This document shows positions 1 to 64,000 of a DNA stretch of 64,000 nt, piece by piece. The position numbers were made by a program, and so were the translations under genes. Origin of the DNA: Deinococcales bacterium (GTDB lineage: Bacteria > Deinococcota > Deinococci > Deinococcales > JAAFIG01). The stretch is taken from positions 17,844 through 81,843 of the forward strand of contig JAYWGM010000061.1 in the NCBI GenBank assembly GCA_043778225.1, in the 5' to 3' direction. The notes under the pieces were generated by a model, which searched no databases, was not told where the DNA came from, and saw only the letters and a program-made list of their open reading frames with translations. Within the stretch, counting starts at the first letter, position 1. Each line of letters starts with the position of its first letter.

Positions 1-594
1 GATGCGCCCAAAGCTGGAACACCTGTTCAATTTAGGTGGGGTAGCACCGACCCCGAACTCAATCCAGACTTGGCAACCCGCACGATTCTCGAGACCACTG
101 CCGATGGCAAAGAAAGTGCAGTGGTCAGCATTAACCCAGAAGCCACCGACCTCGAAAGTGCTTTGCTGCTCGAGACGGGTATTCGCCTCGGTTTACCGCT
201 TGAGCCAAGTTGGGAAGGCAAACGCAGCTTAGGCGAGGCAGACATTACGCTGTTGCGTCAACAATATGCCCCAAATGGCGACCTGACTGCTGATGGTAAG
301 GTCAACATTGATGACTTTGAATTGTTTGCTCGAGAATACGGCAAAAGTCAGACGGCGGGTGGTATTAAAGGCGATTTTAACGGCGATGGCAAAGTCGATA
401 TTGCCGATTTTGAAATTCTCAAAGGTAATTATGATTTTGGTAAGCAACCGGGTTTAGAAGAACCCAAGCCAGCCGAGCCGACAACTCCAGCCCCAACAGA
501 ACCTAAACCAGCGCCAACCACACCAGCCCCGACGACAGAACCCAAGCCAGCCGAGCCGACGACTCCAGCACCAGCCACGCCTCCAGCAAAATAG
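1..594 (+). CDS. C-terminal part (5' truncated by window) of a probable secreted/surface protein with two dockerin-like Ca-binding repeats and a Pro/Thr-rich tail
   Basis: Frame is open from base 1; motifs GDLTADGKVNIDDF and GDFNGDGKVDIADF (DxNxDGxVxxxD); tail of EPKPAEPTTPAP repeats. Confidence 0.75.
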   Translation, partial: DAPKAGTPVQFRWGSTDPELNPDLATRTILETTADGKESAVVSINPEATDLESALLLETGIRLGLPLEPSWEGKRSLGEADITLLRQQYAPNGDLTADGKVNIDDFELFAREYGKSQTAGGIKGDFNGDGKVDIADFEILKGNYDFGKQPGLEEPKPAEPTTPAPTEPKPAPTTPAPTTEPKPAEPTTPAPATPPAK

Positions 595-596
595 AT

Positions 597-845
597 TTAC
601 CGCCGCCGAGCCGCGTTGGATTCCATGGCTTGCATGGCTTGAACAGCTGTGGTGGCGGCTACCGATTCAATCATTTCTACGCCACAAACCGCACTAAATA
701 ACCAGACTTGTGCGTCTTTATTGATAAACCAGTCTCGAGCCTTGGTTTCGGTCATCCAGTTGCCCAAATCGCAATTGTCTGGGACATCTACCAACGTGGA
801 TTTGATGTGTGGCGAATTCAAAAAAACCATAATTTGTTTAGGCAT
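597..845 (-). CDS. Hypothetical protein (82 aa)
   Basis: ORF fills the intergenic gap; TAGTTT -10-like box 6 nt upstream of ATG (leaderless pattern). Confidence 0.55.
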   Translation of the reverse strand: MPKQIMVFLNSPHIKSTLVDVPDNCDLGNWMTETKARDWFINKDAQVWLFSAVCGVEMIESVAATTAVQAMQAMESNAARRR

Positions 846-887
846 TCTTGGAAACTACCACAAACAAAAATAGTAAACTGCATAACC

Positions 888-1946
888 ATGGAGATCCTCA
901 ATTTACTTGAACTCGAGGCGGCGGCAAAAACCAACCTCAAACCAATGGCATTTGATTATTACGTCAGTGGTGCAGAAGACGAAATTACCTTGCTCGAGAA
1001 TCGTGAGGCATTTGGGCGTTTGAAGCTGCATTATCGGGTTTTGACTGGCGTAACTGAGCGCAACCTCGAGACCGAACTATTTGGGCAGAAAATTTCGATG
1101 CCCGTGATTATTGCGCCAACTGCTTTTCAGCGTATGGCGCACACCGATGGTGAATTGGCAACCGCCGGCGCAAGTCAGCAAGCCAAGACAATCATGACCT
1201 TATCCACGATTGCCAGCACCAGTCTCGAGGAAGTCCGAGCCAGCCAACCTAATTTACCGATGTGGTTTCAGATGTATTTGTATAAAGATAAAGCCATCAG
1301 TCTCGAGTTATTGCGCCGTGCCGAAGCCGCAGGAGTACAAGCCCTAGCCTTAACGGTAGACACACCTATTTTGGGGCGGCGTGAACGCGATATTCGCAAC
1401 CAGTTCCAGTTGCCAGATGGTATCAGCCTTGGAAATCTGATGGGTGGCTTGCCCAAAGGGATGGGTTCTGGACTGAGCGCATATGTGCAGCATATGTTCA
1501 AAATGGATTTGAGTTTTGCAGACCTCGAGTGGCTACGAAATAACACCAAGCTGCCGATTCTGGTCAAAGGGATTTGCCACACCGACGATGCCACCAAGTC
1601 GCTCGAGCATGGCGCAGATGGTATTTGGGTCTCGAATCATGGTGGCAGACAACTCGATACTGCCCCCGCTACGATTAGTGTCCTGCCACGAATTGCCGAG
1701 GCGGTGGCTGGTCGTGTGCCAATTATTTTGGATGGCGGTGTGCGGCGCGGTACGGATGTGGTCAAAGCCTTGGCGCTTGGCGCAAATGCGGTGGCACTGG
1801 GCAGACCGATTTTGTGGTCGTTGGCAATTGGTGGCGAGGCAGCCGTAACCCAGACGCTCGAGTTACTGCGGAACGAAATAGACTCAGCCCTTGGCTTATG
1901 TGGTTATAGCGACCTGAATGTTCCTCGAGCCTTGCTTGGGAATTAA
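888..1946 (+). CDS. FMN-dependent alpha-hydroxy-acid oxidase (glycolate oxidase/L-lactate dehydrogenase family)
   Basis: FDYYVSGAEDE, IIAPTAFQ, LTVDTP.LGRRERD, SNHGGRQLD, DGGVRRGTDV motifs; start moved to ATG 888, with TAAACT just upstream. Confidence 0.93.
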   Translation: MEILNLLELEAAAKTNLKPMAFDYYVSGAEDEITLLENREAFGRLKLHYRVLTGVTERNLETELFGQKISMPVIIAPTAFQRMAHTDGELATAGASQQAKTIMTLSTIASTSLEEVRASQPNLPMWFQMYLYKDKAISLELLRRAEAAGVQALALTVDTPILGRRERDIRNQFQLPDGISLGNLMGGLPKGMGSGLSAYVQHMFKMDLSFADLEWLRNNTKLPILVKGICHTDDATKSLEHGADGIWVSNHGGRQLDTAPATISVLPRIAEAVAGRVPIILDGGVRRGTDVVKALALGANAVALGRPILWSLAIGGEAAVTQTLELLRNEIDSALGLCGYSDLNVPRALLGN

Positions 1947-2224
1947 TTGCTGACCTGTACACCTTTCCAAAAGGCAATTCGCCCAGCAATCCGCTTGGCG
2001 GCTTCTTTTGGCGTTGGATAATACCAAGCTGCATCTGGGTTTGTTTTGCCGTCCACCACAACCGAATGGTAACTGGCAGTGCCTTTCCACGGGCAAGTGG
2101 TTTGGGTACTCGAGGCACTTAAAAATAGGGGGTTGACACTTTCGGCAGGAAAATAATGGTTGTTTTCGACCACAACCGTATCCGAGGATTCTGCAATAAC
2201 TGTTCCGTTCCAAATGGCTTTCAT
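1943..2224 (-). CDS. DUF427 domain protein
   Basis: WNGTVIAES..VENNHYFP, TTCPWKGTASY, AAWYYP.P signature. Confidence 0.9.
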   Translation of the reverse strand: MKAIWNGTVIAESSDTVVVENNHYFPAESVNPLFLSASSTQTTCPWKGTASYHSVVVDGKTNPDAAWYYPTPKEAAKRIAGRIAFWKGVQVSN

Positions 2225-2268
2225 GGTTGTATTGTGCGCTTTCTTAGGTCAAAAAGCTGTGCTGTGGC

Positions 2269-2820
2269 TTACTCTGGTCGCAACCGCTCCCATTTGGTCT
2301 GTTCTCGAGCCTCCAAAGTCACGCCCAAGAGTTGCATCAGGGCGCTCAGGTCATCCCAGAAAAGCTGTGGCAACTCGAGCAGGGTTTGGCGGCTGAGCAA
2401 CACGCTTTTGTCCTCGAGAAATGGCTGGTCATCGGTTTCTAAAACTGTAATTCGGTATTCGGACTCGAGTTTTTGAATCCCAATGGTGCTGTCGCGTTCG
2501 CCGAGCAACAAAATCGCCTCGTGCTGCCCACGCCAACGGTGATACAGATGGTTGCTTGTGCCAAGCGTGCTTGTGCCAAGTACCCTCGAAAAAAAACCAG
2601 TCCGCCCCGTGCTTACCCAGCTTGCCAGTTCGCTTAATGGCTCGAGTCCAAAACGAATCGGGTTGCTGCACGATAAATTTAAGGGGGCTTCTAAGCCAAT
2701 CTCGAGTTCCAACGCGCCGGGCATTTCCCAAAGCTCGGTAAGTTTCCACAAGCGCTCTTCTCGAGTTAAAAGCCTAAGTTTGTACTCACTGGCTTGGCTT
2801 GGAATAAAATGCACAGGCAT
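2269..2820 (-). CDS. Hypothetical protein
   Basis: Long ORF; perfect TATAAT 6 nt upstream of ATG 2820 (MPVHF) sets the start. Confidence 0.6.
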   Translation of the reverse strand: MPVHFIPSQASEYKLRLLTREERLWKLTELWEMPGALELEIGLEAPLNLSCSNPIRFGLEPLSELASWVSTGRTGFFSRVLGTSTLGTSNHLYHRWRGQHEAILLLGERDSTIGIQKLESEYRITVLETDDQPFLEDKSVLLSRQTLLELPQLFWDDLSALMQLLGVTLEAREQTKWERLRPE

Positions 2821-2870
2821 AGACCAATTATAAGGACAATTCACGGTGCTTTGGGGTGTTACCTTAGCCT

Positions 2871-3590
2871 ATGAAATCTGCTCCGCAAATTGGCGAAAAT
2901 CCCGACAAGGGCAAAGATGTCCAAGCGATGTTTGATTCGATTGCCGGACGTTATGATTTACTCAATCGGGTGCTGTCTATGGGCGTAGACAAGGGCTGGC
3001 GGGTGGCGGCGGCTAAATCTGTCCTCGAGAACAATCCTAAATCTATCCTCGATATTGCCACTGGCACGGGCGACTTTGCCATCGCAATTCAAAAACTTGC
3101 CCCCAATGCCAAAGTGGTCGGCTCGGACTTTGCTAACAAAATGCTTGAGATTGCTCGTGTTAAAGCCAAAGCCTTAAACCTCGAGATTCCTTTTGAACAA
3201 GGCGACGCACTGAATCTGCCCTATGCCGACTCGAGTTTTGAAGCGGTTTCTTGTTCGTTTGGCTTTCGTAATTTTGCCGACTTTAAGCGCGGACTCGAGG
3301 AATTCCACCGTGTTTTGGCAGTCGGTGGGCGCTGTGTGATTCTTGAGTTTCCGCCACCGCCCGAGAATTTGCTGGGGCAGTTTTATACCTTGTACTTTAG
3401 GCACGTGCTGCCCGTGGTTGGTGGCATCATTTCGGGTCGTCCGAAAGCCTATAAGTACCTGCCCGAAAGCGTGATTGCTTTTCCAAAGCCAGAAGTGTTG
3501 GCTAACCTGATGCGCCAAGTTGGTTTTGAAGCGCAGTACACTGTTTTAACGGCTGGACTGGCTGCGATTCATGTTGGGGTTAAGAGATAG
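2871..3590 (+). CDS. menG: Demethylmenaquinone methyltransferase (UbiE/MenG)
   Basis: MFDSIAGRYDLLNRVLS, ILDIATGTGD SAM motif, FGFRNF, YKYLPES. Confidence 0.92.
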   Translation: MKSAPQIGENPDKGKDVQAMFDSIAGRYDLLNRVLSMGVDKGWRVAAAKSVLENNPKSILDIATGTGDFAIAIQKLAPNAKVVGSDFANKMLEIARVKAKALNLEIPFEQGDALNLPYADSSFEAVSCSFGFRNFADFKRGLEEFHRVLAVGGRCVILEFPPPPENLLGQFYTLYFRHVLPVVGGIISGRPKAYKYLPESVIAFPKPEVLANLMRQVGFEAQYTVLTAGLAAIHVGVKR

Positions 3591-3686
3591 GGTTAAAAGG
3601 TCAAAGGGTTAAAAGGTCGAGAATGAGGATGATAATCTATTCTTTTGACTTTTGCCTTTCGCCTGTTTTTCGACTAAACTCGAGTC

Positions 3687-4103
3687 ATGAGTCAGCCGAC
3701 TAATCATATTGAAGTTTCTGTGGAGGTGGTTTTTTCTCCAGCACACTCGAGCCAAACGCGCTTGGTCTATGTTTATTTTATCACCATGCACAACCGTGGT
3801 TTACAAAGCGTTCAGTTGTTGCGTCGCCATTTTTTTATCCGCGATGGGCTGGGCTTTGAACAAGAAATCGAAGGCGAAGGCGTGGTTGGCGAACAGCCAC
3901 GGCTCGAGGTTGGGCAAACCTACCGCTATCACAGCGTTATTCCAATTCAGCATCCGCCGGGTTCAATGCGTGGCGATTACACTTTTTTGGCAGCCGATGG
4001 CACACAATTTAAGGCTGAACTGCCAGAATTTATGCTTCATGAACCGCCAGGCTATATTCCTAGCCCTCGGCTCGAGCCAAGCGGCAAACGGGTTTTGAAT
4101 TAG
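3687..4103 (+). CDS. apaG: ApaG (DUF525) protein
   Basis: YVYFITMHN, VQLLRRHF.I.DG, EGEGVVGEQP, GSMRGDY. Confidence 0.92.
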   Translation: MSQPTNHIEVSVEVVFSPAHSSQTRLVYVYFITMHNRGLQSVQLLRRHFFIRDGLGFEQEIEGEGVVGEQPRLEVGQTYRYHSVIPIQHPPGSMRGDYTFLAADGTQFKAELPEFMLHEPPGYIPSPRLEPSGKRVLN

Positions 4104-4180
4104 ACCCGAGAAAATTCTTGGCGGTCCCACAAGCTGTGCAAAATGTTGCTCCAGACCTGAGGATACCTTAGACTAAAACT

Positions 4181-4378
4181 ATGGTTATTCGCCCTGCTCA
4201 GGAAAGCGATTTTGTAGCCCTTGTGCCACTTTTGAAGGGCTTTGCCACGACTCGAGAGGTGGGATTACTCGAGCGGTTTACAAAAGTTCGATTCTATACC
4301 CGCCTCGGTTTGCAAGGTGAACCCAACTCACAACCCGAATACCCATTTTACGAAATAGACTTTTTGGTCAAAGACTGA
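4181..4378 (+). pseudogene. Probable internally deleted GNAT acetyltransferase remnant (65 aa)
   Basis: GNAT-like N-terminus (IRPAQESD..AL..LL) joined to GNAT-like C-terminal RFYTRLG; central acetyl-CoA motif absent; TAGACT-N6-ATG promoter retained. Confidence 0.45.
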
Positions 4379-4457
4379 TTTTTATGGGTACAGCCCACAC
4401 AGCGCTCGAGCCTTGAGTCCTACTTGCTTAAATCCAAAAAAGCGCTACACTTTACCA

Positions 4458-4631
4458 ATGACTGTACCTACGAAAAACAATTTACCTACTAAAAAGCAAA
4501 GCACTGTTGATTTTCTGCTTGAAATGGCTGACCGTATTGCCAAAGAAGCACCTTCTTCTGAACTCGAGAAATTACCTAGGGATGGTGGCGAAAATCTTGA
4601 TCATTATTTGTATGGAGCGCCTAAAAAATGA
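4458..4631 (+). CDS. Putative antitoxin of the PIN-domain toxin
   Basis: Small protein ending LPRDGGENLDHYLYG, typical of VapC partners; stop overlaps the toxin start (ATGA); TACACT-N6-ATG. Confidence 0.75.
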   Translation: MTVPTKNNLPTKKQSTVDFLLEMADRIAKEAPSSELEKLPRDGGENLDHYLYGAPKK

Positions 4632-5038
4632 CTAGGACGGTGTTTATAGATGCTGCTTTTTTAGTATCGTTGATTAATCCTCGAGACCAAAATTATCAAA
4701 AGGCTAGGGATGCTCTGCAAAGTGTACAACGAACGCAATTGGTGACAACTGATGCTGTTCTGACCGAAGTGCTTAATTATTATTCTGAGCGAGGCGATTA
4801 CTTACGCAAAGAGGCACTGAATTTGGTCAAAGCCATTATGAATCGTGAGGATGTCAATTTTCTTTATCATGGTAAATACTGGTTTTATCTTGGCTTAGAA
4901 CGATTCGAGGATAGGGCAGACAAAGGATACAGCTTAACCGACTGTATCAGCATGGTGATTATGGAAAGCGATGGAATTCAAGAGGTTTTGACTTCGGATA
5001 AGCACTTTGTGCAAGCTGGTTTTACGATTTTGATGTGA
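4628..5038 (+). CDS. vapC: PIN-domain toxin (VapC family ribonuclease)
   Basis: VFIDAAFL, VLTEV, YSLTDCIS, LTSDKHF..AGF acidic PIN motifs. Confidence 0.9.
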   Translation: MTRTVFIDAAFLVSLINPRDQNYQKARDALQSVQRTQLVTTDAVLTEVLNYYSERGDYLRKEALNLVKAIMNREDVNFLYHGKYWFYLGLERFEDRADKGYSLTDCISMVIMESDGIQEVLTSDKHFVQAGFTILM

Positions 5039-5064
5039 TTGATTCACCACAGCCTACCCTAGTT

Positions 5065-6345
5065 CTATGGGTACAACCCACGCAAGGCTCGAGCCTCGAG
5101 AACCCGTGTACAAGCCACAATAAAGGTGGCGGTTCGCATCGTCACGTTTTTGTCTTGGGCAACATCCCAGATGCCTTTGAAGGCTTCGACCATGATTTTC
5201 TCGAGCCGCTTGTTGATTTCGTCTTCAGTCCAGAAAAAACTGCTAAAATCCTGCACCCATTCAAAGTACGAAACTGTCACGCCACCCGCGTTTGCCAGCA
5301 CATCTGGCACAACCACAATGCCACGTTCGCGCAGGGCATCGTCGGCGGCTGGGGTGGTTGGTCCGTTTGCACCCTCGACCACAATTCGGGTTTTAATTTG
5401 TTGCACGTTGTCCAGAGTAATCTGCTTCTCGAGCGCGGCTGGAATCAAGAACTCGGTCTCGACACCCCAAAAATCGTTTTTAGCGATTACTTCGCACTTG
5501 GGGTAGGCGGTTACGTCTGGATTTTCTTTGATAAACTCGAGCAAGTCGTGTGGGTTAATCCCATCGCCGTTAAAAATCGTGCCGGACACATCTTGAATCG
5601 CCACAATTTTTGCGCCGTGGTCATGGAAAATTCTTGCGCTGGCATTGCCGACATTGCCAAAGCCTTGAATCGTGACTCGAGAACCCTGAATTTCTAAACC
5701 GATGCGCTTGGCAGCTTCGCGCCCAGTCACAAAAACGCCACGCCCTGTGGCATCGCGCCGCCCAAGGCTGCCGCCTAAAGCAATTGGCTTGCCAGTCACG
5801 ACACCAGTGGCGGTGCGCCCTTGGTTCATGCTGTAGGTGTCCATCATCCATGCCATCGTTAATTCGTTGGTGTTGACATCTGGGGCGGGAATGTCTTTGT
5901 CTGGTCCGATGATAAAATTGATTTCCGAAGTATAACGCCGTGTCATTTTCTCGAGTTCACCGCGTGAAAGTTTGCGTGGGTCTACCCGAATGCCACCTTT
6001 CGCGCCACCATATGGCAAATTGACCGCCGCATTTTTAACCGTCATCCAAGCACTGAGTGCCATCACTTCGGATAAGGTCACATCTTGGTGATAGCGCACC
6101 CCACCCTTGCCGGGTCCGCGGCTCGAGTTGTGCTGCACCCGATAACCTTCAAAATGAGCAATGCTGCCATCATCGAGTTGAATTGGTACATCCACAATTA
6201 AAATGCGCTTTGGGCGCTTGAGGGTTTCGACCCAGTAGGCAAGTTTACCCAAGTACGGCGTAACCCTATCAACTTGCTCGAGGTAAATTTCCCACGGTCC
6301 GAGGTTATCGTGATTTAAGTAAGAAGGAACTTCGTGTTGGTGCAT
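5065..6345 (-). CDS. gdhB: Glu/Leu/Phe/Val dehydrogenase, glutamate dehydrogenase (likely main catalytic subunit)
   Basis: [43 protein letters not shown]; start at ATG 6345 after a GGAG RBS. Confidence 0.92.
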
Positions 6346-6462
6346 ATGGATTCTCCTGTGGAGGGTGAAAGGTGAAGGGTAAAAAGGTAAAAAGGGCAAA
6401 AGGTAAAAAGGGCAAAAGGTGAAAAGGTAAAACAATTTTCTCTTTCCTCTTTCCTATGCTTT

Positions 6463-7740
6463 TTACGGGTAAAGCCCTCTTAGATTGGTGCTTTCGTTGA
6501 TTCGGCTGACCGCTAAAATAAAAGCGGCTTGGCGCAGATTGACATGGCGTTCGTTTTTGACGGCATAGACACTATCTAAGGCGTGTTCGATGTGCTGCTC
6601 GAGGTTGCTGCGGATTTCGTCTTCAGTCCAATAGAGATTATTAAAATCCTGTACCCATTCGTAATACGAAACCGTCACGCCACCCGAATTGGCTAGATAG
6701 TCTGGGATAATCACCCGTCCCTCGCGCTCGAGAATTGCGTCGGCGGCTCGAGTAATGGCATGGTTTGCCCCTTCGGCAATAATCTGGGCTTCGACTTTGC
6801 TGGCGTTGCCGGCGTGGATTGCTCCTTCGCGCACGGCTGGCACAAGAATATCTACGGGCAGGGTTAAAAGGCTTTCTTGGTCTATGCGTTTGGCGTTGGC
6901 AAAACCCAGCACCGAGCCATAAGCGTTTTTGTACTCGAGCAGGGCTGGAACATCAAAGCCGTCATGGGCATAAATCGCGCCGCTCGAGTCCGAAACTGCC
7001 ACCACCCGCACACCGCGCTCAAACAGCCCAAGCGCCGCATAACGCCCGACCATACCAAAACCCTGAACTGCGGCGCTGGCTTTCTCGAGTTGGATGTTTT
7101 CGCGCATCGCCACACCAAAAATACTATAAGCAATGCCACGTCCAGCCGCCTCGACCCGCCCGATGCTGCCACCCAGCGCCACCGGTTTACCGGTTACGAC
7201 ACCAGTCACGGTACTGCCTTTATTTTGGCTGTAGGTGTCCATTATCCATGCCATGATTTGTTCGTTTGTGCCAGTGTCTGGGGCTGGAATATCTTTGTCT
7301 GGTCCGATTAAATCCACCAATTCGGAAGTATAGCGCCGTGTTAAACGTTCGGTTTCTGACCTCGAGATTGTTTTTGGGTCCACGTCTATGCCGCCCTTTG
7401 CACCACCAAAGGGCAAATTCATAACCGCGCATTTGATCGTCATGGCAGCCGCTAAACCACGGACTTCATCCAAGTTTAAGCCAGCCCGATAGCGCAGCCC
7501 ACCTTTCGAGGGTCCTCGAGAAATACTGTGCTGAACTCGGTAGCCCGTAAAAAAACGAACTGAACCATCGTCCATGCGAATCGGCACAGATACCGTGACC
7601 ATACGCTTAGGGTGGCGCAGCGACTCGAGTGTTTGGCTAAAATAAATTTGGGAGCTTTGAACTTGCTCCAAAAAGGCGTGCCAGAGGTTTAAGTTCTCGG
7701 GTTCGGGTTCGTGTCGAGCTTGTGGCTCGGGTTGATTCAT
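6463..7740 (-). CDS. gdhA: Second glutamate dehydrogenase paralog (GdhA-like)
   Basis: GPSKGGLRY, PFGGAKGG, PAPDTGT, GFGMVG, NSGGVTVSYYEW; ATG 7740 after GGAGG. Confidence 0.85.
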   Translation of the reverse strand: MNQPEPQARHEPEPENLNLWHAFLEQVQSSQIYFSQTLESLRHPKRMVTVSVPIRMDDGSVRFFTGYRVQHSISRGPSKGGLRYRAGLNLDEVRGLAAAMTIKCAVMNLPFGGAKGGIDVDPKTISRSETERLTRRYTSELVDLIGPDKDIPAPDTGTNEQIMAWIMDTYSQNKGSTVTGVVTGKPVALGGSIGRVEAAGRGIAYSIFGVAMRENIQLEKASAAVQGFGMVGRYAALGLFERGVRVVAVSDSSGAIYAHDGFDVPALLEYKNAYGSVLGFANAKRIDQESLLTLPVDILVPAVREGAIHAGNASKVEAQIIAEGANHAITRAADAILEREGRVIIPDYLANSGGVTVSYYEWVQDFNNLYWTEDEIRSNLEQHIEHALDSVYAVKNERHVNLRQAAFILAVSRINESTNLRGLYP

Positions 7741-7840
7741 GAGTCCTCCGCAAGTTCTCGAGGTGTCCTCGAGTGGCTGTATTTCGATGCTTGGATTATA
7801 CACTCCTTGCAAACGTTTGTTTGGTTAATGCCAGATGAGA

Positions 7841-10519
7841 CTAGCCACTGCGTGGTGGTTTTAAGCGCCCCAGTAAATCCAAAGCTGCTACGGGCTTAGA
7901 AAAATAATAGCCTTGGGAACGATCAACTGCTAAGTCGCGCAATGCTAAAAACTGGGCTTTGGTTTCGACACCTTCGGCTACAACGCTCATCCCGACATGA
8001 CGTGCCAACATGATGATTAGTTTAACCATGGACCAGCCCGAATCATTTGGCTCGAGGTGCGAAACAAAACTGCGGTCTATTTTTAAGGAATTAACGGGTA
8101 ATTTTTGTAGATACGCCAGACTCGAGTAACCGGTGCCAAAATCGTCTATCGCAGTTTGAATCCCTTGGGCTTGCAAGCGCCGCAAACGCTCGACTGCTAA
8201 ATCGGTGTCGTTCATTAAAGCACTTTCGGTAATCTCGAGTTCAAGCGCTTTAGGGTCAAATTGCGTTTCGCGCAGTACCCTAGAAACGGTGTCCGAAAAA
8301 TCGGAGCGCATCAGTTGCTGCACATCGATATTGACTGCCAAAGCAACATTCAAACCATCGCGCCGCCATTCGGCAACCTCCATACAGGCTTTGCGTAGAA
8401 TCCATTCGCCCATCGGAACAATCAGACCAGACTCGAGCGCCACGGGTAAAAAGCGTCCGGGCGCGACTAAACCTTCTTGCGGGTGCTGCCAATACAAGAG
8501 CGCCTCGACCACAATCACCTGTTGGGCAGCATTGACTTGGGGCTGATAACGCACCACAAATTCGTTGCGCTCGAGGGCTTTGCGTAAAGAAACCTCTAAA
8601 TCTAAGCGCTCCTTCGAGGCTTTATTGAGGGCTGGGTCAAAGCGCTTAAAAGCGCCCTTACCGCCACGTTTAACGCTGTTCATGGCAGCATCGGCATTGC
8701 GTAACAAAAGGTTGGCACTCGTGCCATCGTCTGGGAAAATGGCTGCCCCAATGCTGGCGGACAAAAAGAGTTCGACCCCGCGCAAAGAAAGCGGATAGGA
8801 CAAGGCTTTGAGCATTTCTTTTGCCAAGGCTTCGGCTTCGCTCAGTTGCTCAAGATGATGCACCACCAGCGTAAATTCATCGCCGCCTGGACGAGCCAAT
8901 AAATCGCGCGAGGGCAAAATCGTGCGCCAACGGTCGGTTACGGTGCGTAAGACTTCATCGCCAACTTCGTGTCCAAGGGTGTCGTTGATGCGCCGAAAAC
9001 CATCGAGGTCGATTTGCAGTACCGCCAGTTTCCAACCGCGCTGTTGGGCAACTTTAAGGGCTTGCTCGAGGTGACGCTCGACCCCATAGCGGTTGGGTAA
9101 ATTGGTCAGGCTATCGGTGCTGGCTTGGTCATCGAGGCGGTCAATCAAAGTGCTGCGTTCAATCACCAGCGTGGCTAAACGTGCCACATTTTCAAAATGC
9201 TCGAGTTGCGAAGGCAAAGGCGCAACACTGCGCGAAAAATGCAGCTCGAGTGCGCCAATCACTGCACCATCGGCTGAGTTAATCGGCACTGCCCAAGAAC
9301 TTGCCACGCCACTCATCAGCATTGCCCTGTCCATATTGACCCAACGCGGGTCATCTTGGATGGCTTCGACCACAGCGGGGACAGCCTCGAGAATCGCATA
9401 AGAAGCCGTGCCATGCCCTAAGCCAATCGGCACGCCATCGAGTAACGAGCGCACCAAGGGTCGCCAATTGGGGGCAACCAACAATGCCAAACGATCGCCT
9501 CGGCGCATAAAGACACCAGCGGTTGCACCAATAAAAATTCGCTCGAGTAAACCAGTCAGGGTTTGCAGGGTTTCGTTTAAGGGTGCGCCTCGCAACGCCA
9601 ACTCGAGTACCCGATTGCGGTAGGCTTCCAAAAGCTCATTGCTTTTGCGCTCGGTAATATCGCGCCGCCACGAAACGCGGTTGGTGATTTGTCCACGCTC
9701 GTTGCGAATTGGCACAATCGAAAGCTGAATCCAAAGCGGCGTGTCGTCTTTGCGGTACTCGATGGTTTCAAATTCGACTGATTTGCCGATTCGTAAATCA
9801 CTCTTGGCACGATGATAAACGTCGGTGTCGCCATATGTACCACGCAACAGACCAGCCGACTGCCCAACCGCTTCCTCGCTAGAAAAGCCCATCAGACTGG
9901 TAAAAGCGGCATTGACAAAAATGATTTTTGAATCCTGTTCATTGCCATCGTCGGAATCGGCAACTTGGCTGATTAAAACACTCTCATCAGCATTGAGGAC
10001 GGCTGATTCAAAAAGCTGTAAGCGCTGGTCAAATTCCGAGAGCGTGGCTTTATCGACGGCTCGAGCTTTGGTTTGTTTGCTTGATTGCTGGCGCAAAAAA
10101 CCATTTTCTAAAGTCGAGGCAATCACCACCGCGAGGCGCTCGAGTTGTTCGACTTGGAGTGGCGAAAGCTGTACGGCTTGGCGGTACATCAGCATCAAAA
10201 CACCCGCCACAGTCCCCGAAAGCATGACTGGCACAGCCGCAATCACCGAAACCGATTGTTGAATCGTGCGCTCTGACCAGTGGGGGTACTGTTGCACCAA
10301 CAAAGGCTCACCGCTTGCCCAAACCCTTCCGGGGACATCAATACCATGCTCGAACGTACCAGCGATTTCAAGCGCCAACCCTCGAGCAAAAACACGCTGC
10401 ATCATCGAGCCAGCCACCACAAAAAGGGCTGTTCCATCGGTCACAAAAACGGAGGTACATAAATCAATAATCGTTTGTAAAGCATCACGATCAGAAGAGA
10501 GCGGTGGCGAAACAGACAT
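7841..10519 (-). CDS. GAF-PAS-GAF-GGDEF-EAL diguanylate cyclase/phosphodiesterase
   Basis: PAS (FVNAAF..LMGFS.EEAVG), DSLTNLPNR, intact GGDEF, EALL, ELEITES, DDFGTGYSSL, EGVET. Confidence 0.93.
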   Translation of the reverse strand: MSVSPPLSSDRDALQTIIDLCTSVFVTDGTALFVVAGSMMQRVFARGLALEIAGTFEHGIDVPGRVWASGEPLLVQQYPHWSERTIQQSVSVIAAVPVMLSGTVAGVLMLMYRQAVQLSPLQVEQLERLAVVIASTLENGFLRQQSSKQTKARAVDKATLSEFDQRLQLFESAVLNADESVLISQVADSDDGNEQDSKIIFVNAAFTSLMGFSSEEAVGQSAGLLRGTYGDTDVYHRAKSDLRIGKSVEFETIEYRKDDTPLWIQLSIVPIRNERGQITNRVSWRRDITERKSNELLEAYRNRVLELALRGAPLNETLQTLTGLLERIFIGATAGVFMRRGDRLALLVAPNWRPLVRSLLDGVPIGLGHGTASYAILEAVPAVVEAIQDDPRWVNMDRAMLMSGVASSWAVPINSADGAVIGALELHFSRSVAPLPSQLEHFENVARLATLVIERSTLIDRLDDQASTDSLTNLPNRYGVERHLEQALKVAQQRGWKLAVLQIDLDGFRRINDTLGHEVGDEVLRTVTDRWRTILPSRDLLARPGGDEFTLVVHHLEQLSEAEALAKEMLKALSYPLSLRGVELFLSASIGAAIFPDDGTSANLLLRNADAAMNSVKRGGKGAFKRFDPALNKASKERLDLEVSLRKALERNEFVVRYQPQVNAAQQVIVVEALLYWQHPQEGLVAPGRFLPVALESGLIVPMGEWILRKACMEVAEWRRDGLNVALAVNIDVQQLMRSDFSDTVSRVLRETQFDPKALELEITESALMNDTDLAVERLRRLQAQGIQTAIDDFGTGYSSLAYLQKLPVNSLKIDRSFVSHLEPNDSGWSMVKLIIMLARHVGMSVVAEGVETKAQFLALRDLAVDRSQGYYFSKPVAALDLLGRLKPPRSG

Positions 10520-10658
10520 AAGTTCTATTATGCCTGAAAGTCTCGAGTCTTGTTGTGAAAAACCGATTTCGTCTGTATTCTTGGCAAATAGTCTAAAATC
10601 GTAACCCTAAACCTTTGATTGGTCACACCAACGTTCCCATTAGCGTATACTTTTGTCC

Positions 10659-11006
10659 ATGGCTCGCATCAATCCAAATTTGCAAGAACAGCTACCGAAT
10701 TCCTCTAAGGTTTTGCGAGCAGAGCCACAGTTATCTAATTCCTTATTGGGTGTTTGGAGTGCGGCTTCGGCACGCCAAGCCTGGACAAGCCTGAATGTAC
10801 TGGCAGACCAACGGGTCAAAATTACAGCAGGCAACAAAGTCATGAGCGGTGTCATCGAGAGCCATGCCAGTGGCGAACTGCTTTTAACTTTATATGCTGG
10901 GGCTGGTGAAACCACGGTACAATTGGCTGGGACTTGGCAAATTCACGATTCAGAATTGCGCTTTGAGTTCAAAGCCACCGATATGGTTTTTATCCGCGTG
11001 CGTTAG
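10659..11006 (+). CDS. Hypothetical protein (beta-rich)
   Basis: ORF with TATACT-N7-ATG promoter. Confidence 0.6.
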   Translation: MARINPNLQEQLPNSSKVLRAEPQLSNSLLGVWSAASARQAWTSLNVLADQRVKITAGNKVMSGVIESHASGELLLTLYAGAGETTVQLAGTWQIHDSELRFEFKATDMVFIRVR

Positions 11007-11229
11007 AATGACCGCCAAGACCTCGAGAACCTGATTGTGTTGCCCCACACAAGCCCATCACTCGAGAATTGACACTTGTATCGGGCTGTGGCTACAGATT
11101 TTCTCACCGCTTTTGATTCGCTTGGCAAGGGCTGCGGATTCAGGTATTGCCGAGTCCTGGAGTTCTACCTACATAAATGTGAGCGCGGCACTGGCTGCAC
11201 TCAAGACGGTTCTAAGCTAAACTGTTTTT

Positions 11230-12396
11230 ATGACCCAAGCCAGAATTACCCGCGTTAGGCTCGAGAATTATAAAAGCATCAAGTTTTGTGATGTCAAACT
11301 CGAGCCTATAACTGTGCTGGTTGGACAGAACGGCAGTGGGAAAAGTAATTTTTTAGATGCCTTAGTGTTCACTCGAGATTTATTACTGCAAAATCTGGAT
11401 TTTGCAATTCAGGAACGTGGTAACTTTTTTGAAATTGCTCGTAAAGAAGGTGTACAACAAGCCCCGAGTTTTTCGGTCTTACTTGAAGTTACAGTTGGTC
11501 AAGAGTGCCTTGCACTGTATTATCAAATTGCATTTGAAGAAAAACCAATCATCAAAGAGCAATACTTGAAGAATGAGCAGGGTGAATATTTATACAAAAT
11601 TGCAGAGAATGATATTTTAATCAACTCGATTCATCTGATAGAGCATCTTTTCACCAGTCACCTTGGTATTTCGGTCAAAAGTGACTCAGATGTCAATGTC
11701 AAGGGCTTGGTGAATGTTTTTTTGCTTTTATTGCAATTTCTAAATCCTATACCAGAACATATGCGTCCACCCCAAAATCCTAATTTTTTTAACTGGTTCA
11801 AAGCTGATGGATCAAATATGGATTCGGTCTATCAAAAACTCGAGCAAGGGCAAGCTCAAAAGGTTAGAAAAATCAAGCACTACTTAGGTCTAGTCAACCC
11901 AGATATTATTGATATTGAAGTGAACAATGTCAGTAATTATCTGCTTGTGGATTTTCTGGGTAAATCATCTCGCTTCAATAAAAGTGCCGCATCAGATGGA
12001 ACGCTAAGTGCATGGGCATTGATAACTGCATTGTTTTATTGTGACGACTTAAAAAACTCAAAGCTACTTGCCGATACAGGTTGTATTCTAATCCTCGAAG
12101 AACCCGAAGCGCATTTATACCCAACGGCATTAGAAATTCTCCTCATTCTGATACGCCAAGTTGTACCAACTGTACAGATTTTATTGTCTACACACAGCCC
12201 AGTTTTACTCGAGAAAATTGAACTTGCTTCTGGTAAAGAAAAAATTTTGGTGGTAGAAACATTTAATGGTGAAACAATCATTGATGAGATAGATACAGCC
12301 AGTCGTAATGTTGTTCACAAAAAACTATTTGACCTCGGCGAACTTTTAACCATGAATCAACTTGAACCAAAAGCAATTGCTGGAAAAGCCCGATGA
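11230..12396 (+). CDS. ABC-type AAA ATPase (AAA_15/AAA_21, SMC/OLD-like)
   Basis: LENYKSI, Walker A VGQNGSGKSN, signature SDGT, Walker B/D-loop LILEEPEAHLYP, H-loop STHSP. Confidence 0.9.
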   Translation: MTQARITRVRLENYKSIKFCDVKLEPITVLVGQNGSGKSNFLDALVFTRDLLLQNLDFAIQERGNFFEIARKEGVQQAPSFSVLLEVTVGQECLALYYQIAFEEKPIIKEQYLKNEQGEYLYKIAENDILINSIHLIEHLFTSHLGISVKSDSDVNVKGLVNVFLLLLQFLNPIPEHMRPPQNPNFFNWFKADGSNMDSVYQKLEQGQAQKVRKIKHYLGLVNPDIIDIEVNNVSNYLLVDFLGKSSRFNKSAASDGTLSAWALITALFYCDDLKNSKLLADTGCILILEEPEAHLYPTALEILLILIRQVVPTVQILLSTHSPVLLEKIELASGKEKILVVETFNGETIIDEIDTASRNVVHKKLFDLGELLTMNQLEPKAIAGKAR

Positions 12397-13001
12397 GTTT
12401 ACTGATTCAACCAATTGTTGAAGGTCAGGGTGAAGTGCTTGCAACTCGAACCTTAATCACTCGAATTGCTGCGACTTTTTGGAATCCTGACAGCTATGTT
12501 GAAGTGCTTCGCCCTATTTTAATTCATCGAACCAAAATTGATATTGCGTCAGAACTAGAAAATCGTATTGAGTTAGCTCGACAAAAAATTCATGCCTCTG
12601 ATTCAAATGGTGGTATTCTTGTTTTGTTTGATAGCGATGATGATTGCCCAGCAACTCTAGCGCCTAAATTGCTTGAGCGAGCTAAGAATGCCTGTATAGA
12701 TGTGCCAATTAGTGTGGTTATGGCGCATCGAGAATATGAAACATGGTTTCTTGCTGCCGCTTCTTCTATTGAAGCACTCAAAAATGCTTTGCCACACCCT
12801 GACCCCGAAAGTAAACGTGGTGCAAAAGAATGGCTATCACGGCATATGACCGACAGTTACGAACCAACAGATTACCAAACCTCATTTACTACACAATTTG
12901 ATTTGCATCTGGCTCGAGAAAATGCGCCTTCGTTTGATAAGCTCTGCCGTGATTTAACCGCTATGCTAACCGAACTTTCTAATACCCCTCCGCCGCCGTG
13001 A
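12393..13001 (+). CDS. DUF4276 family protein (TOPRIM-like)
   Basis: IVEGQGE, VLFDSDDDCP, EYETWFLA, PE.KRGAKEWL, APSFDKLCR; ATGA coupling to the ATPase. Confidence 0.82.
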   Translation: MSLLIQPIVEGQGEVLATRTLITRIAATFWNPDSYVEVLRPILIHRTKIDIASELENRIELARQKIHASDSNGGILVLFDSDDDCPATLAPKLLERAKNACIDVPISVVMAHREYETWFLAAASSIEALKNALPHPDPESKRGAKEWLSRHMTDSYEPTDYQTSFTTQFDLHLARENAPSFDKLCRDLTAMLTELSNTPPPP

Positions 13002-13668
13002 GACTCGAGACGAGTGCCAGCGCGGCGGTTTCCGCTCGTAAAATCCGTTTTCCCAGCGTCACACGAACAATCCCTTTTTGCTCGAGCAGTGCAATTTCGT
13101 GGCTCGAGAATCCACCTTCAGGTCCAGAAATAATTGTAAAAGGCGCATCCCAACTTACGGCTTCTCGAGGCAGTAAGCTCGAGTGCGGGTGCGCCACAAT
13201 GGCGGGGGAAGTTAGGCTCGAAAGTGGCATTGGCTCGAAAACGCTGGGGATTACATTGCGCTGGCATTGCTTGGCGGCTTCGGTGGCAATGCGCCTCAGT
13301 CGCTCGAGTTTCTGTGTGCCAATTTCTTTGACTTCGCTGTGCTGAGTAATCAAAAGCTGGATGCTCGAGACTCCAAGCTCGGTGGCAGCGCGTACCACAT
13401 CGGATAACTTATCGGCTTTTAACAAGGCAATGGCTAAAGTAATGCTTTGTGGTGGCTCGAGGCTGCTGGCGGTGGCTGGCTCGAGTTCAACTACAAATTG
13501 TAGTTCAGTAACCTCGAGAATAATGCCGATTGCCTCGAGTCCAGCCCCATTAAAAACCGTAATTGAATCGCCAACTTTGGCTCGAAGCACCCGCAAATGT
13601 GCCGCCTCGAGACTGGATATTTGAATAATTGGCTCGAGATGTGCATGAAAGGTTCGGTGTGGGCGCAT
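12979..13668 (-). CDS. rsmE: 16S rRNA m3U1498 methyltransferase
   Basis: HLRVLR, KADK...V...TELGV, EAAKQCQR, GPEGGFS, LGKRILRAETA. Confidence 0.95.
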   Translation of the reverse strand: MRPHRTFHAHLEPIIQISSLEAAHLRVLRAKVGDSITVFNGAGLEAIGIILEVTELQFVVELEPATASSLEPPQSITLAIALLKADKLSDVVRAATELGVSSIQLLITQHSEVKEIGTQKLERLRRIATEAAKQCQRNVIPSVFEPMPLSSLTSPAIVAHPHSSLLPREAVSWDAPFTIISGPEGGFSSHEIALLEQKGIVRVTLGKRILRAETAALALVSSLTAAEGY

Positions 13669-13679
13669 AGAAAAAGTTT

Positions 13680-13707
13680 AACCCCTCAAGTCATCTCGAG
13701 GGGTTTT
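13680..13707. terminator. Hairpin after the lipoprotein gene (possible intrinsic terminator)
   Basis: AACCCCTC...GAGGGGTT inverted repeat. Confidence 0.5.
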
Positions 13708-13722
13708 GGCGCAGAATAAAGT

Positions 13723-14346
13723 TTAGAGTTTGATTTCGCCGCTTCCAGCACCAAATGTAATACCCAAGGTGCAACCGCTCAAGGCTGGGCTGGTGGCTAC
13801 GGTGGCATCAACTTTGACGCTGTTTGGGGTTGGCGCAGTGCTGATGATGTTGATTGCAGTGGCGAGGTTTGGAATAGCAAACAATAAAGCTGCTGTATTT
13901 AAGCCACTAACCACACCAGCTGGTGTGATGTTAAAGGTAAAGGTTGGGATGGTTGCAGTCACCGAGCGAACCACAGGTGGTGTTGCGGTTGTCGAGTCGC
14001 TCACAACCACAGTCATGTTCGAGACAGTTACGGCAATGCTGGTTGCGTTGCCAAGTGCAAGGCAGCCAGCCGAGATTGAGGCGCTGGCGATAGCCAATTG
14101 AACATTGAAAGAAGATGGCGTAAATGGAATGGCGGTGGTCAAGTCAGCAAAGGTGGCACTGACGGTTGCGTTGCCTTGTCCTGCCACTTGTGGGCGAATG
14201 GACGCGCCAGTTGCCGAAAGTGGTGCGCTTAAAACTGCGCCGCTTAATCCCAGTGGATTGTCAACTTTGACGGGTGGAATCAGTCCACAACTTGCGAATA
14301 CAGCACTTAATCCGAGGGCGGCACCTAGTAATACTACTTTTTTCAT
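13723..14346 (-). CDS. Lipoprotein, beta-rich, function unknown
   Basis: MKK + hydrophobic stretch + lipobox FASC; GGAGG RBS. Confidence 0.8.
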   Translation of the reverse strand: MKKVVLLGAALGLSAVFASCGLIPPVKVDNPLGLSGAVLSAPLSATGASIRPQVAGQGNATVSATFADLTTAIPFTPSSFNVQLAIASASISAGCLALGNATSIAVTVSNMTVVVSDSTTATPPVVRSVTATIPTFTFNITPAGVVSGLNTAALLFAIPNLATAINIISTAPTPNSVKVDATVATSPALSGCTLGITFGAGSGEIKL

Positions 14347-14489
14347 ATGTCCTCCATACCCTGATACCTAGTCTTTCGACCAGCCCGCATCATGAGGTTT
14401 AATACAGTTTAGATTTTAACTCATTTTCCGTCACAGGAACGTCAAATCAAAAAAGTGCTTTGTGGTACAACTCGAGTTAGAATAACAAA

Positions 14490-16133
14490 ATGGCAATTCG
14501 GGTCTTACCAGAGTCTTTACGGCGTGAAATTGCGGCGGGTGAAATTATTGCCCGACCAAGCGACGCGGTTAAAGAATTGCTCGAGAATGCCCTCGATGCT
14601 GGGGCAACCCGAATCGAAGTGCTGTTGCGCGGGGCTGGACTGGATTTAATTAGGGTATCAGATGACGGGGCGGGGATTGCCGCCCAAGAAGTCGAATTGG
14701 CTTTAGAGCGCTTTGCAACCAGTAAACTCGAGACGATAGAAACCATTGCCACCCTCGGTTTTCGTGGTGAAGCCTTATGGAGCATGGCATTTGCCGCCGA
14801 TGTGGTGCTGACCACTCGCCCAAAAAATCAGCTTGGTGGCTCGAGATTAACCGTGCTGGACGGTGAGCGCACTTTAACAAAAGTCACCAGTCCATCCGGT
14901 ACAACTGTTGAAGTGCAAAAATTATTTGCCCGTTTTCCAGCCCGTAAAGCTGGCTTAGAAAGTGCTGCCCTCGAGACCCGACGTGTTATCAATCTGGTAC
15001 AGCGTTATGTGCTGCATCACCCAAGTGTGGCATGGCGTGTGACTGTTGAAACAGATGTACGCCTTAACCACACGCCCAGTAATTTCCGCGAGGCAGTCGC
15101 CACAGTTTACGGCGCAATGACCGCTAACCGTTTGCTCAGCCTTGACTTTGAGCAAAACGGTGTGCGGGTAACAGGGGTGATTACCCGCCCCGAACTTGCC
15201 CGACCGCGCACTGACCGAATGCACGTGGCAATCAACAACCGCCCAGTCGAACTCGAGACCAACATCGAAAATGCTGTGCTGCGGGCGTTGAGTAGCTTAT
15301 TGCCCAAGAACCATGCTCCGAGTATGGTCTTAAATATCGTTGTGCCGCCCGAAACGGTTAATCAAAACGCCCACCCCGGAAAATTGCGGGTGGCGTTGCT
15401 CGAGGCAAAACGAGTCGAAGCTGTGGTCGAAGCCGCGATTGCCCAAGTTCTGGTGGCTCAGCCACTTGCCCCCAGTGCGCCCGAGCCAAGAATTGTCCAA
15501 GCCCCACAAGCCATTCGGTCAGTCTTCCCAGAACTGCGTTTGATTGGCACATACCGCGATACCTATTTGCTTGCCGAAAGTACCGACGGCGATTTATGGT
15601 TACTCGACCAACACGCCGCCCATGAACGAATTATCTTTGAAGAACTCGAAGATGGATTCGAGACTGCCCAAGCCCTCGAGTTACCTAAGCCTGAGTTATT
15701 GACCCTGCCGCCAGATGTTGAACTTGCACTCGAGACACGGCGCGAAGAACTGCAAACTTGGGGCTTTAGCTTCGAGAATTTTGGCGGTGGGTTGCACCGC
15801 ATTGCCAGTATTCCAGCCGCCTTGATTGCGCTGCGCCTCGAGACGGTTGTGGATGTGCTATCTCGAGCCTTAAATGCTCCCGATGCCCGCCGTGATTTTT
15901 TGGCACGAATGGCGTGTTTACCGGCGATTAAAGCCGGACACAAACTTTTAGAAGCTGAGGCAATTGTGCTGCTAGAGACGCTACGGGCTTGCCGTGTGCC
16001 GTGGGCGTGTCCGCACGGCAGACCGACGGCGCTAAAATTAAGCGAACGGGATTTAGCGCATCAATTTGGACGGCGCAGCCCAAGGGATGTAGCCAGCAGC
16101 CCAAAAGAGGTTGCTCGAGAAGTAAAGGTTTGA
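14490..16133 (+). CDS. mutL: DNA mismatch repair endonuclease MutL
   Basis: IAAGEII.RP...VKELLENALDAGA, GFRGEAL, DQHAAHER, ACLPAIK, CPHGRP. Confidence 0.96.
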   Translation: MAIRVLPESLRREIAAGEIIARPSDAVKELLENALDAGATRIEVLLRGAGLDLIRVSDDGAGIAAQEVELALERFATSKLETIETIATLGFRGEALWSMAFAADVVLTTRPKNQLGGSRLTVLDGERTLTKVTSPSGTTVEVQKLFARFPARKAGLESAALETRRVINLVQRYVLHHPSVAWRVTVETDVRLNHTPSNFREAVATVYGAMTANRLLSLDFEQNGVRVTGVITRPELARPRTDRMHVAINNRPVELETNIENAVLRALSSLLPKNHAPSMVLNIVVPPETVNQNAHPGKLRVALLEAKRVEAVVEAAIAQVLVAQPLAPSAPEPRIVQAPQAIRSVFPELRLIGTYRDTYLLAESTDGDLWLLDQHAAHERIIFEELEDGFETAQALELPKPELLTLPPDVELALETRREELQTWGFSFENFGGGLHRIASIPAALIALRLETVVDVLSRALNAPDARRDFLARMACLPAIKAGHKLLEAEAIVLLETLRACRVPWACPHGRPTALKLSERDLAHQFGRRSPRDVASSPKEVAREVKV

Positions 16134-16201
16134 CGTTAGCTCGAGACACGCCCAAGCAGCCAGAGCTTCAAGCTGGAGAATACAAAAGCACAGATAGTTC
16201 A

Positions 16202-16356
16202 GCCCCTCGTCTGACTCGCCTTAGGCTCGTCACCTTCCCCCAAGTCGCTTTGCTGGGGAGGGTTGGGGTGCGAGCTTTTGACCTTGAAACCCCTCATGGA
16301 GGGGTCGAGCCTAAGGCGAGCGCCCAAAGCCCGAAGGTGCTGCTTCAGGGGCAAGA
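16202..16356. repeat. Structured intergenic palindromic element (REP/MITE-like)
   Basis: Perfect 15-bp inverted repeat 16215-16229/16306-16320 enclosing two hairpins; shares a ~36-bp motif with 23246-23284. Confidence 0.65.
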
Positions 16357-16446
16357 GAGGGGGAGTACGTGAGAGATGACATTTTTTCGATTAGTCGCCT
16401 AGAAAATAGACACGAGTTGCAGATAGTGCCAACTCTAATTAGTATC

Positions 16447-16845
16447 TTAGGGTAAACGTGGTGGTGGATTGTTACCATAATCAGGATATTTTGTTGCAAT
16501 AACACCCTTATCTGTTTCAAAGGATAACCAACACGCAGCAAACTTTGGAATTTTTACGGATAATTCAAAAGTGGTTTGGGCTTTTGGGTCGAGTGTCGTA
16601 GCTTTGACATAACTCGAGTCTTGGGCGACTAACACTTTACGATCTTTATCCTGAAAATATTCTGCTGTCACTTTAAGGTATTTAATCTGATTAGCACTGA
16701 CATTTTGTACTGTGCCATATAACTTTGAATAACCAATCGTGTCGGGTACATCGCAGTTCCAGCGAAGAACCTCGAGAATGGGCGTAACTTGTTGCGCGGT
16801 AGCTGATGCTATTAAGACTGATCCAAGAATTAACCACTTTTTCAT
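16447..16845 (-). CDS. Secreted FxLYD-like domain protein
   Basis: Signal peptide; G.VQN.S...IKYLKVTAEYFQD, LDPKAQTTFE pattern. Confidence 0.75.
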   Translation of the reverse strand: MKKWLILGSVLIASATAQQVTPILEVLRWNCDVPDTIGYSKLYGTVQNVSANQIKYLKVTAEYFQDKDRKVLVAQDSSYVKATTLDPKAQTTFELSVKIPKFAACWLSFETDKGVIATKYPDYGNNPPPRLP

Positions 16846-16898
16846 AAACTCCTTCGCTGCTTTTTTGGATAAGATTAGGTTGGTAGTCTCCCATTTGC

Positions 16899-18869
16899 TT
16901 ACTTTGTCAATGTCTCGAGAACAACCTTAACCACATTCTCCACATTAAATCCGAGTTCCTTAAATACTACCGCATCTGGCGCACTTGCCCCGTACCTGTC
17001 GAGCGTCACCGTGCTGCCATCTAAGCCCACAAAGCGCTCCCAGCCGAGGCTCGAGCCAGCCTCAATCGCCACCCTAGCGCGGATGCTGTTAGGCAGCACA
17101 CTTTCTTTGTACTCGGCACTTTGGCTCGAGTAAATATCCCATGATAATAAACTGACGACTCGGGCTTTTTTGCCTTGCTCGAGCAGTGCCTTTTGCGCCT
17201 CGAGTGCCAAACTGACTTCGCTGCCAGTAGCGATGAGGATTACATCTGGTGTACCGTCTGAATCTGCAACAATGTAGCCACCTTTGGCGGCGTTGGCGTT
17301 AATCTCGAGAACGGGTAAATCTTGGCGGCTAAGAATAATCGCGGTTGGCTTATGTTGTTGCTCGAGGGCAATTTTCCATGCCACACTGGTTTCGTTGGCA
17401 TCGGCTGGGCGAATCACGCTTAGGTTTGGTATGGCTCGTAAGGCTGCCAAATGCTCGATCGGTTGGTGCGTTGGTCCATCTGTGCCTACGCCAATGCTGT
17501 CGTGCGTAAAAACATAAATCACGGGTTGGTGCATCAGGGCTGCCATGCGGATGGCGTTTTTCATGTAATCCGAAAAGGTAAAGAATGTTGCTATAAACGG
17601 GCGCAGTCCAACCAGTGCCATCCCGTTTGCCATACCCGCCATGCCAAATTCGCGCACCCCAAAGTTGATGTTGCGGGCTGCTAAGTTATCCCTTGTCATG
17701 GCTGGTTCGCCTTTAATGACTGTCATGTTGCTGCTGCTCAGGTCGGCACTGCCACCAATCAGACGTGGCTCGAGTTTCACCAGCGCGTTAATACTGTCAC
17801 CGCCAGCGTTGCGGGTGCGTACCATTTTGCCGACTTCGTACTTGGGCATCTGCTCGAGTGGGTAGTGCTGGGTTGGGTTTTGCATCATGCTCAGGAGTTC
17901 TTGGGCGAGTTCTGGGTAGGCTGCCATGTACGCGCCGTACTTGGCGTTGCCAGCTGCCTCGAGTGCCGCACCTTTTGCTCCAGCCTCGAGCCACGGCGCT
18001 GCGCCTTCTGGGTCTATAAAAAATGGCTCGAGGTTACTAAAACCATAGTGTTTCTTGGCAAAAATCACGTCGTCCGCACTGGGGGCTTTGCCGTGAACAT
18101 CTGCAAGTCCCGCTTTTGGCAGTCCGTAGCCAATCGTGGTTTTGACCTTGATTAAACTTGGGCGTGGGTCGGCTTGGGCGGCTCTAATCGCATTCTCGAG
18201 TCCAGTATAATCGGTGTCGCCGTCGGTAATCTCGAGAACGTGCCAGTTATAGGACATAAAACGCTGGGTAATATCCTCAGAAAATGCCCATTGGGTTGGA
18301 CCATCTAACTGAATTTCGTTGTCGTCGTAAAGCATAATCAGCTTACCTAGCCCAAGATGCCCTGCCAGACTGGCGGTTTCGTGCGAAATCCCTTCTTGCA
18401 GGTCGCCGTCCGAGCAAATACCGTAGACAAAACCATCCACAATTTCGTGCTGGTCGCGGTTGTAACGAGCCGCTAAATGCTGCAAACTCAATGCCATACC
18501 GACGGCATTGGCAAAGCCTTGCCCCAATGGACCGGTTGTGGTTTCGACTCCGACGGTGTGTCCAACTTCGGGGTGTCCTGCCGTGGCACTGCCCCATTGC
18601 CTAAATTGCTTAATCTGCTCAAGCGGCAAGTCGTAACCCGTTAAATGCAGCGCTGCATATTGCAGCATACTGCCATGACCAGCGCTTAAAACAAACCTAT
18701 CTCGAGCTAACCAAGCTGGGTTTTTAGGGTTGTAGCGCATGATTTTTGTCCACAGCACATAGCCAATCGCCGCCATGCCAAGTGGCGCACCGGGGTGTCC
18801 TTCCTTGGCTTTACAGATGGCATCGAGGGCGAGGGCGCGGAGGGTATTGACGGCAAGGGTGTCATTCAT
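16899..18869 (-). CDS. tkt: Transketolase
   Basis: GHPGAPLG, RDRFVLSAGH, TTGPLGQG, DGDLQEG, GVREFGM, THDSIGVGTDGPTHQPIE. Confidence 0.97.
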   Translation of the reverse strand: MNDTLAVNTLRALALDAICKAKEGHPGAPLGMAAIGYVLWTKIMRYNPKNPAWLARDRFVLSAGHGSMLQYAALHLTGYDLPLEQIKQFRQWGSATAGHPEVGHTVGVETTTGPLGQGFANAVGMALSLQHLAARYNRDQHEIVDGFVYGICSDGDLQEGISHETASLAGHLGLGKLIMLYDDNEIQLDGPTQWAFSEDITQRFMSYNWHVLEITDGDTDYTGLENAIRAAQADPRPSLIKVKTTIGYGLPKAGLADVHGKAPSADDVIFAKKHYGFSNLEPFFIDPEGAAPWLEAGAKGAALEAAGNAKYGAYMAAYPELAQELLSMMQNPTQHYPLEQMPKYEVGKMVRTRNAGGDSINALVKLEPRLIGGSADLSSSNMTVIKGEPAMTRDNLAARNINFGVREFGMAGMANGMALVGLRPFIATFFTFSDYMKNAIRMAALMHQPVIYVFTHDSIGVGTDGPTHQPIEHLAALRAIPNLSVIRPADANETSVAWKIALEQQHKPTAIILSRQDLPVLEINANAAKGGYIVADSDGTPDVILIATGSEVSLALEAQKALLEQGKKARVVSLLSWDIYSSQSAEYKESVLPNSIRARVAIEAGSSLGWERFVGLDGSTVTLDRYGASAPDAVVFKELGFNVENVVKVVLETLTK

Positions 18870-18957
18870 CGCCCTTCATCATACAAATTTGGCTGGCTCG
18901 AGATATAAGAGTTGAATTTGGTCTAAAACAATTCCAAAAACAGGTAAGCTATCAAGC

Positions 18958-19200
18958 GTGAATAAGTACCAAATGCCGCCTCTAACCGCGATTCGTTTTG
19001 CCATGCTGGCGCTGCTGGCTGGTTTACTGGTGGCACTGGCGCTTGGTGTGGCTGTGCCGCGTCTGGTCATCGTGCTGTTGATTGTTGCCCAAGCAGGATT
19101 GCGTTTTTTTGTCAGCCGCCACGACCCCAAACTTCGTAACTCGAGCCTCTTTCAAATGCTGGTGTCAACCGTGCTTGGCTATCTCATTCTGACCAGTTAA
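18958..19200 (+). CDS. Small membrane protein
   Basis: Two to three hydrophobic segments; TAAGCT-N7-GTG. Confidence 0.6.
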   Translation: MNKYQMPPLTAIRFAMLALLAGLLVALALGVAVPRLVIVLLIVAQAGLRFFVSRHDPKLRNSSLFQMLVSTVLGYLILTS

Positions 19201-19209
19201 ACTCTGACC

Positions 19210-20082
19210 ATGACTGAAGACTGGCTAAGTTCATTATCTCGAGCCTCGAGTGCAGTCTTGGCGCAAATTGGGGCAGTGGTCGGACGCGCCCCATTGGAAA
19301 TCATCAATGGGGCAATCAATAAAAAGGCTTTTGAATTGCACAGCAACCTCAAATACGGCTTATTAGAGCGACAAGTGCTGGATTTATATCTTGTGCCAAA
19401 GGCTGTGGCTACACTGGTTTTTGTTCATGGTGGCTATTGGGATGCGGGCAGCAAAGACGAATATCCTTTTGTTGCCGAAAGTCTGTGCCTAGCTGGTTTT
19501 AGTGTCGCGGTGGTCAATTATCGGCTTGCTCCAGATGGCGTTTTTCCACGGATGGTGCAGGATGTGGCTTTAAGCATTCAATGGTTGTTGCGTCAATTGC
19601 CAATTTACGGCATCACCTCGAGCAAATTAGGTTTACTTGGGCATTCGGCAGGAGCGCACATCATTGCGCTGTTGTGTGTCAATCCAATTTATCTCGAGCG
19701 GGTCGGGCTTAACCGCCAAGTAATTAGCGCCAGTGTTGGCATTTCAGGACCTTATGATTTTCTCGAGTGGCTCGAGACCGACCCTCGGGCGCAAAAAGCC
19801 ATGGGCGCACGCGAACAGTGGCTCGAGACCCAACCAGCTTTGATTGCCGATGGCAAAAACCCACCAATGTTGCTGCTGCATGGCGCGAAAGATACCCTGT
19901 GCAGTCCAGCCCACGCGCCGCGCCTTGCCCACGAGATTCGACAACGTGGCGGCGACGTGGACTGGAAAGCCTACGAAAATCTCGATCATTTTAGAATTAT
20001 TGGGGCGTTTTCTAAGTTGCTGCGTTTTCTCGAGCCAAAGGTTTTAGATGATACAGTCGCGTTTTTTAAGTCGCATTTTTAG
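19210..20082 (+). CDS. Alpha/beta hydrolase (BD-FAE/kynurenine formamidase-like esterase)
   Basis: VFVHGGYW, NYRLAP, GHSAG nucleophile, HG.KD, DH. Confidence 0.9.
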   Translation: MTEDWLSSLSRASSAVLAQIGAVVGRAPLEIINGAINKKAFELHSNLKYGLLERQVLDLYLVPKAVATLVFVHGGYWDAGSKDEYPFVAESLCLAGFSVAVVNYRLAPDGVFPRMVQDVALSIQWLLRQLPIYGITSSKLGLLGHSAGAHIIALLCVNPIYLERVGLNRQVISASVGISGPYDFLEWLETDPRAQKAMGAREQWLETQPALIADGKNPPMLLLHGAKDTLCSPAHAPRLAHEIRQRGGDVDWKAYENLDHFRIIGAFSKLLRFLEPKVLDDTVAFFKSHF

Positions 20083-21914
20083 ACTTGTTCAAAGCGTTTA
20101 ATTTTGCCACACGCAATATAGGATTTTCCATCTGGTGCGGTCATCACTTCATCCACCACATAAAGCATTCCATCCTCGCGGATTGAGCGCGGAAAGCGCA
20201 TATTCCAAGTCGGTTCAAAACCATCCGAGACGACTCGAGCGCGGAGTTTACTGCCTTCTTTGACGCATTGAATCAGCACCGCATCGGTCGTGTCCGAAGT
20301 CACTTCGAGGTCGGCGGCGGTGGCTGGGGCGCTGCTGGCTTTACCTGTGCTGACTCGTTTGCTGCGTTGTGGGGCGCTGTAGGTGTCGGCTTCCCCTGCT
20401 CTGACAAGGCGGCTGATTGTGCCAATGGCTCGGTAAAAACTGCCATCGGAGGAAGTCTCGAGTTGCTCGACCACGTACTTGACTCCTTCGGCACGAATCG
20501 CCCGTGGAAACTGAACATTCATGCTTTGGTCGTAAGCTGAATTTAAGACTTTAATTTTTAGTTTGCCATTTTCGCGCACACATTGCACTTCGATACCCGT
20601 GCTGGCTTCGGCAACAACCGCTAAATTGCGTACTTCGTCAGTGGTTTCAATGCCGCGTCCAGCCAAGTCGGCACGGTTGCGGCTCAGTCCTTGGAAGGAT
20701 TGGTCGCGCAGTTCTTTGCGGGTCTCGCTCGAGACATTTTTATTGCCAACTCGAGCCGCAAAATACTCAAGTTGCTCGAGTTCTTCAGCAATTTCAAAGT
20801 TCTCGTGCAGTCCTTGCTGGCGAATCTGGTTCATCACGCCACGCAAGGTTTTTTCGGCTTCTGAGTATTTGTTTTGGTCAGTTTGTTCTAAAGCGGTGTC
20901 TTTGGCTTTGGCAATTTTTAAGCGAGCCAATTCGACCCGAACCCCAGTCGGTGCGGCGGCGGCGGCAGCTTCGATTGTGCCAACTTCGACGGTCACCAGA
21001 ATCTCACCACTGATGCTTTTAATTGCGTCATCTTCGATCGCATCGGCACGAAAACTGGCTTTACAAATCTCGAGCAGACCAGCTTTGTTTAGCTCGGATA
21101 AATCGAGGGTCAAGCCCAACAATTTATCTTCACCATCAAAAATATCGCCCAAGACAAGGCTACCAATGCCGTCTTTTTCCACAAGTTTGGCGGCGCTCAG
21201 TGTGCCGAGTAATTTTGTTGCGCCTTTCATCTCGAGGCTGACCACTAAATTCTGTGCCAAGACCGATTTCATCGTCTCGAGTTCAATCTTAAAAACTTGG
21301 GCGGCATCTTCGGTATTTTGAATAAAGTAAAAATTGCCACTGGCGGCGCGAGCCATGCCAATCAGCAAGTCTTCTTCAAAGCCACTACCAAAGCCAAGGG
21401 TGGTGGTAATAATCCCTTCCTCGAGTTTTTGCATGGCGGTTTTGGTTAAAATTTTCATATCGGTGATGCCTTCGTTGGCATGACCATCGGTCATCAGCAG
21501 CACACGGTTAATGGCTTGTGGGTCGTACTGACTTTTAACGTGCTTGCAGCCTTCGAGCCAGCCACCTGAAAGGTTGGTTGTGCCACCCGCCCGAATACTG
21601 CGAACTTTTTCTTGCAAGGCTTTTGGGTCGGTGGCGAGTTGCGGTGCAATAACAGTAGACACATGATCGTCAAAGGCAACCACACTGATTGTATCGGTCG
21701 GCTCGAGCGCATCTATTACGGCTTGGGCAGCTTTGATTGCATGGCGTAATGCTCCGCCAGCCATCGAACCGCTGCGGTCTATAACCAGCGAGATATTCAG
21801 TCTGCGGCGTGGTTTGGCACTGGCTGGAATGCGAAAGCGCAGCAGCACATCGGTCGCGCCACTCGAGCCAAGCGGCAAGATACGCTGGGAAAAAGCAAAA
21901 TCGGTTTCTATCAT
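20079..21914 (-). CDS. von Willebrand factor A protein (YfbK/CaCC-like) with two tandem ~60-aa C-terminal repeats
   Basis: MIDAS DRSGS, GGTTNL, LMTDG; repeats QCVRENGKLK...QFPRAIR..G.KYVV and QCVKEGSKLR...RFPRSIR..G.LYVV; AAGGAG RBS. Confidence 0.88.
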   Translation of the reverse strand: MIETDFAFSQRILPLGSSGATDVLLRFRIPASAKPRRRLNISLVIDRSGSMAGGALRHAIKAAQAVIDALEPTDTISVVAFDDHVSTVIAPQLATDPKALQEKVRSIRAGGTTNLSGGWLEGCKHVKSQYDPQAINRVLLMTDGHANEGITDMKILTKTAMQKLEEGIITTTLGFGSGFEEDLLIGMARAASGNFYFIQNTEDAAQVFKIELETMKSVLAQNLVVSLEMKGATKLLGTLSAAKLVEKDGIGSLVLGDIFDGEDKLLGLTLDLSELNKAGLLEICKASFRADAIEDDAIKSISGEILVTVEVGTIEAAAAAAPTGVRVELARLKIAKAKDTALEQTDQNKYSEAEKTLRGVMNQIRQQGLHENFEIAEELEQLEYFAARVGNKNVSSETRKELRDQSFQGLSRNRADLAGRGIETTDEVRNLAVVAEASTGIEVQCVRENGKLKIKVLNSAYDQSMNVQFPRAIRAEGVKYVVEQLETSSDGSFYRAIGTISRLVRAGEADTYSAPQRSKRVSTGKASSAPATAADLEVTSDTTDAVLIQCVKEGSKLRARVVSDGFEPTWNMRFPRSIREDGMLYVVDEVMTAPDGKSYIACGKIKRFEQV

Positions 21915-22078
21915 GGTGTTCTCCTTGTTTGGTTTAGTGCAGTATAAGGTCTATCAAGAGTGGAATTTGTGAATTAAGCAACGACTTGCAAAATTTTTGT
22001 TCTGCTGGTATCATAACACATCGCAAGAAAATGCTAGGCTGCGAAATCCGATACGCACCACTCGAGAAAGGAAGACCC

Positions 22079-22381
22079 ATGAAAATCATTCGACACGGCG
22101 ATGTTCTGCTTACACCAATCACCCAACTGCCACGCCATGCCCAAGCCAAAACAGGTGTCACCCTCGCTCGCGGCGAAGTGACGGGGCATAGCCACCGCAT
22201 TCTCGAGGCACACCAAGCCCAGATGTTTAGTGCTGGCACAGATAATTTCCTCGAGATTACCAGCCCCAAAGCCACCCTGGTTCACGAAGAACACCATGCG
22301 ATTGTTCTCGAGCGCGGTTTGTACAAGGTCTGGATGCAGCGCGAATACCGCCCAGACGCAAATCGTTGGGTCGAGGATTAA
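22079..22381 (+). CDS. Small conserved His-motif protein (RHGDV / GEVTGHSH / HEEH / QREY)
   Basis: Motif pattern recalled from small proteins encoded beside DUF6745 genes; AAGGA RBS before ATG 22079. Confidence 0.78.
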   Translation: MKIIRHGDVLLTPITQLPRHAQAKTGVTLARGEVTGHSHRILEAHQAQMFSAGTDNFLEITSPKATLVHEEHHAIVLERGLYKVWMQREYRPDANRWVED

Positions 22382-22384
22382 ATC

Positions 22385-23140
22385 ATGTACGCCATCCTAA
22401 ACCGAGGAGGAATGCGCCAATTTCGCAGCCCAAGCCCAAAACTCGAGACCACACAACCCATACCAGCCCTCGAAGCCCAAAAATTATTATTGGCTGGTCG
22501 TGGTTGGGAAAATATGCGTGTTTTGGGCGCACTCGACTTTGCTAACTCAAGCCTTGATTGGCTACCAGACGGCTTACACTGCGCCAGCTTGAACCTGTCT
22601 AACTGCCCAAATCTAAGCCAAATTCCAGACCGCCTCGAGACTCGTTTTTTGGATATTTCTGGCAATCGGCAAATTACCCAGCTACCCGAAAGCACAGTTA
22701 TTCACAGTGTCCTCGAGCTTGCTAAAAGTGGGCTGTGCGGTTTACCTACTAATCTGCGGGTGCGTTTACACTGGGACGGCGTACCGATAACCGAACGCAT
22801 GGCATTTTACCCAGAAAGCATTTCGGGGCAAGACGTACTGCGCGAAGATAACCTCGAGACTCGGCGTGTTTTGCTTGAGCGTATTGGATACGACCGCTTG
22901 ATGCTCGAAGTTGGCGGTTTAATCCTTGACCGCGACACCGATGCGGGCGGGCAGCGCAAACTGATTCGGATTCCTCTGGACGATGACGAAGACATCATGC
23001 TGGTGGCGGTTTTTTGTCCCAGCACGGCACACCAGTATGTTTTGCGTGTCCCACCTTTTATGCGTTTCTGCCACCAAGCGGTGGCATGGCTGGCTGGCTT
23101 TGAAAATGAGCGCGATTACCAAGTGATGGCAGAAGCCTAA
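22385..23140 (+). CDS. DUF6745-like protein with N-terminal LRR-like repeats
   Basis: LPDGL, LNLSNCPNLSQIP, LDISGN repeats; EDNLETRRVLLERIGY; V.CPST...Y.LRVPP....C.QAVAW..GF. Confidence 0.8.
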   Translation: MYAILNRGGMRQFRSPSPKLETTQPIPALEAQKLLLAGRGWENMRVLGALDFANSSLDWLPDGLHCASLNLSNCPNLSQIPDRLETRFLDISGNRQITQLPESTVIHSVLELAKSGLCGLPTNLRVRLHWDGVPITERMAFYPESISGQDVLREDNLETRRVLLERIGYDRLMLEVGGLILDRDTDAGGQRKLIRIPLDDDEDIMLVAVFCPSTAHQYVLRVPPFMRFCHQAVAWLAGFENERDYQVMAEA

Positions 23141-23141
23141 A

Positions 23142-23320
23142 TGATACCAAATTAAGGTAAAGAATTGCTTTTTGATTCTTTACCCGACCAACGGGAGTAT
23201 TAACGATACCGAATTTAACGCGAGAACGGCAGTTTGCCGTTTTTTGCGACCCAAGCCCGTAAGGTGCTGTTTTCAGGGTCAAGATTGGCAAACGAGAGTG
23301 ATTAAGTTAATTCGGTATGA
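23142..23320. repeat. Composite ATACC...GGTAT-bounded miniature repeat (Deinococcota SNR/MITE-like)
   Basis: ATACCGAATT (23206-23215)/AATTCGGTAT (23309-23318) inverted ends, second end ATACCAAATT at 23144, hairpins, CCCGACCAACGGGAG motif. Confidence 0.6.
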
Positions 23321-23415
23321 GTGATGTGCAAAAATAAGAGCAGCGATGAGAAAGCCCAAGACTGGTGCCTCAAGCTCGTAGCCCATAGCCCCATAAATTT
23401 GTTACGCTAACCCTA

Positions 23416-24417
23416 ATGCTCGAGATACCTCCTTTGTACACCTTGCCTTTGGCGTTTTTTACGGCTCGAGCAGGCGACACCCGAAAAGTCAGCCGCGACA
23501 GTTTAGACCAGTTAATTGCCCAGCAAGTGCAGTTTGTGGCAGTTCAGAATTTAGACTGGTCAACGGTGCGGCGCAGTCTTTTTTTTGCCTATCAGCATTT
23601 TCAATATGTTTACCCAAGCACAGTGCAAAATTTATCGCAGCGCCTTTTGGTCAAGCCACAACATAAGTATGGCGGTCAGCAATTGCTCGATTTTAAGTTG
23701 ACAGTCGAGCCAATTGTGCTTGCAACCAAAGTTCAGCACGATGGTTTTGGCAACACCATGCTGCATCTCGAGGTGGCGCACATCAGTCATTGGACCAGTT
23801 TTGAAGTGATGTTTTGTGTTGAAAATACAGCCCAGCCAAGCAACCCAAAAATCTTGAGCCAGCAACTTAGGCAATTTTTCGCCAGTACCCATCTGACCCA
23901 AGCCAACCCTCAGATACTCGAGGTGGCTCGAGATTTACAGCGCCAGTCGAGCAGTCCACTTCATTTTGCCCAAAGGGTTTGTGATTGGGTCTACCAAGCC
24001 ATGAAGTACAAAAATGGAATCACCAATGTTCAGACCACGGCTGCCCAAGCGCTCGAACTTGGGGCTGGGCTTTGCCAAGATTACAGCCATATCATGTTGG
24101 CGATTTGTAAAGCTGGCGGGTTATCAGCCCGCTATGTTTCTGGGCATATGCTCGGTGAGGGCGGCTCTCATGCGTGGGTCGAGGTGCTGCTCGAAAACCA
24201 AATTGGTCAATTGGAAGCCATCGGTTTTGACCCAACCAATGCCCGAAGACCCAATTTGGGCTATACCGTGGTCGCCATTGGGCGTGATTACAACGATGTG
24301 CCACCGACTTCTGGGCGGTTTATTGGAGACTCGGCTGGGGTGCTGCATTTTGAGAAATTTGCCGGTTTACTTGAGCTTGAATTGTTTGATGGGCAGATTA
24401 TCCGTCCAAGGGTTTAG
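23416..24417 (+). CDS. Transglutaminase-like protein (Bact_transglu_N + core)
   Basis: DGFGN, GLCQDYSH catalytic Cys, RYVSG, SHAWVE, GFDPTN, GRDYNDVPP. Confidence 0.9.
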   Translation: MLEIPPLYTLPLAFFTARAGDTRKVSRDSLDQLIAQQVQFVAVQNLDWSTVRRSLFFAYQHFQYVYPSTVQNLSQRLLVKPQHKYGGQQLLDFKLTVEPIVLATKVQHDGFGNTMLHLEVAHISHWTSFEVMFCVENTAQPSNPKILSQQLRQFFASTHLTQANPQILEVARDLQRQSSSPLHFAQRVCDWVYQAMKYKNGITNVQTTAAQALELGAGLCQDYSHIMLAICKAGGLSARYVSGHMLGEGGSHAWVEVLLENQIGQLEAIGFDPTNARRPNLGYTVVAIGRDYNDVPPTSGRFIGDSAGVLHFEKFAGLLELELFDGQIIRPRV

Positions 24418-24454
24418 CACAGCAAAAATTATAAAACTGGTTTACAATAGTGGC

Positions 24455-25414
24455 GTGACCCAACCTAGCAGCGCCATCCCCGGATTTCGTACTCGTTTGC
24501 TTTTAGGAACGGGGCAGACCAGCATTGTTTACTTAGCCGACGATAAAGACGGACGCGAAGTTGCCTTAAAAGTTCCCAGACCAGAAATTCGCAATGACCC
24601 AATTTTGGGCAAGGTTTTTTATAACGAAGTGGTGATGCTTAAAACCCTCGACCACCCCAATGTGGTGCGTTACTTCACTGGTGTGCCGTCGGGTGGTCAT
24701 GCCCATTTGGCAGTCCAGTATTTCCCAGAAGGCGAACTGAACTCAACTCAGATGAGTCTCGAGACGATTTTGGCGATTCTTTTGGATATCGCCAGTGCGC
24801 TCGAGTATTGCCACTCTAAAAAAGTGGTGCATCAAGATGTCAAGCCCAACAACATTTACACCGCCAATGGTCGTGGGTTTTTAGCCGATTTTGGGGCTGC
24901 CTCGAGTGATAAAAACCCCACACCACCCGCCGGAAGCCCTTTTTATATGGCACCAGAGGTTTTTCGTGGCGAACACGGCACGCCAAAATCTGATGTCTAT
25001 AGTTTTTCGGTGATGGCGTATGAACTGCTTGCTAAGCGCCGTCCGATTCTGGGCGAAAGCGTCGAAGAACTCCAGATTGCCCACATGACCAAAATCCCGA
25101 TACCAATCAAAAACATGAGTGCAACTGTGCCGCGTTCTCTAGCCAAACTGATAGACCGTGGTTTATCCAAAGAAGTCGGTTTTCGTCCGATCATGCGCGA
25201 TTATCGGGTCGTCTTAAACGATATTCTGAGTGGTGACACCGTAACTGAAAACGATACCAGTACCCAAGAACAAACCATCGAGATGCCACCGCTACCAGGC
25301 TCAACCGAACCAAGCATGGTCTTTGGACGTGCGCCAAAAACAGCGCCAAAAGCAGCCTCGGAAAAAGCACCTACCAAGCAAGGGATTATCGGTAAACTTT
25401 TTGGGCGCAAATAG
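24455..25414 (+). CDS. Hanks-type Ser/Thr protein kinase (cytoplasmic, non-RD)
   Basis: LGTGQTS, VALK, HQDVKPNN, DFG, YMAPE, DVYS; start GTG 24455 after TACAAT-N6. Confidence 0.9.
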   Translation: MTQPSSAIPGFRTRLLLGTGQTSIVYLADDKDGREVALKVPRPEIRNDPILGKVFYNEVVMLKTLDHPNVVRYFTGVPSGGHAHLAVQYFPEGELNSTQMSLETILAILLDIASALEYCHSKKVVHQDVKPNNIYTANGRGFLADFGAASSDKNPTPPAGSPFYMAPEVFRGEHGTPKSDVYSFSVMAYELLAKRRPILGESVEELQIAHMTKIPIPIKNMSATVPRSLAKLIDRGLSKEVGFRPIMRDYRVVLNDILSGDTVTENDTSTQEQTIEMPPLPGSTEPSMVFGRAPKTAPKAASEKAPTKQGIIGKLFGRK

Positions 25415-25446
25415 GCGCTAATTTGTGGCTTCTCGAGTCGCAAAGC

Positions 25447-26160
25447 CTAAAGCGCCAAATAGGCTTTTTTGACCCGCTCATCCTCGAGCAGTTCTGCGCC
25501 CGTTCCCTCGAGGGTCACAACTCCGTTCTCGAGAACATACGCTCGATTGGCAAGCCGCAAACTTTGGCGCACATTTTGTTCGACCAACAAAACCGAGACT
25601 CCGCGTTTTGAAACCGCCTCGAGTGCCGCAAAAACAATTTGCGTCAGCTTGGGCGATAACCCAAGGCTTGGCTCATCCACCAACATTAAACGCGGTAACG
25701 CCATCAAAGCCCGTGCTACGGCTAACATTTGCTGCTCTCCACCCGATAATGTCCCTGCCAGTTGGGTTTTACGTTCCTCGAGCCTTGGGAAAAGTGTGTA
25801 CATCTGGCGGCGGGTTTTTTCTCGAGCCACCCAAGCATCGGATTTTGCTGAAGCCCCCAATTCAAGGTTATCTGCCACGCTCATCAGTGGAAATAACTGC
25901 CGACCTTCTGGCACATGAGCCAGTCCAGCCCGAACAATTTCGGCACTCGAGGCATTGGTGATGCTATTTCCAAATAACTGAATTGTGCCTTCGGTGGCAC
26001 GAATCAGGCTTGAGATGGTTCGCAGCATGGTGGTTTTCCCTGCCCCATTGCTGCCAACCACAGTCACAAATTCGCCATCCTCGACCCTTAAAGAAACACC
26101 CCACAAAACCTGTACCTTGCCATAAGCGGCTTCTAAATTTTCGACTTCTAAGGCATTCAT
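25447..26160 (-). CDS. livF: Branched-chain amino acid ABC transporter ATPase
   Basis: GSNGAGKTT, VPEGR, LSGGEQQMLA, DEPSLGL, LVEQN. Confidence 0.92.
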   Translation of the reverse strand: MNALEVENLEAAYGKVQVLWGVSLRVEDGEFVTVVGSNGAGKTTMLRTISSLIRATEGTIQLFGNSITNASSAEIVRAGLAHVPEGRQLFPLMSVADNLELGASAKSDAWVAREKTRRQMYTLFPRLEERKTQLAGTLSGGEQQMLAVARALMALPRLMLVDEPSLGLSPKLTQIVFAALEAVSKRGVSVLLVEQNVRQSLRLANRAYVLENGVVTLEGTGAELLEDERVKKAYLAL

Positions 26161-26888
26161 TTTTTTTCCTCAAGACCCAAATACGCCTCGATGACTGCTT
26201 GGTTTTGTGTCACTTCGAGGTATGTGCCACTTGCCAAGACCTCGCCATGATCCATCACCATCACACGGTCTGCCAATTGACGAACCACGTGCATCAGATG
26301 CTCGATAAACAAAACACTGATACCAGAAGCGCGAATCACTTGAATCACTTCAACTGCCTCGAGTGCCTCGCTCGGGCGCAAACCCGCCATAACCTCATCG
26401 AGTAACAGCACTTTGGGGTTGGTGGCTAAGGCTCGCGCCATCTCGAGCCGTTTATCCTCGAGCAGGCTTAAATTATGGGCAGCGACATCGCGTTTGGGCA
26501 TTAATCCAGTTAATAAAAGCACCTCTTCGGCACGAGCCAGCGCCGCTTTCATTGGTAAATCGGCAGCAAACAATGCACCGACTGCCACATTCTCCAATAC
26601 CGTCATCTCTGGAAAAGGCTGAGCAATCTGAAAAGCCCTGCCTAAACCCAGTTTGGCTCGAGTTTCTGGGCTGGCTTTGGTGATGTCGGTCTGCTCGAGC
26701 ATTAACGAACCAGAATCAGGCGCATAAACCCCAGAAAGTAAATTTAAAAAAGTGGTTTTGCCTGCCCCATTTGGACCAATCACGCCAAGAATCTCGCCTC
26801 TTTGCAATTCGAGCGAAAGGTTGTTGACCGCCATCAGTCCACCAAAGCGTTTGGATAAAGCTGTGGCTTGCAAGATTACTTTTTCCAT
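26157..26888 (-). CDS. livG: Branched-chain amino acid ABC transporter ATPase
   Basis: KRFGGL.AV, IGPNGAGKTT, LLLDE, IEH, VIEAYLG. Confidence 0.92.
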   Translation of the reverse strand: MEKVILQATALSKRFGGLMAVNNLSLELQRGEILGVIGPNGAGKTTFLNLLSGVYAPDSGSLMLEQTDITKASPETRAKLGLGRAFQIAQPFPEMTVLENVAVGALFAADLPMKAALARAEEVLLLTGLMPKRDVAAHNLSLLEDKRLEMARALATNPKVLLLDEVMAGLRPSEALEAVEVIQVIRASGISVLFIEHLMHVVRQLADRVMVMDHGEVLASGTYLEVTQNQAVIEAYLGLEEKK

Positions 26889-27772
26889 AAACTCAGCAAT
26901 CCCTTGGGTAAAAATAAAATCGAAAGCACCAGAATAACGCCGTAACCAATTAAGTAGCCTTGAGGGATAACCAAGCGCAACAGTTCCTCGAGAATTCGCA
27001 ACACCACGGCTGCCAAAATAGGACCCGCCGTGCTGTACAAGCCACCAAAAATTGGCATCACGAGTGCAGTCACGCTGACCGAGGCACTAAAGGCTTCGGG
27101 CGGCGTGATGTAAAACGTTTTTCCAGCCGCATATGCGCCGACCAAACCAACAAAAAAACTCGAGATGACAAACGACTGCAATTTGACTTTGGTGGCATTG
27201 ACCCCCAGCACTCGAGCCACCAACTCCCCCTGACGAATGGCGGTGGCGGCAAAACCCAGCTTAGAGCGTTTGGAAAGTTCAGAAATCACGACCAACGCAA
27301 GCAGCATGGCTAAACCCAAAAAGTATAAAGTCAAAAAACCGCCACCAAATAAGGCTGGCACAAGTAAACCCTGTGAACCACCCGTAAATGGTAACTGATT
27401 GATGATTGTTTTTAAGACTTCGGCAAAACTAAGTGTGGCAATCGCAAAGTACATCCCGTGTAAGCGCAGCGTTACGACACCGAGCAATAAACTGGCGAGG
27501 CTCGAGAACACCCCAGCCGCCAGAAACGCAATTGGTTGGGGGACACCAGCATTGGCAAGCAGCGCAAAGGTGTATGCGCCTAAGCCAAAGAAAGCCGCAT
27601 GAGCTAAAGAAAGTTGACCTGTTCGAGCCAGAAAATCCCATGATAAGGCAAGGACAGCGCTCGAGAGGACAAAAAGCGAGATTTGTTGAATAAAGGCGGT
27701 GCGGTCGCCTAGGGGTAGGAATGGGAAGGCAAAGGCGAAGAGCAAGGCAGCTAGTGGAAGAGGCTTTAGCAT
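26876..27772 (-). CDS. livM: Branched-chain amino acid ABC transporter permease
   Basis: TGQLSLAHAAFFGLGAY, LRL.G.YFAIATL, TGGSQG. Confidence 0.9.
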   Translation of the reverse strand: MLKPLPLAALLFAFAFPFLPLGDRTAFIQQISLFVLSSAVLALSWDFLARTGQLSLAHAAFFGLGAYTFALLANAGVPQPIAFLAAGVFSSLASLLLGVVTLRLHGMYFAIATLSFAEVLKTIINQLPFTGGSQGLLVPALFGGGFLTLYFLGLAMLLALVVISELSKRSKLGFAATAIRQGELVARVLGVNATKVKLQSFVISSFFVGLVGAYAAGKTFYITPPEAFSASVSVTALVMPIFGGLYSTAGPILAAVVLRILEELLRLVIPQGYLIGYGVILVLSILFLPKGLLSLWKK

Positions 27773-27776
27773 CGCC

Positions 27777-28634
27777 TCACGCCCCCCGCCAACTGCGCCA
27801 AATCAGCGTCGAAAAAATCAGCGCAAAGAAAACCGCTTCAGCCCAGCCGCCACCATCAGGTGCATAGGTTTGGACATAAGCCTCAGTCAGCCCCAAAATT
27901 ACGGCGGCTGGAATCACGCCGCGCAAATTGCCCAGCCCCGCCATCACAATCACCGCAAAGGCTTTAAGCGTATAAATTAAACCCACATAAGGACTGGCAT
28001 AGAGCAGCACACTAACCATCACCCCAGCCATACCCGCCAGCGCACTCGAGATTCCAAAAGCAATCAGGTAGAGCCTATCTACCTCGAGTCCAATCAGCAC
28101 TGCGCCAATTCGATTTTGAGCAATCGCTTGCATTGCTTTGCCTGTGCGGGTCTTTGAAAGCATGGTGTAGAGCGCCAGCATAATCAGGGCAGCCAACAAA
28201 AAAGATGCGCCACGGGCATAACCGATGCTCAAGCCAAAAAATTGCAAGCTCGAGCCTTGGTACTCGAGATTTAAGGTGCGCGGAGTGCTGCCATAGATTT
28301 GCAGCGCAAGGTTGGTCAGGATAATCCCAATTCCAAAAGTCAGCAGCATTTGATTGAGTTCTGGGGCTTTCAGGACATGGCGTAAAGTCGTGCGGTAAAC
28401 AAAAGCGCCAAAGGCAAACATGATGGCTGTGACCATAAAAAAACCAAGAATCGGGTCTATGCCAAGGGCTGTCAAGAGTGCATAACTCAGAAACGTACCA
28501 ACCATTAAAAACTCGCCGTGGGCAAAATTAACGATTCCGACCACACCAACAGCCAAAGCCAAGCCCGTTGCTACCAAAGCATAGATACCACTTTGCAATA
28601 AGCCATTCAAAAATGTTTGAACCAATAATTCCAC
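27777..28634 (-). CDS. livH: Branched-chain amino acid ABC transporter permease
   Basis: NGL...IYAL.A.GL.L..G...IVNFAHGE, LKAF...V.AGLG. Confidence 0.9.
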   Translation of the reverse strand: MELLVQTFLNGLLQSGIYALVATGLALAVGVVGIVNFAHGEFLMVGTFLSYALLTALGIDPILGFFMVTAIMFAFGAFVYRTTLRHVLKAPELNQMLLTFGIGIILTNLALQIYGSTPRTLNLEYQGSSLQFFGLSIGYARGASFLLAALIMLALYTMLSKTRTGKAMQAIAQNRIGAVLIGLEVDRLYLIAFGISSALAGMAGVMVSVLLYASPYVGLIYTLKAFAVIVMAGLGNLRGVIPAAVILGLTEAYVQTYAPDGGGWAEAVFFALIFSTLIWRSWRGA

Positions 28635-28745
28635 TTTTTCTTCCTCGAGTTAATACGGGTTGTGAAACGAATGTTTCTATTGTCCTAACAAATCTTTGTT
28701 TGGTTTGTGTCTAAAGCTACAAAGTTTACCAATTGAGCCAATGGC

Positions 28746-30221
28746 TTACCAATCACGTTGGCGGTACGAAACGGCTTCTGCCAAATGTGACTCGAGAATA
28801 AACTCCGCGTTTTGTAAGTCGGCAATCGTCCGCGCCACCCGCAATACACGGTCGTAGCCACGACCAGACAAACCCATTTGCTTGGCAGCCGCCCGAATAA
28901 AATTTTCTGGGGCGGTTTCTAAATGGGCGTGTTTGCGTAGCTTTGCGCCCTGCAAAAAAGCATTGGCGGTGGCTTGACGGCGCTGCATTTGTTCTCGAGC
29001 CGCCCAAACTCGAGAACGGATAATGGCGGTGCTTTCGGATTCTGGCGATTTGGTCAGTTCGTCTGGGGAAAGTTTTTGGACATTGACCACCAAATCTATG
29101 CGGTCTAAAAGTGGTCCAGAAATTTTTGCCAAATAACGGCGTTGGGCTGGGTCGGAAGCATCGCGCCAATCACCGCTTGGGCTAGGATTCATGGCGGCAA
29201 TCAGTTGAAAAGCGGCTGGAAAAGTAACACTGGCTCTGGCTCGAGAAATCGTGATTTCGCGGTCTTCAAGTGGTTGGCGCAGGGCTTCTAAGGCATCGCG
29301 GGAGAACTCTGGGAATTCATCCAAAAACAGTATCCCATGATGCGCCAAGCTGACTTCGCCGGGGCGTGGAATCGTCCCGCCGCCAATCAGACCAGCATCG
29401 GAAATCGAATGGTGTGGTGAACGAAAAGGCGCGGTTCGCAACAATCCTTTGGGCATTCGACCAGCCGCTGAGTGAATCCGTGTGACCTCGAGCGCTTCGG
29501 TATTGGAAAGCACCGGACACAAGCCAATCGCACGGCGGGCAATCATCGTTTTACCACTGCCGGGCGGTCCAATCAGCAATAAATTATGGTGTCCAGCCAC
29601 CGCAATCTCGAGGGCGCGACGGGCTTGGGCTTGGGCTTTGATGTCCGCCATATCGAGTAAACTGTTCATATCTGGCACAAGCACTTCGGCAGCGCTTGGC
29701 AAAAGGGTCTGGCGACCCGAGAAATGCTGGACTGCCTCGAGCAAACTGCTGGGCGCAAAAACTTCTATGCCCTCGAGAACTGCCGCTTCACCAGCGTTGG
29801 CGGGGGGCAGCATCACACGGCTGCGTTTTTGTTGCAGCGCTGCTAAGGCAATGTTAATTGCACTCGAGACAGGGCGTACCGTACCATCCAACGCCAATTC
29901 GCCAGCAATCAGGTACTGGCTTAGCACCTCGAGCGGTAAATGCCCTTGGGCAGCCAGCAGCGCCAGCGCTATCGGCAGGTCAAAACTCGAGCCTTCTTTA
30001 CGCACATCGGCAGGCGCTAAATTAACTGTAATCCGCGAGGCGGGAAACTGAAACCCACTGTTTTTAATGGCAGCCCGTACACGGTCGCGGCTTTCTTGAA
30101 CAGCCGCATCGGGTAAACCCACCACCGTAAAATTGGGCAGCCCGTGTGCCACATCCACTTCGATTTCGATGGGAATGGCATTCACGCCAATCACGGCGGC
30201 ACTAAAGGCTTTGGCTAACAA
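28746..30221 (-). CDS. comM: YifB/ComM family Mg-chelatase-like AAA+ ATPase
   Basis: [48 protein letters not shown]. Confidence 0.93.
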
Positions 30222-30258
30222 AAGAACCTCGACATGAGGTGGCTAGTCTAACTTAAAT

Positions 30259-31791
30259 CTACTTGGCTTTGGCGTTGATTGTTTTGACGGGCTTACTGCT
30301 CGAGCTTGGTATCTGGCTGGCATTCTTGGCATTGATTTCGGCTGCCCGTACCGCCACTTGTTTTTCGACTCGTTGGAGCATAATCCACTGCTGGAATGCA
30401 CCAATAAAGCCACCGATTACGCCATACATCGTCACACCGCTCGGGAAAGAGAGGTAAATAAAGGCGAAAACAAATTGAATAATTAGCATTTGCCGAAACA
30501 TTTCTGGGGTTTTACGGGTGCTGAGCCATGTTGCCAGCACACTCGAAGCGAGGTACAGGACTGGCAAAATATAAAATGGGTCAGGCAAACCAAGGTCGGG
30601 TAGCCACAAGAAACCTTGGTCAAATTCATAGTTACTAAAAATTTTCCATAAAACCAAGAAGACGGGCATCTGGGCAAAAGCTGGCAGACAGCCCGCCACA
30701 GGGTTAATCCCGTTCTGCGAATAGATTTTCATGGTTTCTTCTTGCAGCTTTTGTGGGTCTTCTTTGTACTTTTCTTTGAGTTCAACTAAAAATGGTTGTA
30801 AGGCTTGCATCTCGGCGCTCGAGCGGTACTGCGTCATCAGCAAAGGTGTGATGAGAAGCCGAATAATCACGGTTAAAATAATAATCGCTAAGCCCCAATT
30901 GCCGACCAGATTATTGACGGCTTCAAATACGCCAATCAAAAAGAGCGATAACTGCCCGAAAATATTAGGCTGAAACAAACCCGGCAAGGTATCGTGCTTT
31001 TCTTGATGCAAACGAACAAGTTCGTTGAAACCACCATAGACTGCAAATTTACTGACGGTGTTACCAGCCAAGGTTAGGGCAATGCTCGAGATTTCAAGTT
31101 TTTCGGCTGCGCCATTGTTGAAGCGCTCGATTTGCCGTGTGCCAACTTTAGCGGGGACTGGTTGCTCTGGGCGCACCACAATTGCCTGACCATTTGGGTT
31201 AATCAAACTGGTGCAGCACTGCAAACTGGCGTAAACAGCCTGTTTGACCTCACCAGCCACAATTGGCTGGGTTGTCCCAGTCTCGAGGGCTTTGACAGCT
31301 GCACGGGTATCGCCACCCAAACCAAAAAACTCAAGCTGATAATTGGCTACGCCACTGACTTTGGTCTCGAGTTGCAGGGTTAAGCGCCTCGAGTTGATGA
31401 TATATTTCTTTTCAATGCTGGCATTGCCTTGGGTGTACTTAAAGACAGCCGTTAAAAATGCCCCACCATCGGCTGTTTTCTCTAGGTTGGTGACTGGCTT
31501 CTCGGTTTTGAACACGCCAACTAAAGGAATTAAGCCCGCTTTCACGCCAACTGGTAAAAGATTTGGCTTACCTGCGTAGTTGCTGTTGTAATCCGTTCCT
31601 TTAACAATTTTTTCGTACCAGCCAACAATTTCGCCTTGGTCATTAAAAGCAATATCCGATAAATTTCCAACCGCGACGGTCTCGAGTGTCCCGTCTTTGT
31701 TGACATCCACCGATTTCCAAGCAGCTTGTAGTGCAAATGCTGGCGTGGCAAATAGCAAAGCAGCCAACGCCGCAAAAAATAATTTCCTCAT
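30259..31791 (-). CDS. yidC: Membrane protein insertase YidC
   Basis: GNWGLAII.LT..IR, LQP...LK.KY..D, GINP.AGCLP...Q.P, FLWLPDL..PDP. Confidence 0.94.
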   Translation of the reverse strand: MRKLFFAALAALLFATPAFALQAAWKSVDVNKDGTLETVAVGNLSDIAFNDQGEIVGWYEKIVKGTDYNSNYAGKPNLLPVGVKAGLIPLVGVFKTEKPVTNLEKTADGGAFLTAVFKYTQGNASIEKKYIINSRRLTLQLETKVSGVANYQLEFFGLGGDTRAAVKALETGTTQPIVAGEVKQAVYASLQCCTSLINPNGQAIVVRPEQPVPAKVGTRQIERFNNGAAEKLEISSIALTLAGNTVSKFAVYGGFNELVRLHQEKHDTLPGLFQPNIFGQLSLFLIGVFEAVNNLVGNWGLAIIILTVIIRLLITPLLMTQYRSSAEMQALQPFLVELKEKYKEDPQKLQEETMKIYSQNGINPVAGCLPAFAQMPVFLVLWKIFSNYEFDQGFLWLPDLGLPDPFYILPVLYLASSVLATWLSTRKTPEMFRQMLIIQFVFAFIYLSFPSGVTMYGVIGGFIGAFQQWIMLQRVEKQVAVRAAEINAKNASQIPSSSSKPVKTINAKAK

Positions 31792-31849
31792 CTAAGCTCC
31801 TTACGCACCCACAAACCAAGAAGTTCCCAAACTCGAGTTTGTGTTTATT

Positions 31850-32110
31850 TCATTCTGGGACATGGTCTATGCCGCCCGGGTGAAACGGCTGACATTTTAG
31901 AATTCTTTTGACCGCTAAGAAAGTACCTTTGACCGCACCGTGTCGCTCTACCGCCACCAACGCATATTGCGAGCAGCTTGGATAAAATCGGCAACTCGGC
32001 GCACCTTTTAAGGGCGATAAAAACTTTTGATAACCCGTGATGCTCGCCAACATGGCTCGAGCCGCCAAACTGTGGCGCTTGCTGTCGCGGTTCTTAAAAG
32101 GGTCAGTCAT
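31850..32110 (-). CDS. yidD: Membrane protein insertion efficiency factor YidD
   Basis: [30 protein letters not shown]; start set at ATG 32110 because upstream is a repeat tract. Confidence 0.92.
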
Positions 32111-32169
32111 AGGGGGAAAGGTGAAAAGGTTTTCACTTTTCACCTTTTCACCTTTCTGCCTTTTAACCT

Positions 32170-32565
32170 TCACTTTAACCCTGCCTTTCGCATTGCGGCG
32201 TATAAGGCTTTGACGATTTCTGGATAGCGGGCTTTGGCGGCTTCTGGATTGGCAATAATCATCGCCTCGAGTGGCGGTAAATCCATGCGCCGCAGCGCTT
32301 CGCGGATACGGCGGCGGATTCGATTACGAAAAACCGCATTGCCCACTTTTTTGGAGACCACAATCCCAACAAACAGCCCCTTTTTACTTGGAATCCATTT
32401 GAGGCTAAGGCAATGGGCGCGACCGGGTTTACCTTTATTGCGAACACGGCGAAAACGCCAGTCTTTGGTCAATCCCTCGAGCTTGGTGGGCTTAAAAGGC
32501 GCACGAGTGCTACTATTGCCACCAACGACACGAGCCTCGAGCAAGGTCTCTCGAGGCTCAGTCAT
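32170..32565 (-). CDS. rnpA: Ribonuclease P protein component
   Basis: [23 protein letters not shown] (RNR motif); position after rpmH. Confidence 0.93.
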
Positions 32566-32574
32566 GACAAATCC

Positions 32575-32727
32575 TTACTTGAAACGTGGTGATTGAACAG
32601 CGATGGTCGAACGACCCTTCGCACGACGGCGTGACAAAACACTGCGACCAGTGGATGTAGACATACGAGCGCGAAAACCGTGGGTCTTAGCGCGTTTACG
32701 ACGATTTGGTTGCCAAGTACGTTTCAT
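32575..32727 (-). CDS. rpmH: 50S ribosomal protein L34 (missed by the ORF track)
   Basis: Manual translation [50 protein letters not shown]. Confidence 0.97.
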
Positions 32728-32803
32728 AATGAACCCCTAATAAACCTCGAACTCTCGAGGCAGCCTCGAGACAATAGCAAATAAAGTAGTATGGCGCAAG
32801 GGT

Positions 32804-33457
32804 CTAGCCACGCAGGAAACCACCCAAGTCGCCGTCCTCGAGGGCTGGTAAATCCTCCAAAGCCGGCAGACCAAACTCGAGCAAGAATTTTTCGGTGGTG
32901 GCATAGAGCATTGGTCTACCAATCACGTCTTTGCGCCCAACGACTTTAACCAATTCGCGTTCTTGCAATGTTTCTAAAGTGCTGGAAGCCCCAGCCCCGC
33001 GCATCAGTTCAACTTCGCCACGAGTGATGGGTTGCTTGTATGCCACAATCGCCAAAGTCTCGAGCGCGGCATTGGATAGGGTTGGCAAGGGCGGCGGCGA
33101 TAAAAGTGGCTCGAGGGCTGGTACAACATCTCGCGCCACAATTAAACGATACCCACCCGCCACAGCTTCAATGTCAAAACCAAGCGCACTTTCACGAAAA
33201 CGCTTTTTGAGCATTTCAATCAGTCGGTGCGCCGATTCGGTTGGTAAGCCCAACAAATGCCCGATTTCTTTGGGTTTGAGCGGTCGTCCAACGGCTAAAA
33301 GTGCTGCCGAAAGTACCTCGAGCAAACGAAATTCGACAGGTAAAGCCGATGGGATGTCTGGCGAGTTCGTATCTGAGTCCTCGAGCAGCAAGTTCGTGTC
33401 TAAGTTCTCGAGCAGCAAGTTCGTATCTGAATCCTCGGGTGTGGTGATGTCTGACAT
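32804..33457 (-). CDS. scpB: SMC-Scp complex subunit ScpB
   Basis: [27 protein letters not shown]...RG, GRP.LY.TT.KFL..FGL; start ATG 33457. Confidence 0.94.
33364..33437 (-). repeat. 27-bp tandem repeat (~2.7 copies) in the scpB 5' end
   Basis: AGTTCGTATCTGAGTCCTCGAGCAGCA / AGTTCGTGTCTAAGTTCTCGAGCAGCA / AGTTCGTATCTGAATCCTCG; encodes [13 protein letters not shown] units. Confidence 0.9.
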
Positions 33458-33463
33458 TCTTTG

Positions 33464-33471
33464 ATTATAAT
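33464..33471. promoter_or_regulatory. Bidirectional -10 element shared by scpB and tlpA
   Basis: Palindrome ATTATAAT gives TATAAT on both strands, 6 nt and 5 nt from the two divergent ATGs. Confidence 0.75.
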
Positions 33472-33476
33472 ACCCC

Positions 33477-33998
33477 ATGAAAAAATGGTTTTTAGGGCTG
33501 CTTTTGTGCTTGAGTGGTTTTTCCAGTGCTGCACCTCGAGACATATGGCTGGATTTAACCGCGCCAAGTTTTACCTTGACCTCGAATAACGGAAAAACTG
33601 TGCGGCTTGAGGACTTTCGTGGTAAACCAGTGGTCTTAAATTTCTGGGCTTCATGGTGTGGACCATGCCGTGGCGAATTTCCGGGTTTACATACGGTTTG
33701 GCAGCGCAATCAAGCCCAAGTCGAGTTTTTGGCGGTGGCTATTTCTGAGGCTCGAGAAACCAGCCTGAAATTTATGCGCGATAATAAATACACTTTTACG
33801 GTGCTGACCGACCCTGAATCTGGTGGCAACACCGAACCAACCAAAGACGTAGCGAATCGTTATGGTATCGAAGCCATTCCGACCACCTATTTTATAGATG
33901 CCAATGGCGTTGTGCGCCGCACCGTTTTGGGTAGCATGAACACTTTGGATTTTCGTGATTTCTTGCGTGAAATTGGGGTCAATGACCTTGGTCGTTGA
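33477..33998 (+). CDS. TlpA/ResA-like thiol-disulfide oxidoreductase (exported)
   Basis: Signal peptide; [31 protein letters not shown]. Confidence 0.92.
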
Positions 33999-34063
33999 AC
34001 CTTTTGAATTTGGCTTGCGTAAGTTAGTCAACTCGAGCCAAATTCGAGACCTTTGGAGGATGT

Positions 34064-34453
34064 ATGAAAAAATGGATGCTGGGCTTGGCTGGTCTTTTGG
34101 CTGTTTCGGTGGCGCTTGCCCAGTCCGACACAATGGTGAAGTCCAGTAACTATCTGGCGTATAGCAAGGAAGCCTTTGACAAAGCCAGTTCTCAAAAACG
34201 AGTTTTATTTTTTGCCGCCAGTTGGTGTCCAAGCTGTCGGGCTGCCGACAAGAATTTTAATGAGAACCTCAAGAAAATCCCCGAGAACACAATTATTTTT
34301 AAGACCGATTACGATACCGAAACCACCCTGAAAACCAAATACAAAATTACCCGCCAACACAGCTTTGTCTTTGTGGATGCAAAAGGTGTTGCCTTAAAAT
34401 CATGGGCTGGCGGCGGTATCGAAGAATTGTTGGTCAACACCACGACCAAGTAA
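34064..34453 (+). CDS. Exported thioredoxin-family protein
   Basis: Signal peptide; FFAASWCPSC; KYKITRQH. Confidence 0.88.
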   Translation: MKKWMLGLAGLLAVSVALAQSDTMVKSSNYLAYSKEAFDKASSQKRVLFFAASWCPSCRAADKNFNENLKKIPENTIIFKTDYDTETTLKTKYKITRQHSFVFVDAKGVALKSWAGGGIEELLVNTTTK

Positions 34454-34470
34454 ATTCACCCAGCCAAGGA

Positions 34471-34500
34471 GCGGGTGGCTCGAGTCACCCGCCTTTTTTT
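34471..34500 (+). terminator. Intrinsic terminator-like hairpin centred on CTCGAG
   Basis: GCGGGTGGC-TCGA-GTCACCCGC followed by a T7 tract. Confidence 0.7.
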
Positions 34501-34511
34501 ATTGGAGTCTG

Positions 34512-35258
34512 ATGCTCACCACGACATTCTTTGCATTTTTATCTGGGATTTTGACCGTCGCTTCGCCTTGTGTACTACCAGTTTTGCCGTTTTTGCTGTC
34601 GGGTTCAATTGGTGGAAAATCGCGCCCTTACGGCATCATTGCTGGGTTTATTGCTTCGTTTACCATTTTTACGCTTTTCCTCTCGAGCATTGTTCAAGTG
34701 CTAGGCGTTTCGCCAGATGCCCTGCGCTTGGTCAGCATTGGTTTGCTATTGATTTTTGGGCTGGTGCTGTGTGTCCCGCAATTGCACACCATCTACGAGC
34801 GTTACTCGAGTCAAGCGATGGGTGGGTTAAGTAGCCTTGGACAAGGTAAAAATAATGGTTTTGGCGGTGGTATTATGGTTGGGGCGACCCTTGGTTTACT
34901 CTGGACTCCATGTGTTGGTCCGATTATGGCGAGCGTGATTACTTTAGCGCTGTCCAATGCAGTCACGGCTCAGGCTTTTATTGTCACTTTGGGCTTTTCG
35001 ATAGGCACAGCTATTCCAATGCTGGCGGTGATGCTTGGTGGTCGCAAATTATTAACTCGATTTAGTGGACTGATGAATAACTTAGGCAAAGTACAACAAG
35101 TTTTTGGCGTGGTGTTGGTAATTTTTGCAATCGGTACAGCCTTTAACTTAGACCGAGCCTTTCAGACATGGGTGCTGGATACTTTTCCAGCTTACTCGGA
35201 TTTTTTGGTCAGTTTAGAAGGCGCAGCCCCAGAAAAAGGTGTTCTCGAGCCAAAATAG
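34512..35258 (+). CDS. ccdA: CcdA/DsbD-family transmembrane electron transporter
   Basis: SPCVLPVLP and LLWTPCVGPI Cys-Pro motifs; about six TM helices. Confidence 0.9.
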   Translation: MLTTTFFAFLSGILTVASPCVLPVLPFLLSGSIGGKSRPYGIIAGFIASFTIFTLFLSSIVQVLGVSPDALRLVSIGLLLIFGLVLCVPQLHTIYERYSSQAMGGLSSLGQGKNNGFGGGIMVGATLGLLWTPCVGPIMASVITLALSNAVTAQAFIVTLGFSIGTAIPMLAVMLGGRKLLTRFSGLMNNLGKVQQVFGVVLVIFAIGTAFNLDRAFQTWVLDTFPAYSDFLVSLEGAAPEKGVLEPK

Positions 35259-38200
35259 ATAAACACCTGCTCAAGTTGCTGCAAGCGCAAAGGTAAATCA
35301 AGTTGCTGCGCTAACCCAAAGGCTTGCTCGAGGCATTTTAGGGCGGCTTTTGGTTTTTTCTGGGTGTGTAAAACTTCGGCTTGAGCAGCCAAAATTTCGA
35401 GTTGCCACCTTGAATTATCAGGTTCAAGCAACTTGAGTTCGCAGATGCGTTGCTCAGCTAGGGCGCTGTGGTTGCCTAAACACAATGCCCGTAGCTCGAG
35501 CCAATGGGGTGTCCAGCGTGTCCAGCCGTGCAGGGCTTCATTTTTACGAATTTCGGCTGCCAACAGGGCATTTTCTAAGGCACTACCGCCATTGCCAAGC
35601 TGCATCCAGATGGCGCTTTCCAAACTGGCAATCGCGGCTTTGAACTGCATGGCATCAAAAGGCATGACTTGCAGCACTGCTTTTTTGGCGTGTGTCAGGG
35701 CTTCTAGGGCGGCGCTGTGGTTGTGCTGCAAAAAAAATAAATTGGCTCGAGTCCACCAACTGCGGGTGTAGGGGGCGGGTCGAGACTGGGCGTGTTCATG
35801 AAACACGGTTGGTGTGTTTTGCTCGAGCGCTTTTTCGAGGTCGCCAAGTTCGGCATAGGCTTGCGATAGCGCCTGAGCCGCAAAACGCTGTCCAGAACCC
35901 CAGCCAATACTCGAGAGGGTGCTAAAAGCATTTTCAGCTTCCTGAATCGCACGGCGCGGTTGCCCAAGGTAAACACTGGCAATGCCACTGACTGCCCAGC
36001 CGTGAGCGAGTGATGCCCTGCCGCCAACTTGCTCAGAAATCGGACGCACTTCTTGGGCAATACTCAGCACTGCTTGCCAATCTCCAAGGTTTTGAGCCGC
36101 AAACAACGCCCCCATCAGGGCTTCTTGCAATAACTCGAGTTGCTGGTTCTGGGTGGCTTCTTTGGCGGCGGCTCGAGCGCTTTGTCCTGCCGCCAGCCAA
36201 TCGCCACGTGCGCCCTCCAAATGGTGCTGCGTCAAAAGCGTATCCAAGCGCAAAGCAGTATGGTTTTGCGTCAGCTTGGCGGCGGCTTGATAGGCTTGGT
36301 TGGCGAGGTCAAAATTTGTACCCGCCCGCAACAAGGCTCGAGCCAATAAATTGTGCAGCGCTCCCTCGAGCCACGACCACTGCCGCCGTTTGGCAAAGCC
36401 GATTCCTTCTTCTAGCGCACTGTACAACCCTTCAAAGCGTGATTGTTGGGTTAAAAGCGTCGCAAAGGTATCAAAAAAAGCAATCAACTGGGCTTCTTGG
36501 AGTTGTACCACATCAGATATTGCCCGCAACGCCAAAAGTGCATTCTGATGATGCTCGAGGGCTTCGGTGTAGGCATAGACCTCAACGGCTTGTGCGCCAG
36601 CTTTGGCACTCCAGTGCAGTACCGCCTCTGGCTTGGCTGCGCCAATCGCATGAAAAGCCAGTACCGCCGCATTGACTTTGTTGTTCTCGAGGGCGCTCAG
36701 GGTACGCTGATGTAACCACCTGCGGGTCACAAGTGGCATATTGAGACGCAGGGTTTCTAAAACCAAGTCGTGGCTAAAGCGCATATCGAGCATTAAGCCA
36801 CTTTGCTGCAATTCGTCTATTGGCTCGAGTAATTCTAATTCGCGCACTTCCAAAATCTGGGCTGCCAAAACCAAACCAAATTCGCCTTCGGTAATGGCTG
36901 CCACCCGTGCCACATCTCGAGCCGGTTTAGAAAGTCGCTCAAGGCGGGCTTCTATCAATTGGGTCAGTTGCTTATTTTCAAAAATTCCAGCCCGTAAACT
37001 TTCTAAGGCATAAAGTGGGTTGCCACCGGTGCGTTTATGGAGCAGCCCAGCTTGGGTGGTGTCTAAATTCATGGCACGCAATAAGCTCTCGAGGTCGGTT
37101 TCTTCTAAGCGTGGCAATTGAATTTGCAGCAAACGCTGTGCGCCAATCAAAGCGGCAATGCGGCTTTCTGTTTCGGGGTTTAACTCGGCGCTTCGGGCAG
37201 TTGCGACCATCGCTTGCTGACTTTGCTCGAGCAAAAAAAACACAAACTCGAGGCTTGAAGGGTCTAAAAATTGCCAGTCATCGAGGACCAACAATGCCGA
37301 CTGACTCGAGATGGCTTCAAAACAATGTAAAAGTGCAGCAAACAAGCGCTGCTTATTTTGAGTTGGGACTTGGCGAGCCTCAATTTCGGGCAGCAAAATA
37401 TGCAGTTCGGTCTTGACCCAAGCGGCTAACTCGAGTTGGCTAATTTTATGCGCTCGTAAAAAACGTGTCACCGCCGCAAAAGGCACGCCTTGGTCGCCCG
37501 GACGACCCTCAAACCAAACCGAACGACCACAGGCTCGAGCAAATTCTTTGAGCAATCTGGTTTTGCCAACGCCCGGTTCACCGCGCAACAAAACCCTTTG
37601 TCCAGAGCGCCACGCCTGCTCGAGCCAACGCCATTCTTGGACTCGAGCCACAAACGGCTCGGCAACGGCTGCGACCACATCGGTTTGACTTTGGATTTGT
37701 TCGGCGAGAAGCATTGTTTCACGGCTTGGGGTCAGCCCTATTTCGTGCTTGAGTTTAGATTCTAAAACTCGGTAAATCTCGAAGGCAGCCGTGCGATTGC
37801 CTTGGTCAAGCAAGACCTGCATCAGCCCACGGTGCGCCGCTTCGTTCAAAGCATCGAAATTGGCACGGCGGCGGGCTGTTTCCAAAGCCGCGACTTCTAA
37901 ACCTTGATGCTGTTGCTGGGCTAAAAGGCGCGAAAGCAGCACATCAAAATCGGCTCGGGTTTGCGCTCGGTTTTGCTCAAGCCAGAGGTCAAATTCGGGT
38001 GCATCGGGCAATTGTAAATCGCTCAGAAAATCGTTGCGGTATAACCGACTTGCAGCCTCAAGCTCAGCATCTTTGGGGTTGCGAATTTCTTGGACATCGC
38101 AATAACTTGGCAACAACTGAATTTTAGAGCGGGTGGTCTCGAGTACATCGGCTGATTCGCCCAGCACATCGCGCAAATGTGCCAAAACGGTGCGTAAACT

Positions 38201-38383
38201 CTGTTGACTCGAGATCGTATCGGCTTGGGACCAAAGCATGGCTGCTAAGCGCTCGCGTGAATGCCAACCAGACTCGAGGCTTAGAAATGCCAGCAATGCC
38301 AAGGCGTGCTTACGGCGTATCTCGATTGGCTTGCCCAAGACCAAGACCTCGGCTGTCCCTAAAAAAAATAACTCGAGTTGCAC
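35192..38383 (-). CDS. SARP/BTAD transcriptional regulator with STAND ATPase and TPR-like C-terminus
   Basis: ALLAFL, SRERLAAMLW, LY..DFL, EAAHR.LM, GEPGVGKTRL, DDWQFLD, TGGNPLY; TAGACT-N6-GTG. Confidence 0.88.
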   Translation of the reverse strand: MQLELFFLGTAEVLVLGKPIEIRRKHALALLAFLSLESGWHSRERLAAMLWSQADTISSQQSLRTVLAHLRDVLGESADVLETTRSKIQLLPSYCDVQEIRNPKDAELEAASRLYRNDFLSDLQLPDAPEFDLWLEQNRAQTRADFDVLLSRLLAQQQHQGLEVAALETARRRANFDALNEAAHRGLMQVLLDQGNRTAAFEIYRVLESKLKHEIGLTPSRETMLLAEQIQSQTDVVAAVAEPFVARVQEWRWLEQAWRSGQRVLLRGEPGVGKTRLLKEFARACGRSVWFEGRPGDQGVPFAAVTRFLRAHKISQLELAAWVKTELHILLPEIEARQVPTQNKQRLFAALLHCFEAISSQSALLVLDDWQFLDPSSLEFVFFLLEQSQQAMVATARSAELNPETESRIAALIGAQRLLQIQLPRLEETDLESLLRAMNLDTTQAGLLHKRTGGNPLYALESLRAGIFENKQLTQLIEARLERLSKPARDVARVAAITEGEFGLVLAAQILEVRELELLEPIDELQQSGLMLDMRFSHDLVLETLRLNMPLVTRRWLHQRTLSALENNKVNAAVLAFHAIGAAKPEAVLHWSAKAGAQAVEVYAYTEALEHHQNALLALRAISDVVQLQEAQLIAFFDTFATLLTQQSRFEGLYSALEEGIGFAKRRQWSWLEGALHNLLARALLRAGTNFDLANQAYQAAAKLTQNHTALRLDTLLTQHHLEGARGDWLAAGQSARAAAKEATQNQQLELLQEALMGALFAAQNLGDWQAVLSIAQEVRPISEQVGGRASLAHGWAVSGIASVYLGQPRRAIQEAENAFSTLSSIGWGSGQRFAAQALSQAYAELGDLEKALEQNTPTVFHEHAQSRPAPYTRSWWTRANLFFLQHNHSAALEALTHAKKAVLQVMPFDAMQFKAAIASLESAIWMQLGNGGSALENALLAAEIRKNEALHGWTRWTPHWLELRALCLGNHSALAEQRICELKLLEPDNSRWQLEILAAQAEVLHTQKKPKAALKCLEQAFGLAQQLDLPLRLQQLEQVFIYFGSRTPFSGAAPSKLTKKSE

Positions 38384-38704
38384 CCAAACAGTCTACCAAG
38401 TCTGGCAATTTATGGGTGTCTACTTTTTTGATAGGTGGTGTTTCTAGGCTTTGTGCTATTTAGAACAAAGCTAAAAAAGCTGTTTTGTACGAATAAAGCC
38501 AATTTATACCAACCAGACCAGAAGTTATTCTTAACAAACCAAGTGCCAAAAGTTGGTCACTTGCTCGAGTCAGCACAAAGCGCACAGACTATTTACGGGC
38601 AAAATTGCTATTGTAAGCGCTTGCAGTGTGCTAATCTGCGCCCGTCGCCAAAATCAGACTGAGTGCCTTACGCGCCGTGACTTTGGCTAAACCTTGGAGA
38701 AATC

Positions 38705-41179
38705 ATGCAATCCATTGCCACCATTGTCGTCAGTCCAACCCTACCCGCCAACCTTAAAGCCTTAGAAAGTATCTCGAGCAACCTCTGGTGGACATGGAAT
38801 CCAGAAGCCCAAGCGCTGTTTATGGCGGTCAATCCAACGGTTTGGGAAAGCACCAACCACAACGCGGTGCGGGTCTTACAAGAAGCCTCACAGTCGGACT
38901 TTGATCGGGTCAGCCAGAACGAAAACTTTGTGGCAGATTTAGAACGGACGTTCCAGCGTTTTCAGCGTTATATCAGTTCTGACAGCACTTGGTTTAAGCA
39001 GCATCACCCCGATTTTCAGGGCATGATTGGTTATTTTTGCATGGAGTACGGGCTGCATGAATCCCTACAAATTTACTCGGGTGGCTTGGGTGTGCTGGCT
39101 GGCGACCACTGCAAAAGCGCTTCGGATTTGGGGCTGCCATTTGTAGCGGTTGGGTTGCTGTTCCGCGATGGCTATTTTCATCAGCAACTCGATGCCACGG
39201 GCTGGCAGGGCGAGCGCTATGAAATCATCAATCCAAATAAACAGCCTTTGACCTTGGCTCGAGACGAAAACGGCGAAACTATTAAAATCAAAGTCGAAGT
39301 CTCGAGTCGTCTTGTTACCGTCCAGGCGTGGCGTTTAGACATCGGGCGTATCAGCTTGTATTTACTCGATACCGATTTACCCGAAAACCCCGAAGCTGAT
39401 AAAGCCATTACCAAGCGCTTATATGGCAAGGGCGAAGAGTTGCGGGTGGCTCAAGAATTGGTACTGGGGGTGGGCGGCTTACGGCTGATGCGTGTCCTCA
39501 AAATGCCAATCACGGTCTACCACATGAACGAAGGACACGCTGCCTTTTTGGGTCTCGAGCGGCTGCGTGAATACCGCGAGGCTGGACTCGAATGGAGTGC
39601 TGCCATCGAATTGGTTGCCTCGAGTGGGATTTTTACCACCCATACGCCAGTACCGGCGGGCAACGACTCGTTTGGAATGCCCCTGATTGACCGCAAACTG
39701 AGTTACTGGGCAAAAGCCTTAAATGTGGCTAAAGAAGATTTGTATGCCCTTGCGACGCAACAACAAAAATGGGGTTCGACCTTTTCGATGACCGTGCTGG
39801 CACTGCGTTTAAGCCGCTATGCCAACGGTGTTTCGGAACTTCACGGACAAATTTCTAGGGGGATGTGGAGCTTTTTATGGGATGGCGCAGATGCCCCAGA
39901 AATTCCAATTAAGCACGTCACCAACGGGATTCATACCCGAACATTTTTAGCCCATGAACTGGCAGAACTCTACGATGCGGCTTTTCCTAAATACTGGGAT
40001 AGCCAACTCGAGAACCCGCAAGTCTGGCAACTCGAGAAAATCGAAGACAATAAGCTCTGGGAAGCCCGTTTAAGCCTTAAAAAGAAACTGGTTGAGTTCA
40101 CCCGCAGCCGACTGCGCCGCGCCAACGAACGCAACAACACGGCTGGCAGTACCCATGTGTTGGATGAAACTGCCTTAACAATCGGCTTTGCACGCCGCTT
40201 TGCGACCTATAAACGGGCTACCTTGCTGTTCCGCGACCTCAACCGCCTTAAACGGATTGTCAACAACCCCGAGCGCCCGGTGCAATTTATTTTTGCTGGT
40301 AAAGCCCACCCTGCCGATAACCCCGGCAAGGAATTTATCCAACAACTCTGGCGCTACTCTCAAGACCCAGAGTTAATCGGAAAAATTGTTTTTCTCGAGG
40401 ACTACGACATGAACGTGGCGCGGCACTTGGTTCAAGGCTCAGACATCTGGCTCAACAACCCGCGCCGCCCACTCGAGGCATCTGGCACAAGCGGCGAAAA
40501 AGCCAGCTTAAATGGTTGCCTCAACTTTAGTATTTTGGATGGCTGGTGGCGCGAGGCATACGACGGCACAAACGGCTGGGCAATCGGCGACGAACGCGAA
40601 TTTGCCGAAGACGACGAAAGCCTACGCATCCAAGATGACCGCGACTGCCAAAGCCTTTACGACATTCTCGAGTACGAAATTGCACCGCTTTATTACGGCG
40701 AAAAACACGCTTGGCTGGAACGTGTCCGCAATGGCATCCGCACGGTTGCCCCAAAATTCTCGATGCAGCGCCAAGTGATTGATTATGTCCAAGAACTCTA
40801 TACCCCAGCCGCCACTCGAGCCACTGCTCTGACGATAGACCAAGCCACCGACATTGCCACATGGAAAGCCACCCAACGGGCGGGTTGGCAAGAGGTTCGG
40901 CTCAGTGCGCTGCTTGAAGAAAATAACCATGTTCGCGCTCGAGTCTGGCTGGGTAAACTTTTGCCAGCCGATATTCAAATTCAGGCGGTGGTCTCGAGAA
41001 ATGGAGTCTTTCAACGCACACCGCTAACCCTCGAGAAAACCCACGAAGACGGCTGGCTCGAGTATACAGGCAGTGTCACCATGCCCGAAGCTGGCGAATG
41101 GCAACTTGGGGTTCGGGCTGTGCCATACCGCGAGGATTTAAGCAACCCACTCGAGGTCGGCTTACTGCGCTGGGCATAG
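38705..41179 (+). CDS. glgP: Alpha-glucan (glycogen/maltodextrin) phosphorylase
   Basis: NLWWTW, YSGGLGVLAGD, HMNEGH, GFARRFATYKR, EASGTSGEK (PLP Lys). Confidence 0.95.
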   Translation: MQSIATIVVSPTLPANLKALESISSNLWWTWNPEAQALFMAVNPTVWESTNHNAVRVLQEASQSDFDRVSQNENFVADLERTFQRFQRYISSDSTWFKQHHPDFQGMIGYFCMEYGLHESLQIYSGGLGVLAGDHCKSASDLGLPFVAVGLLFRDGYFHQQLDATGWQGERYEIINPNKQPLTLARDENGETIKIKVEVSSRLVTVQAWRLDIGRISLYLLDTDLPENPEADKAITKRLYGKGEELRVAQELVLGVGGLRLMRVLKMPITVYHMNEGHAAFLGLERLREYREAGLEWSAAIELVASSGIFTTHTPVPAGNDSFGMPLIDRKLSYWAKALNVAKEDLYALATQQQKWGSTFSMTVLALRLSRYANGVSELHGQISRGMWSFLWDGADAPEIPIKHVTNGIHTRTFLAHELAELYDAAFPKYWDSQLENPQVWQLEKIEDNKLWEARLSLKKKLVEFTRSRLRRANERNNTAGSTHVLDETALTIGFARRFATYKRATLLFRDLNRLKRIVNNPERPVQFIFAGKAHPADNPGKEFIQQLWRYSQDPELIGKIVFLEDYDMNVARHLVQGSDIWLNNPRRPLEASGTSGEKASLNGCLNFSILDGWWREAYDGTNGWAIGDEREFAEDDESLRIQDDRDCQSLYDILEYEIAPLYYGEKHAWLERVRNGIRTVAPKFSMQRQVIDYVQELYTPAATRATALTIDQATDIATWKATQRAGWQEVRLSALLEENNHVRARVWLGKLLPADIQIQAVVSRNGVFQRTPLTLEKTHEDGWLEYTGSVTMPEAGEWQLGVRAVPYREDLSNPLEVGLLRWA

Positions 41180-41184
41180 AAAGA

Positions 41185-41898
41185 TTATTTTTTACTGAAA
41201 ATCGGGTGGTTTTTGAATTGGTCAAAGACCACCCAGCCAATTAGTGCGCCAAGACTCAAAATGGTCACTGCCAGCACCAAGGTTTTTAAGCGTTCAAAGT
41301 CGCTGCCAAAGTATGCCACCACAAAAACCAAAGGCGTGACCCCACCAATTGTTCCTAAGATAAACGGCACAAACTTCATTCGCAATAAACCAGCCACAAA
41401 ACTGACTCCATCTGAAGGTACTAGCGGTGATAAACGCAATGCCAGAATTGCCCAAGCCCCATAACGAGCCACGTTCTTAGCGATAATCTCGCGGATTTGG
41501 GGCGTGACCAGCTTATCTTGTAGGGTATCTCCAAAGACTCGAGCAATGCCGTAACCAAGTACAGCTGCCAGCACTGCGCCACCCCAACCAAGAAGGCTGC
41601 CCCAAATTGGACCATACGCCAACACCGCAACAATCAAGACCAGAATCATTGGAATGGCACTGATGATTGTTTGAATAATCATCAGTACAATAATCAGCAC
41701 AGGACCCCACCAGCCAAAGCCAGCCACCCACGTTTGAATCCGTCCGCGGTCGTTGCTGACCAAAATCTGATAGCCAGTCGCCACCAATGCCCGTACCTCG
41801 GGGAAGATAAAATACACCAAGGCTAAACAGCCCAGACCAGCAAGATACACATAGGCGAGGAATGGAATCTTAAACTTGGTTGGTTTCTCGAGAATCAC
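41185..41898 (-). CDS. TVP38/TMEM64 (VTT/DedA) membrane protein
   Basis: YG...G....W.G...A...Y.IAR, LRLSPLVP.D.VSF.AGL; start GTG 41898 inferred from TACAGT-N5. Confidence 0.85.
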   Translation of the reverse strand: MILEKPTKFKIPFLAYVYLAGLGCLALVYFIFPEVRALVATGYQILVSNDRGRIQTWVAGFGWWGPVLIIVLMIIQTIISAIPMILVLIVAVLAYGPIWGSLLGWGGAVLAAVLGYGIARVFGDTLQDKLVTPQIREIIAKNVARYGAWAILALRLSPLVPSDGVSFVAGLLRMKFVPFILGTIGGVTPLVFVVAYFGSDFERLKTLVLAVTILSLGALIGWVVFDQFKNHPIFSKK

Positions 41899-41986
41899 AC
41901 TGCACTGTACCTGTTTAAATATCAAACAACCGTGAGCCAAAATAGATTTTAGGTTTTGATTGCTTATTTTTGAGTACAATAGCTCA

Positions 41987-42538
41987 ATGACCCTGCTTGC
42001 CGAAAAAACCATGACCATAGAACAGTACCTCGAGTTTGAAAAAACATCTGAGTTACGCCACGAGTTTATGGATGGACAAATCTTGGCAATGGCTGGAAGC
42101 AGCTTAAAACACAACGAAATTATTTTTAGAATCCGAAGTGCATTAACGAAGGCTGCCCAAGAAAAACACTGCCTAATTGCTACCGAATCCCTCAAAGTAA
42201 AAACGCAGCTTGGGCGTTATCGTTATCCAGATGTGGTGGTCAGTTGCGAAATCAGTTTGGATGAATACTTTATCGAGAATCCCTGTTTTATTGCCGAAGT
42301 CCAATCCGACAGCACCGCCGAGACTGACAATGGCGCAAAACTCGAGGAGTACACCAAAATACCCAGCTTGCAGCGCTACGCAATTATTTCGCAAAAAACT
42401 CGTCAGGTTGTGGTCTATAAACGCACTGGCGAGACATGGACATTTGAGGTTTTGCTCGAGAATGGCGAAATCGAAATCGGGTGTCTCGAGACAACCCTAA
42501 GCCTAGACCAAATTTATGCTGATGTAACCCTAGGCTAA
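41987..42538 (+). CDS. Uma2 family (DUF820) PD-(D/E)xK endonuclease
   Basis: EQYLEFE, RHEF.DG.I.AMAG.S..H, YPDVVV, EV.S.ST...D...K...Y..IPSL. Confidence 0.9.
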   Translation: MTLLAEKTMTIEQYLEFEKTSELRHEFMDGQILAMAGSSLKHNEIIFRIRSALTKAAQEKHCLIATESLKVKTQLGRYRYPDVVVSCEISLDEYFIENPCFIAEVQSDSTAETDNGAKLEEYTKIPSLQRYAIISQKTRQVVVYKRTGETWTFEVLLENGEIEIGCLETTLSLDQIYADVTLG

Positions 42539-42868
42539 GCGCTTGGCATCTGCCCAAAGCCCTTCAAGATCGTAAAAATCTCGGGTTTCTGGGGTCATGA
42601 GGTGGACAATAATCGCCCCAAAATTGAGCAGCACCCAACGTGGGCTAGGACCTTCGATGCTGACTGCCCGAATGCCAGCATCGCGCATTTTGTCGAGCGC
42701 ACTGCGTTCAAGGGCTTGAAGCTGCGGTTGGCTGGTGGCAGAAGCAATCACAAAATAATCCAAGGTCGTGCTGACTTCGGTTAAGTCCATTGCCACAATG
42801 TCGGTGGCTTTTTTGTCCTCGAGTGCTTCTTTAATAATTTGGATTTGTTCTAAAAAGTCTGGGGTCAT
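42530..42868 (-). CDS. rsfS: Ribosome silencing factor RsfS
   Basis: DKKA.DI, DYFVIAS, WVLL..G.IIVH, R.FYDLE.LW. Confidence 0.94.
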   Translation of the reverse strand: MTPDFLEQIQIIKEALEDKKATDIVAMDLTEVSTTLDYFVIASATSQPQLQALERSALDKMRDAGIRAVSIEGPSPRWVLLNFGAIIVHLMTPETRDFYDLEGLWADAKRLA

Positions 42869-42913
42869 TAATGTCGCTAGTCTACTCGGTCAAATGAGCA
42901 ACGTCTACGGATA

Positions 42914-44239
42914 TTAAGGAAGACGCAATTGGCGACTGGCTTCAACGGCTAACGCCCCAAATTTTCGCGCCGCATCTTTACCAAGCACAATCGAAACTGT
43001 GCCAGCCCCATCTGGGTAACGGTATGGAGTGCTGACACTTGCGCCTAAGACTCGGGCATAAAATTCGGCACTCTCGAGGTCGCCCCAAGCTCGGCGGACA
43101 ATTCGGGTCGGTTCGCTGCTGACCACCTCGGATGGAATGACTTCTGGTGTACCCCAGCCGTTGCGTTCAAAATAGCGTGCCAAGGCTCGCCCAAGACCGG
43201 GTACACCACTTTGATTGACAATGGTTGGCGTGGTGGCTGGGGCTGTCTCGAGGTTTAAGGCAACAGGATTCAAAATCCCTTGGATCAAGGCTTGGACTTT
43301 GGGTAGGTCGGCAATCAAGTATGAACCATAGCGAGCGTCTTCGAGGGTTGGCAAGGTATGGAAATGCGGTGTTAAATTTCTCGAGTGTCCAAGCATACTT
43401 TGGGCAAACTCGAGGTTGGCGTTGGTAATCACATCGTTTTGTAAAGCTGAGATAAGGGTTGGAATCAGGTTTAAGGCGGCTGGACTTTTGACTTTTTGCA
43501 GCAACTTGCCAATCACTTCTTTGCCCCTGTCCATACGGGCATAATCTGAGCCGACACCGTAGCGAAAACGCAAGTAGCCTACTGCTTTTGCGCCACTTAA
43601 ACGATTATTTCCGGCTGGAATATCAATGTATAAACCGGCGGCTCGGTCAGTGTATTTCATCGGCTCTGGCAAAAAAACGTCCACTCCGCCTAAGGCATCT
43701 ATCACTTTAGCCACCAATTCAACATTAAAAACCACGGTGTAATCCACAGTTACACCCAACAATTGCTCGACCGATTCCTTAAAGGCTTTTGAACCACCAT
43801 CACGAAAAGGTTGCTCGGCAGCAGCGTCTTTGTAGTCGGTGATTCCAGCCGCCGCCACGGCTTCTTTGCCACCAGACGGAAAACTGCTGTTCATTTTGTG
43901 CGCCCCAAAACGGTCTTCTATATAGGTATCTCGAGGAATCGAAATCACATCCACCCGTCCGGGTTGAATCCGCACAAACATCATCGTGTCGGTTCGCCCA
44001 TAACGCTCGATGCCTTCGCAGGGTTCGGCTTCTAAACCAATTGGTCCATAGCCCGGTTTGCAGTATTCGATGTCGCGCCCAGCCACGGCGATATTGACCA
44101 CGGGAGTCATGCCGTTGGCAGCAATTAAATTGGGTTGGGCAACGCTTTTTTGCTTTGGTTTGGTTTCGACAATATAAAACGACAAACCACTGAGAAGTGC
44201 CAAAACCAAACCGCCCATTTGAAAAGCTCTACGCCACAT
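42914..44239 (-). CDS. LCP (LytR-CpsA-Psr) family cell-wall phosphotransferase with LytR_C domain
   Basis: RTDTMM, SIPRDT, IDALGGV, YLRFR....SD..R; C-terminal N.SG..GL, IVLGKD. Confidence 0.9.
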   Translation of the reverse strand: MWRRAFQMGGLVLALLSGLSFYIVETKPKQKSVAQPNLIAANGMTPVVNIAVAGRDIEYCKPGYGPIGLEAEPCEGIERYGRTDTMMFVRIQPGRVDVISIPRDTYIEDRFGAHKMNSSFPSGGKEAVAAAGITDYKDAAAEQPFRDGGSKAFKESVEQLLGVTVDYTVVFNVELVAKVIDALGGVDVFLPEPMKYTDRAAGLYIDIPAGNNRLSGAKAVGYLRFRYGVGSDYARMDRGKEVIGKLLQKVKSPAALNLIPTLISALQNDVITNANLEFAQSMLGHSRNLTPHFHTLPTLEDARYGSYLIADLPKVQALIQGILNPVALNLETAPATTPTIVNQSGVPGLGRALARYFERNGWGTPEVIPSEVVSSEPTRIVRRAWGDLESAEFYARVLGASVSTPYRYPDGAGTVSIVLGKDAARKFGALAVEASRQLRLP

Positions 44240-44292
44240 ATCCCACAGATTATGACACTACAAATAAGATAACCATGAGACTTTTACTGTCT

Positions 44293-44694
44293 TCAAGCCA
44301 ATAAGTCTTGCTGCCCCAAAGCCCTCAGCACCCGCATTGCATCCTTGGCTCGAGCATATGGCACAAAAATATGGTCATGGTAAAATGCAGCCACGACATT
44401 ACAAGAAATTCCAGCTTGTGTCAGCGCTGTGGAAAATGCAGCCGTTAAACCCACCGCCTCGAGACTTGAATAAACGGTTAAGCTAATCCAAGCAAATTCA
44501 GCACCAAAATCCAGTAAAAGTTCTTCTGCTCGAGATTTCTCCAGAATCAAAGTCACGCCTTCGGCTTCGTGAAACATTCCCAAAATACCATTTGGAAGGC
44601 TCGAGCCAAGTGGTACGGTCGTAAAAACATAGGCGTTTGGATTGAGTACGGGCTGCATGGTTTGCAGCAAAATCTCGAGCTTGGTTTCGGACAT
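44293..44694 (-). CDS. ACT-domain protein (DUF2241/ACT_7)
   Basis: MQP.L....YVF, E.EG.TLI, SSLEAVGLTAA, ISCNVVAAFYHDHIFV; TATCAT-N6-ATG. Confidence 0.88.
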   Translation of the reverse strand: MSETKLEILLQTMQPVLNPNAYVFTTVPLGSSLPNGILGMFHEAEGVTLILEKSRAEELLLDFGAEFAWISLTVYSSLEAVGLTAAFSTALTQAGISCNVVAAFYHDHIFVPYARAKDAMRVLRALGQQDLLA

Positions 44695-44716
44695 TCTAAA
44701 ATGATACTTTTTAGGG

Positions 44717-45211
44717 ATGCTACTTTGCACCTTCACCGAAGCCCTCCAATTACCTTCTAATCAAGTTGGACTCGAGCCAAAAAATTTAATCGGTCAAGCT
44801 GGTTTTGTGATTGCGGCTCGAGCCGAAGAACAATTTTATATCCTCAATAACCTGCCCGAAAATCTGCGTGAAACTTTTAAGCCGATTAACCCACGGCGTT
44901 TAGACGAAGATTTACTCGAACAATTGTGCAAACGCGCCGAGAAGCGCATTCTTGAAGCCACTTTGCTTGAAGATTTTATCAGTCAGGTCTATACAGCTTT
45001 TGAGAACAGCCATTTCTCGAGTGGCTTGATTTTACGCCGCCCATCACAAAAACATACCGAAACCGCCAAGACCAAACGCGAAGTTTTATTGGCACTGAAA
45101 CGACTTTGGGTGCGAGATTGGCAATTTGAGGCAGTGCTAAAGCGCTTGGACAGCACTGGTAAAATTGGTTTGGAGGCTCAAGCCGCCTATTTGTTGCAAT
45201 CTAAATTTTAA
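44717..45211 (+). CDS. Hypothetical protein, weakly resembling a reduced PEP-synthase N-terminal domain
   Basis: GFVI....EEQFY, LLALKRLW..DW..EAV..R resemble PPDK_N segments. Confidence 0.55.
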   Translation: MLLCTFTEALQLPSNQVGLEPKNLIGQAGFVIAARAEEQFYILNNLPENLRETFKPINPRRLDEDLLEQLCKRAEKRILEATLLEDFISQVYTAFENSHFSSGLILRRPSQKHTETAKTKREVLLALKRLWVRDWQFEAVLKRLDSTGKIGLEAQAAYLLQSKF

Positions 45212-46719
45212 CGCTTACCTCTCGAGCCAATCAGTAAAAACCCAGCCAGCGATAAGCCCAATAAAATCATCGCTAAGGCACTGGCTTCGCCCATTTGGTT
45301 TGGGCGGCTCAAGCGTTGGTAAATCATGGTTGTCAGGGTTGCCCATTCGGGTCTACTGAGCATTAGGCTAGCGGCAAATTCGCCAATCACCACCGCAAAG
45401 CCAAGCGCCACACCACTTCGCAGGGCGTGTTCGGTTAAAGGCAAAATAATGTACCGAAACTGCTGCCATGTGTTTGCGCCGTCTAAACTGGTAGCCTCGA
45501 GTAAACTTGGTTCGATTCGGCGCAAGGCACTGAGCATCGCTCGAGTGATTAAAGGATAGGCACTCAAGGCATAAACCGCTATCAGCAACGGCAGACTAGC
45601 CACCAGCCTTGGGTAAGCCACAATAAAAGCAACTCCCAAAACGGTACTCGAGACTGACAAAGGCAATAAAGAAAGCGTATCCAAAATGCGGTTTTGACTG
45701 CGCCAAACACCAAGTGCATAACTGACCCCAAGTGGTACAGCCACCAGCAATGCCAGAACAGCAAAACGCAGGTTATTCCACAGGGCTGCGCCAAGGTTGC
45801 TCGAGAAAATACGGCTTGAAGTTTCAAAAAGGTTCTGGTAATGAATCAAGGTGAAACCATCGGCATTCAAGACACTTTTAAGGGCAACCGCCAATAAAGG
45901 CATCAGGGTCAACAGCCCTAAAAAACCAACCACAAGCCACAAGCCTACTCGAGTCCAACCTGTGGCAGTGGGTCTGAATGAATCAAATTCCTGAGCTTGG
46001 CTGCTGCGTCGCTCAAAACCCGTGACCAGCCATGCGGCGCTCAAGGTGAACAGCAATTGCAGCAGCGCTAACCCCGACGCATTCTCGAGTTCTAGCCTTT
46101 GCACACTTTGGTACATCTCGACCTCGAGCGTCGCAAAGCCAGACCCACCCAATAAAAGCGGAATCCCAAAACTGGCAAAAGTGTACAAAAAAGCCAACCC
46201 AGCCCCAATCAAAGCACTGGGTAAAGCCGTTGGCAGAGTCACAAAACGCCAAACTTGCCAAGCATTTGCGCCTTCAAGCCTTGCAACCCACTCGAGTTCA
46301 AGGCTTTGCGTGGCTAAACTGTTGATTACCAGCCGAATTGCCAAGCCAAGGTTATAAAAAATGTTTGCCAGCAGCACCAACCAGAGTGTTCCCTCGAGCT
46401 TATAAATCCAGCCTCGAGCGCCAAATAAGCTCAAGAATCCAAGGGCTGCGACCAAGATCGGTACGACAAAAGGAACACCCAACAATGCCTCGAGCCATGC
46501 TTTGCCACGAAATGTATAGCGCCCTAACAGACTGCCAAAAACCAATGCCAAAAGTAAAATAATGCCACTCGAGAGCAGTGCTTGGGTTAAAGTGACGATC
46601 AGTCGCTCGAGCATAAAAACGTTCAATGCCAGATTGACCCCGCGAACCAAAAGCACCAGCATAGGGTACAGCACACAAGCCAGTAAAAATAAAAGAAGCG
46701 GTGCGGCAAACAGCATCAC
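45208..46719 (-). CDS. Fe3+/thiamine-type ABC transporter permease (duplicated domain, ThiP/FbpB-like)
   Basis: Two EAA-like motifs (ARLEGA, ATSLDGA); PFVVP, ANIFYN, SFG..L.LGG. Confidence 0.85.
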   Translation of the reverse strand: MMLFAAPLLLFLLACVLYPMLVLLVRGVNLALNVFMLERLIVTLTQALLSSGIILLLALVFGSLLGRYTFRGKAWLEALLGVPFVVPILVAALGFLSLFGARGWIYKLEGTLWLVLLANIFYNLGLAIRLVINSLATQSLELEWVARLEGANAWQVWRFVTLPTALPSALIGAGLAFLYTFASFGIPLLLGGSGFATLEVEMYQSVQRLELENASGLALLQLLFTLSAAWLVTGFERRSSQAQEFDSFRPTATGWTRVGLWLVVGFLGLLTLMPLLAVALKSVLNADGFTLIHYQNLFETSSRIFSSNLGAALWNNLRFAVLALLVAVPLGVSYALGVWRSQNRILDTLSLLPLSVSSTVLGVAFIVAYPRLVASLPLLIAVYALSAYPLITRAMLSALRRIEPSLLEATSLDGANTWQQFRYIILPLTEHALRSGVALGFAVVIGEFAASLMLSRPEWATLTTMIYQRLSRPNQMGEASALAMILLGLSLAGFLLIGSRGKR

Positions 46720-46792
46720 AGTTTATATTGGCACGAAAATACCTCGAAATACGATAAACCGCTTACGCCAGAACTAGGATAAACTGTAGAGC

Positions 46793-48838
46793 GTGAATGT
46801 GGTTCTGGTTGGTTTGCTCTGGTTTGCCATGATGCTTGGCTATCTGCTGGATTCATTTACAACTCGAAGTTTGGTGCTGGGCGTGGCGAATCTATGTGGT
46901 GTCTTATTTTTTTGGCAATTGCAGGCTTATGTGCCAAAAAATTGGCGACTGCTGCTGATCGGTCTTGCCATTGGCGTGGTTTTTGTTGGAATGGGACAAG
47001 TTGCCTTATCGTTTGCTTTGCCAGCCTTTGAAGAACCTTTAACCATTATTGGATTGATTTTTTTGTTGTTAGCCACGATTACACTGCCGTATTTTCTCGA
47101 GCGCAACGCTGTTTTTAAGCGCGGTTTGGCAAACCGTTTTGTGGTCTGGAGTCTGTTGTTTAGTTTTCTAATCAGTCTTGTGACCCAAATTTTTATCCGT
47201 CCAGTTTTGATTGAACTGTTGTACCAAACAATCACGGTTTTTATGGCGAGTCTGTTTTTTTTGCAAGGCTTGTCTGCTCCCGATACGGCTGCTGGGCGGG
47301 TTGTCCAAACGATTGCTCGAGCCTTTACAGTGGTCAGCCTTGCACAATTGTTGTTTAACTGGCTTGTACCACTGATGGGCTGGGAAGCCGCCCAAAATGT
47401 CCAGCGTTCTTTTTGGATACTTGGTGTTTCGTTGTTGGCATTTTATCCACGCCAAGAAAGCCAGTCAAACGCCTTGCCGTGGTTACGTTGGTTTGATAAC
47501 GCTGGTGTCTTTAGTAAAATCATGACCTTAATTGTGGCGATTCTTGTGCCGTACACCATCAGTATGCTGATTTATCTGGCGCAGATTGTTGAGGCAGCAA
47601 TCCTCAGCACCCGAGGCTTGGTGGCAGAAAATGTCTACCTCGAGGCAAAAGCCAATATCTTAAATGGGATTTACACGGCTGTTTCACTGCTTATTCCATT
47701 GATTATTTTAACCGTTTTTATTGTTTCCAATAGCCTGAGCGCCCGCAGCAAGCGCTTGGCACGGATTGCCGAAGAACTGGCAAAAGGCGAATTGACCGCC
47801 CAATTACAACATGAAGCTCGAGATGAAATCGGTCAGGTGGCAACTGCTTTTGCCGCAATGATGACCTACCAACGAGCCATGGCAGCCACGGCAACCCAAA
47901 TTTCAAACGGTGATTTGCGCCAAAATACAGCCGCCCTATCAGATAAAGATACCCTCGGCACAGCTTTTTCTGGGATGGCACAGAATTTACAAAAACTGCT
48001 CGAGTCCTTACAATATAATGCCCAAGAAGTGAGTCGTGCTTCGAGTCAAATCCAAAATAGTGCGCTTGAACTGAGCCGTTCTGCCAGTAGCCAAAGTGCC
48101 AGTGTCCACCAGACCACCAGCACCGTGCAACAAGTTCACAGCAGTGCCGAGCAGATTGCCGAACACGCCAGCAGTGTCAGCAACAGTGCCGAGGCGGCGA
48201 ATCGAGTGGCGGGAGCGGGTGTCCAAGCGGCTCGGGTAGCAACCATCAGCATGACCGATACTCGAGAACGGGTTGATGAAATCGCCCAGAATATCCTTGA
48301 ATTATCAGAACAAACCCAAGCGATTGGCGAAATTATCGAAACGGTCTCAAAACTGGCAGACCAGACTAATTTATTGGCACTGAATGCCGCCATCGAAGCG
48401 GCACGGGCTGGCGAACACGGTAAAGGTTTTGCGGTGGTTGCCCAAGAGGTGCGGATTTTAGCCGAACGCAGCAAAAACGCCACGGTACAAATCTCGAGTA
48501 TTTTGTCCGAAATTCAGGGCAGCACCAACAAAGCCGTGATGACCACTGAGCAAGGCTTAAAAAGCGCCGAGACTGGCATGGAGAGTATTGCGGCTGTCTC
48601 GAGTACGATTAAAACCCTCGAAACCGCCATCGAAGAAGCCGCCAGCAATGCCAAGCTGATTTTTATCAGTGTCCAACAGCACTCGATTGGGATGGAACAA
48701 ATCAGCAGCGCGATGCAGCATATTCAAGGCAGTGCCGCTCAGAATGTCAACATTACTCAAGATACCGAAAAAGCCAGTCAACACTTGGCAGAGGTTGCCG
48801 AACGGCTAAAAGCCTTAGCTGGGCAGTATCAAGTCTAG
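46793..48838 (+). CDS. Methyl-accepting chemotaxis protein with multi-TM N-terminus and tandem HAMP domains
   Basis: [41 protein letters not shown]. Confidence 0.92.
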
Positions 48839-48844
48839 GTCACT

Positions 48845-49468
48845 ATGCGGCTTGATAAACTTCCCGCAAATCCAGAGCGTTCGGCAGACGAATTATTGGC
48901 TGCTGCCATTGTGTCTTTTTTCTCGAGCGATACAGCTTTTCCAGATAACGAGGCTGGCTTTTGTATCCTTGGTCATGATGCCATGCCGCCCACAGTTTAC
49001 GGGCTGGCATGGAAACTCGAGCCACGCGAAATTTGGTTGGCACACCGCGTTGGTACGATTTACCACGGAGTTAATACCAACGGCGAATTTTTCAGTGCTG
49101 GGGCAGCCGCAATTCTGGTTACAGACCGCCATGTCCGCCTGATGCTCGGGGCTGGGACGTACACCAAATCGAGTGCAATTCGTGGTCAGCCTTCAGTTGG
49201 CACACACCTCGAGAAATATGTTTTTCGCTTTGTCGAATTCTCGAGTCTTGGGGCTGGTGATTTACTGGTTCTCGAGCATTGGAAACTTGGAAAATTCTAC
49301 CTCAAAATCCCGTGGGCAAGGTCTTTTGCTGCTCTCATTTCGGGATTACGGGCTTCGGTATTACAGCCAAAAATCCTCGAGAACAGCGTGGTGCAAATAA
49401 AAACCCAAAAGTCGTTGGCGTTTACTCGAGTGACCCCAGTTCTTGAAGTCAAAGGAAAAAAATCATGA
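48845..49468 (+). CDS. Hypothetical protein
   Basis: 207-aa ORF between the MCP and the next gene, overlapping the next start (ATGA). Confidence 0.6.
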   Translation: MRLDKLPANPERSADELLAAAIVSFFSSDTAFPDNEAGFCILGHDAMPPTVYGLAWKLEPREIWLAHRVGTIYHGVNTNGEFFSAGAAAILVTDRHVRLMLGAGTYTKSSAIRGQPSVGTHLEKYVFRFVEFSSLGAGDLLVLEHWKLGKFYLKIPWARSFAALISGLRASVLQPKILENSVVQIKTQKSLAFTRVTPVLEVKGKKS

Positions 49469-50343
49469 AATTTTTAGTGGTTTTGTGGCTTGTTTTTTTA
49501 GTCTTGGTCTCGGGTGCATCTGCCCAAGGGCGCGATGCTTGGGCTGCGCCGTGGGATGCTTATTTTTTGCCGCTTGGGACTGCGCCAATGGCGGGCAGTT
49601 GTGGGCTGGATGCCAGTTTTCGGATTGCCAATTACCTGAGTTACAACGAGGGGGCTTGGGGCAACATCAACACCGACCTTGAAGTCTGGACGGTGCGCTT
49701 TGGGGTGCGTTTCTCGAGTCTAATTGGCGAGTTTAGTGCTTCTGTGCCGCTCCATTTGGCTTGGGGTGGTATTCTTGACCCCGCCTTAAATACCCTACAC
49801 CGTTGGCTAAATGTTGGGGTCAGCCCAGAGCCGCCGCTTTCAGAAATTCGTTACAGTTTAGCCACCGGCGAGTCTCGAGTGGTGCGCGGCACACGCTTTG
49901 GCATTGGCGATGCCCTTTTTTCTTGGGCATATCGGCTCGAGCCAATCTGGCTGCGGCTTTCCTTGGGGATTCCAACAGGCGATGCGGCACAATTTTTTGG
50001 CTCGGGCGGCTGGCGGGTGCAATTTGGTGCTGGACTCGAGCGTAAACTGTACGGCGTGCGAATCGGGGTTCTTGTGCCACTTGGGCAGCAAAGCGCGATT
50101 GAGGTTTTTAAGCCCCAAGTCAGTATGCAGCTAAAACTCTGGTGGCAACTCCCGTTTGTGCCAGTCTTGCTCGAGCTTCATGCCAGCACCAGTCCAGTGC
50201 AAATTGGCGGACAGTTTGCAGCTACTGTGATTGCCTTGCGCTTTGTTTGGCAGACTGGAATTGGGCAATTGGCGTTTGTTGAAGATATTTCTCCGACTTT
50301 ACCCGATGTGGTTTTAGCCTGGGACGGTCAATTTGCTTGTTGA
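49465..50343 (+). CDS. Probable outer-membrane beta-barrel protein (DUF3187-like)
   Basis: Signal peptide; D.E, GG.LD.....H.W, GIGD, PTG......GSG pattern; alternating beta-strand character. Confidence 0.65.
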   Translation: MKFLVVLWLVFLVLVSGASAQGRDAWAAPWDAYFLPLGTAPMAGSCGLDASFRIANYLSYNEGAWGNINTDLEVWTVRFGVRFSSLIGEFSASVPLHLAWGGILDPALNTLHRWLNVGVSPEPPLSEIRYSLATGESRVVRGTRFGIGDALFSWAYRLEPIWLRLSLGIPTGDAAQFFGSGGWRVQFGAGLERKLYGVRIGVLVPLGQQSAIEVFKPQVSMQLKLWWQLPFVPVLLELHASTSPVQIGGQFAATVIALRFVWQTGIGQLAFVEDISPTLPDVVLAWDGQFAC

Positions 50344-51369
50344 GCGCAAGGCTTCGACCAAGCCCAGCAAATATGTCATGCCCAGCGCTCGGTCAAAAAG
50401 TCCGTAAGCGGGTCTGCCTTGTTCGTCCCAAATCATTCGACCGTGGTCTGAGCGAATCGGTCCGGTAAAACCAACCTCGACCAATGCCCGCATCACCTCG
50501 AGCATATTGACATGACCGTACTGGGTTGGGTGGGCGACCTCGAGAAAACTCTTGTCGCCTGTATGCTGCACGTTTCGGGCATGAACAAAATGAATCCGTT
50601 CGCCAAAAGCCCGAACAATACTTGGTAAATCGTTGCTTGGGCTACTGCCAAGCGAACCCGTACAAAACGTTAAACCATTATGGATACTGGGGACTGCCTT
50701 AAAAATTTGCTCGAGTTGGGTCTGGCTGCCCACAATCCGCGGCAAACCAAAAATAGACCAAGGCGGGTCATCGGGATGAATCGCCAATTTGACACCAAGG
50801 CTTTCGGCAACTGGCACAACTGCACCTAAAAAATAAATCAGGTTCTCGAGTAATTTTTCTTCAGAGACATTTTTGTAAAGGGCTAAGTTCTTCTCGAGTT
50901 CGGCACGACCAAAACCCTTTGCCCAGCCAGGAAGCGGCGCTGCCCCATTGGATAAATCTACGGTGTTTAATTTATCTTGTTCAAAACTAACCGTGCTGCT
51001 GCCATCGGGCAAGATATGATTAAAGTCGGTGCGAGTCCAATCAAAAATCGGCATAAAATTATAACAAATTACTTTTACGCCTACCGCCGCCGCATTTTTC
51101 ATACTTTCTATGTATCGTTGGATATGAAAATCGCGTTCAGGCAGTCCAATTTTAATCGGTTCGGGAATCGGAATGCTCTCGATAACCTCGAGTTTTAGCC
51201 CGTCGGCTTCGACCTGAGATTTTAGGGTTTGAAGTTTCTCGAGACTCCAAATCTCGCCCAGTGGCACATCGTAAAGCGCTCCAACAATGCCAGTCACACC
51301 GGGAACTTGGCGAATATGGCGAAGCGGCACTTGGTCAGTTGGTCCATACCAACGCATGGTCATGATCAT
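50314..51369 (-). CDS. uxuA: Mannonate dehydratase
   Basis: MRWYG, CYNFMP..DWTRT, LAIHPDDPP, GLPRI, R.DHG, DRALG. Confidence 0.95.
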   Translation of the reverse strand: MIMTMRWYGPTDQVPLRHIRQVPGVTGIVGALYDVPLGEIWSLEKLQTLKSQVEADGLKLEVIESIPIPEPIKIGLPERDFHIQRYIESMKNAAAVGVKVICYNFMPIFDWTRTDFNHILPDGSSTVSFEQDKLNTVDLSNGAAPLPGWAKGFGRAELEKNLALYKNVSEEKLLENLIYFLGAVVPVAESLGVKLAIHPDDPPWSIFGLPRIVGSQTQLEQIFKAVPSIHNGLTFCTGSLGSSPSNDLPSIVRAFGERIHFVHARNVQHTGDKSFLEVAHPTQYGHVNMLEVMRALVEVGFTGPIRSDHGRMIWDEQGRPAYGLFDRALGMTYLLGLVEALRSTSKLTVPG

Positions 51370-51378
51370 GATTTCTCC

Positions 51379-52743
51379 TTAGAAACGGTACGCATTTTTC
51401 ACTAAATTCTGAGCTAAATCCTTTGCCATCGCGTAAGCATCGGCTTTGTCTATCATGCCGCGCAGGTATTGTTTTGCCAGCCAATTGCAGGTAACACGCC
51501 GCCAGACATCATGACGGGCTGGAATCGAAGCAAAAGCCCTTGTATCGTCGTTGAATCCAGCTAAATTTGCCAGTCCTGTGGTCTCGAGAACCATGTCTAA
51601 GTAGCGCTCGATGCCATGAACACTGTCCATAAACCACCACGGCGGACCGAGGCGCAGGGCAGGATAATGCCCAACCAGTGGCGCGAGTTCTCGAGTGTAA
51701 GTGCTTTCGTCGAGCGTAAATAAAATCATTCGTAGCCGCGAATCGTTGCCATATTCGTTCAGCAACGCCTCGAGTCCATGTGTCCAATTGACCGCCATGG
51801 GAATATCTGCGCCGATGTCTGTACCAAAACGATGTTGTAATGGTTGATTGTGATTGCGATGACTGCCGGCGTGTAATTGCATTACCAGACTATCATCCAC
51901 CGACATTCGAGCGAACTCGAGTAACATATGGGCAGTAAAACGCTGCGTGTCGTCTGGATTGGACTTTTGTTGTAAGGCTCGAGTAAAAATCGCGCTTAGT
52001 TCGGAGGTAGAAAGGGCTTCGGTGTGCGGATGGGTTACGCCGTGGTCGGTAGCCGTTGCGCCAGCCGCCTTAAATTGCAAGCGGCGTTGCTCGAGGGCGC
52101 TGATAAAACTTGGGCAATGGCTGATTGGCTGGGTCAAAAGCTCGAGTTTATGGATTTCACCGAGCCAATTGGGGTTGCTTAAATCCAGCAATGAATCTGG
52201 GCGAAAGGTTGGTCGGACATTAAAACCTTCTTTTTGCAAAGCAAGATGCGACTCGAGCGAACTTGTGGCAGCATCGGTGGTACACAGCCTTGCAATGTTA
52301 AAGCGCTTAAATAAGGCTTTGGGTAGGAACTCTGGTTGCTCGAGTAAGCCTTGGAGTTGGTCGTAGAGTGCATCGGCATTTTCCAAACTTGGTTTGTCGG
52401 TTATTCCAAACACACTGTCCAGTTCATCTTGTAACCACAACCCTGTTGGTGTGCCTCGAAATAATGAAAAGTGGGTGCAAAAAATCCGCCAAACTTCGCG
52501 GTGGTCTGGGTTTTGTTTAATTTGCTCGAGCGGCACGCCTTGGGAATACAACATCCGAAAAACATAATGGTCGGGAATGACCAGTAATTCGGCGGGGCTA
52601 CCAAAGCGCTTATTTTGCGCCAATGATGTCACATCCACATGACCATGCGGACAGATAAGCGGCAGACCCAAGACGCTGCTGTACAATTCTCGAGCCACAG
52701 CGCGTTGGCTTGGCTCAGGGTCAAAACAACGGTCTGGATTCAT
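51379..52743 (-). CDS. uxaC: Uronate (glucuronate) isomerase
   Basis: HGH, PDHY.FRMLYSQG, CTTD, MQLH.G, RELAPL.GHYP, GPPWWF.DS, DDTRAF.SIPARHD. Confidence 0.95.
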   Translation of the reverse strand: MNPDRCFDPEPSQRAVARELYSSVLGLPLICPHGHVDVTSLAQNKRFGSPAELLVIPDHYVFRMLYSQGVPLEQIKQNPDHREVWRIFCTHFSLFRGTPTGLWLQDELDSVFGITDKPSLENADALYDQLQGLLEQPEFLPKALFKRFNIARLCTTDAATSSLESHLALQKEGFNVRPTFRPDSLLDLSNPNWLGEIHKLELLTQPISHCPSFISALEQRRLQFKAAGATATDHGVTHPHTEALSTSELSAIFTRALQQKSNPDDTQRFTAHMLLEFARMSVDDSLVMQLHAGSHRNHNQPLQHRFGTDIGADIPMAVNWTHGLEALLNEYGNDSRLRMILFTLDESTYTRELAPLVGHYPALRLGPPWWFMDSVHGIERYLDMVLETTGLANLAGFNDDTRAFASIPARHDVWRRVTCNWLAKQYLRGMIDKADAYAMAKDLAQNLVKNAYRF

Positions 52744-52789
52744 GACACTCCTGATACTGGATTCATGACACTCCTGATACTGGATTCAT
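52734..52789 (-). repeat. 23-bp exact tandem repeat (2.4 copies) containing the RBS and start codon of uxaC
   Basis: + strand CTGGATTCATGACACTCCTGATA x2 plus CTGGATTCAT. Confidence 0.95.
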
Positions 52790-53595
52790 TAAACTCCTGT
52801 AAATGCCCCGAACCCACCGTCTACTTTGATGATTGTGCCGGTCACAAATTTGGATTCACTCGAGACCAACCAAAGCAACGCACTTTCTAAATCTTCGGGA
52901 TTGCCAAATCTGCCTTGTGGCGTGTGGCTAATGATGCTCTGAGCGCGTTCGGTTCTCGAGCCGTCTGGGTTGAACAATAAGTATTTATTTTGTTCGGTAC
53001 TAAAAAACCCCGGCGCAATCGCATTGACCCGCACCCCAGCCCCGTACTCGAGCGCCAAATGGGTTGCCAGCCATTTGGTAAAGTTCTCCACGGCGGCTTT
53101 GGCGGCAGCATAACTGGCAACCCGAGTCATCGGGCGTTCGGCTGCCATTGAGGAGATGTTGATGATGCTCCCCAGACGAGCCGCCGCAATGTCTTGTCCA
53201 AAAACCTGCGATGCCAAAAGCGTCCCATGGAAATTGAGGTTCATCACGTACTGCACAGCATCCATATCGATTTCAAAAAAGGTGCGGTCTGGAGCGCTGC
53301 TGCCCAGTGGACGGTTGCCACCAGCCGCATTGACCAGAATACTGATTTGACCAAGTTGAGCGTGAATCGCGTTTCGAGTCGCCTCGAGCGAATCGCGGCT
53401 CAAGACATTTGCGGCAAACGGATAGACTGTTAAGCCCTGCCCGAGCAAAACAGCCGCAGCTTTTTCGGCACTTGCAAGCGAACTGCCAAGCAGCGCTACT
53501 TGTGCACCGGCTCGAGCCAAAGCCGCACAAAAATGCTGACCCAAAACACCGCTTCCGCCCGTCACCACTGCAATTTGCTTACTTAAATCAGTCAT
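52789..53595 (-). CDS. uxuB: SDR oxidoreductase, D-mannonate oxidoreductase (SDR-type UxuB)
   Basis: TGGSGVLG, NAAGGN, SSM, YAAAK, NAIAPGFF...QN..LL, HTP.GRFG; context with uxaC and uxuA. Confidence 0.88.
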   Translation of the reverse strand: MTDLSKQIAVVTGGSGVLGQHFCAALARAGAQVALLGSSLASAEKAAAVLLGQGLTVYPFAANVLSRDSLEATRNAIHAQLGQISILVNAAGGNRPLGSSAPDRTFFEIDMDAVQYVMNLNFHGTLLASQVFGQDIAAARLGSIINISSMAAERPMTRVASYAAAKAAVENFTKWLATHLALEYGAGVRVNAIAPGFFSTEQNKYLLFNPDGSRTERAQSIISHTPQGRFGNPEDLESALLWLVSSESKFVTGTIIKVDGGFGAFTGV

Positions 53596-53603
53596 AGTCT
53601 CCC

Positions 53604-54584
53604 TTATTCGGCTCGAGTCGAAGCCCTGATACAGAGTTTGGCACGCAGCACCAAAGCTGGCTCGAGAATTGGTATTCCCTCTAGTTTTTGCATTAACAGT
53701 GTCGCGGCTAACCGACCAATCTCGAGACTGGGAACGGCGGCGGTGGTCAGTGGCGGCGAAACCAGCGCCGCAAAGGGAATATCGCCAATACCAGCCACGG
53801 CAACATCCTCGGGAATTCGGACACTTAAATCTCGAGCCACTTTCATCAAGCCCATCGCCGCAAGGTCGTTGTAGGCAAGGATTCCATCAGGGCGATTCGC
53901 GCCCATGAAAAGCGTCCCAGCCAGATTTTCGCCACCTTCGATGCTCGGTGAGACCAGTTGATAAATCATGCTCGGCAAGCCCGCCTCGAGCAAAGCTGCC
54001 AGATACCCAGACTGACGCTGCTGATTAACCCAAAAATTCGGACCCGCCAAAAACGCAATTCGTTTACGCCCCGTGGTCATCAAATGCCGCGTAATCTGAA
54101 AAGCAATATCAAATTCATCTGACACCACGCTCATGACCTGACCACCCGGAATACGCCCAACCGTCACAATCGGTTTTTGCAGCGCCAAGGCGCAAATATC
54201 CGCGTCCGACAACCTCGAGCCAGCCAGCACCAAGCCATCCACTCGAGGGGCAAGGGTCTGAATTAAATCACGTTCACGGTTCGGGCGTTCTTCGGCATCG
54301 GCAAGCAACACCGTATGGTTTTTTGCGTCTGCCTCGCGGCTAATGCCTTTGACCACCGCCGCATAATACGGATTGGCAATATCCAAAATTACCACGCCCA
54401 AGGCATGGGTTTTACCGGTGCTAACTGAACGGGCATGAGGATTGGGCGTAAATTCGAGTTTTTCGACTGCCGACTTAACGCGCAACTCGACCGCACTCGA
54501 GAATCGCTTGGTATTGTTGATGATTTTTGAAACGGTTGAAACCGAAACTTCGGCTTCTCGAGCCACATCTTTAATCGTAATCAT
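53604..54584 (-). CDS. LacI family transcriptional regulator
   Basis: TIKDVAREA.VS.STVS, PN..AR, ND..A.G, IPEDVAV.G, P.LTT. Confidence 0.94.
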   Translation of the reverse strand: MITIKDVAREAEVSVSTVSKIINNTKRFSSAVELRVKSAVEKLEFTPNPHARSVSTGKTHALGVVILDIANPYYAAVVKGISREADAKNHTVLLADAEERPNRERDLIQTLAPRVDGLVLAGSRLSDADICALALQKPIVTVGRIPGGQVMSVVSDEFDIAFQITRHLMTTGRKRIAFLAGPNFWVNQQRQSGYLAALLEAGLPSMIYQLVSPSIEGGENLAGTLFMGANRPDGILAYNDLAAMGLMKVARDLSVRIPEDVAVAGIGDIPFAALVSPPLTTAAVPSLEIGRLAATLLMQKLEGIPILEPALVLRAKLCIRASTRAE

Positions 54585-54637
54585 ACCAACCTCAGTCTAT
54601 AACAGCCAGCCAAGCACCTGACTGGTTTGGGAAAATT

Positions 54638-54653
54638 AGAAAAACGGTTTTCT
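54638..54653. promoter_or_regulatory. Candidate LacI-family operator
   Basis: Near-palindrome AGAAAAACGGTTTTCT in the divergent intergenic region, with the AAA-CG-TTT core typical of LacI sites. Confidence 0.55.
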
Positions 54654-54833
54654 TTTTTAGACTATAACAGTCAAAAGTGTGACTGTAAAGTCATGGGTAT
54701 CATTTAGACCCAAGTGTGGTTGGAGCAATTGACACCTCGAGAAGCTGGTGTTATATTCTTCTATGAAACCACTTTTCTAATAATTTTCGTATTCAGCCAA
54801 GCGGCATGGCTTTTACCGACCAAGGAGTTCTCG

Positions 54834-55781
54834 ATGCTTTCTCAATCTGCTTTACCCACAGCTAAAAAATCGGCTGCCTCGAGATTGGGGTATGCGATTT
54901 GGCAACACCGCAGTTTGTACCTGATGTTGTTGCCGGGGCTGCTGTACTTTATTGTTTTTCGCTACGGACCACTGTGGTATACGCAAATTGCCTTTAAGGA
55001 ATTCAGTCCGATTCTTGGTGTCGAAGGTAGCCCATGGGTTGGTTTTAAGTACATTCTCGAGTTTTTTAATTCCTATTATTTTTCGCAATTAATGACCAAC
55101 ACCTTAATCATTAGCTTGGCGAAACTAATTTTTGGTTTGCCACTGGCGATTATTTTGGCAATTGCGCTTTCGGAAACTCGTTTGCGGTTTTTGCGAAGCT
55201 CGGTGCAAACAATTACTTATTTGCCGCATTTTTTGTCTTGGATTGTCATGGCGGGTGTGTTATTGGCGTTGTTTTCGCCATCCGAAGGCTTGGTCAATAA
55301 GGGCATGGGCTTGGTCGGACAAGACCCGATTGCATTTTTAACCGACCCTCGGTACTTTGTGGCGATTCTGGTTGGTTCGGATGTTTGGAAAGAAACCGGT
55401 TGGAGTGCCATTTTGTACTTGGCAGCCCTGATGTCGATCGACCCATCTTTGTACGAGGCGGCTGCAATGGATGGTGCAACGCGCTGGCAACGGATTTGGC
55501 ATATTTCGCTGCCCGGAATGCTGAACGTGATTGTGTTAGTAACACTGCTGCGATTAGGCGGCATTTTGGATGCTGGGTTTACACAAGTTTTTGCGCTGTA
55601 CTCACTGCCTGTTTATAGCGTCTCGGACATCATAGATACATGGGTCTACCGCCAAGGGATTCAGAACTTCCAACTGAGTGTCGCGGCGGCAGTTGGCTTA
55701 TTTAAGGGCGTGATTGGTTTGGTGTTGGTGGTCGTGGCAAACCGAATTGCACGCAAAGTAGCTGGAACGGGCTTGTACTAA
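54834..55781 (+). CDS. Carbohydrate ABC transporter permease (LplB-like)
   Basis: LY.MLLPG, YLPHFLSW, WKETGW..I.YLAAL..ID..LYEAA..DGA; AAGGAG RBS. Confidence 0.92.
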   Translation: MLSQSALPTAKKSAASRLGYAIWQHRSLYLMLLPGLLYFIVFRYGPLWYTQIAFKEFSPILGVEGSPWVGFKYILEFFNSYYFSQLMTNTLIISLAKLIFGLPLAIILAIALSETRLRFLRSSVQTITYLPHFLSWIVMAGVLLALFSPSEGLVNKGMGLVGQDPIAFLTDPRYFVAILVGSDVWKETGWSAILYLAALMSIDPSLYEAAAMDGATRWQRIWHISLPGMLNVIVLVTLLRLGGILDAGFTQVFALYSLPVYSVSDIIDTWVYRQGIQNFQLSVAAAVGLFKGVIGLVLVVVANRIARKVAGTGLY

Positions 55782-55803
55782 AGAAAAAGGAGGTGCATCA
55801 ATA

Positions 55804-56667
55804 ATGGTCAAATCATTCACTACAAGGGGCGATAAAATTTTTGATTTTGGATTGAATTTCTTTTTGATTCTGGTTTTAATCATCACCATTGTGCCGCTTA
55901 GTTATGTGGTTATTGTTTCACTGCAACCGCTGGTGATGCCAAATCAGCCAACCCCATTTGCCTCTTTTGGAGCGTATGCTGAGCTTCTTGCACAACCAAG
56001 TTTTTTACGGGCTGCCCTGAACAGTTTTGTGTTGCTGATTGGTGGTGTAACTCTGAACATGGTTCTGACCACTTTAAGCGCCTTTGTACTCTCGAGAAAA
56101 TCCCTTCCTGGACGCGGTGTAATTCTGGCGTTTATTCTGTTCACGTTTTTGTTTAATGCTGGCTTGATTCCACAGTTTTTGCTGATTAAGAACCTTGGGT
56201 TGCTCGACTCACTGCCCAGTGTGATTTTACCGGGCGCTATCAGTGTTTACAACCTTTTAATTATGATTGCTTTTTTACAAAACCTACCGGAAAGTCTAGG
56301 CGAAGCTGCTCGTATAGATGGGGCTTCTGAGTTTCAAGTGCTGTGGTATGTGATGCTGCCACTTTCTAAACCGATTCTTTTAACCGTTGGACTCTTTTAT
56401 GCGGTCAATAATTGGAACGAGTTTTTCCTGCCGATTTTATTTTTGTCCGATAAAGACCTGATGCCGCTTCCTGTGGTGTTGCGCGATATTTTATCGTCCT
56501 TAAATTCGTCGGAGTATGTAGATGGAAACCGTCAAGCCACCATCGCTCCGCCCGAAGCCATCAAAATGGCGGCAGTCGTGTTGACCACGCTCCCGATGCT
56601 GATGGTCTATCCGTGGATTCAGAGTCATTTTACCAAAGGTGTGTTGCTGGGCGGGGTCAAAGAATGA
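55804..56667 (+). CDS. Carbohydrate ABC transporter permease (LplC-like)
   Basis: GLIP.F...K.LGL, LPESL.EAARIDGA, LPLSKP, YPWIQ.HF.KG...G.VK. Confidence 0.92.
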   Translation: MVKSFTTRGDKIFDFGLNFFLILVLIITIVPLSYVVIVSLQPLVMPNQPTPFASFGAYAELLAQPSFLRAALNSFVLLIGGVTLNMVLTTLSAFVLSRKSLPGRGVILAFILFTFLFNAGLIPQFLLIKNLGLLDSLPSVILPGAISVYNLLIMIAFLQNLPESLGEAARIDGASEFQVLWYVMLPLSKPILLTVGLFYAVNNWNEFFLPILFLSDKDLMPLPVVLRDILSSLNSSEYVDGNRQATIAPPEAIKMAAVVLTTLPMLMVYPWIQSHFTKGVLLGGVKE

Positions 56668-56772
56668 GCCGTATTCTCGAGCCTAGGCAATCTAGGCTTG
56701 TTGCCGTGCGGGGGTGTTGGATGAAATGAACACAATTGGCAATCAAAAAGAGCATCTGTTAAGGAGTAAATT

Positions 56773-58329
56773 ATGAAACGTTCAGTCAAAAAAACCGCTT
56801 TCGTTGGTGCAATGACCGCCTGCCTTGCCTTGAGTGGTTTGGCGCTCTACAGTTCGGCACAAAATGCCGTGACCGATTTAACCCTTTGGTTGCCAGCCGG
56901 TTCACCAGAATCCGGTCCACCGCCCGCCGATTGGGAAGTGTACAAAATTATCCGCGAAAAACTGAACATCAATCTTAAATTGGTGGTTGCACCCATTGGC
57001 GCAGAAGGCGAAACCAAATTGGGCGCGTTGGCGGCGGCCAACGATTTGCCAGATTTATTTGAAATGCGTAACCGCAATCAGTTTTTCCAGTTGGCTGGAC
57101 AAGGCTTACTTGGCAATGTTAAACCGATTGTGAAATTCATGCCGCAACGCAACTTAGAGCGCTATAAAAATGATGACCTCAACTTGTTGGCGACCGTCAA
57201 TGGCACGATGGTTGGTTTACAAGAAGCTCAACTTTTGTACAAGCGCACTTCGCTTTTAATTCGTCAAGATTGGCTGGATAAACTCGGTCTAAAAACCCCA
57301 ACCACCTTAGCAGAATTTATGAATGTTGCCAAAGCCTTTACCGAAAAAGACCCAGATGGCAACGGTAAAAACGATACTTATGGCTTGGGTATTAACTCCG
57401 ACTGGACACCCGGCGGCTTTGACATTATTTACGGCGCGTATGGCGTGGTTGGAAACTGGAATTTAGGCAGTGCCGCCAGCTTTAAGCTCAATGCTCGAGA
57501 AGTCAATTACCGCAAAGCTACCGAATTTGTCAACGGTTTAATTGATGCCAAAGTCGTTGACCCAGACTGGCCAACCCTAAAAACCAATGATTTCCGTAAT
57601 CGTTGGAAGCAAGGCAAGTACGGTATTTTTGCCGAAGATTTCTGTGCTGCCATGTGCAGCTTTAACTATGCGCCATTCGATGCCAGCAACCCAACGGGCG
57701 TTCTTAAAACCCTGCAACCACCCGTCGGACCAGATGGTAAATCCTCGAGTGGCACATTTGCAGCCGCCGGAACATTATTGACTGCCTCGAAAAAAGCCAT
57801 TGACGCTGGTAAAGGACAAGCCATAGCGCGTCTGCTCGAGTGGGCAAACGGTGGCGAAGGTTACTTTTTGTTGGCATTTGGTAAGCGCGGCTTGAACTAC
57901 AACCTTGATAGAAATGGCATTGTCACAGCGGCTGGTATCGAACCTGCCAACCTGTACAATTCGGCAAATTTCCTTAAATTTACCCAAATGCGTAACATTG
58001 CTTTGAATGGTCGCCCACGCGAATTGGCAGCTCGTTACCCAATTTTCAAGACTATTAACGGACGCACCATCGCGCCAATGGATACTTACCGCACTTCGTT
58101 TGCCACAGCCCACACCAATATCATTTCGACTTTCTTGATTAAGCCAGCCACCAACCAAGCCGATTTAGACCGTTACATCAACGAGAACCGTATTCAATTC
58201 CAACTTGGTCAAAAACCAATTAACGACACCACTTGGAATCAATTTGTGAGCGGCTTAAACAGCCTCCGTGCCAACGAATACGAAGCCACCGCTAAGCAAA
58301 CCCTAATTACCGCAGGATTTTTGAAGTAA
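56773..58329 (+). CDS. Carbohydrate ABC transporter substrate-binding protein (LplA-like)
   Basis: Signal peptide; DLPDL, IRQDWLDKLGL..P.T..E...V.KAF..KDPDGNGK.DTYG. Confidence 0.92.
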   Translation: MKRSVKKTAFVGAMTACLALSGLALYSSAQNAVTDLTLWLPAGSPESGPPPADWEVYKIIREKLNINLKLVVAPIGAEGETKLGALAAANDLPDLFEMRNRNQFFQLAGQGLLGNVKPIVKFMPQRNLERYKNDDLNLLATVNGTMVGLQEAQLLYKRTSLLIRQDWLDKLGLKTPTTLAEFMNVAKAFTEKDPDGNGKNDTYGLGINSDWTPGGFDIIYGAYGVVGNWNLGSAASFKLNAREVNYRKATEFVNGLIDAKVVDPDWPTLKTNDFRNRWKQGKYGIFAEDFCAAMCSFNYAPFDASNPTGVLKTLQPPVGPDGKSSSGTFAAAGTLLTASKKAIDAGKGQAIARLLEWANGGEGYFLLAFGKRGLNYNLDRNGIVTAAGIEPANLYNSANFLKFTQMRNIALNGRPRELAARYPIFKTINGRTIAPMDTYRTSFATAHTNIISTFLIKPATNQADLDRYINENRIQFQLGQKPINDTTWNQFVSGLNSLRANEYEATAKQTLITAGFLK

Positions 58330-58346
58330 GTATCATCTCGAGTCTC

Positions 58347-58376
58347 GGGGGGCGATTTTTGCCCCCCTATTTTTTT
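58347..58376 (+). terminator. Intrinsic terminator/stabilising hairpin after the SBP gene
   Basis: GGGGGGC...GCCCCCC stem followed by TATTTTTTT. Confidence 0.75.
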
Positions 58377-58391
58377 CTAGGAGTCAAACCG

Positions 58392-59441
58392 ATGAATGCC
58401 CCAGTTCGTTTTGCAGTTATCAACATCAATCACGGTCATATTTACGGACAAGTAACGCATTTGGTCAAAGCTGGCGCAGAATTTGTGGCGTTTTACGCAC
58501 CCGAACCTGAATTGGCGGCTACTTTTGCGTTGCGTTACCCAAATGTGCGCCAAGCCGCTTCCGAAGCCGAATTGCTCGAGGATGACAGCCTGCACTTAAT
58601 TGTCACTTCGGGGATTCCCAGCACTCGAGCCGAATTGGGCATCAAAGCCATGCAGCACGGCAAGGACTTTATGACCGATAAGCCGGGGTTTACGACCTTG
58701 GCGCAACTCGAGGCAGTGCGAAAAGTCCAAGCCCAAACCAAGCGCATTTATTCGGTTTGTTACTCGGAACATTTTGAAGTGGCTTCAGTCATTAAGGCTG
58801 GTGAATTGGTGGCGGCTGGCGCTGTCGGACGAGTGGTGCAGACGCTCGGAATCGGTCCACACAAAACCAATTTGCCGACTCGAGCGCCGTGGTTTTTTGA
58901 AAAAGCCCACTATGGCGGAATTCTTGCCGATATAGGTTCGCATCAAGCCGAGCAGTACCTATTTTTTACCGGCGCAACCACTGCTGAGGTCGTCTCGGCG
59001 CAAGTTGCCAATTATAAGCATCCACAATACCCACAACTCGAGGATTTTGGCGAGGTTTCTTGGCGTGGAACAAATGCAGCAGGGGAGACCAGCCACGCCT
59101 ATGTGAGACTCGATTGGTACACTCCAGATGGGCTTGGGGTTTGGGGCGATGGGCGTTTAACGATTCTTGGTACAGATGGCTACATCGAACTGCGAAAGTA
59201 CATTGACCCGACTGGGCGCGAAGGCGGCGAGCATCTGATTTTGGTGGACCAGAAAGGAATGCAGTATATTTCCTGTGTGGGTAGCGATTTACCATATGGA
59301 CGCGAATTGGTTTACGATATTTTGCACCGTACCCAAACCCATATGCCACAATGGAGATGCTATTTAGCGGCGCAAATTTCACTCGAGGCAGAAGAAGCTG
59401 CTGTGCGCCTTGGCAACCTCAAAACAGGCGGTAATTCATGA
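58392..59441 (+). CDS. Gfo/Idh/MocA family oxidoreductase
   Basis: HGHIYG, GKDFM.DKP, GGIL.DIGSHQ, DWYTPDGL..WGDGR; AGGAG RBS. Confidence 0.9.
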   Translation: MNAPVRFAVININHGHIYGQVTHLVKAGAEFVAFYAPEPELAATFALRYPNVRQAASEAELLEDDSLHLIVTSGIPSTRAELGIKAMQHGKDFMTDKPGFTTLAQLEAVRKVQAQTKRIYSVCYSEHFEVASVIKAGELVAAGAVGRVVQTLGIGPHKTNLPTRAPWFFEKAHYGGILADIGSHQAEQYLFFTGATTAEVVSAQVANYKHPQYPQLEDFGEVSWRGTNAAGETSHAYVRLDWYTPDGLGVWGDGRLTILGTDGYIELRKYIDPTGREGGEHLILVDQKGMQYISCVGSDLPYGRELVYDILHRTQTHMPQWRCYLAAQISLEAEEAAVRLGNLKTGGNS

Positions 59442-60559
59442 CCACCAAACACTTAGATGCCCATAACACCTCCTCGGTGCTGCACCTCGAGCCACCCCAA
59501 ACCCGCTTGCGAGTTGCAGTGATTGGCTGCGGCGTTGGACGCGCTCATGCACTGGCATACAAGGCATTACCAGACCATTATCAGATTGTTAGTATTTGCG
59601 ACCTCGACACGGTTAAAGCCGAAAAATTAGCACTCGAGGTGGGTGCAGATGGGTTTACGTCTGATTACACTGCACTGCTCGAGCGAGCCGATTTGGATGT
59701 GGTGGACATTTGCACCCCACCGCATTTGCACGTCCCGATGATTATTGAGGCAATAAAAGCTGGCAAACACGCGATTTGTGAAAAACCGATTGCAGCTTCC
59801 CTAAAAGATGTGGACACGCTGATTGCCCTTGAGAAAACCAATCCCAAACGGATCATGCCAATTTTCCAATATCGTTTTGGCAATGGACTACAAAAACTTG
59901 AGTACCTCAAAAAATTGGGGTTGCTCGGACAAGCCCATGTTGCCACAGTCGAAACCCATTGGCGACGCGGCGCTTGGTATTACGAACCCGAATGGCGCGG
60001 CAAATGGGCAACCGAACTTGGCGGCGGGCTGCTCGGACACGCGATTCATGCTCACGATATGCTGACCAAGATTCTCGGTAAAGTCAAAACCGTATATGCC
60101 AAAGTTGCCACTCGAGTCAACCCAATAGAAGTAGAAGATTGTGCGGCTGTGACCCTCGAAATGCAGAACGGTTCACTGGCAAGTCTGAGCATGACCTTAG
60201 GCTCGAGTGCCGAAATTAGCCGCCACCGATTCACATTTTCTGATTTAACTGCCGAAAGCAACACCCGTCCATACACCAGTTCTGGCGACCCGTGGGTCTT
60301 TACTGGTGATACCCCAGAAATTCAGCGTGCTGTTGGTGCTGCACTGGAAACATTTATTGAACATCCAGACAGTTACACAGGGCAATTCTTACGCTTTCAT
60401 CATGCCCTCGAGAACAACACTGAACTGCCCGTGACTTTGCAAGATGCTCGAGATTCGCTCGAGTTAGCCACTGCCATGTACCGCAGTGCCAGAACAGGCA
60501 AGGAAGTAAAATTGCCAATTCTCGAGACTGACGCGGATTACAGCAGTTGGTTGCCATAA
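59438..60559 (+). CDS. Gfo/Idh/MocA family oxidoreductase
   Basis: VAVIGCGVG, D.V.ICTPP.LH, GKH.ICEKP, WRGKW.TE.GG.L..HAIH. Confidence 0.92.
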   Translation: MTTKHLDAHNTSSVLHLEPPQTRLRVAVIGCGVGRAHALAYKALPDHYQIVSICDLDTVKAEKLALEVGADGFTSDYTALLERADLDVVDICTPPHLHVPMIIEAIKAGKHAICEKPIAASLKDVDTLIALEKTNPKRIMPIFQYRFGNGLQKLEYLKKLGLLGQAHVATVETHWRRGAWYYEPEWRGKWATELGGGLLGHAIHAHDMLTKILGKVKTVYAKVATRVNPIEVEDCAAVTLEMQNGSLASLSMTLGSSAEISRHRFTFSDLTAESNTRPYTSSGDPWVFTGDTPEIQRAVGAALETFIEHPDSYTGQFLRFHHALENNTELPVTLQDARDSLELATAMYRSARTGKEVKLPILETDADYSSWLP

Positions 60560-60562
60560 GCC

Positions 60563-61402
60563 ATGAATCTCAATGATGGCACTGCCAACTCGCCGCGTCT
60601 CGAGGTGCATCAGAGCTTGACTGCCACCATCGGTTTTACGCCTCAATGGAGTTTGGAAAAGCGCTTTGAGCAGATTGCTTTGGCGGGGTTTTTCGGGGTT
60701 CATGCAAGGTTGCCGCCACTCGAGGAATGGGCTGTTTGGCAGCGTTTGCTTGAGCAATACAACCTTCGTTTTGGCGCGTTGCTTTTTCCTGCGCTAAGTT
60801 CTGACATCAATTCTTTGTTGCTCGAGGCACAAGATTTTGGGGCGTGTTATGCCAACGCACAGGTGCAGGGGCGTTTTTTGCGGCTTGAACCGAGTGTGGT
60901 TTTACTCGAGCGGATTCTTTTGGCACAGGCACAGTCTGGCTTGCCGTGTTTTGTCGAAACGCATCGGGGTACGGTGACACAAGATTTATTGCGAACGCTC
61001 GAGATGCTTCAGTGCTTGCCGAATTTGAATCTGACTTTGGATTTATCGCATTATGTGCTGGCAGGTGAAATCGGTGCGTGGGTGGTGGATGCCGAACTTG
61101 AGGCGCATTTTGCGCCGTTACTCAAACGTAGCCAAGCCATTCATGGGCGTATCTCGAGTAGCGAACAGATTCAAGTTGGGCTTGACTCGAGTATGCGGGT
61201 TCATTTTTTGAATTGGTGGAAAGAAGCCATGCGGAACTGGAAACTAAACGCTAATAATGGTGATATTCTGCCGTTTGTGACTGAACTGTTGCCGCCTGAG
61301 TATGCGATTATGGCTGGTGGCGTAGAAACAACGAATCGCTGGCTTGATGCGCTGGAACTCAAAGTTATTGCCGAGGAACTTTGGCGGCAATGTCATGATT
61401 GA
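60563..61402 (+). CDS. Sugar phosphate isomerase/epimerase-like TIM-barrel protein (xylose isomerase-like fold)
   Basis: ETHR...TQD, DLSHY...E, HGR....EQIQV, EL.PP.YA metal-site motifs. Confidence 0.8.
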   Translation: MNLNDGTANSPRLEVHQSLTATIGFTPQWSLEKRFEQIALAGFFGVHARLPPLEEWAVWQRLLEQYNLRFGALLFPALSSDINSLLLEAQDFGACYANAQVQGRFLRLEPSVVLLERILLAQAQSGLPCFVETHRGTVTQDLLRTLEMLQCLPNLNLTLDLSHYVLAGEIGAWVVDAELEAHFAPLLKRSQAIHGRISSSEQIQVGLDSSMRVHFLNWWKEAMRNWKLNANNGDILPFVTELLPPEYAIMAGGVETTNRWLDALELKVIAEELWRQCHD

Positions 61403-62231
61403 TTACCGCGACTCGAGTGTCTGGGAGCAAATCAGTACCATGCTTTCTAAGCTCGAGGTGCGTGTTTCAAAAACTTGTGGTCGAGTGATGTGCAGTCCAG
61501 ATTGGAATTGGCGACCTCGGCTAACCGATTTTGACTTGTGGTTTGCACTTAGCGGACGTGGTTCGCTGTTTTTGAATGGGCATTCGTACCGCATCGAAGC
61601 GGGTTCGTTGCTTTTTTTGCGCCCGGGCGATATGGGATTTGCAACTCAGGATGTGCAGAATCCGCTAACCGTGATTTATGTCCATTTTGATTTTTTAGCC
61701 TCAGGGCAAATCGCGTCTGTAAGCCTGCTGCCCAGTGTGCAAATCAATTTTTCGAGTCCAAGCCGCCTCGAGTCGCTGCTTGGTCGTTTGCTGGCATTGC
61801 AAGCCATTTCTCAGCCTTTAATGGTTCTCGAGTCCGAACTGATTCTTAAACAAACCCTGCTCGAGATTTATCGCCAAGATGCCGCCAACCAAGGGGTTTT
61901 GTCGGCACGACTCGAGCCACGCTTTGAACGGGTGGTGGCACGGCTTCGCGCTCATCCAGCGTTGCGTCCGACCTTACCAGAAGCCGCAGCTTGGGCGGGG
62001 TTATCCTCTGTCCATTTTAGTCGGTTGTTCAAGCAGCAAACAGGCTCGAGTTACCGCGATTATCTGGTCAAAACGCGGCTAGAACAGGCGCGGTATTTGC
62101 TCGAAGAAACCAGCATCAGCATTACAAAAATTGCGCTTGAACTGGGTTATGAAGAAGTGGCTTTGTTCTCGAGGCAATTCAAAACCATGTATGGTGTCAC
62201 GCCAAGTTCGTTGCGCCAAGCTGCGCTTTAG
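61395..62231 (+). CDS. AraC family transcriptional regulator
   Basis: Cupin-like N-terminus; LS..HFSRLFK...G, R...A..LL, IA..LGY......FSR.FK...G.TP. Confidence 0.92.
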   Translation: MIDYRDSSVWEQISTMLSKLEVRVSKTCGRVMCSPDWNWRPRLTDFDLWFALSGRGSLFLNGHSYRIEAGSLLFLRPGDMGFATQDVQNPLTVIYVHFDFLASGQIASVSLLPSVQINFSSPSRLESLLGRLLALQAISQPLMVLESELILKQTLLEIYRQDAANQGVLSARLEPRFERVVARLRAHPALRPTLPEAAAWAGLSSVHFSRLFKQQTGSSYRDYLVKTRLEQARYLLEETSISITKIALELGYEEVALFSRQFKTMYGVTPSSLRQAAL

Positions 62232-62303
62232 TGCAAATTTTGTACGGCTCGAGTTCTAGCGATGCTGCTCATCAGGTGCTTTAATGACTCTATGGAGGTC
62301 AAT

Positions 62304-63134
62304 ATGAGTTTAGCCACGTTCGACCCGCGTCCGTTGTACCAATTTACGGCTTTAGCCCAAGGAATCCAAGGTTTTGCAGCCTTAAACCAATCTCAAACCG
62401 AGTTTTTCCATGAAAATGGGTATCTGGTTGTCAACAAGGCTTTTTCCTCACTCGAGGTTAAAGCCGCCTTGGATGGATTGTTAAAACTGATTGATGGGCA
62501 AGTTCCAGAATTTACGGGTCTGCAATTCGAGCCAAGCGCCCAAGCAAACCTAGAAAATTTGTCACTCGAGCAAAAGCAAGATGCAGTGCGTAAATTGATG
62601 GGCTTTGTGGGCTTTGATTCTTCCCTCAACGCCTTGGCGACCCATTCCCAATTATTGGTTGCCCTCGAGCAACTGATGAATGATAAACCCATTCTTTTTC
62701 AGGATATGGCGCTCTTAAAGCCGCCCCGTATTGGTGCAGAAAAACCGTGGCATCAAGACAATGCCTATTTTAACTATCCATCCGACACCACCGTGATTGG
62801 TGTTTGGATTGCACTTGACCATGCCATGCCCGAAAATGGCTGTATGCACATTATTCCAAGCTCGCACAAAAAAGGTCCTATGGTACATTTTAAGCGCCGC
62901 GATTGGCAAATTTGCGATACCGACGTGGCACTCGAGGAAGTTGTCGCCGTTCCGCTCGAGCCGGGTAGCTTACTGTTTTTTCATGGCTTGCTGCACCATG
63001 GCACACCGCCAAGTCAGTCAGATAAACGTCGTCGGGCATTGCAATACCATTATTTGCCGAGCAAAGTGATTCCAACCACGCTCGAGCAACGCTTAGCGGT
63101 TTTTGGCGCAGAAGGAAAGGATGTAACGTGTTAA
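62304..63134 (+). CDS. PhyH family Fe(II)/2-oxoglutarate dioxygenase
   Basis: FF.ENGYLV, KPWHQD, WIALD....NGCM..IP.SH, FFHGLL.HG, RRA; GGAGG RBS. Confidence 0.92.
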
Positions 63135-63865
63135 ACTCTGGTATGATTAACGTCACGATTTGGAACGAAGCCCGTCATGAGTATAAAAATGCAGTGGTTG
63201 CCAGCGTCTACCCCGAAGGAATTCATGGGGCGATTGCCAAAGCCTTTCCTGCTACCGATTTTAAGGTGCAAACCGCCACCCTTGACCAGCCAGAGCATGG
63301 TTTGACCGATGAAGTTCTGCACAGTACCGATGTGCTGTACTGGTGGGGGCATATGGCGCATGGCGAAGTCTCGGACACCATTGTGGCGAAAGTCAAGGCT
63401 CGAGTCTTAGCGGGCATGGGTTTGGTGGTCTTGCACTCGGGGCATTTTAGTAAAATTTTCAAAACCCTGATGGGAACAACTTGCGACCTCAAATGGCGCG
63501 AAGCCAATGACCGCGAGCGCATTTGGACAGTTGCACCGGGGCATCCGATTGCCAAGGGTTTACCAGAGTGCATTCTGCTCGAGACCGAAGAAATGTACGG
63601 TGAACATTTTGATATTCCAGCCCCCGAAGAACTGATTTTTGTATCCTGGTTTTCTGGCGGCGAGGTTTTTCGCAGTGGCTGCACCTATAAGCGCGGTGAA
63701 GGAAAAATCTTTTACTTCCGCCCCGGTCACGAAATTTACCCAACTTATCACCATCCGCAAATTCATCAGGTTTTGGTCAATGCGGCTCACTGGGCAGCCC
63801 CAAGCAAAGGTGCAACGCCAATTTATGGCAATGCCAAGCCACTCGAGCCACTGCCTGCAACATGA
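63128..63865 (+). CDS. thuA: Trehalose utilization ThuA family protein
   Basis: [44 protein letters not shown]. Confidence 0.92.
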
Positions 63866-63903
63866 TGTAAAAATTGCATTTGTTATAAACGCGATTGAGT
63901 GTT

Positions 63904-63977
63904 AATACCGTCTTTATTTAGATACTATGCAATCCGCAAAAAACGCGGATTGCTTCGTACCTGTCAAAGACGGTATT
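63904..63977. repeat. Nested inverted repeat (REP-like)
   Basis: AATACCGTCTTT/AAAGACGGTATT outer arms; GCAATCCGC/GCGGATTGC inner arms. Confidence 0.65.
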
Positions 63978-64000
63978 TGTTGATACTCCTTTTAGTCGGG

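Follow-up and report, generated by a model that had tools for sequence, protein, structure and literature searches.

A two-gene module of a small histidine-motif protein and a DUF6745 protein, shared by bacteria and phages and linked to a vWA gene in one bacterial subfamily

Here we describe a two-gene module, composed of a small beta protein with a histidine cluster and a DUF6745 protein whose N-terminal recognition region varies, which occurs in bacterial genomes and in phages. One bacterial subfamily of this module became linked to a third gene, encoding a vWA protein with two C-terminal modules. The genomic linkage of the three genes is real, and the vWA gene is not obligatory for the pair. 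The three linked genes probably form one unstudied system, and this system may act on DNA. Our literature searches found no paper on the trio, no paper on DUF6745, and no relevant paper on phage Ma-LMM01 combined with gp174/gp175.

The locus and its three proteins

The three genes were identified in a window of 64,000 nucleotides, the whole stretch of Deinococcales DNA that was analysed. The vWA protein gene (20079-21914, minus strand, 611 amino acids) and the small His-motif gene (22079-22381, plus strand, 100 amino acids) are arranged head to head on either side of a divergent intergenic region of 164 bp (21915-22078), and a gap of only 3 nt (22382-22384) separates the stop codon of the small gene from the start of the LRR-DUF6745 gene (22385-23140, plus strand, 251 amino acids). 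The first-pass annotation had described an intact-MIDAS vWA gene with a duplicated C-terminal module, divergent from a coupled gene pair, and the open reading frames, Pfam matches and residues agree with this description. The ATG at 22079, with a GAAAGGAAG-like ribosome site 5' of it, is the likely start of the small gene; the start listed for this gene was a TTG at 21986, upstream of the likely ATG. On the plus strand, one sigma-70-like match was found at 21986-22014 with a TG preceding its -10 hexamer, and the number of such matches in the 164-bp region was not above chance. Elsewhere in the window, HEC-01 (11230-13001) and a PD-T4-6-like kinase (24014-25414) are defence-like genes, and an AAA+ gene of the ChlI/YifB type lies 6 kb off (28746-30221) and is not conserved in the loci of relatives.

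The vWA protein comprises a vWA/MIDAS domain, a beta-rich region, a helical linker and the two C-terminal modules. Its vWA domain (residues 40-207; 21294-21797, minus strand) matched Pfam VWA (PF00092) with an E value of 1.1e-17 and 65.3 bits against a cut-off of 23.8, and the MIDAS motif D-x-S-x-S...T...D is complete (D46, S48, S50, T113 and D143) and invariant in 25 orthologues. Copy 1 of the C-terminal module (residues ~440-505; 20400-20597, minus strand) is basic and has no Pfam family, while copy 2 (residues ~544-611; 20082-20285, minus strand) is near-invariant between Deinococcales and cyanobacteria; their pI values are 9.4 and 8.0, respectively, and that of the whole protein is 5.5. 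This unnamed module is approximately 65-70 amino acids long. By a count made by eye, about 25 of 61 ungapped positions are identical between residues ~445-505 and ~549-609, and the Atlas model matched residues 436-506 and 541-611 as separate units of about 70 residues.

A profile search with the module recovered 469 representative proteins. According to Pfam, 56 long module proteins include 8 with WGR, 4 with BRCT, 1 with SAP and 3 with ATP-dependent DNA ligase domains, together with 30 beta-propeller, 5 vWA, 1 DUF2779 and 1 H1-like HC2 protein, and an ADP-ribosyltransferase domain is also fused to the module in other bacterial proteins. A WGR protein has the module once, and this copy matched module 2 at 47% (tblastn) and module 1 at 46% (MAFFT); 21 of 30 stand-alone members have a pI above 8. 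That this module is a mobile domain common to WGR, BRCT, SAP and DNA ligase proteins is a new observation. This mobile, basic domain probably binds nucleic acid, the case for DNA binding consisting of its domain company and its charge. Pfam searches at E up to 1 with the isolated modules and 8 stand-alone members returned no family, a profile search against PDB sequences yielded no solved relative by sequence, and an Atlas feature search gave leads only, with feature scores of at most 0.82 and TM by query of at most 0.40.

The small protein is all-beta, corresponds to phrog_27831 and has no Pfam family. Both histidine motifs noticed earlier, GHSH (residues 36-39) and HEEH (residues 69-72), were confirmed and do not vary among 24 homologues, and H37, H39, H69 and H72 are kept in all 70 of the viral homologues compared. 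The invariant elements of the protein are D8, the GE-x-TGHSH and H-x-E-H motifs, and V-x-D at the C-terminus. We newly observed that the V-x-D-COOH terminus is near-universal in this family, the final residue being D with V at -2 in 80/80 genome and 79/80 viral homologues. This sequence stays terminal despite an insert of about 180 amino acids in one homologue (P0396), and also in long viral forms. In the structure model the tail was predicted with low confidence, residues 97-100 having pLDDT values below 50. When fused forms of the small protein were sought, 6 proteins were recovered; one of these, P0394, is a 235-residue fusion with DUF6745, a singleton on a 1.1-kb contig that lacks the C-terminus of the small protein and is therefore weak evidence.

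With regard to the fold, Foldseek searches of the PDB at E up to 0.001 returned nothing for the small protein, and PDB sequence searches with profiles A1, A2 and A3 returned nothing significant. A BFVD search retrieved a single phage relative, itself uncharacterised (TM 0.72), along with weak matches in rudiviruses, none of which has a function attached. A zincin HExxH reading of HEEHH was ruled out because the fifth residue varies. The G-x4-H-x-H stretch resembles cupin motif 1; no cupin appeared among the Foldseek or VIA-align matches, and the E following G-x4-H-x-H is not conserved. The small protein resembles the beta-tent proteins (cereblon CULT, Mis18/Yippee) in being a small all-beta domain, and CULT or Yippee domains occupied 6 of the top 18 VIA-align rows. 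In the beta-tent fold, the metal ligands are paired on two hairpin tips, as two CxxC knuckles, and the two His-bearing hairpin tips of the small protein may be comparable to these knuckles.

The third protein consists of a short LRR solenoid of the bacterial effector type, identified by the structure model and VIA-align (residues 20-146; 22442-22822, plus strand), and an alpha+beta DUF6745 core defined by Pfam and the structure model (residues 147-251; 22823-23137, plus strand). Residues 129-246 matched DUF6745 (PF20530) with an E value of 2.4e-17 and 63.4 bits against a cut-off of 27; the match spans only positions 84-201 of the 206 in the profile, and the LRR replaces the N-terminal part. 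The conserved residues of the core are N156, E158, R160, R161, E202, VPP at 222-224, W235, Y245 and E250. Between phyla, identity is 33-42% in the LRR versus 51-59% in the core. Foldseek found nothing in the PDB at E up to 0.001 for this protein, the VIA-align list was filled by LRR matches, and an Atlas feature search returned only DUF6745 and LRR clusters. The likeness to LRR-NEL type III effectors (IpaH, SspH1) and to XopL is one of architecture only; unlike these effectors, the protein ends in DUF6745 rather than in NEL or XL-box, has no catalytic Cys and has no secretion context.

Distribution in bacteria and phages

At 79 of the 80 genome loci, the small gene and the DUF6745 gene are adjacent on the same strand. 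A full two-module vWA gene lies within 6 kb of the pair at 49 of these loci, convergent in 45 and divergent in 4; it is divergent to the pair in Deinococcales relatives and convergent in cyanobacteria. Because both arrangements exist, the linkage between the vWA gene and the pair has survived a rearrangement. No fourth conserved gene family was found in the 80 loci; only the three families are common. At locus L003, the vWA gene is flanked by one pair on each side, and at locus L004 a vWA fragment lies at the contig edge. STM4015-like/WGR clusters, which had been proposed to accompany the pair, were not seen in the 80 genome loci. A WGR link of another kind exists, in that the vWA C-module also ends WGR-propeller proteins.

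The proposal that the three genes are a linked set passed the co-occurrence test elsewhere, in both Deinococcota and cyanobacteria. Among 251 Deinococcota genomes, the small gene was found in 45 and the vWA gene in 16, and in 16/16 of the latter the small gene lies within about 3 kb; the Fisher p value of 9e-14 for this co-occurrence is overstated, as kin are not independent. The vWA gene is absent from 29 of the 45 Deinococcota genomes that have the small gene. Among 201 genomes of Cyanobacteriota, 11 have the vWA gene, 19 the small gene and 8 both (p = 2e-7). In Nostoc, where the pair locus was without vWA, the vWA gene was present elsewhere in the genome in 5/5 cases, and in some genomes it is up to 2.3 Mb from the pair. 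In addition, 3 cyanobacterial genomes encode a diverged two-module vWA protein (49-53% identity) among housekeeping genes, and neither the small gene nor a PF20530 match was found in these genomes. The C-module, too, is encoded in genomes that lack the pair, WGR-propeller proteins being one example. Since the C-module and the diverged vWA protein exist without the pair, the vWA protein can work alone. In a quick tree of the small proteins, all 51 vWA-linked sequences fell within one group of 75 (SH-aLRT 91), and the vWA-less Deinococcus and viral sequences lay outside it.

In viruses, the DUF6745 core is encoded on the same strand as the small gene at 54 of 80 loci, and it lies within 400 nt of it at 49 of the 80, downstream in 27 and upstream in 22. 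Thus, the earlier statement that the pair recurs in bacteria and phages is borne out by 79/80 genome and at least 49/80 phage loci. In Ma-LMM01, gp175 and gp174 belong to the same two families, represented among the PHROGs by phrog_27831 and phrog_31813, and are adjacent on one strand; these genes and families are annotated as hypothetical or unknown. They lie between DNA polymerase/exonuclease/dUTPase genes and a uracil-DNA glycosylase gene, and this placement among replication genes is a new observation. At 7 viral loci, the neighbours of the pair are DNA methyltransferases, a primase, a helicase, Sak4 and a resolvase. Phages carry the pair in replication or early regions. The phage small proteins keep GE-x-TGHSH, H-x-E-H and the terminal V-x-D; unlike the bacterial trio, the phage pairs have other N-terminal regions on DUF6745, no vWA gene within 5 kb and a location in replication modules. 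Searches of the open reading frames of the 80 viral loci with vWA and C-module HMMs found none. The V-x-D tail is equally conserved in phages and in Deinococcus genomes without a nearby vWA gene, and because it is as conserved where vWA is absent nearby, its primary receptor is probably not the vWA protein.

Candidate mechanisms

Our best guess, which we hold tentatively and of which all steps are inferred, is that the vWA protein is a DNA-tethered adaptor that docks the small protein/DUF6745 pair. In this scheme, the two basic C-terminal modules would hold the vWA protein on DNA or another nucleic acid, and its intact MIDAS would dock an extended acidic peptide; passages of Kaur et al. 2020 (PMC7159879) describe extended peptides as ligands of MIDAS sites. 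The best candidate ligand would be the flexible V-x-D-COOH tail of the small protein, and an alternative is the conserved E-x-COOH end of DUF6745. Two hairpin tips of the small protein bear the His residues (H37/H39 and H69/H72), and a metal may be held between them; the small protein may work as a heterodimer with DUF6745, whose LRR would pick a protein target. As a result, a target-recognising complex of DUF6745 and the His protein would be brought to DNA, either in a phage-host conflict linked to DNA or in surveillance of DNA transactions. A bolder and rather improbable version is that the trio is a new DNA-tethered recognition system, in which a tandem nucleic-acid-binding domain on the vWA adaptor anchors a His4-metal beta protein, via V-x-D-COOH, and a DUF6745 protein with an exchangeable N-terminal region (LRR here, hypervariable repeats in phages); phages would use the same pair inside their replication modules, so that bacteria and phages in conflict at replicating DNA would employ one and the same machine.

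A possible though somewhat unlikely alternative is that the pair is autonomous and needs no vWA protein, one partner being a metalloprotein and the other a specificity subunit, with a role in DNA replication, repair or counter-defence. The vWA protein would then be a distinct factor associated with DNA, and its coupling to one bacterial subfamily would be loose, for instance that of a regulator or of a member of the same pathway. The absence of vWA from all the viral loci and from most Deinococcota genomes with the small gene argues for this explanation, as do the 3 of 11 cyanobacterial genomes in which vWA is present and the pair is not, and its megabase distance from the pair in some Nostoc genomes. 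However, the invariable proximity of the two in Deinococcota genomes that have vWA, the linkage at 49 of 80 loci despite the change of orientation, the confinement of vWA-linked pairs to one subfamily and the double pair at L003 speak against it.

It is less likely that the trio is an abortive-infection anti-phage defence, in which the LRR would detect a protein of the phage and DUF6745 would act as the effector, held back or switched on by the small protein, with the vWA protein as adaptor and the phage copies as decoys or counter-measures. The patchy spread (16/251 and 8/201 genomes), the variability of the recognition region relative to the core, and the presence of HEC-01 and the PD-T4-6-like kinase in the same window are consistent with this idea, and conflict systems commonly contain vWA adaptors, as stated in passages of PMC7159879. 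However, a search of PADLOC-DB v2 with all three proteins at E up to 0.01 matched 0 families, there is no recognisable toxic or enzymatic domain, the direct neighbours of the trio are housekeeping genes (transketolase and MutL), and the phage pairs lie inside replication modules and not in accessory islands. In addition, the kinase downstream of the trio is not conserved, with weak kinase matches in only 4 of the 80 genome loci. A TerY-P triad, which consists of a vWA protein, a PP2C phosphatase and a Ser/Thr kinase, was also considered and rejected, given these weak kinase matches and no PP2C found in the window.

Metal handling, in which the His-cluster protein would chaperone or sense a metal and have the vWA/MIDAS protein as its client, is very unlikely: the four invariant His residues together with D8, E33 and E71 would suit it, and the MIDAS is itself a metal site, but there are no conserved metal transporters or regulators nearby, and neither the phage replication-module placement nor the variable LRR partner fits homeostasis. 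That three unrelated genes ride one mobile island by chance agrees with the patchy distribution in both phyla and is nevertheless scarcely credible, given linkage across two phyla, in two orientations and with different flanks, no other shared gene, and co-occurrence far above chance.

Relation to known systems and significance

Among known systems, the vWA-MoxR ternary systems (VMAP, iSTAND), as described in parts of Kaur et al. 2020 (PMC7159879), are similar to the trio in that their vWA protein is cytoplasmic, retains an intact MIDAS and has an extra C-terminal domain and linked partners, and also in their cyanobacterial enrichment, patchy distribution and one partner with a diversifying region. 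Unlike these systems, the trio has no MoxR AAA+ ATPase conserved in its 80 loci and no VMAP/iSTAND component; its vWA protein is instead partnered by DUF6745 and the small His-motif protein, in which no NTPase domain was found, and the C-terminal domain of its vWA protein looks like a nucleic-acid binder and not an effector. The trio also shares vocabulary with PARP1/PARP4, in that the vWA C-module is fused elsewhere in bacteria to WGR, BRCT, vWA and ADP-ribosyltransferase domains, and PARP4 combines BRCT, WGR, vWA and ART according to PMC10711553 and PMC12212138; unlike these proteins, the trio is without a PARP catalytic domain.

Because strains of Nostoc and Anabaena and a Microcystis phage in culture carry orthologues, cultivable test hosts may exist. 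If the linkage reflects a complex, it would offer a first way into the function of DUF6745 and of its His-motif partner, which are widespread in phages and cyanobacteria. It would also reveal a new small domain, probably nucleic-acid-binding, that is common to vWA, WGR, BRCT and DNA-ligase proteins, and a vWA system that does not rely on the usual MoxR ATPase.

Gene order and linkage of the three families

The gene for the 611-aa vWA protein is an ORF at 20079-21914 on the minus strand of the window. Divergent from it, with a spacing of 164 bp, is the gene for the small His-motif protein (100 aa; 22079-22381, plus strand), whose ATG start is preceded by a Shine-Dalgarno-like GAAAGGAAG. The ORF of the DUF6745 protein (251 aa; 22385-23140, plus strand) lies 3 nt past the small-gene stop. 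The first-pass annotation had reported a complete MIDAS (the metal-site motif of vWA domains), the 3-nt gap and a divergent region of about 165 bp, and it was borne out in every detail. The window itself is chromosomal DNA of a Deinococcales-like bacterium, and the loci nearest to it come from Deinococcales MAGs.

Several other genes were noted in the window. At 11230-13001 (plus strand), two genes overlap, one for a 388-aa AAA_21 ATPase and the other for a 202-aa DUF4276 protein; they match the candidate defence system HEC-01 of PADLOC (HEC-01A, E 1.3e-74; HEC-01B, E 9.8e-63). At 23416-25414 (plus strand), the gene for a transglutaminase-like protein (23416-24417) precedes one for a Ser/Thr kinase. 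The kinase ORF, from 24014, overlaps the transglutaminase-like gene in another frame, and the kinase domain, which begins near 24500, matches the defence kinases PD-T4-6 and mad6 with E values as low as 6e-46. This gene pair is not conserved beside the trio in other genomes. A GAF-PAS-GAF-GGDEF-EAL signalling protein (892-aa ORF; 7841-10519, minus strand) is unrelated to the trio.

The three families are genomically coupled. When one genome for each species was scanned, relatives of the small protein turned up at 347 loci, of which the best 80 were analysed. In 79 of these best 80, a DUF6745 gene comes after the small gene and shares its strand; in 49, the 6-kb flanks encode a vWA protein that is complete, with its N-terminal, middle and C-terminal parts each matching. 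One further locus retains a fragment of vWA where its contig ends, and no fourth shared gene family was found. The vWA gene is divergent and upstream in the 4 complete Deinococcales loci, matching the window, and convergent and downstream in 45 loci from cyanobacteria and one Trueperaceae; the two orientations around the pair therefore indicate that the association outlasted a rearrangement. Of the 31/80 loci without vWA, about 11 are shortened by contig ends, and in 5/5 Nostoc genomes tested among the remainder the vWA gene lies elsewhere, 11 kb to 2.3 Mb away. At the closest relative's locus (L003, 2341-7058), a small-gene/DUF6745 pair is present on both sides of the vWA gene, and the N-terminus of the second DUF6745 protein (329 aa) resembles that from a viral locus (L083).

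Among 251 evenly sampled Deinococcota genomes, the small gene was found in 45 and the two-module vWA gene in 16; all of the latter 16 have the small gene at most about 3 kb from vWA on one contig. Among 201 sampled Cyanobacteriota genomes, 19 had the small gene, 11 had vWA and 8 had both. The three vWA-only cyanobacterial genomes carry diverged copies (49-53% identity) and gave no match to PF20530, the Pfam family of DUF6745; in both loci inspected, the solo vWA gene is surrounded by housekeeping genes. Fisher tests of vWA against the small gene gave p = 9e-14 for Deinococcota and p = 2e-7 for Cyanobacteriota, values whose significance is inflated by genome relatedness. A quick tree placed every one of the 51 vWA-linked small proteins inside one 75-row group (SH-aLRT 91), and the small proteins of vWA-less Deinococcus clustered with a viral sequence. 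Taken together, the linkage counts, samples and tree reveal that the pair is the core unit and is viable without vWA, and that vWA nearly always accompanies one subfamily of the pair, yet can occur solo.

The pair is common to bacteria and phage replication modules. Homologues of the small protein (26-53% identity) are encoded at 80 IMG/VR loci, in which no vWA or C-module (the vWA protein's C-terminal unit) was found. A profile of the DUF6745 core identified a same-strand partner in 54/80, located no more than 400 nt from the small gene in 49 (27 downstream, 22 upstream). In 24 of the 26 partner-less loci (within L085-L162), the contig breaks off no more than 1.3 kb beyond the small gene, leaving any downstream DUF6745 partner out of view; these breaks may be assemblies ending inside the DUF6745 gene. 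Neighbours in 7 viral loci include DNA methyltransferases, primase, helicase, integrase, a Sak4-like annealing protein and resolvase. In the cultured Microcystis phage Ma-LMM01, gp175 is the small protein and gp174 is DUF6745-like; genes for dUTPase, 3'-5' exonuclease and DNA polymerase flank them to one side, those for uracil-DNA glycosylase and clamp loader to the other, and all share one strand. In the literature searched, no paper mentions DUF6745, and none relevant to gp174/gp175 of Ma-LMM01 was found.

Conserved features of the three proteins

Pfam and NCBIfam scans assigned the small protein to no family; it matches phrog_27831 (E 4e-14), a family of unknown function. Of its 450 relatives in the protein collection, 120 were listed, all of them named only 'hypothetical' and without a Pfam domain. 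The positions G7, D8, GEVTGHSH, H69, E71, H72, V98 and D100, the last being the terminal residue, are each kept in at least 67 of 70 viral homologues. The acidic C-terminal tail is universal: the V-x-D-COOH ending occurs in 80/80 genome and 79/80 viral homologues, the single exception being a fragment truncated by a contig end. In addition, V-x-D remains C-terminal in a relative (P0396) with about 180 disordered residues inserted ahead of it, and likewise in long viral forms. The tail, a low-confidence region of the structure model, looks like a tethered docking peptide.

In the DUF6745 protein, the N-terminal LRR is less conserved between phyla (33-42% identity) than the core at residues 147-251 (51-59%), and N-terminal regions across the family vary in kind and in length (130 to 488 aa). 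Among 50 diverse members, N156 and E158 are present in all, and R160/R161, E202, V-P-P 222-224, W235, Y245 and E250 are also kept; no conserved Cys, His or Ser catalytic signature was found in the core of these members.

The vWA domain covers residues 40-207 (Pfam, E 1.1e-17), and its MIDAS is intact (D46, S48, S50, T113, D143), with no variation among 25 orthologues. Beyond it come a region rich in beta structure, a helical linker of acidic to neutral charge and two copies of a module of about 65 aa (residues about 440-505 and 544-611), both of them basic (pI 9.4 and 8.0, versus 5.5 for the whole protein). The C-terminal 176 residues are the best conserved (62-69% identity between phyla, above the 53-58% of the vWA part), and module 2 is almost invariant.

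The module is also mobile. A profile of the C-terminal region matched 469 representative proteins of 63 to 1179 aa, 173 of them at E up to 1e-10, with the module mostly C-terminal. With the Pfam threshold relaxed to an E of 1, the isolated module still matched no family, and a sequence search of solved structures found no relative. Among 150 listed carriers, a Pfam scan of 56 long proteins identified a beta-propeller in 30, WGR in 8, vWA in 5 (with adenylate cyclase, ADP-ribosyltransferase, BRCT or EF-hands), BRCT in 4, ATP-dependent DNA ligases in 3, and SAP, a histone-H1-like HC2 stretch, a RING finger and the nuclease-like domain DUF2779 in 1 each; 12 had no Pfam family. The Deinococcus single-module form is a WGR and beta-propeller protein of about 480-520 aa ending in the module, represented by one gene adjoining mutS (L163, 4803-6218, minus strand) and by 27 weak-class matches in 26 genomes. 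Of 30 stand-alone members, 21 have a pI above 8. The company of WGR, BRCT, SAP, ligase and H1-like domains, together with the basic charge, points to a module that may bind nucleic acid or DNA damage.

In the ligases (P0292, P0309, P0349), the module precedes the adenylation and OB domains, the position expected for a DNA-binding domain. Of the larger vWA carriers, P0318 (1051 aa) joins the module to an NAD:arginine ADP-ribosyltransferase, and P0248 (1179 aa) joins it to a CHASE4 sensor and adenylate cyclase.

Possible mechanism and relation to known systems

We tentatively propose the following chain. The tandem modules would keep the vWA protein on DNA, while its MIDAS face, which in vWA proteins takes an extended peptide (PMC7159879), would dock one of two C-termini, the V-x-D-COOH tail on the small protein or, on DUF6745, the E-x-COOH end. 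A metal would be held by the small protein, which would partner with the DUF6745 core, and the LRR would choose the protein target. The chief weakness of vWA docking is that the V-x-D tail is equally conserved where vWA is absent; therefore, the first receptor of the tail is more probably within the pair, with the NxExRR face of DUF6745 as a candidate, or a host factor. Held just as tentatively and rated slightly lower, the main rival explanation is that the pair is autonomous and that vWA is coupled to it only loosely. A classical defence system is less likely: it would fit the patchy distribution, the variability of the LRR and the defence-like genes elsewhere in the window, but the trio proteins match no PADLOC defence model and include no recognisable effector.

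The nearest described kind is the vWA-centred ternary conflict system of Kaur et al. (2020, PMC7159879). The MoxR ATPase and third component that define such systems are absent from the 80 trio loci examined, and the trio is therefore no member of them. We rate the trio as an NTPase-free adaptor system built on vWA, whose partners are undescribed, and it could be categorically new.
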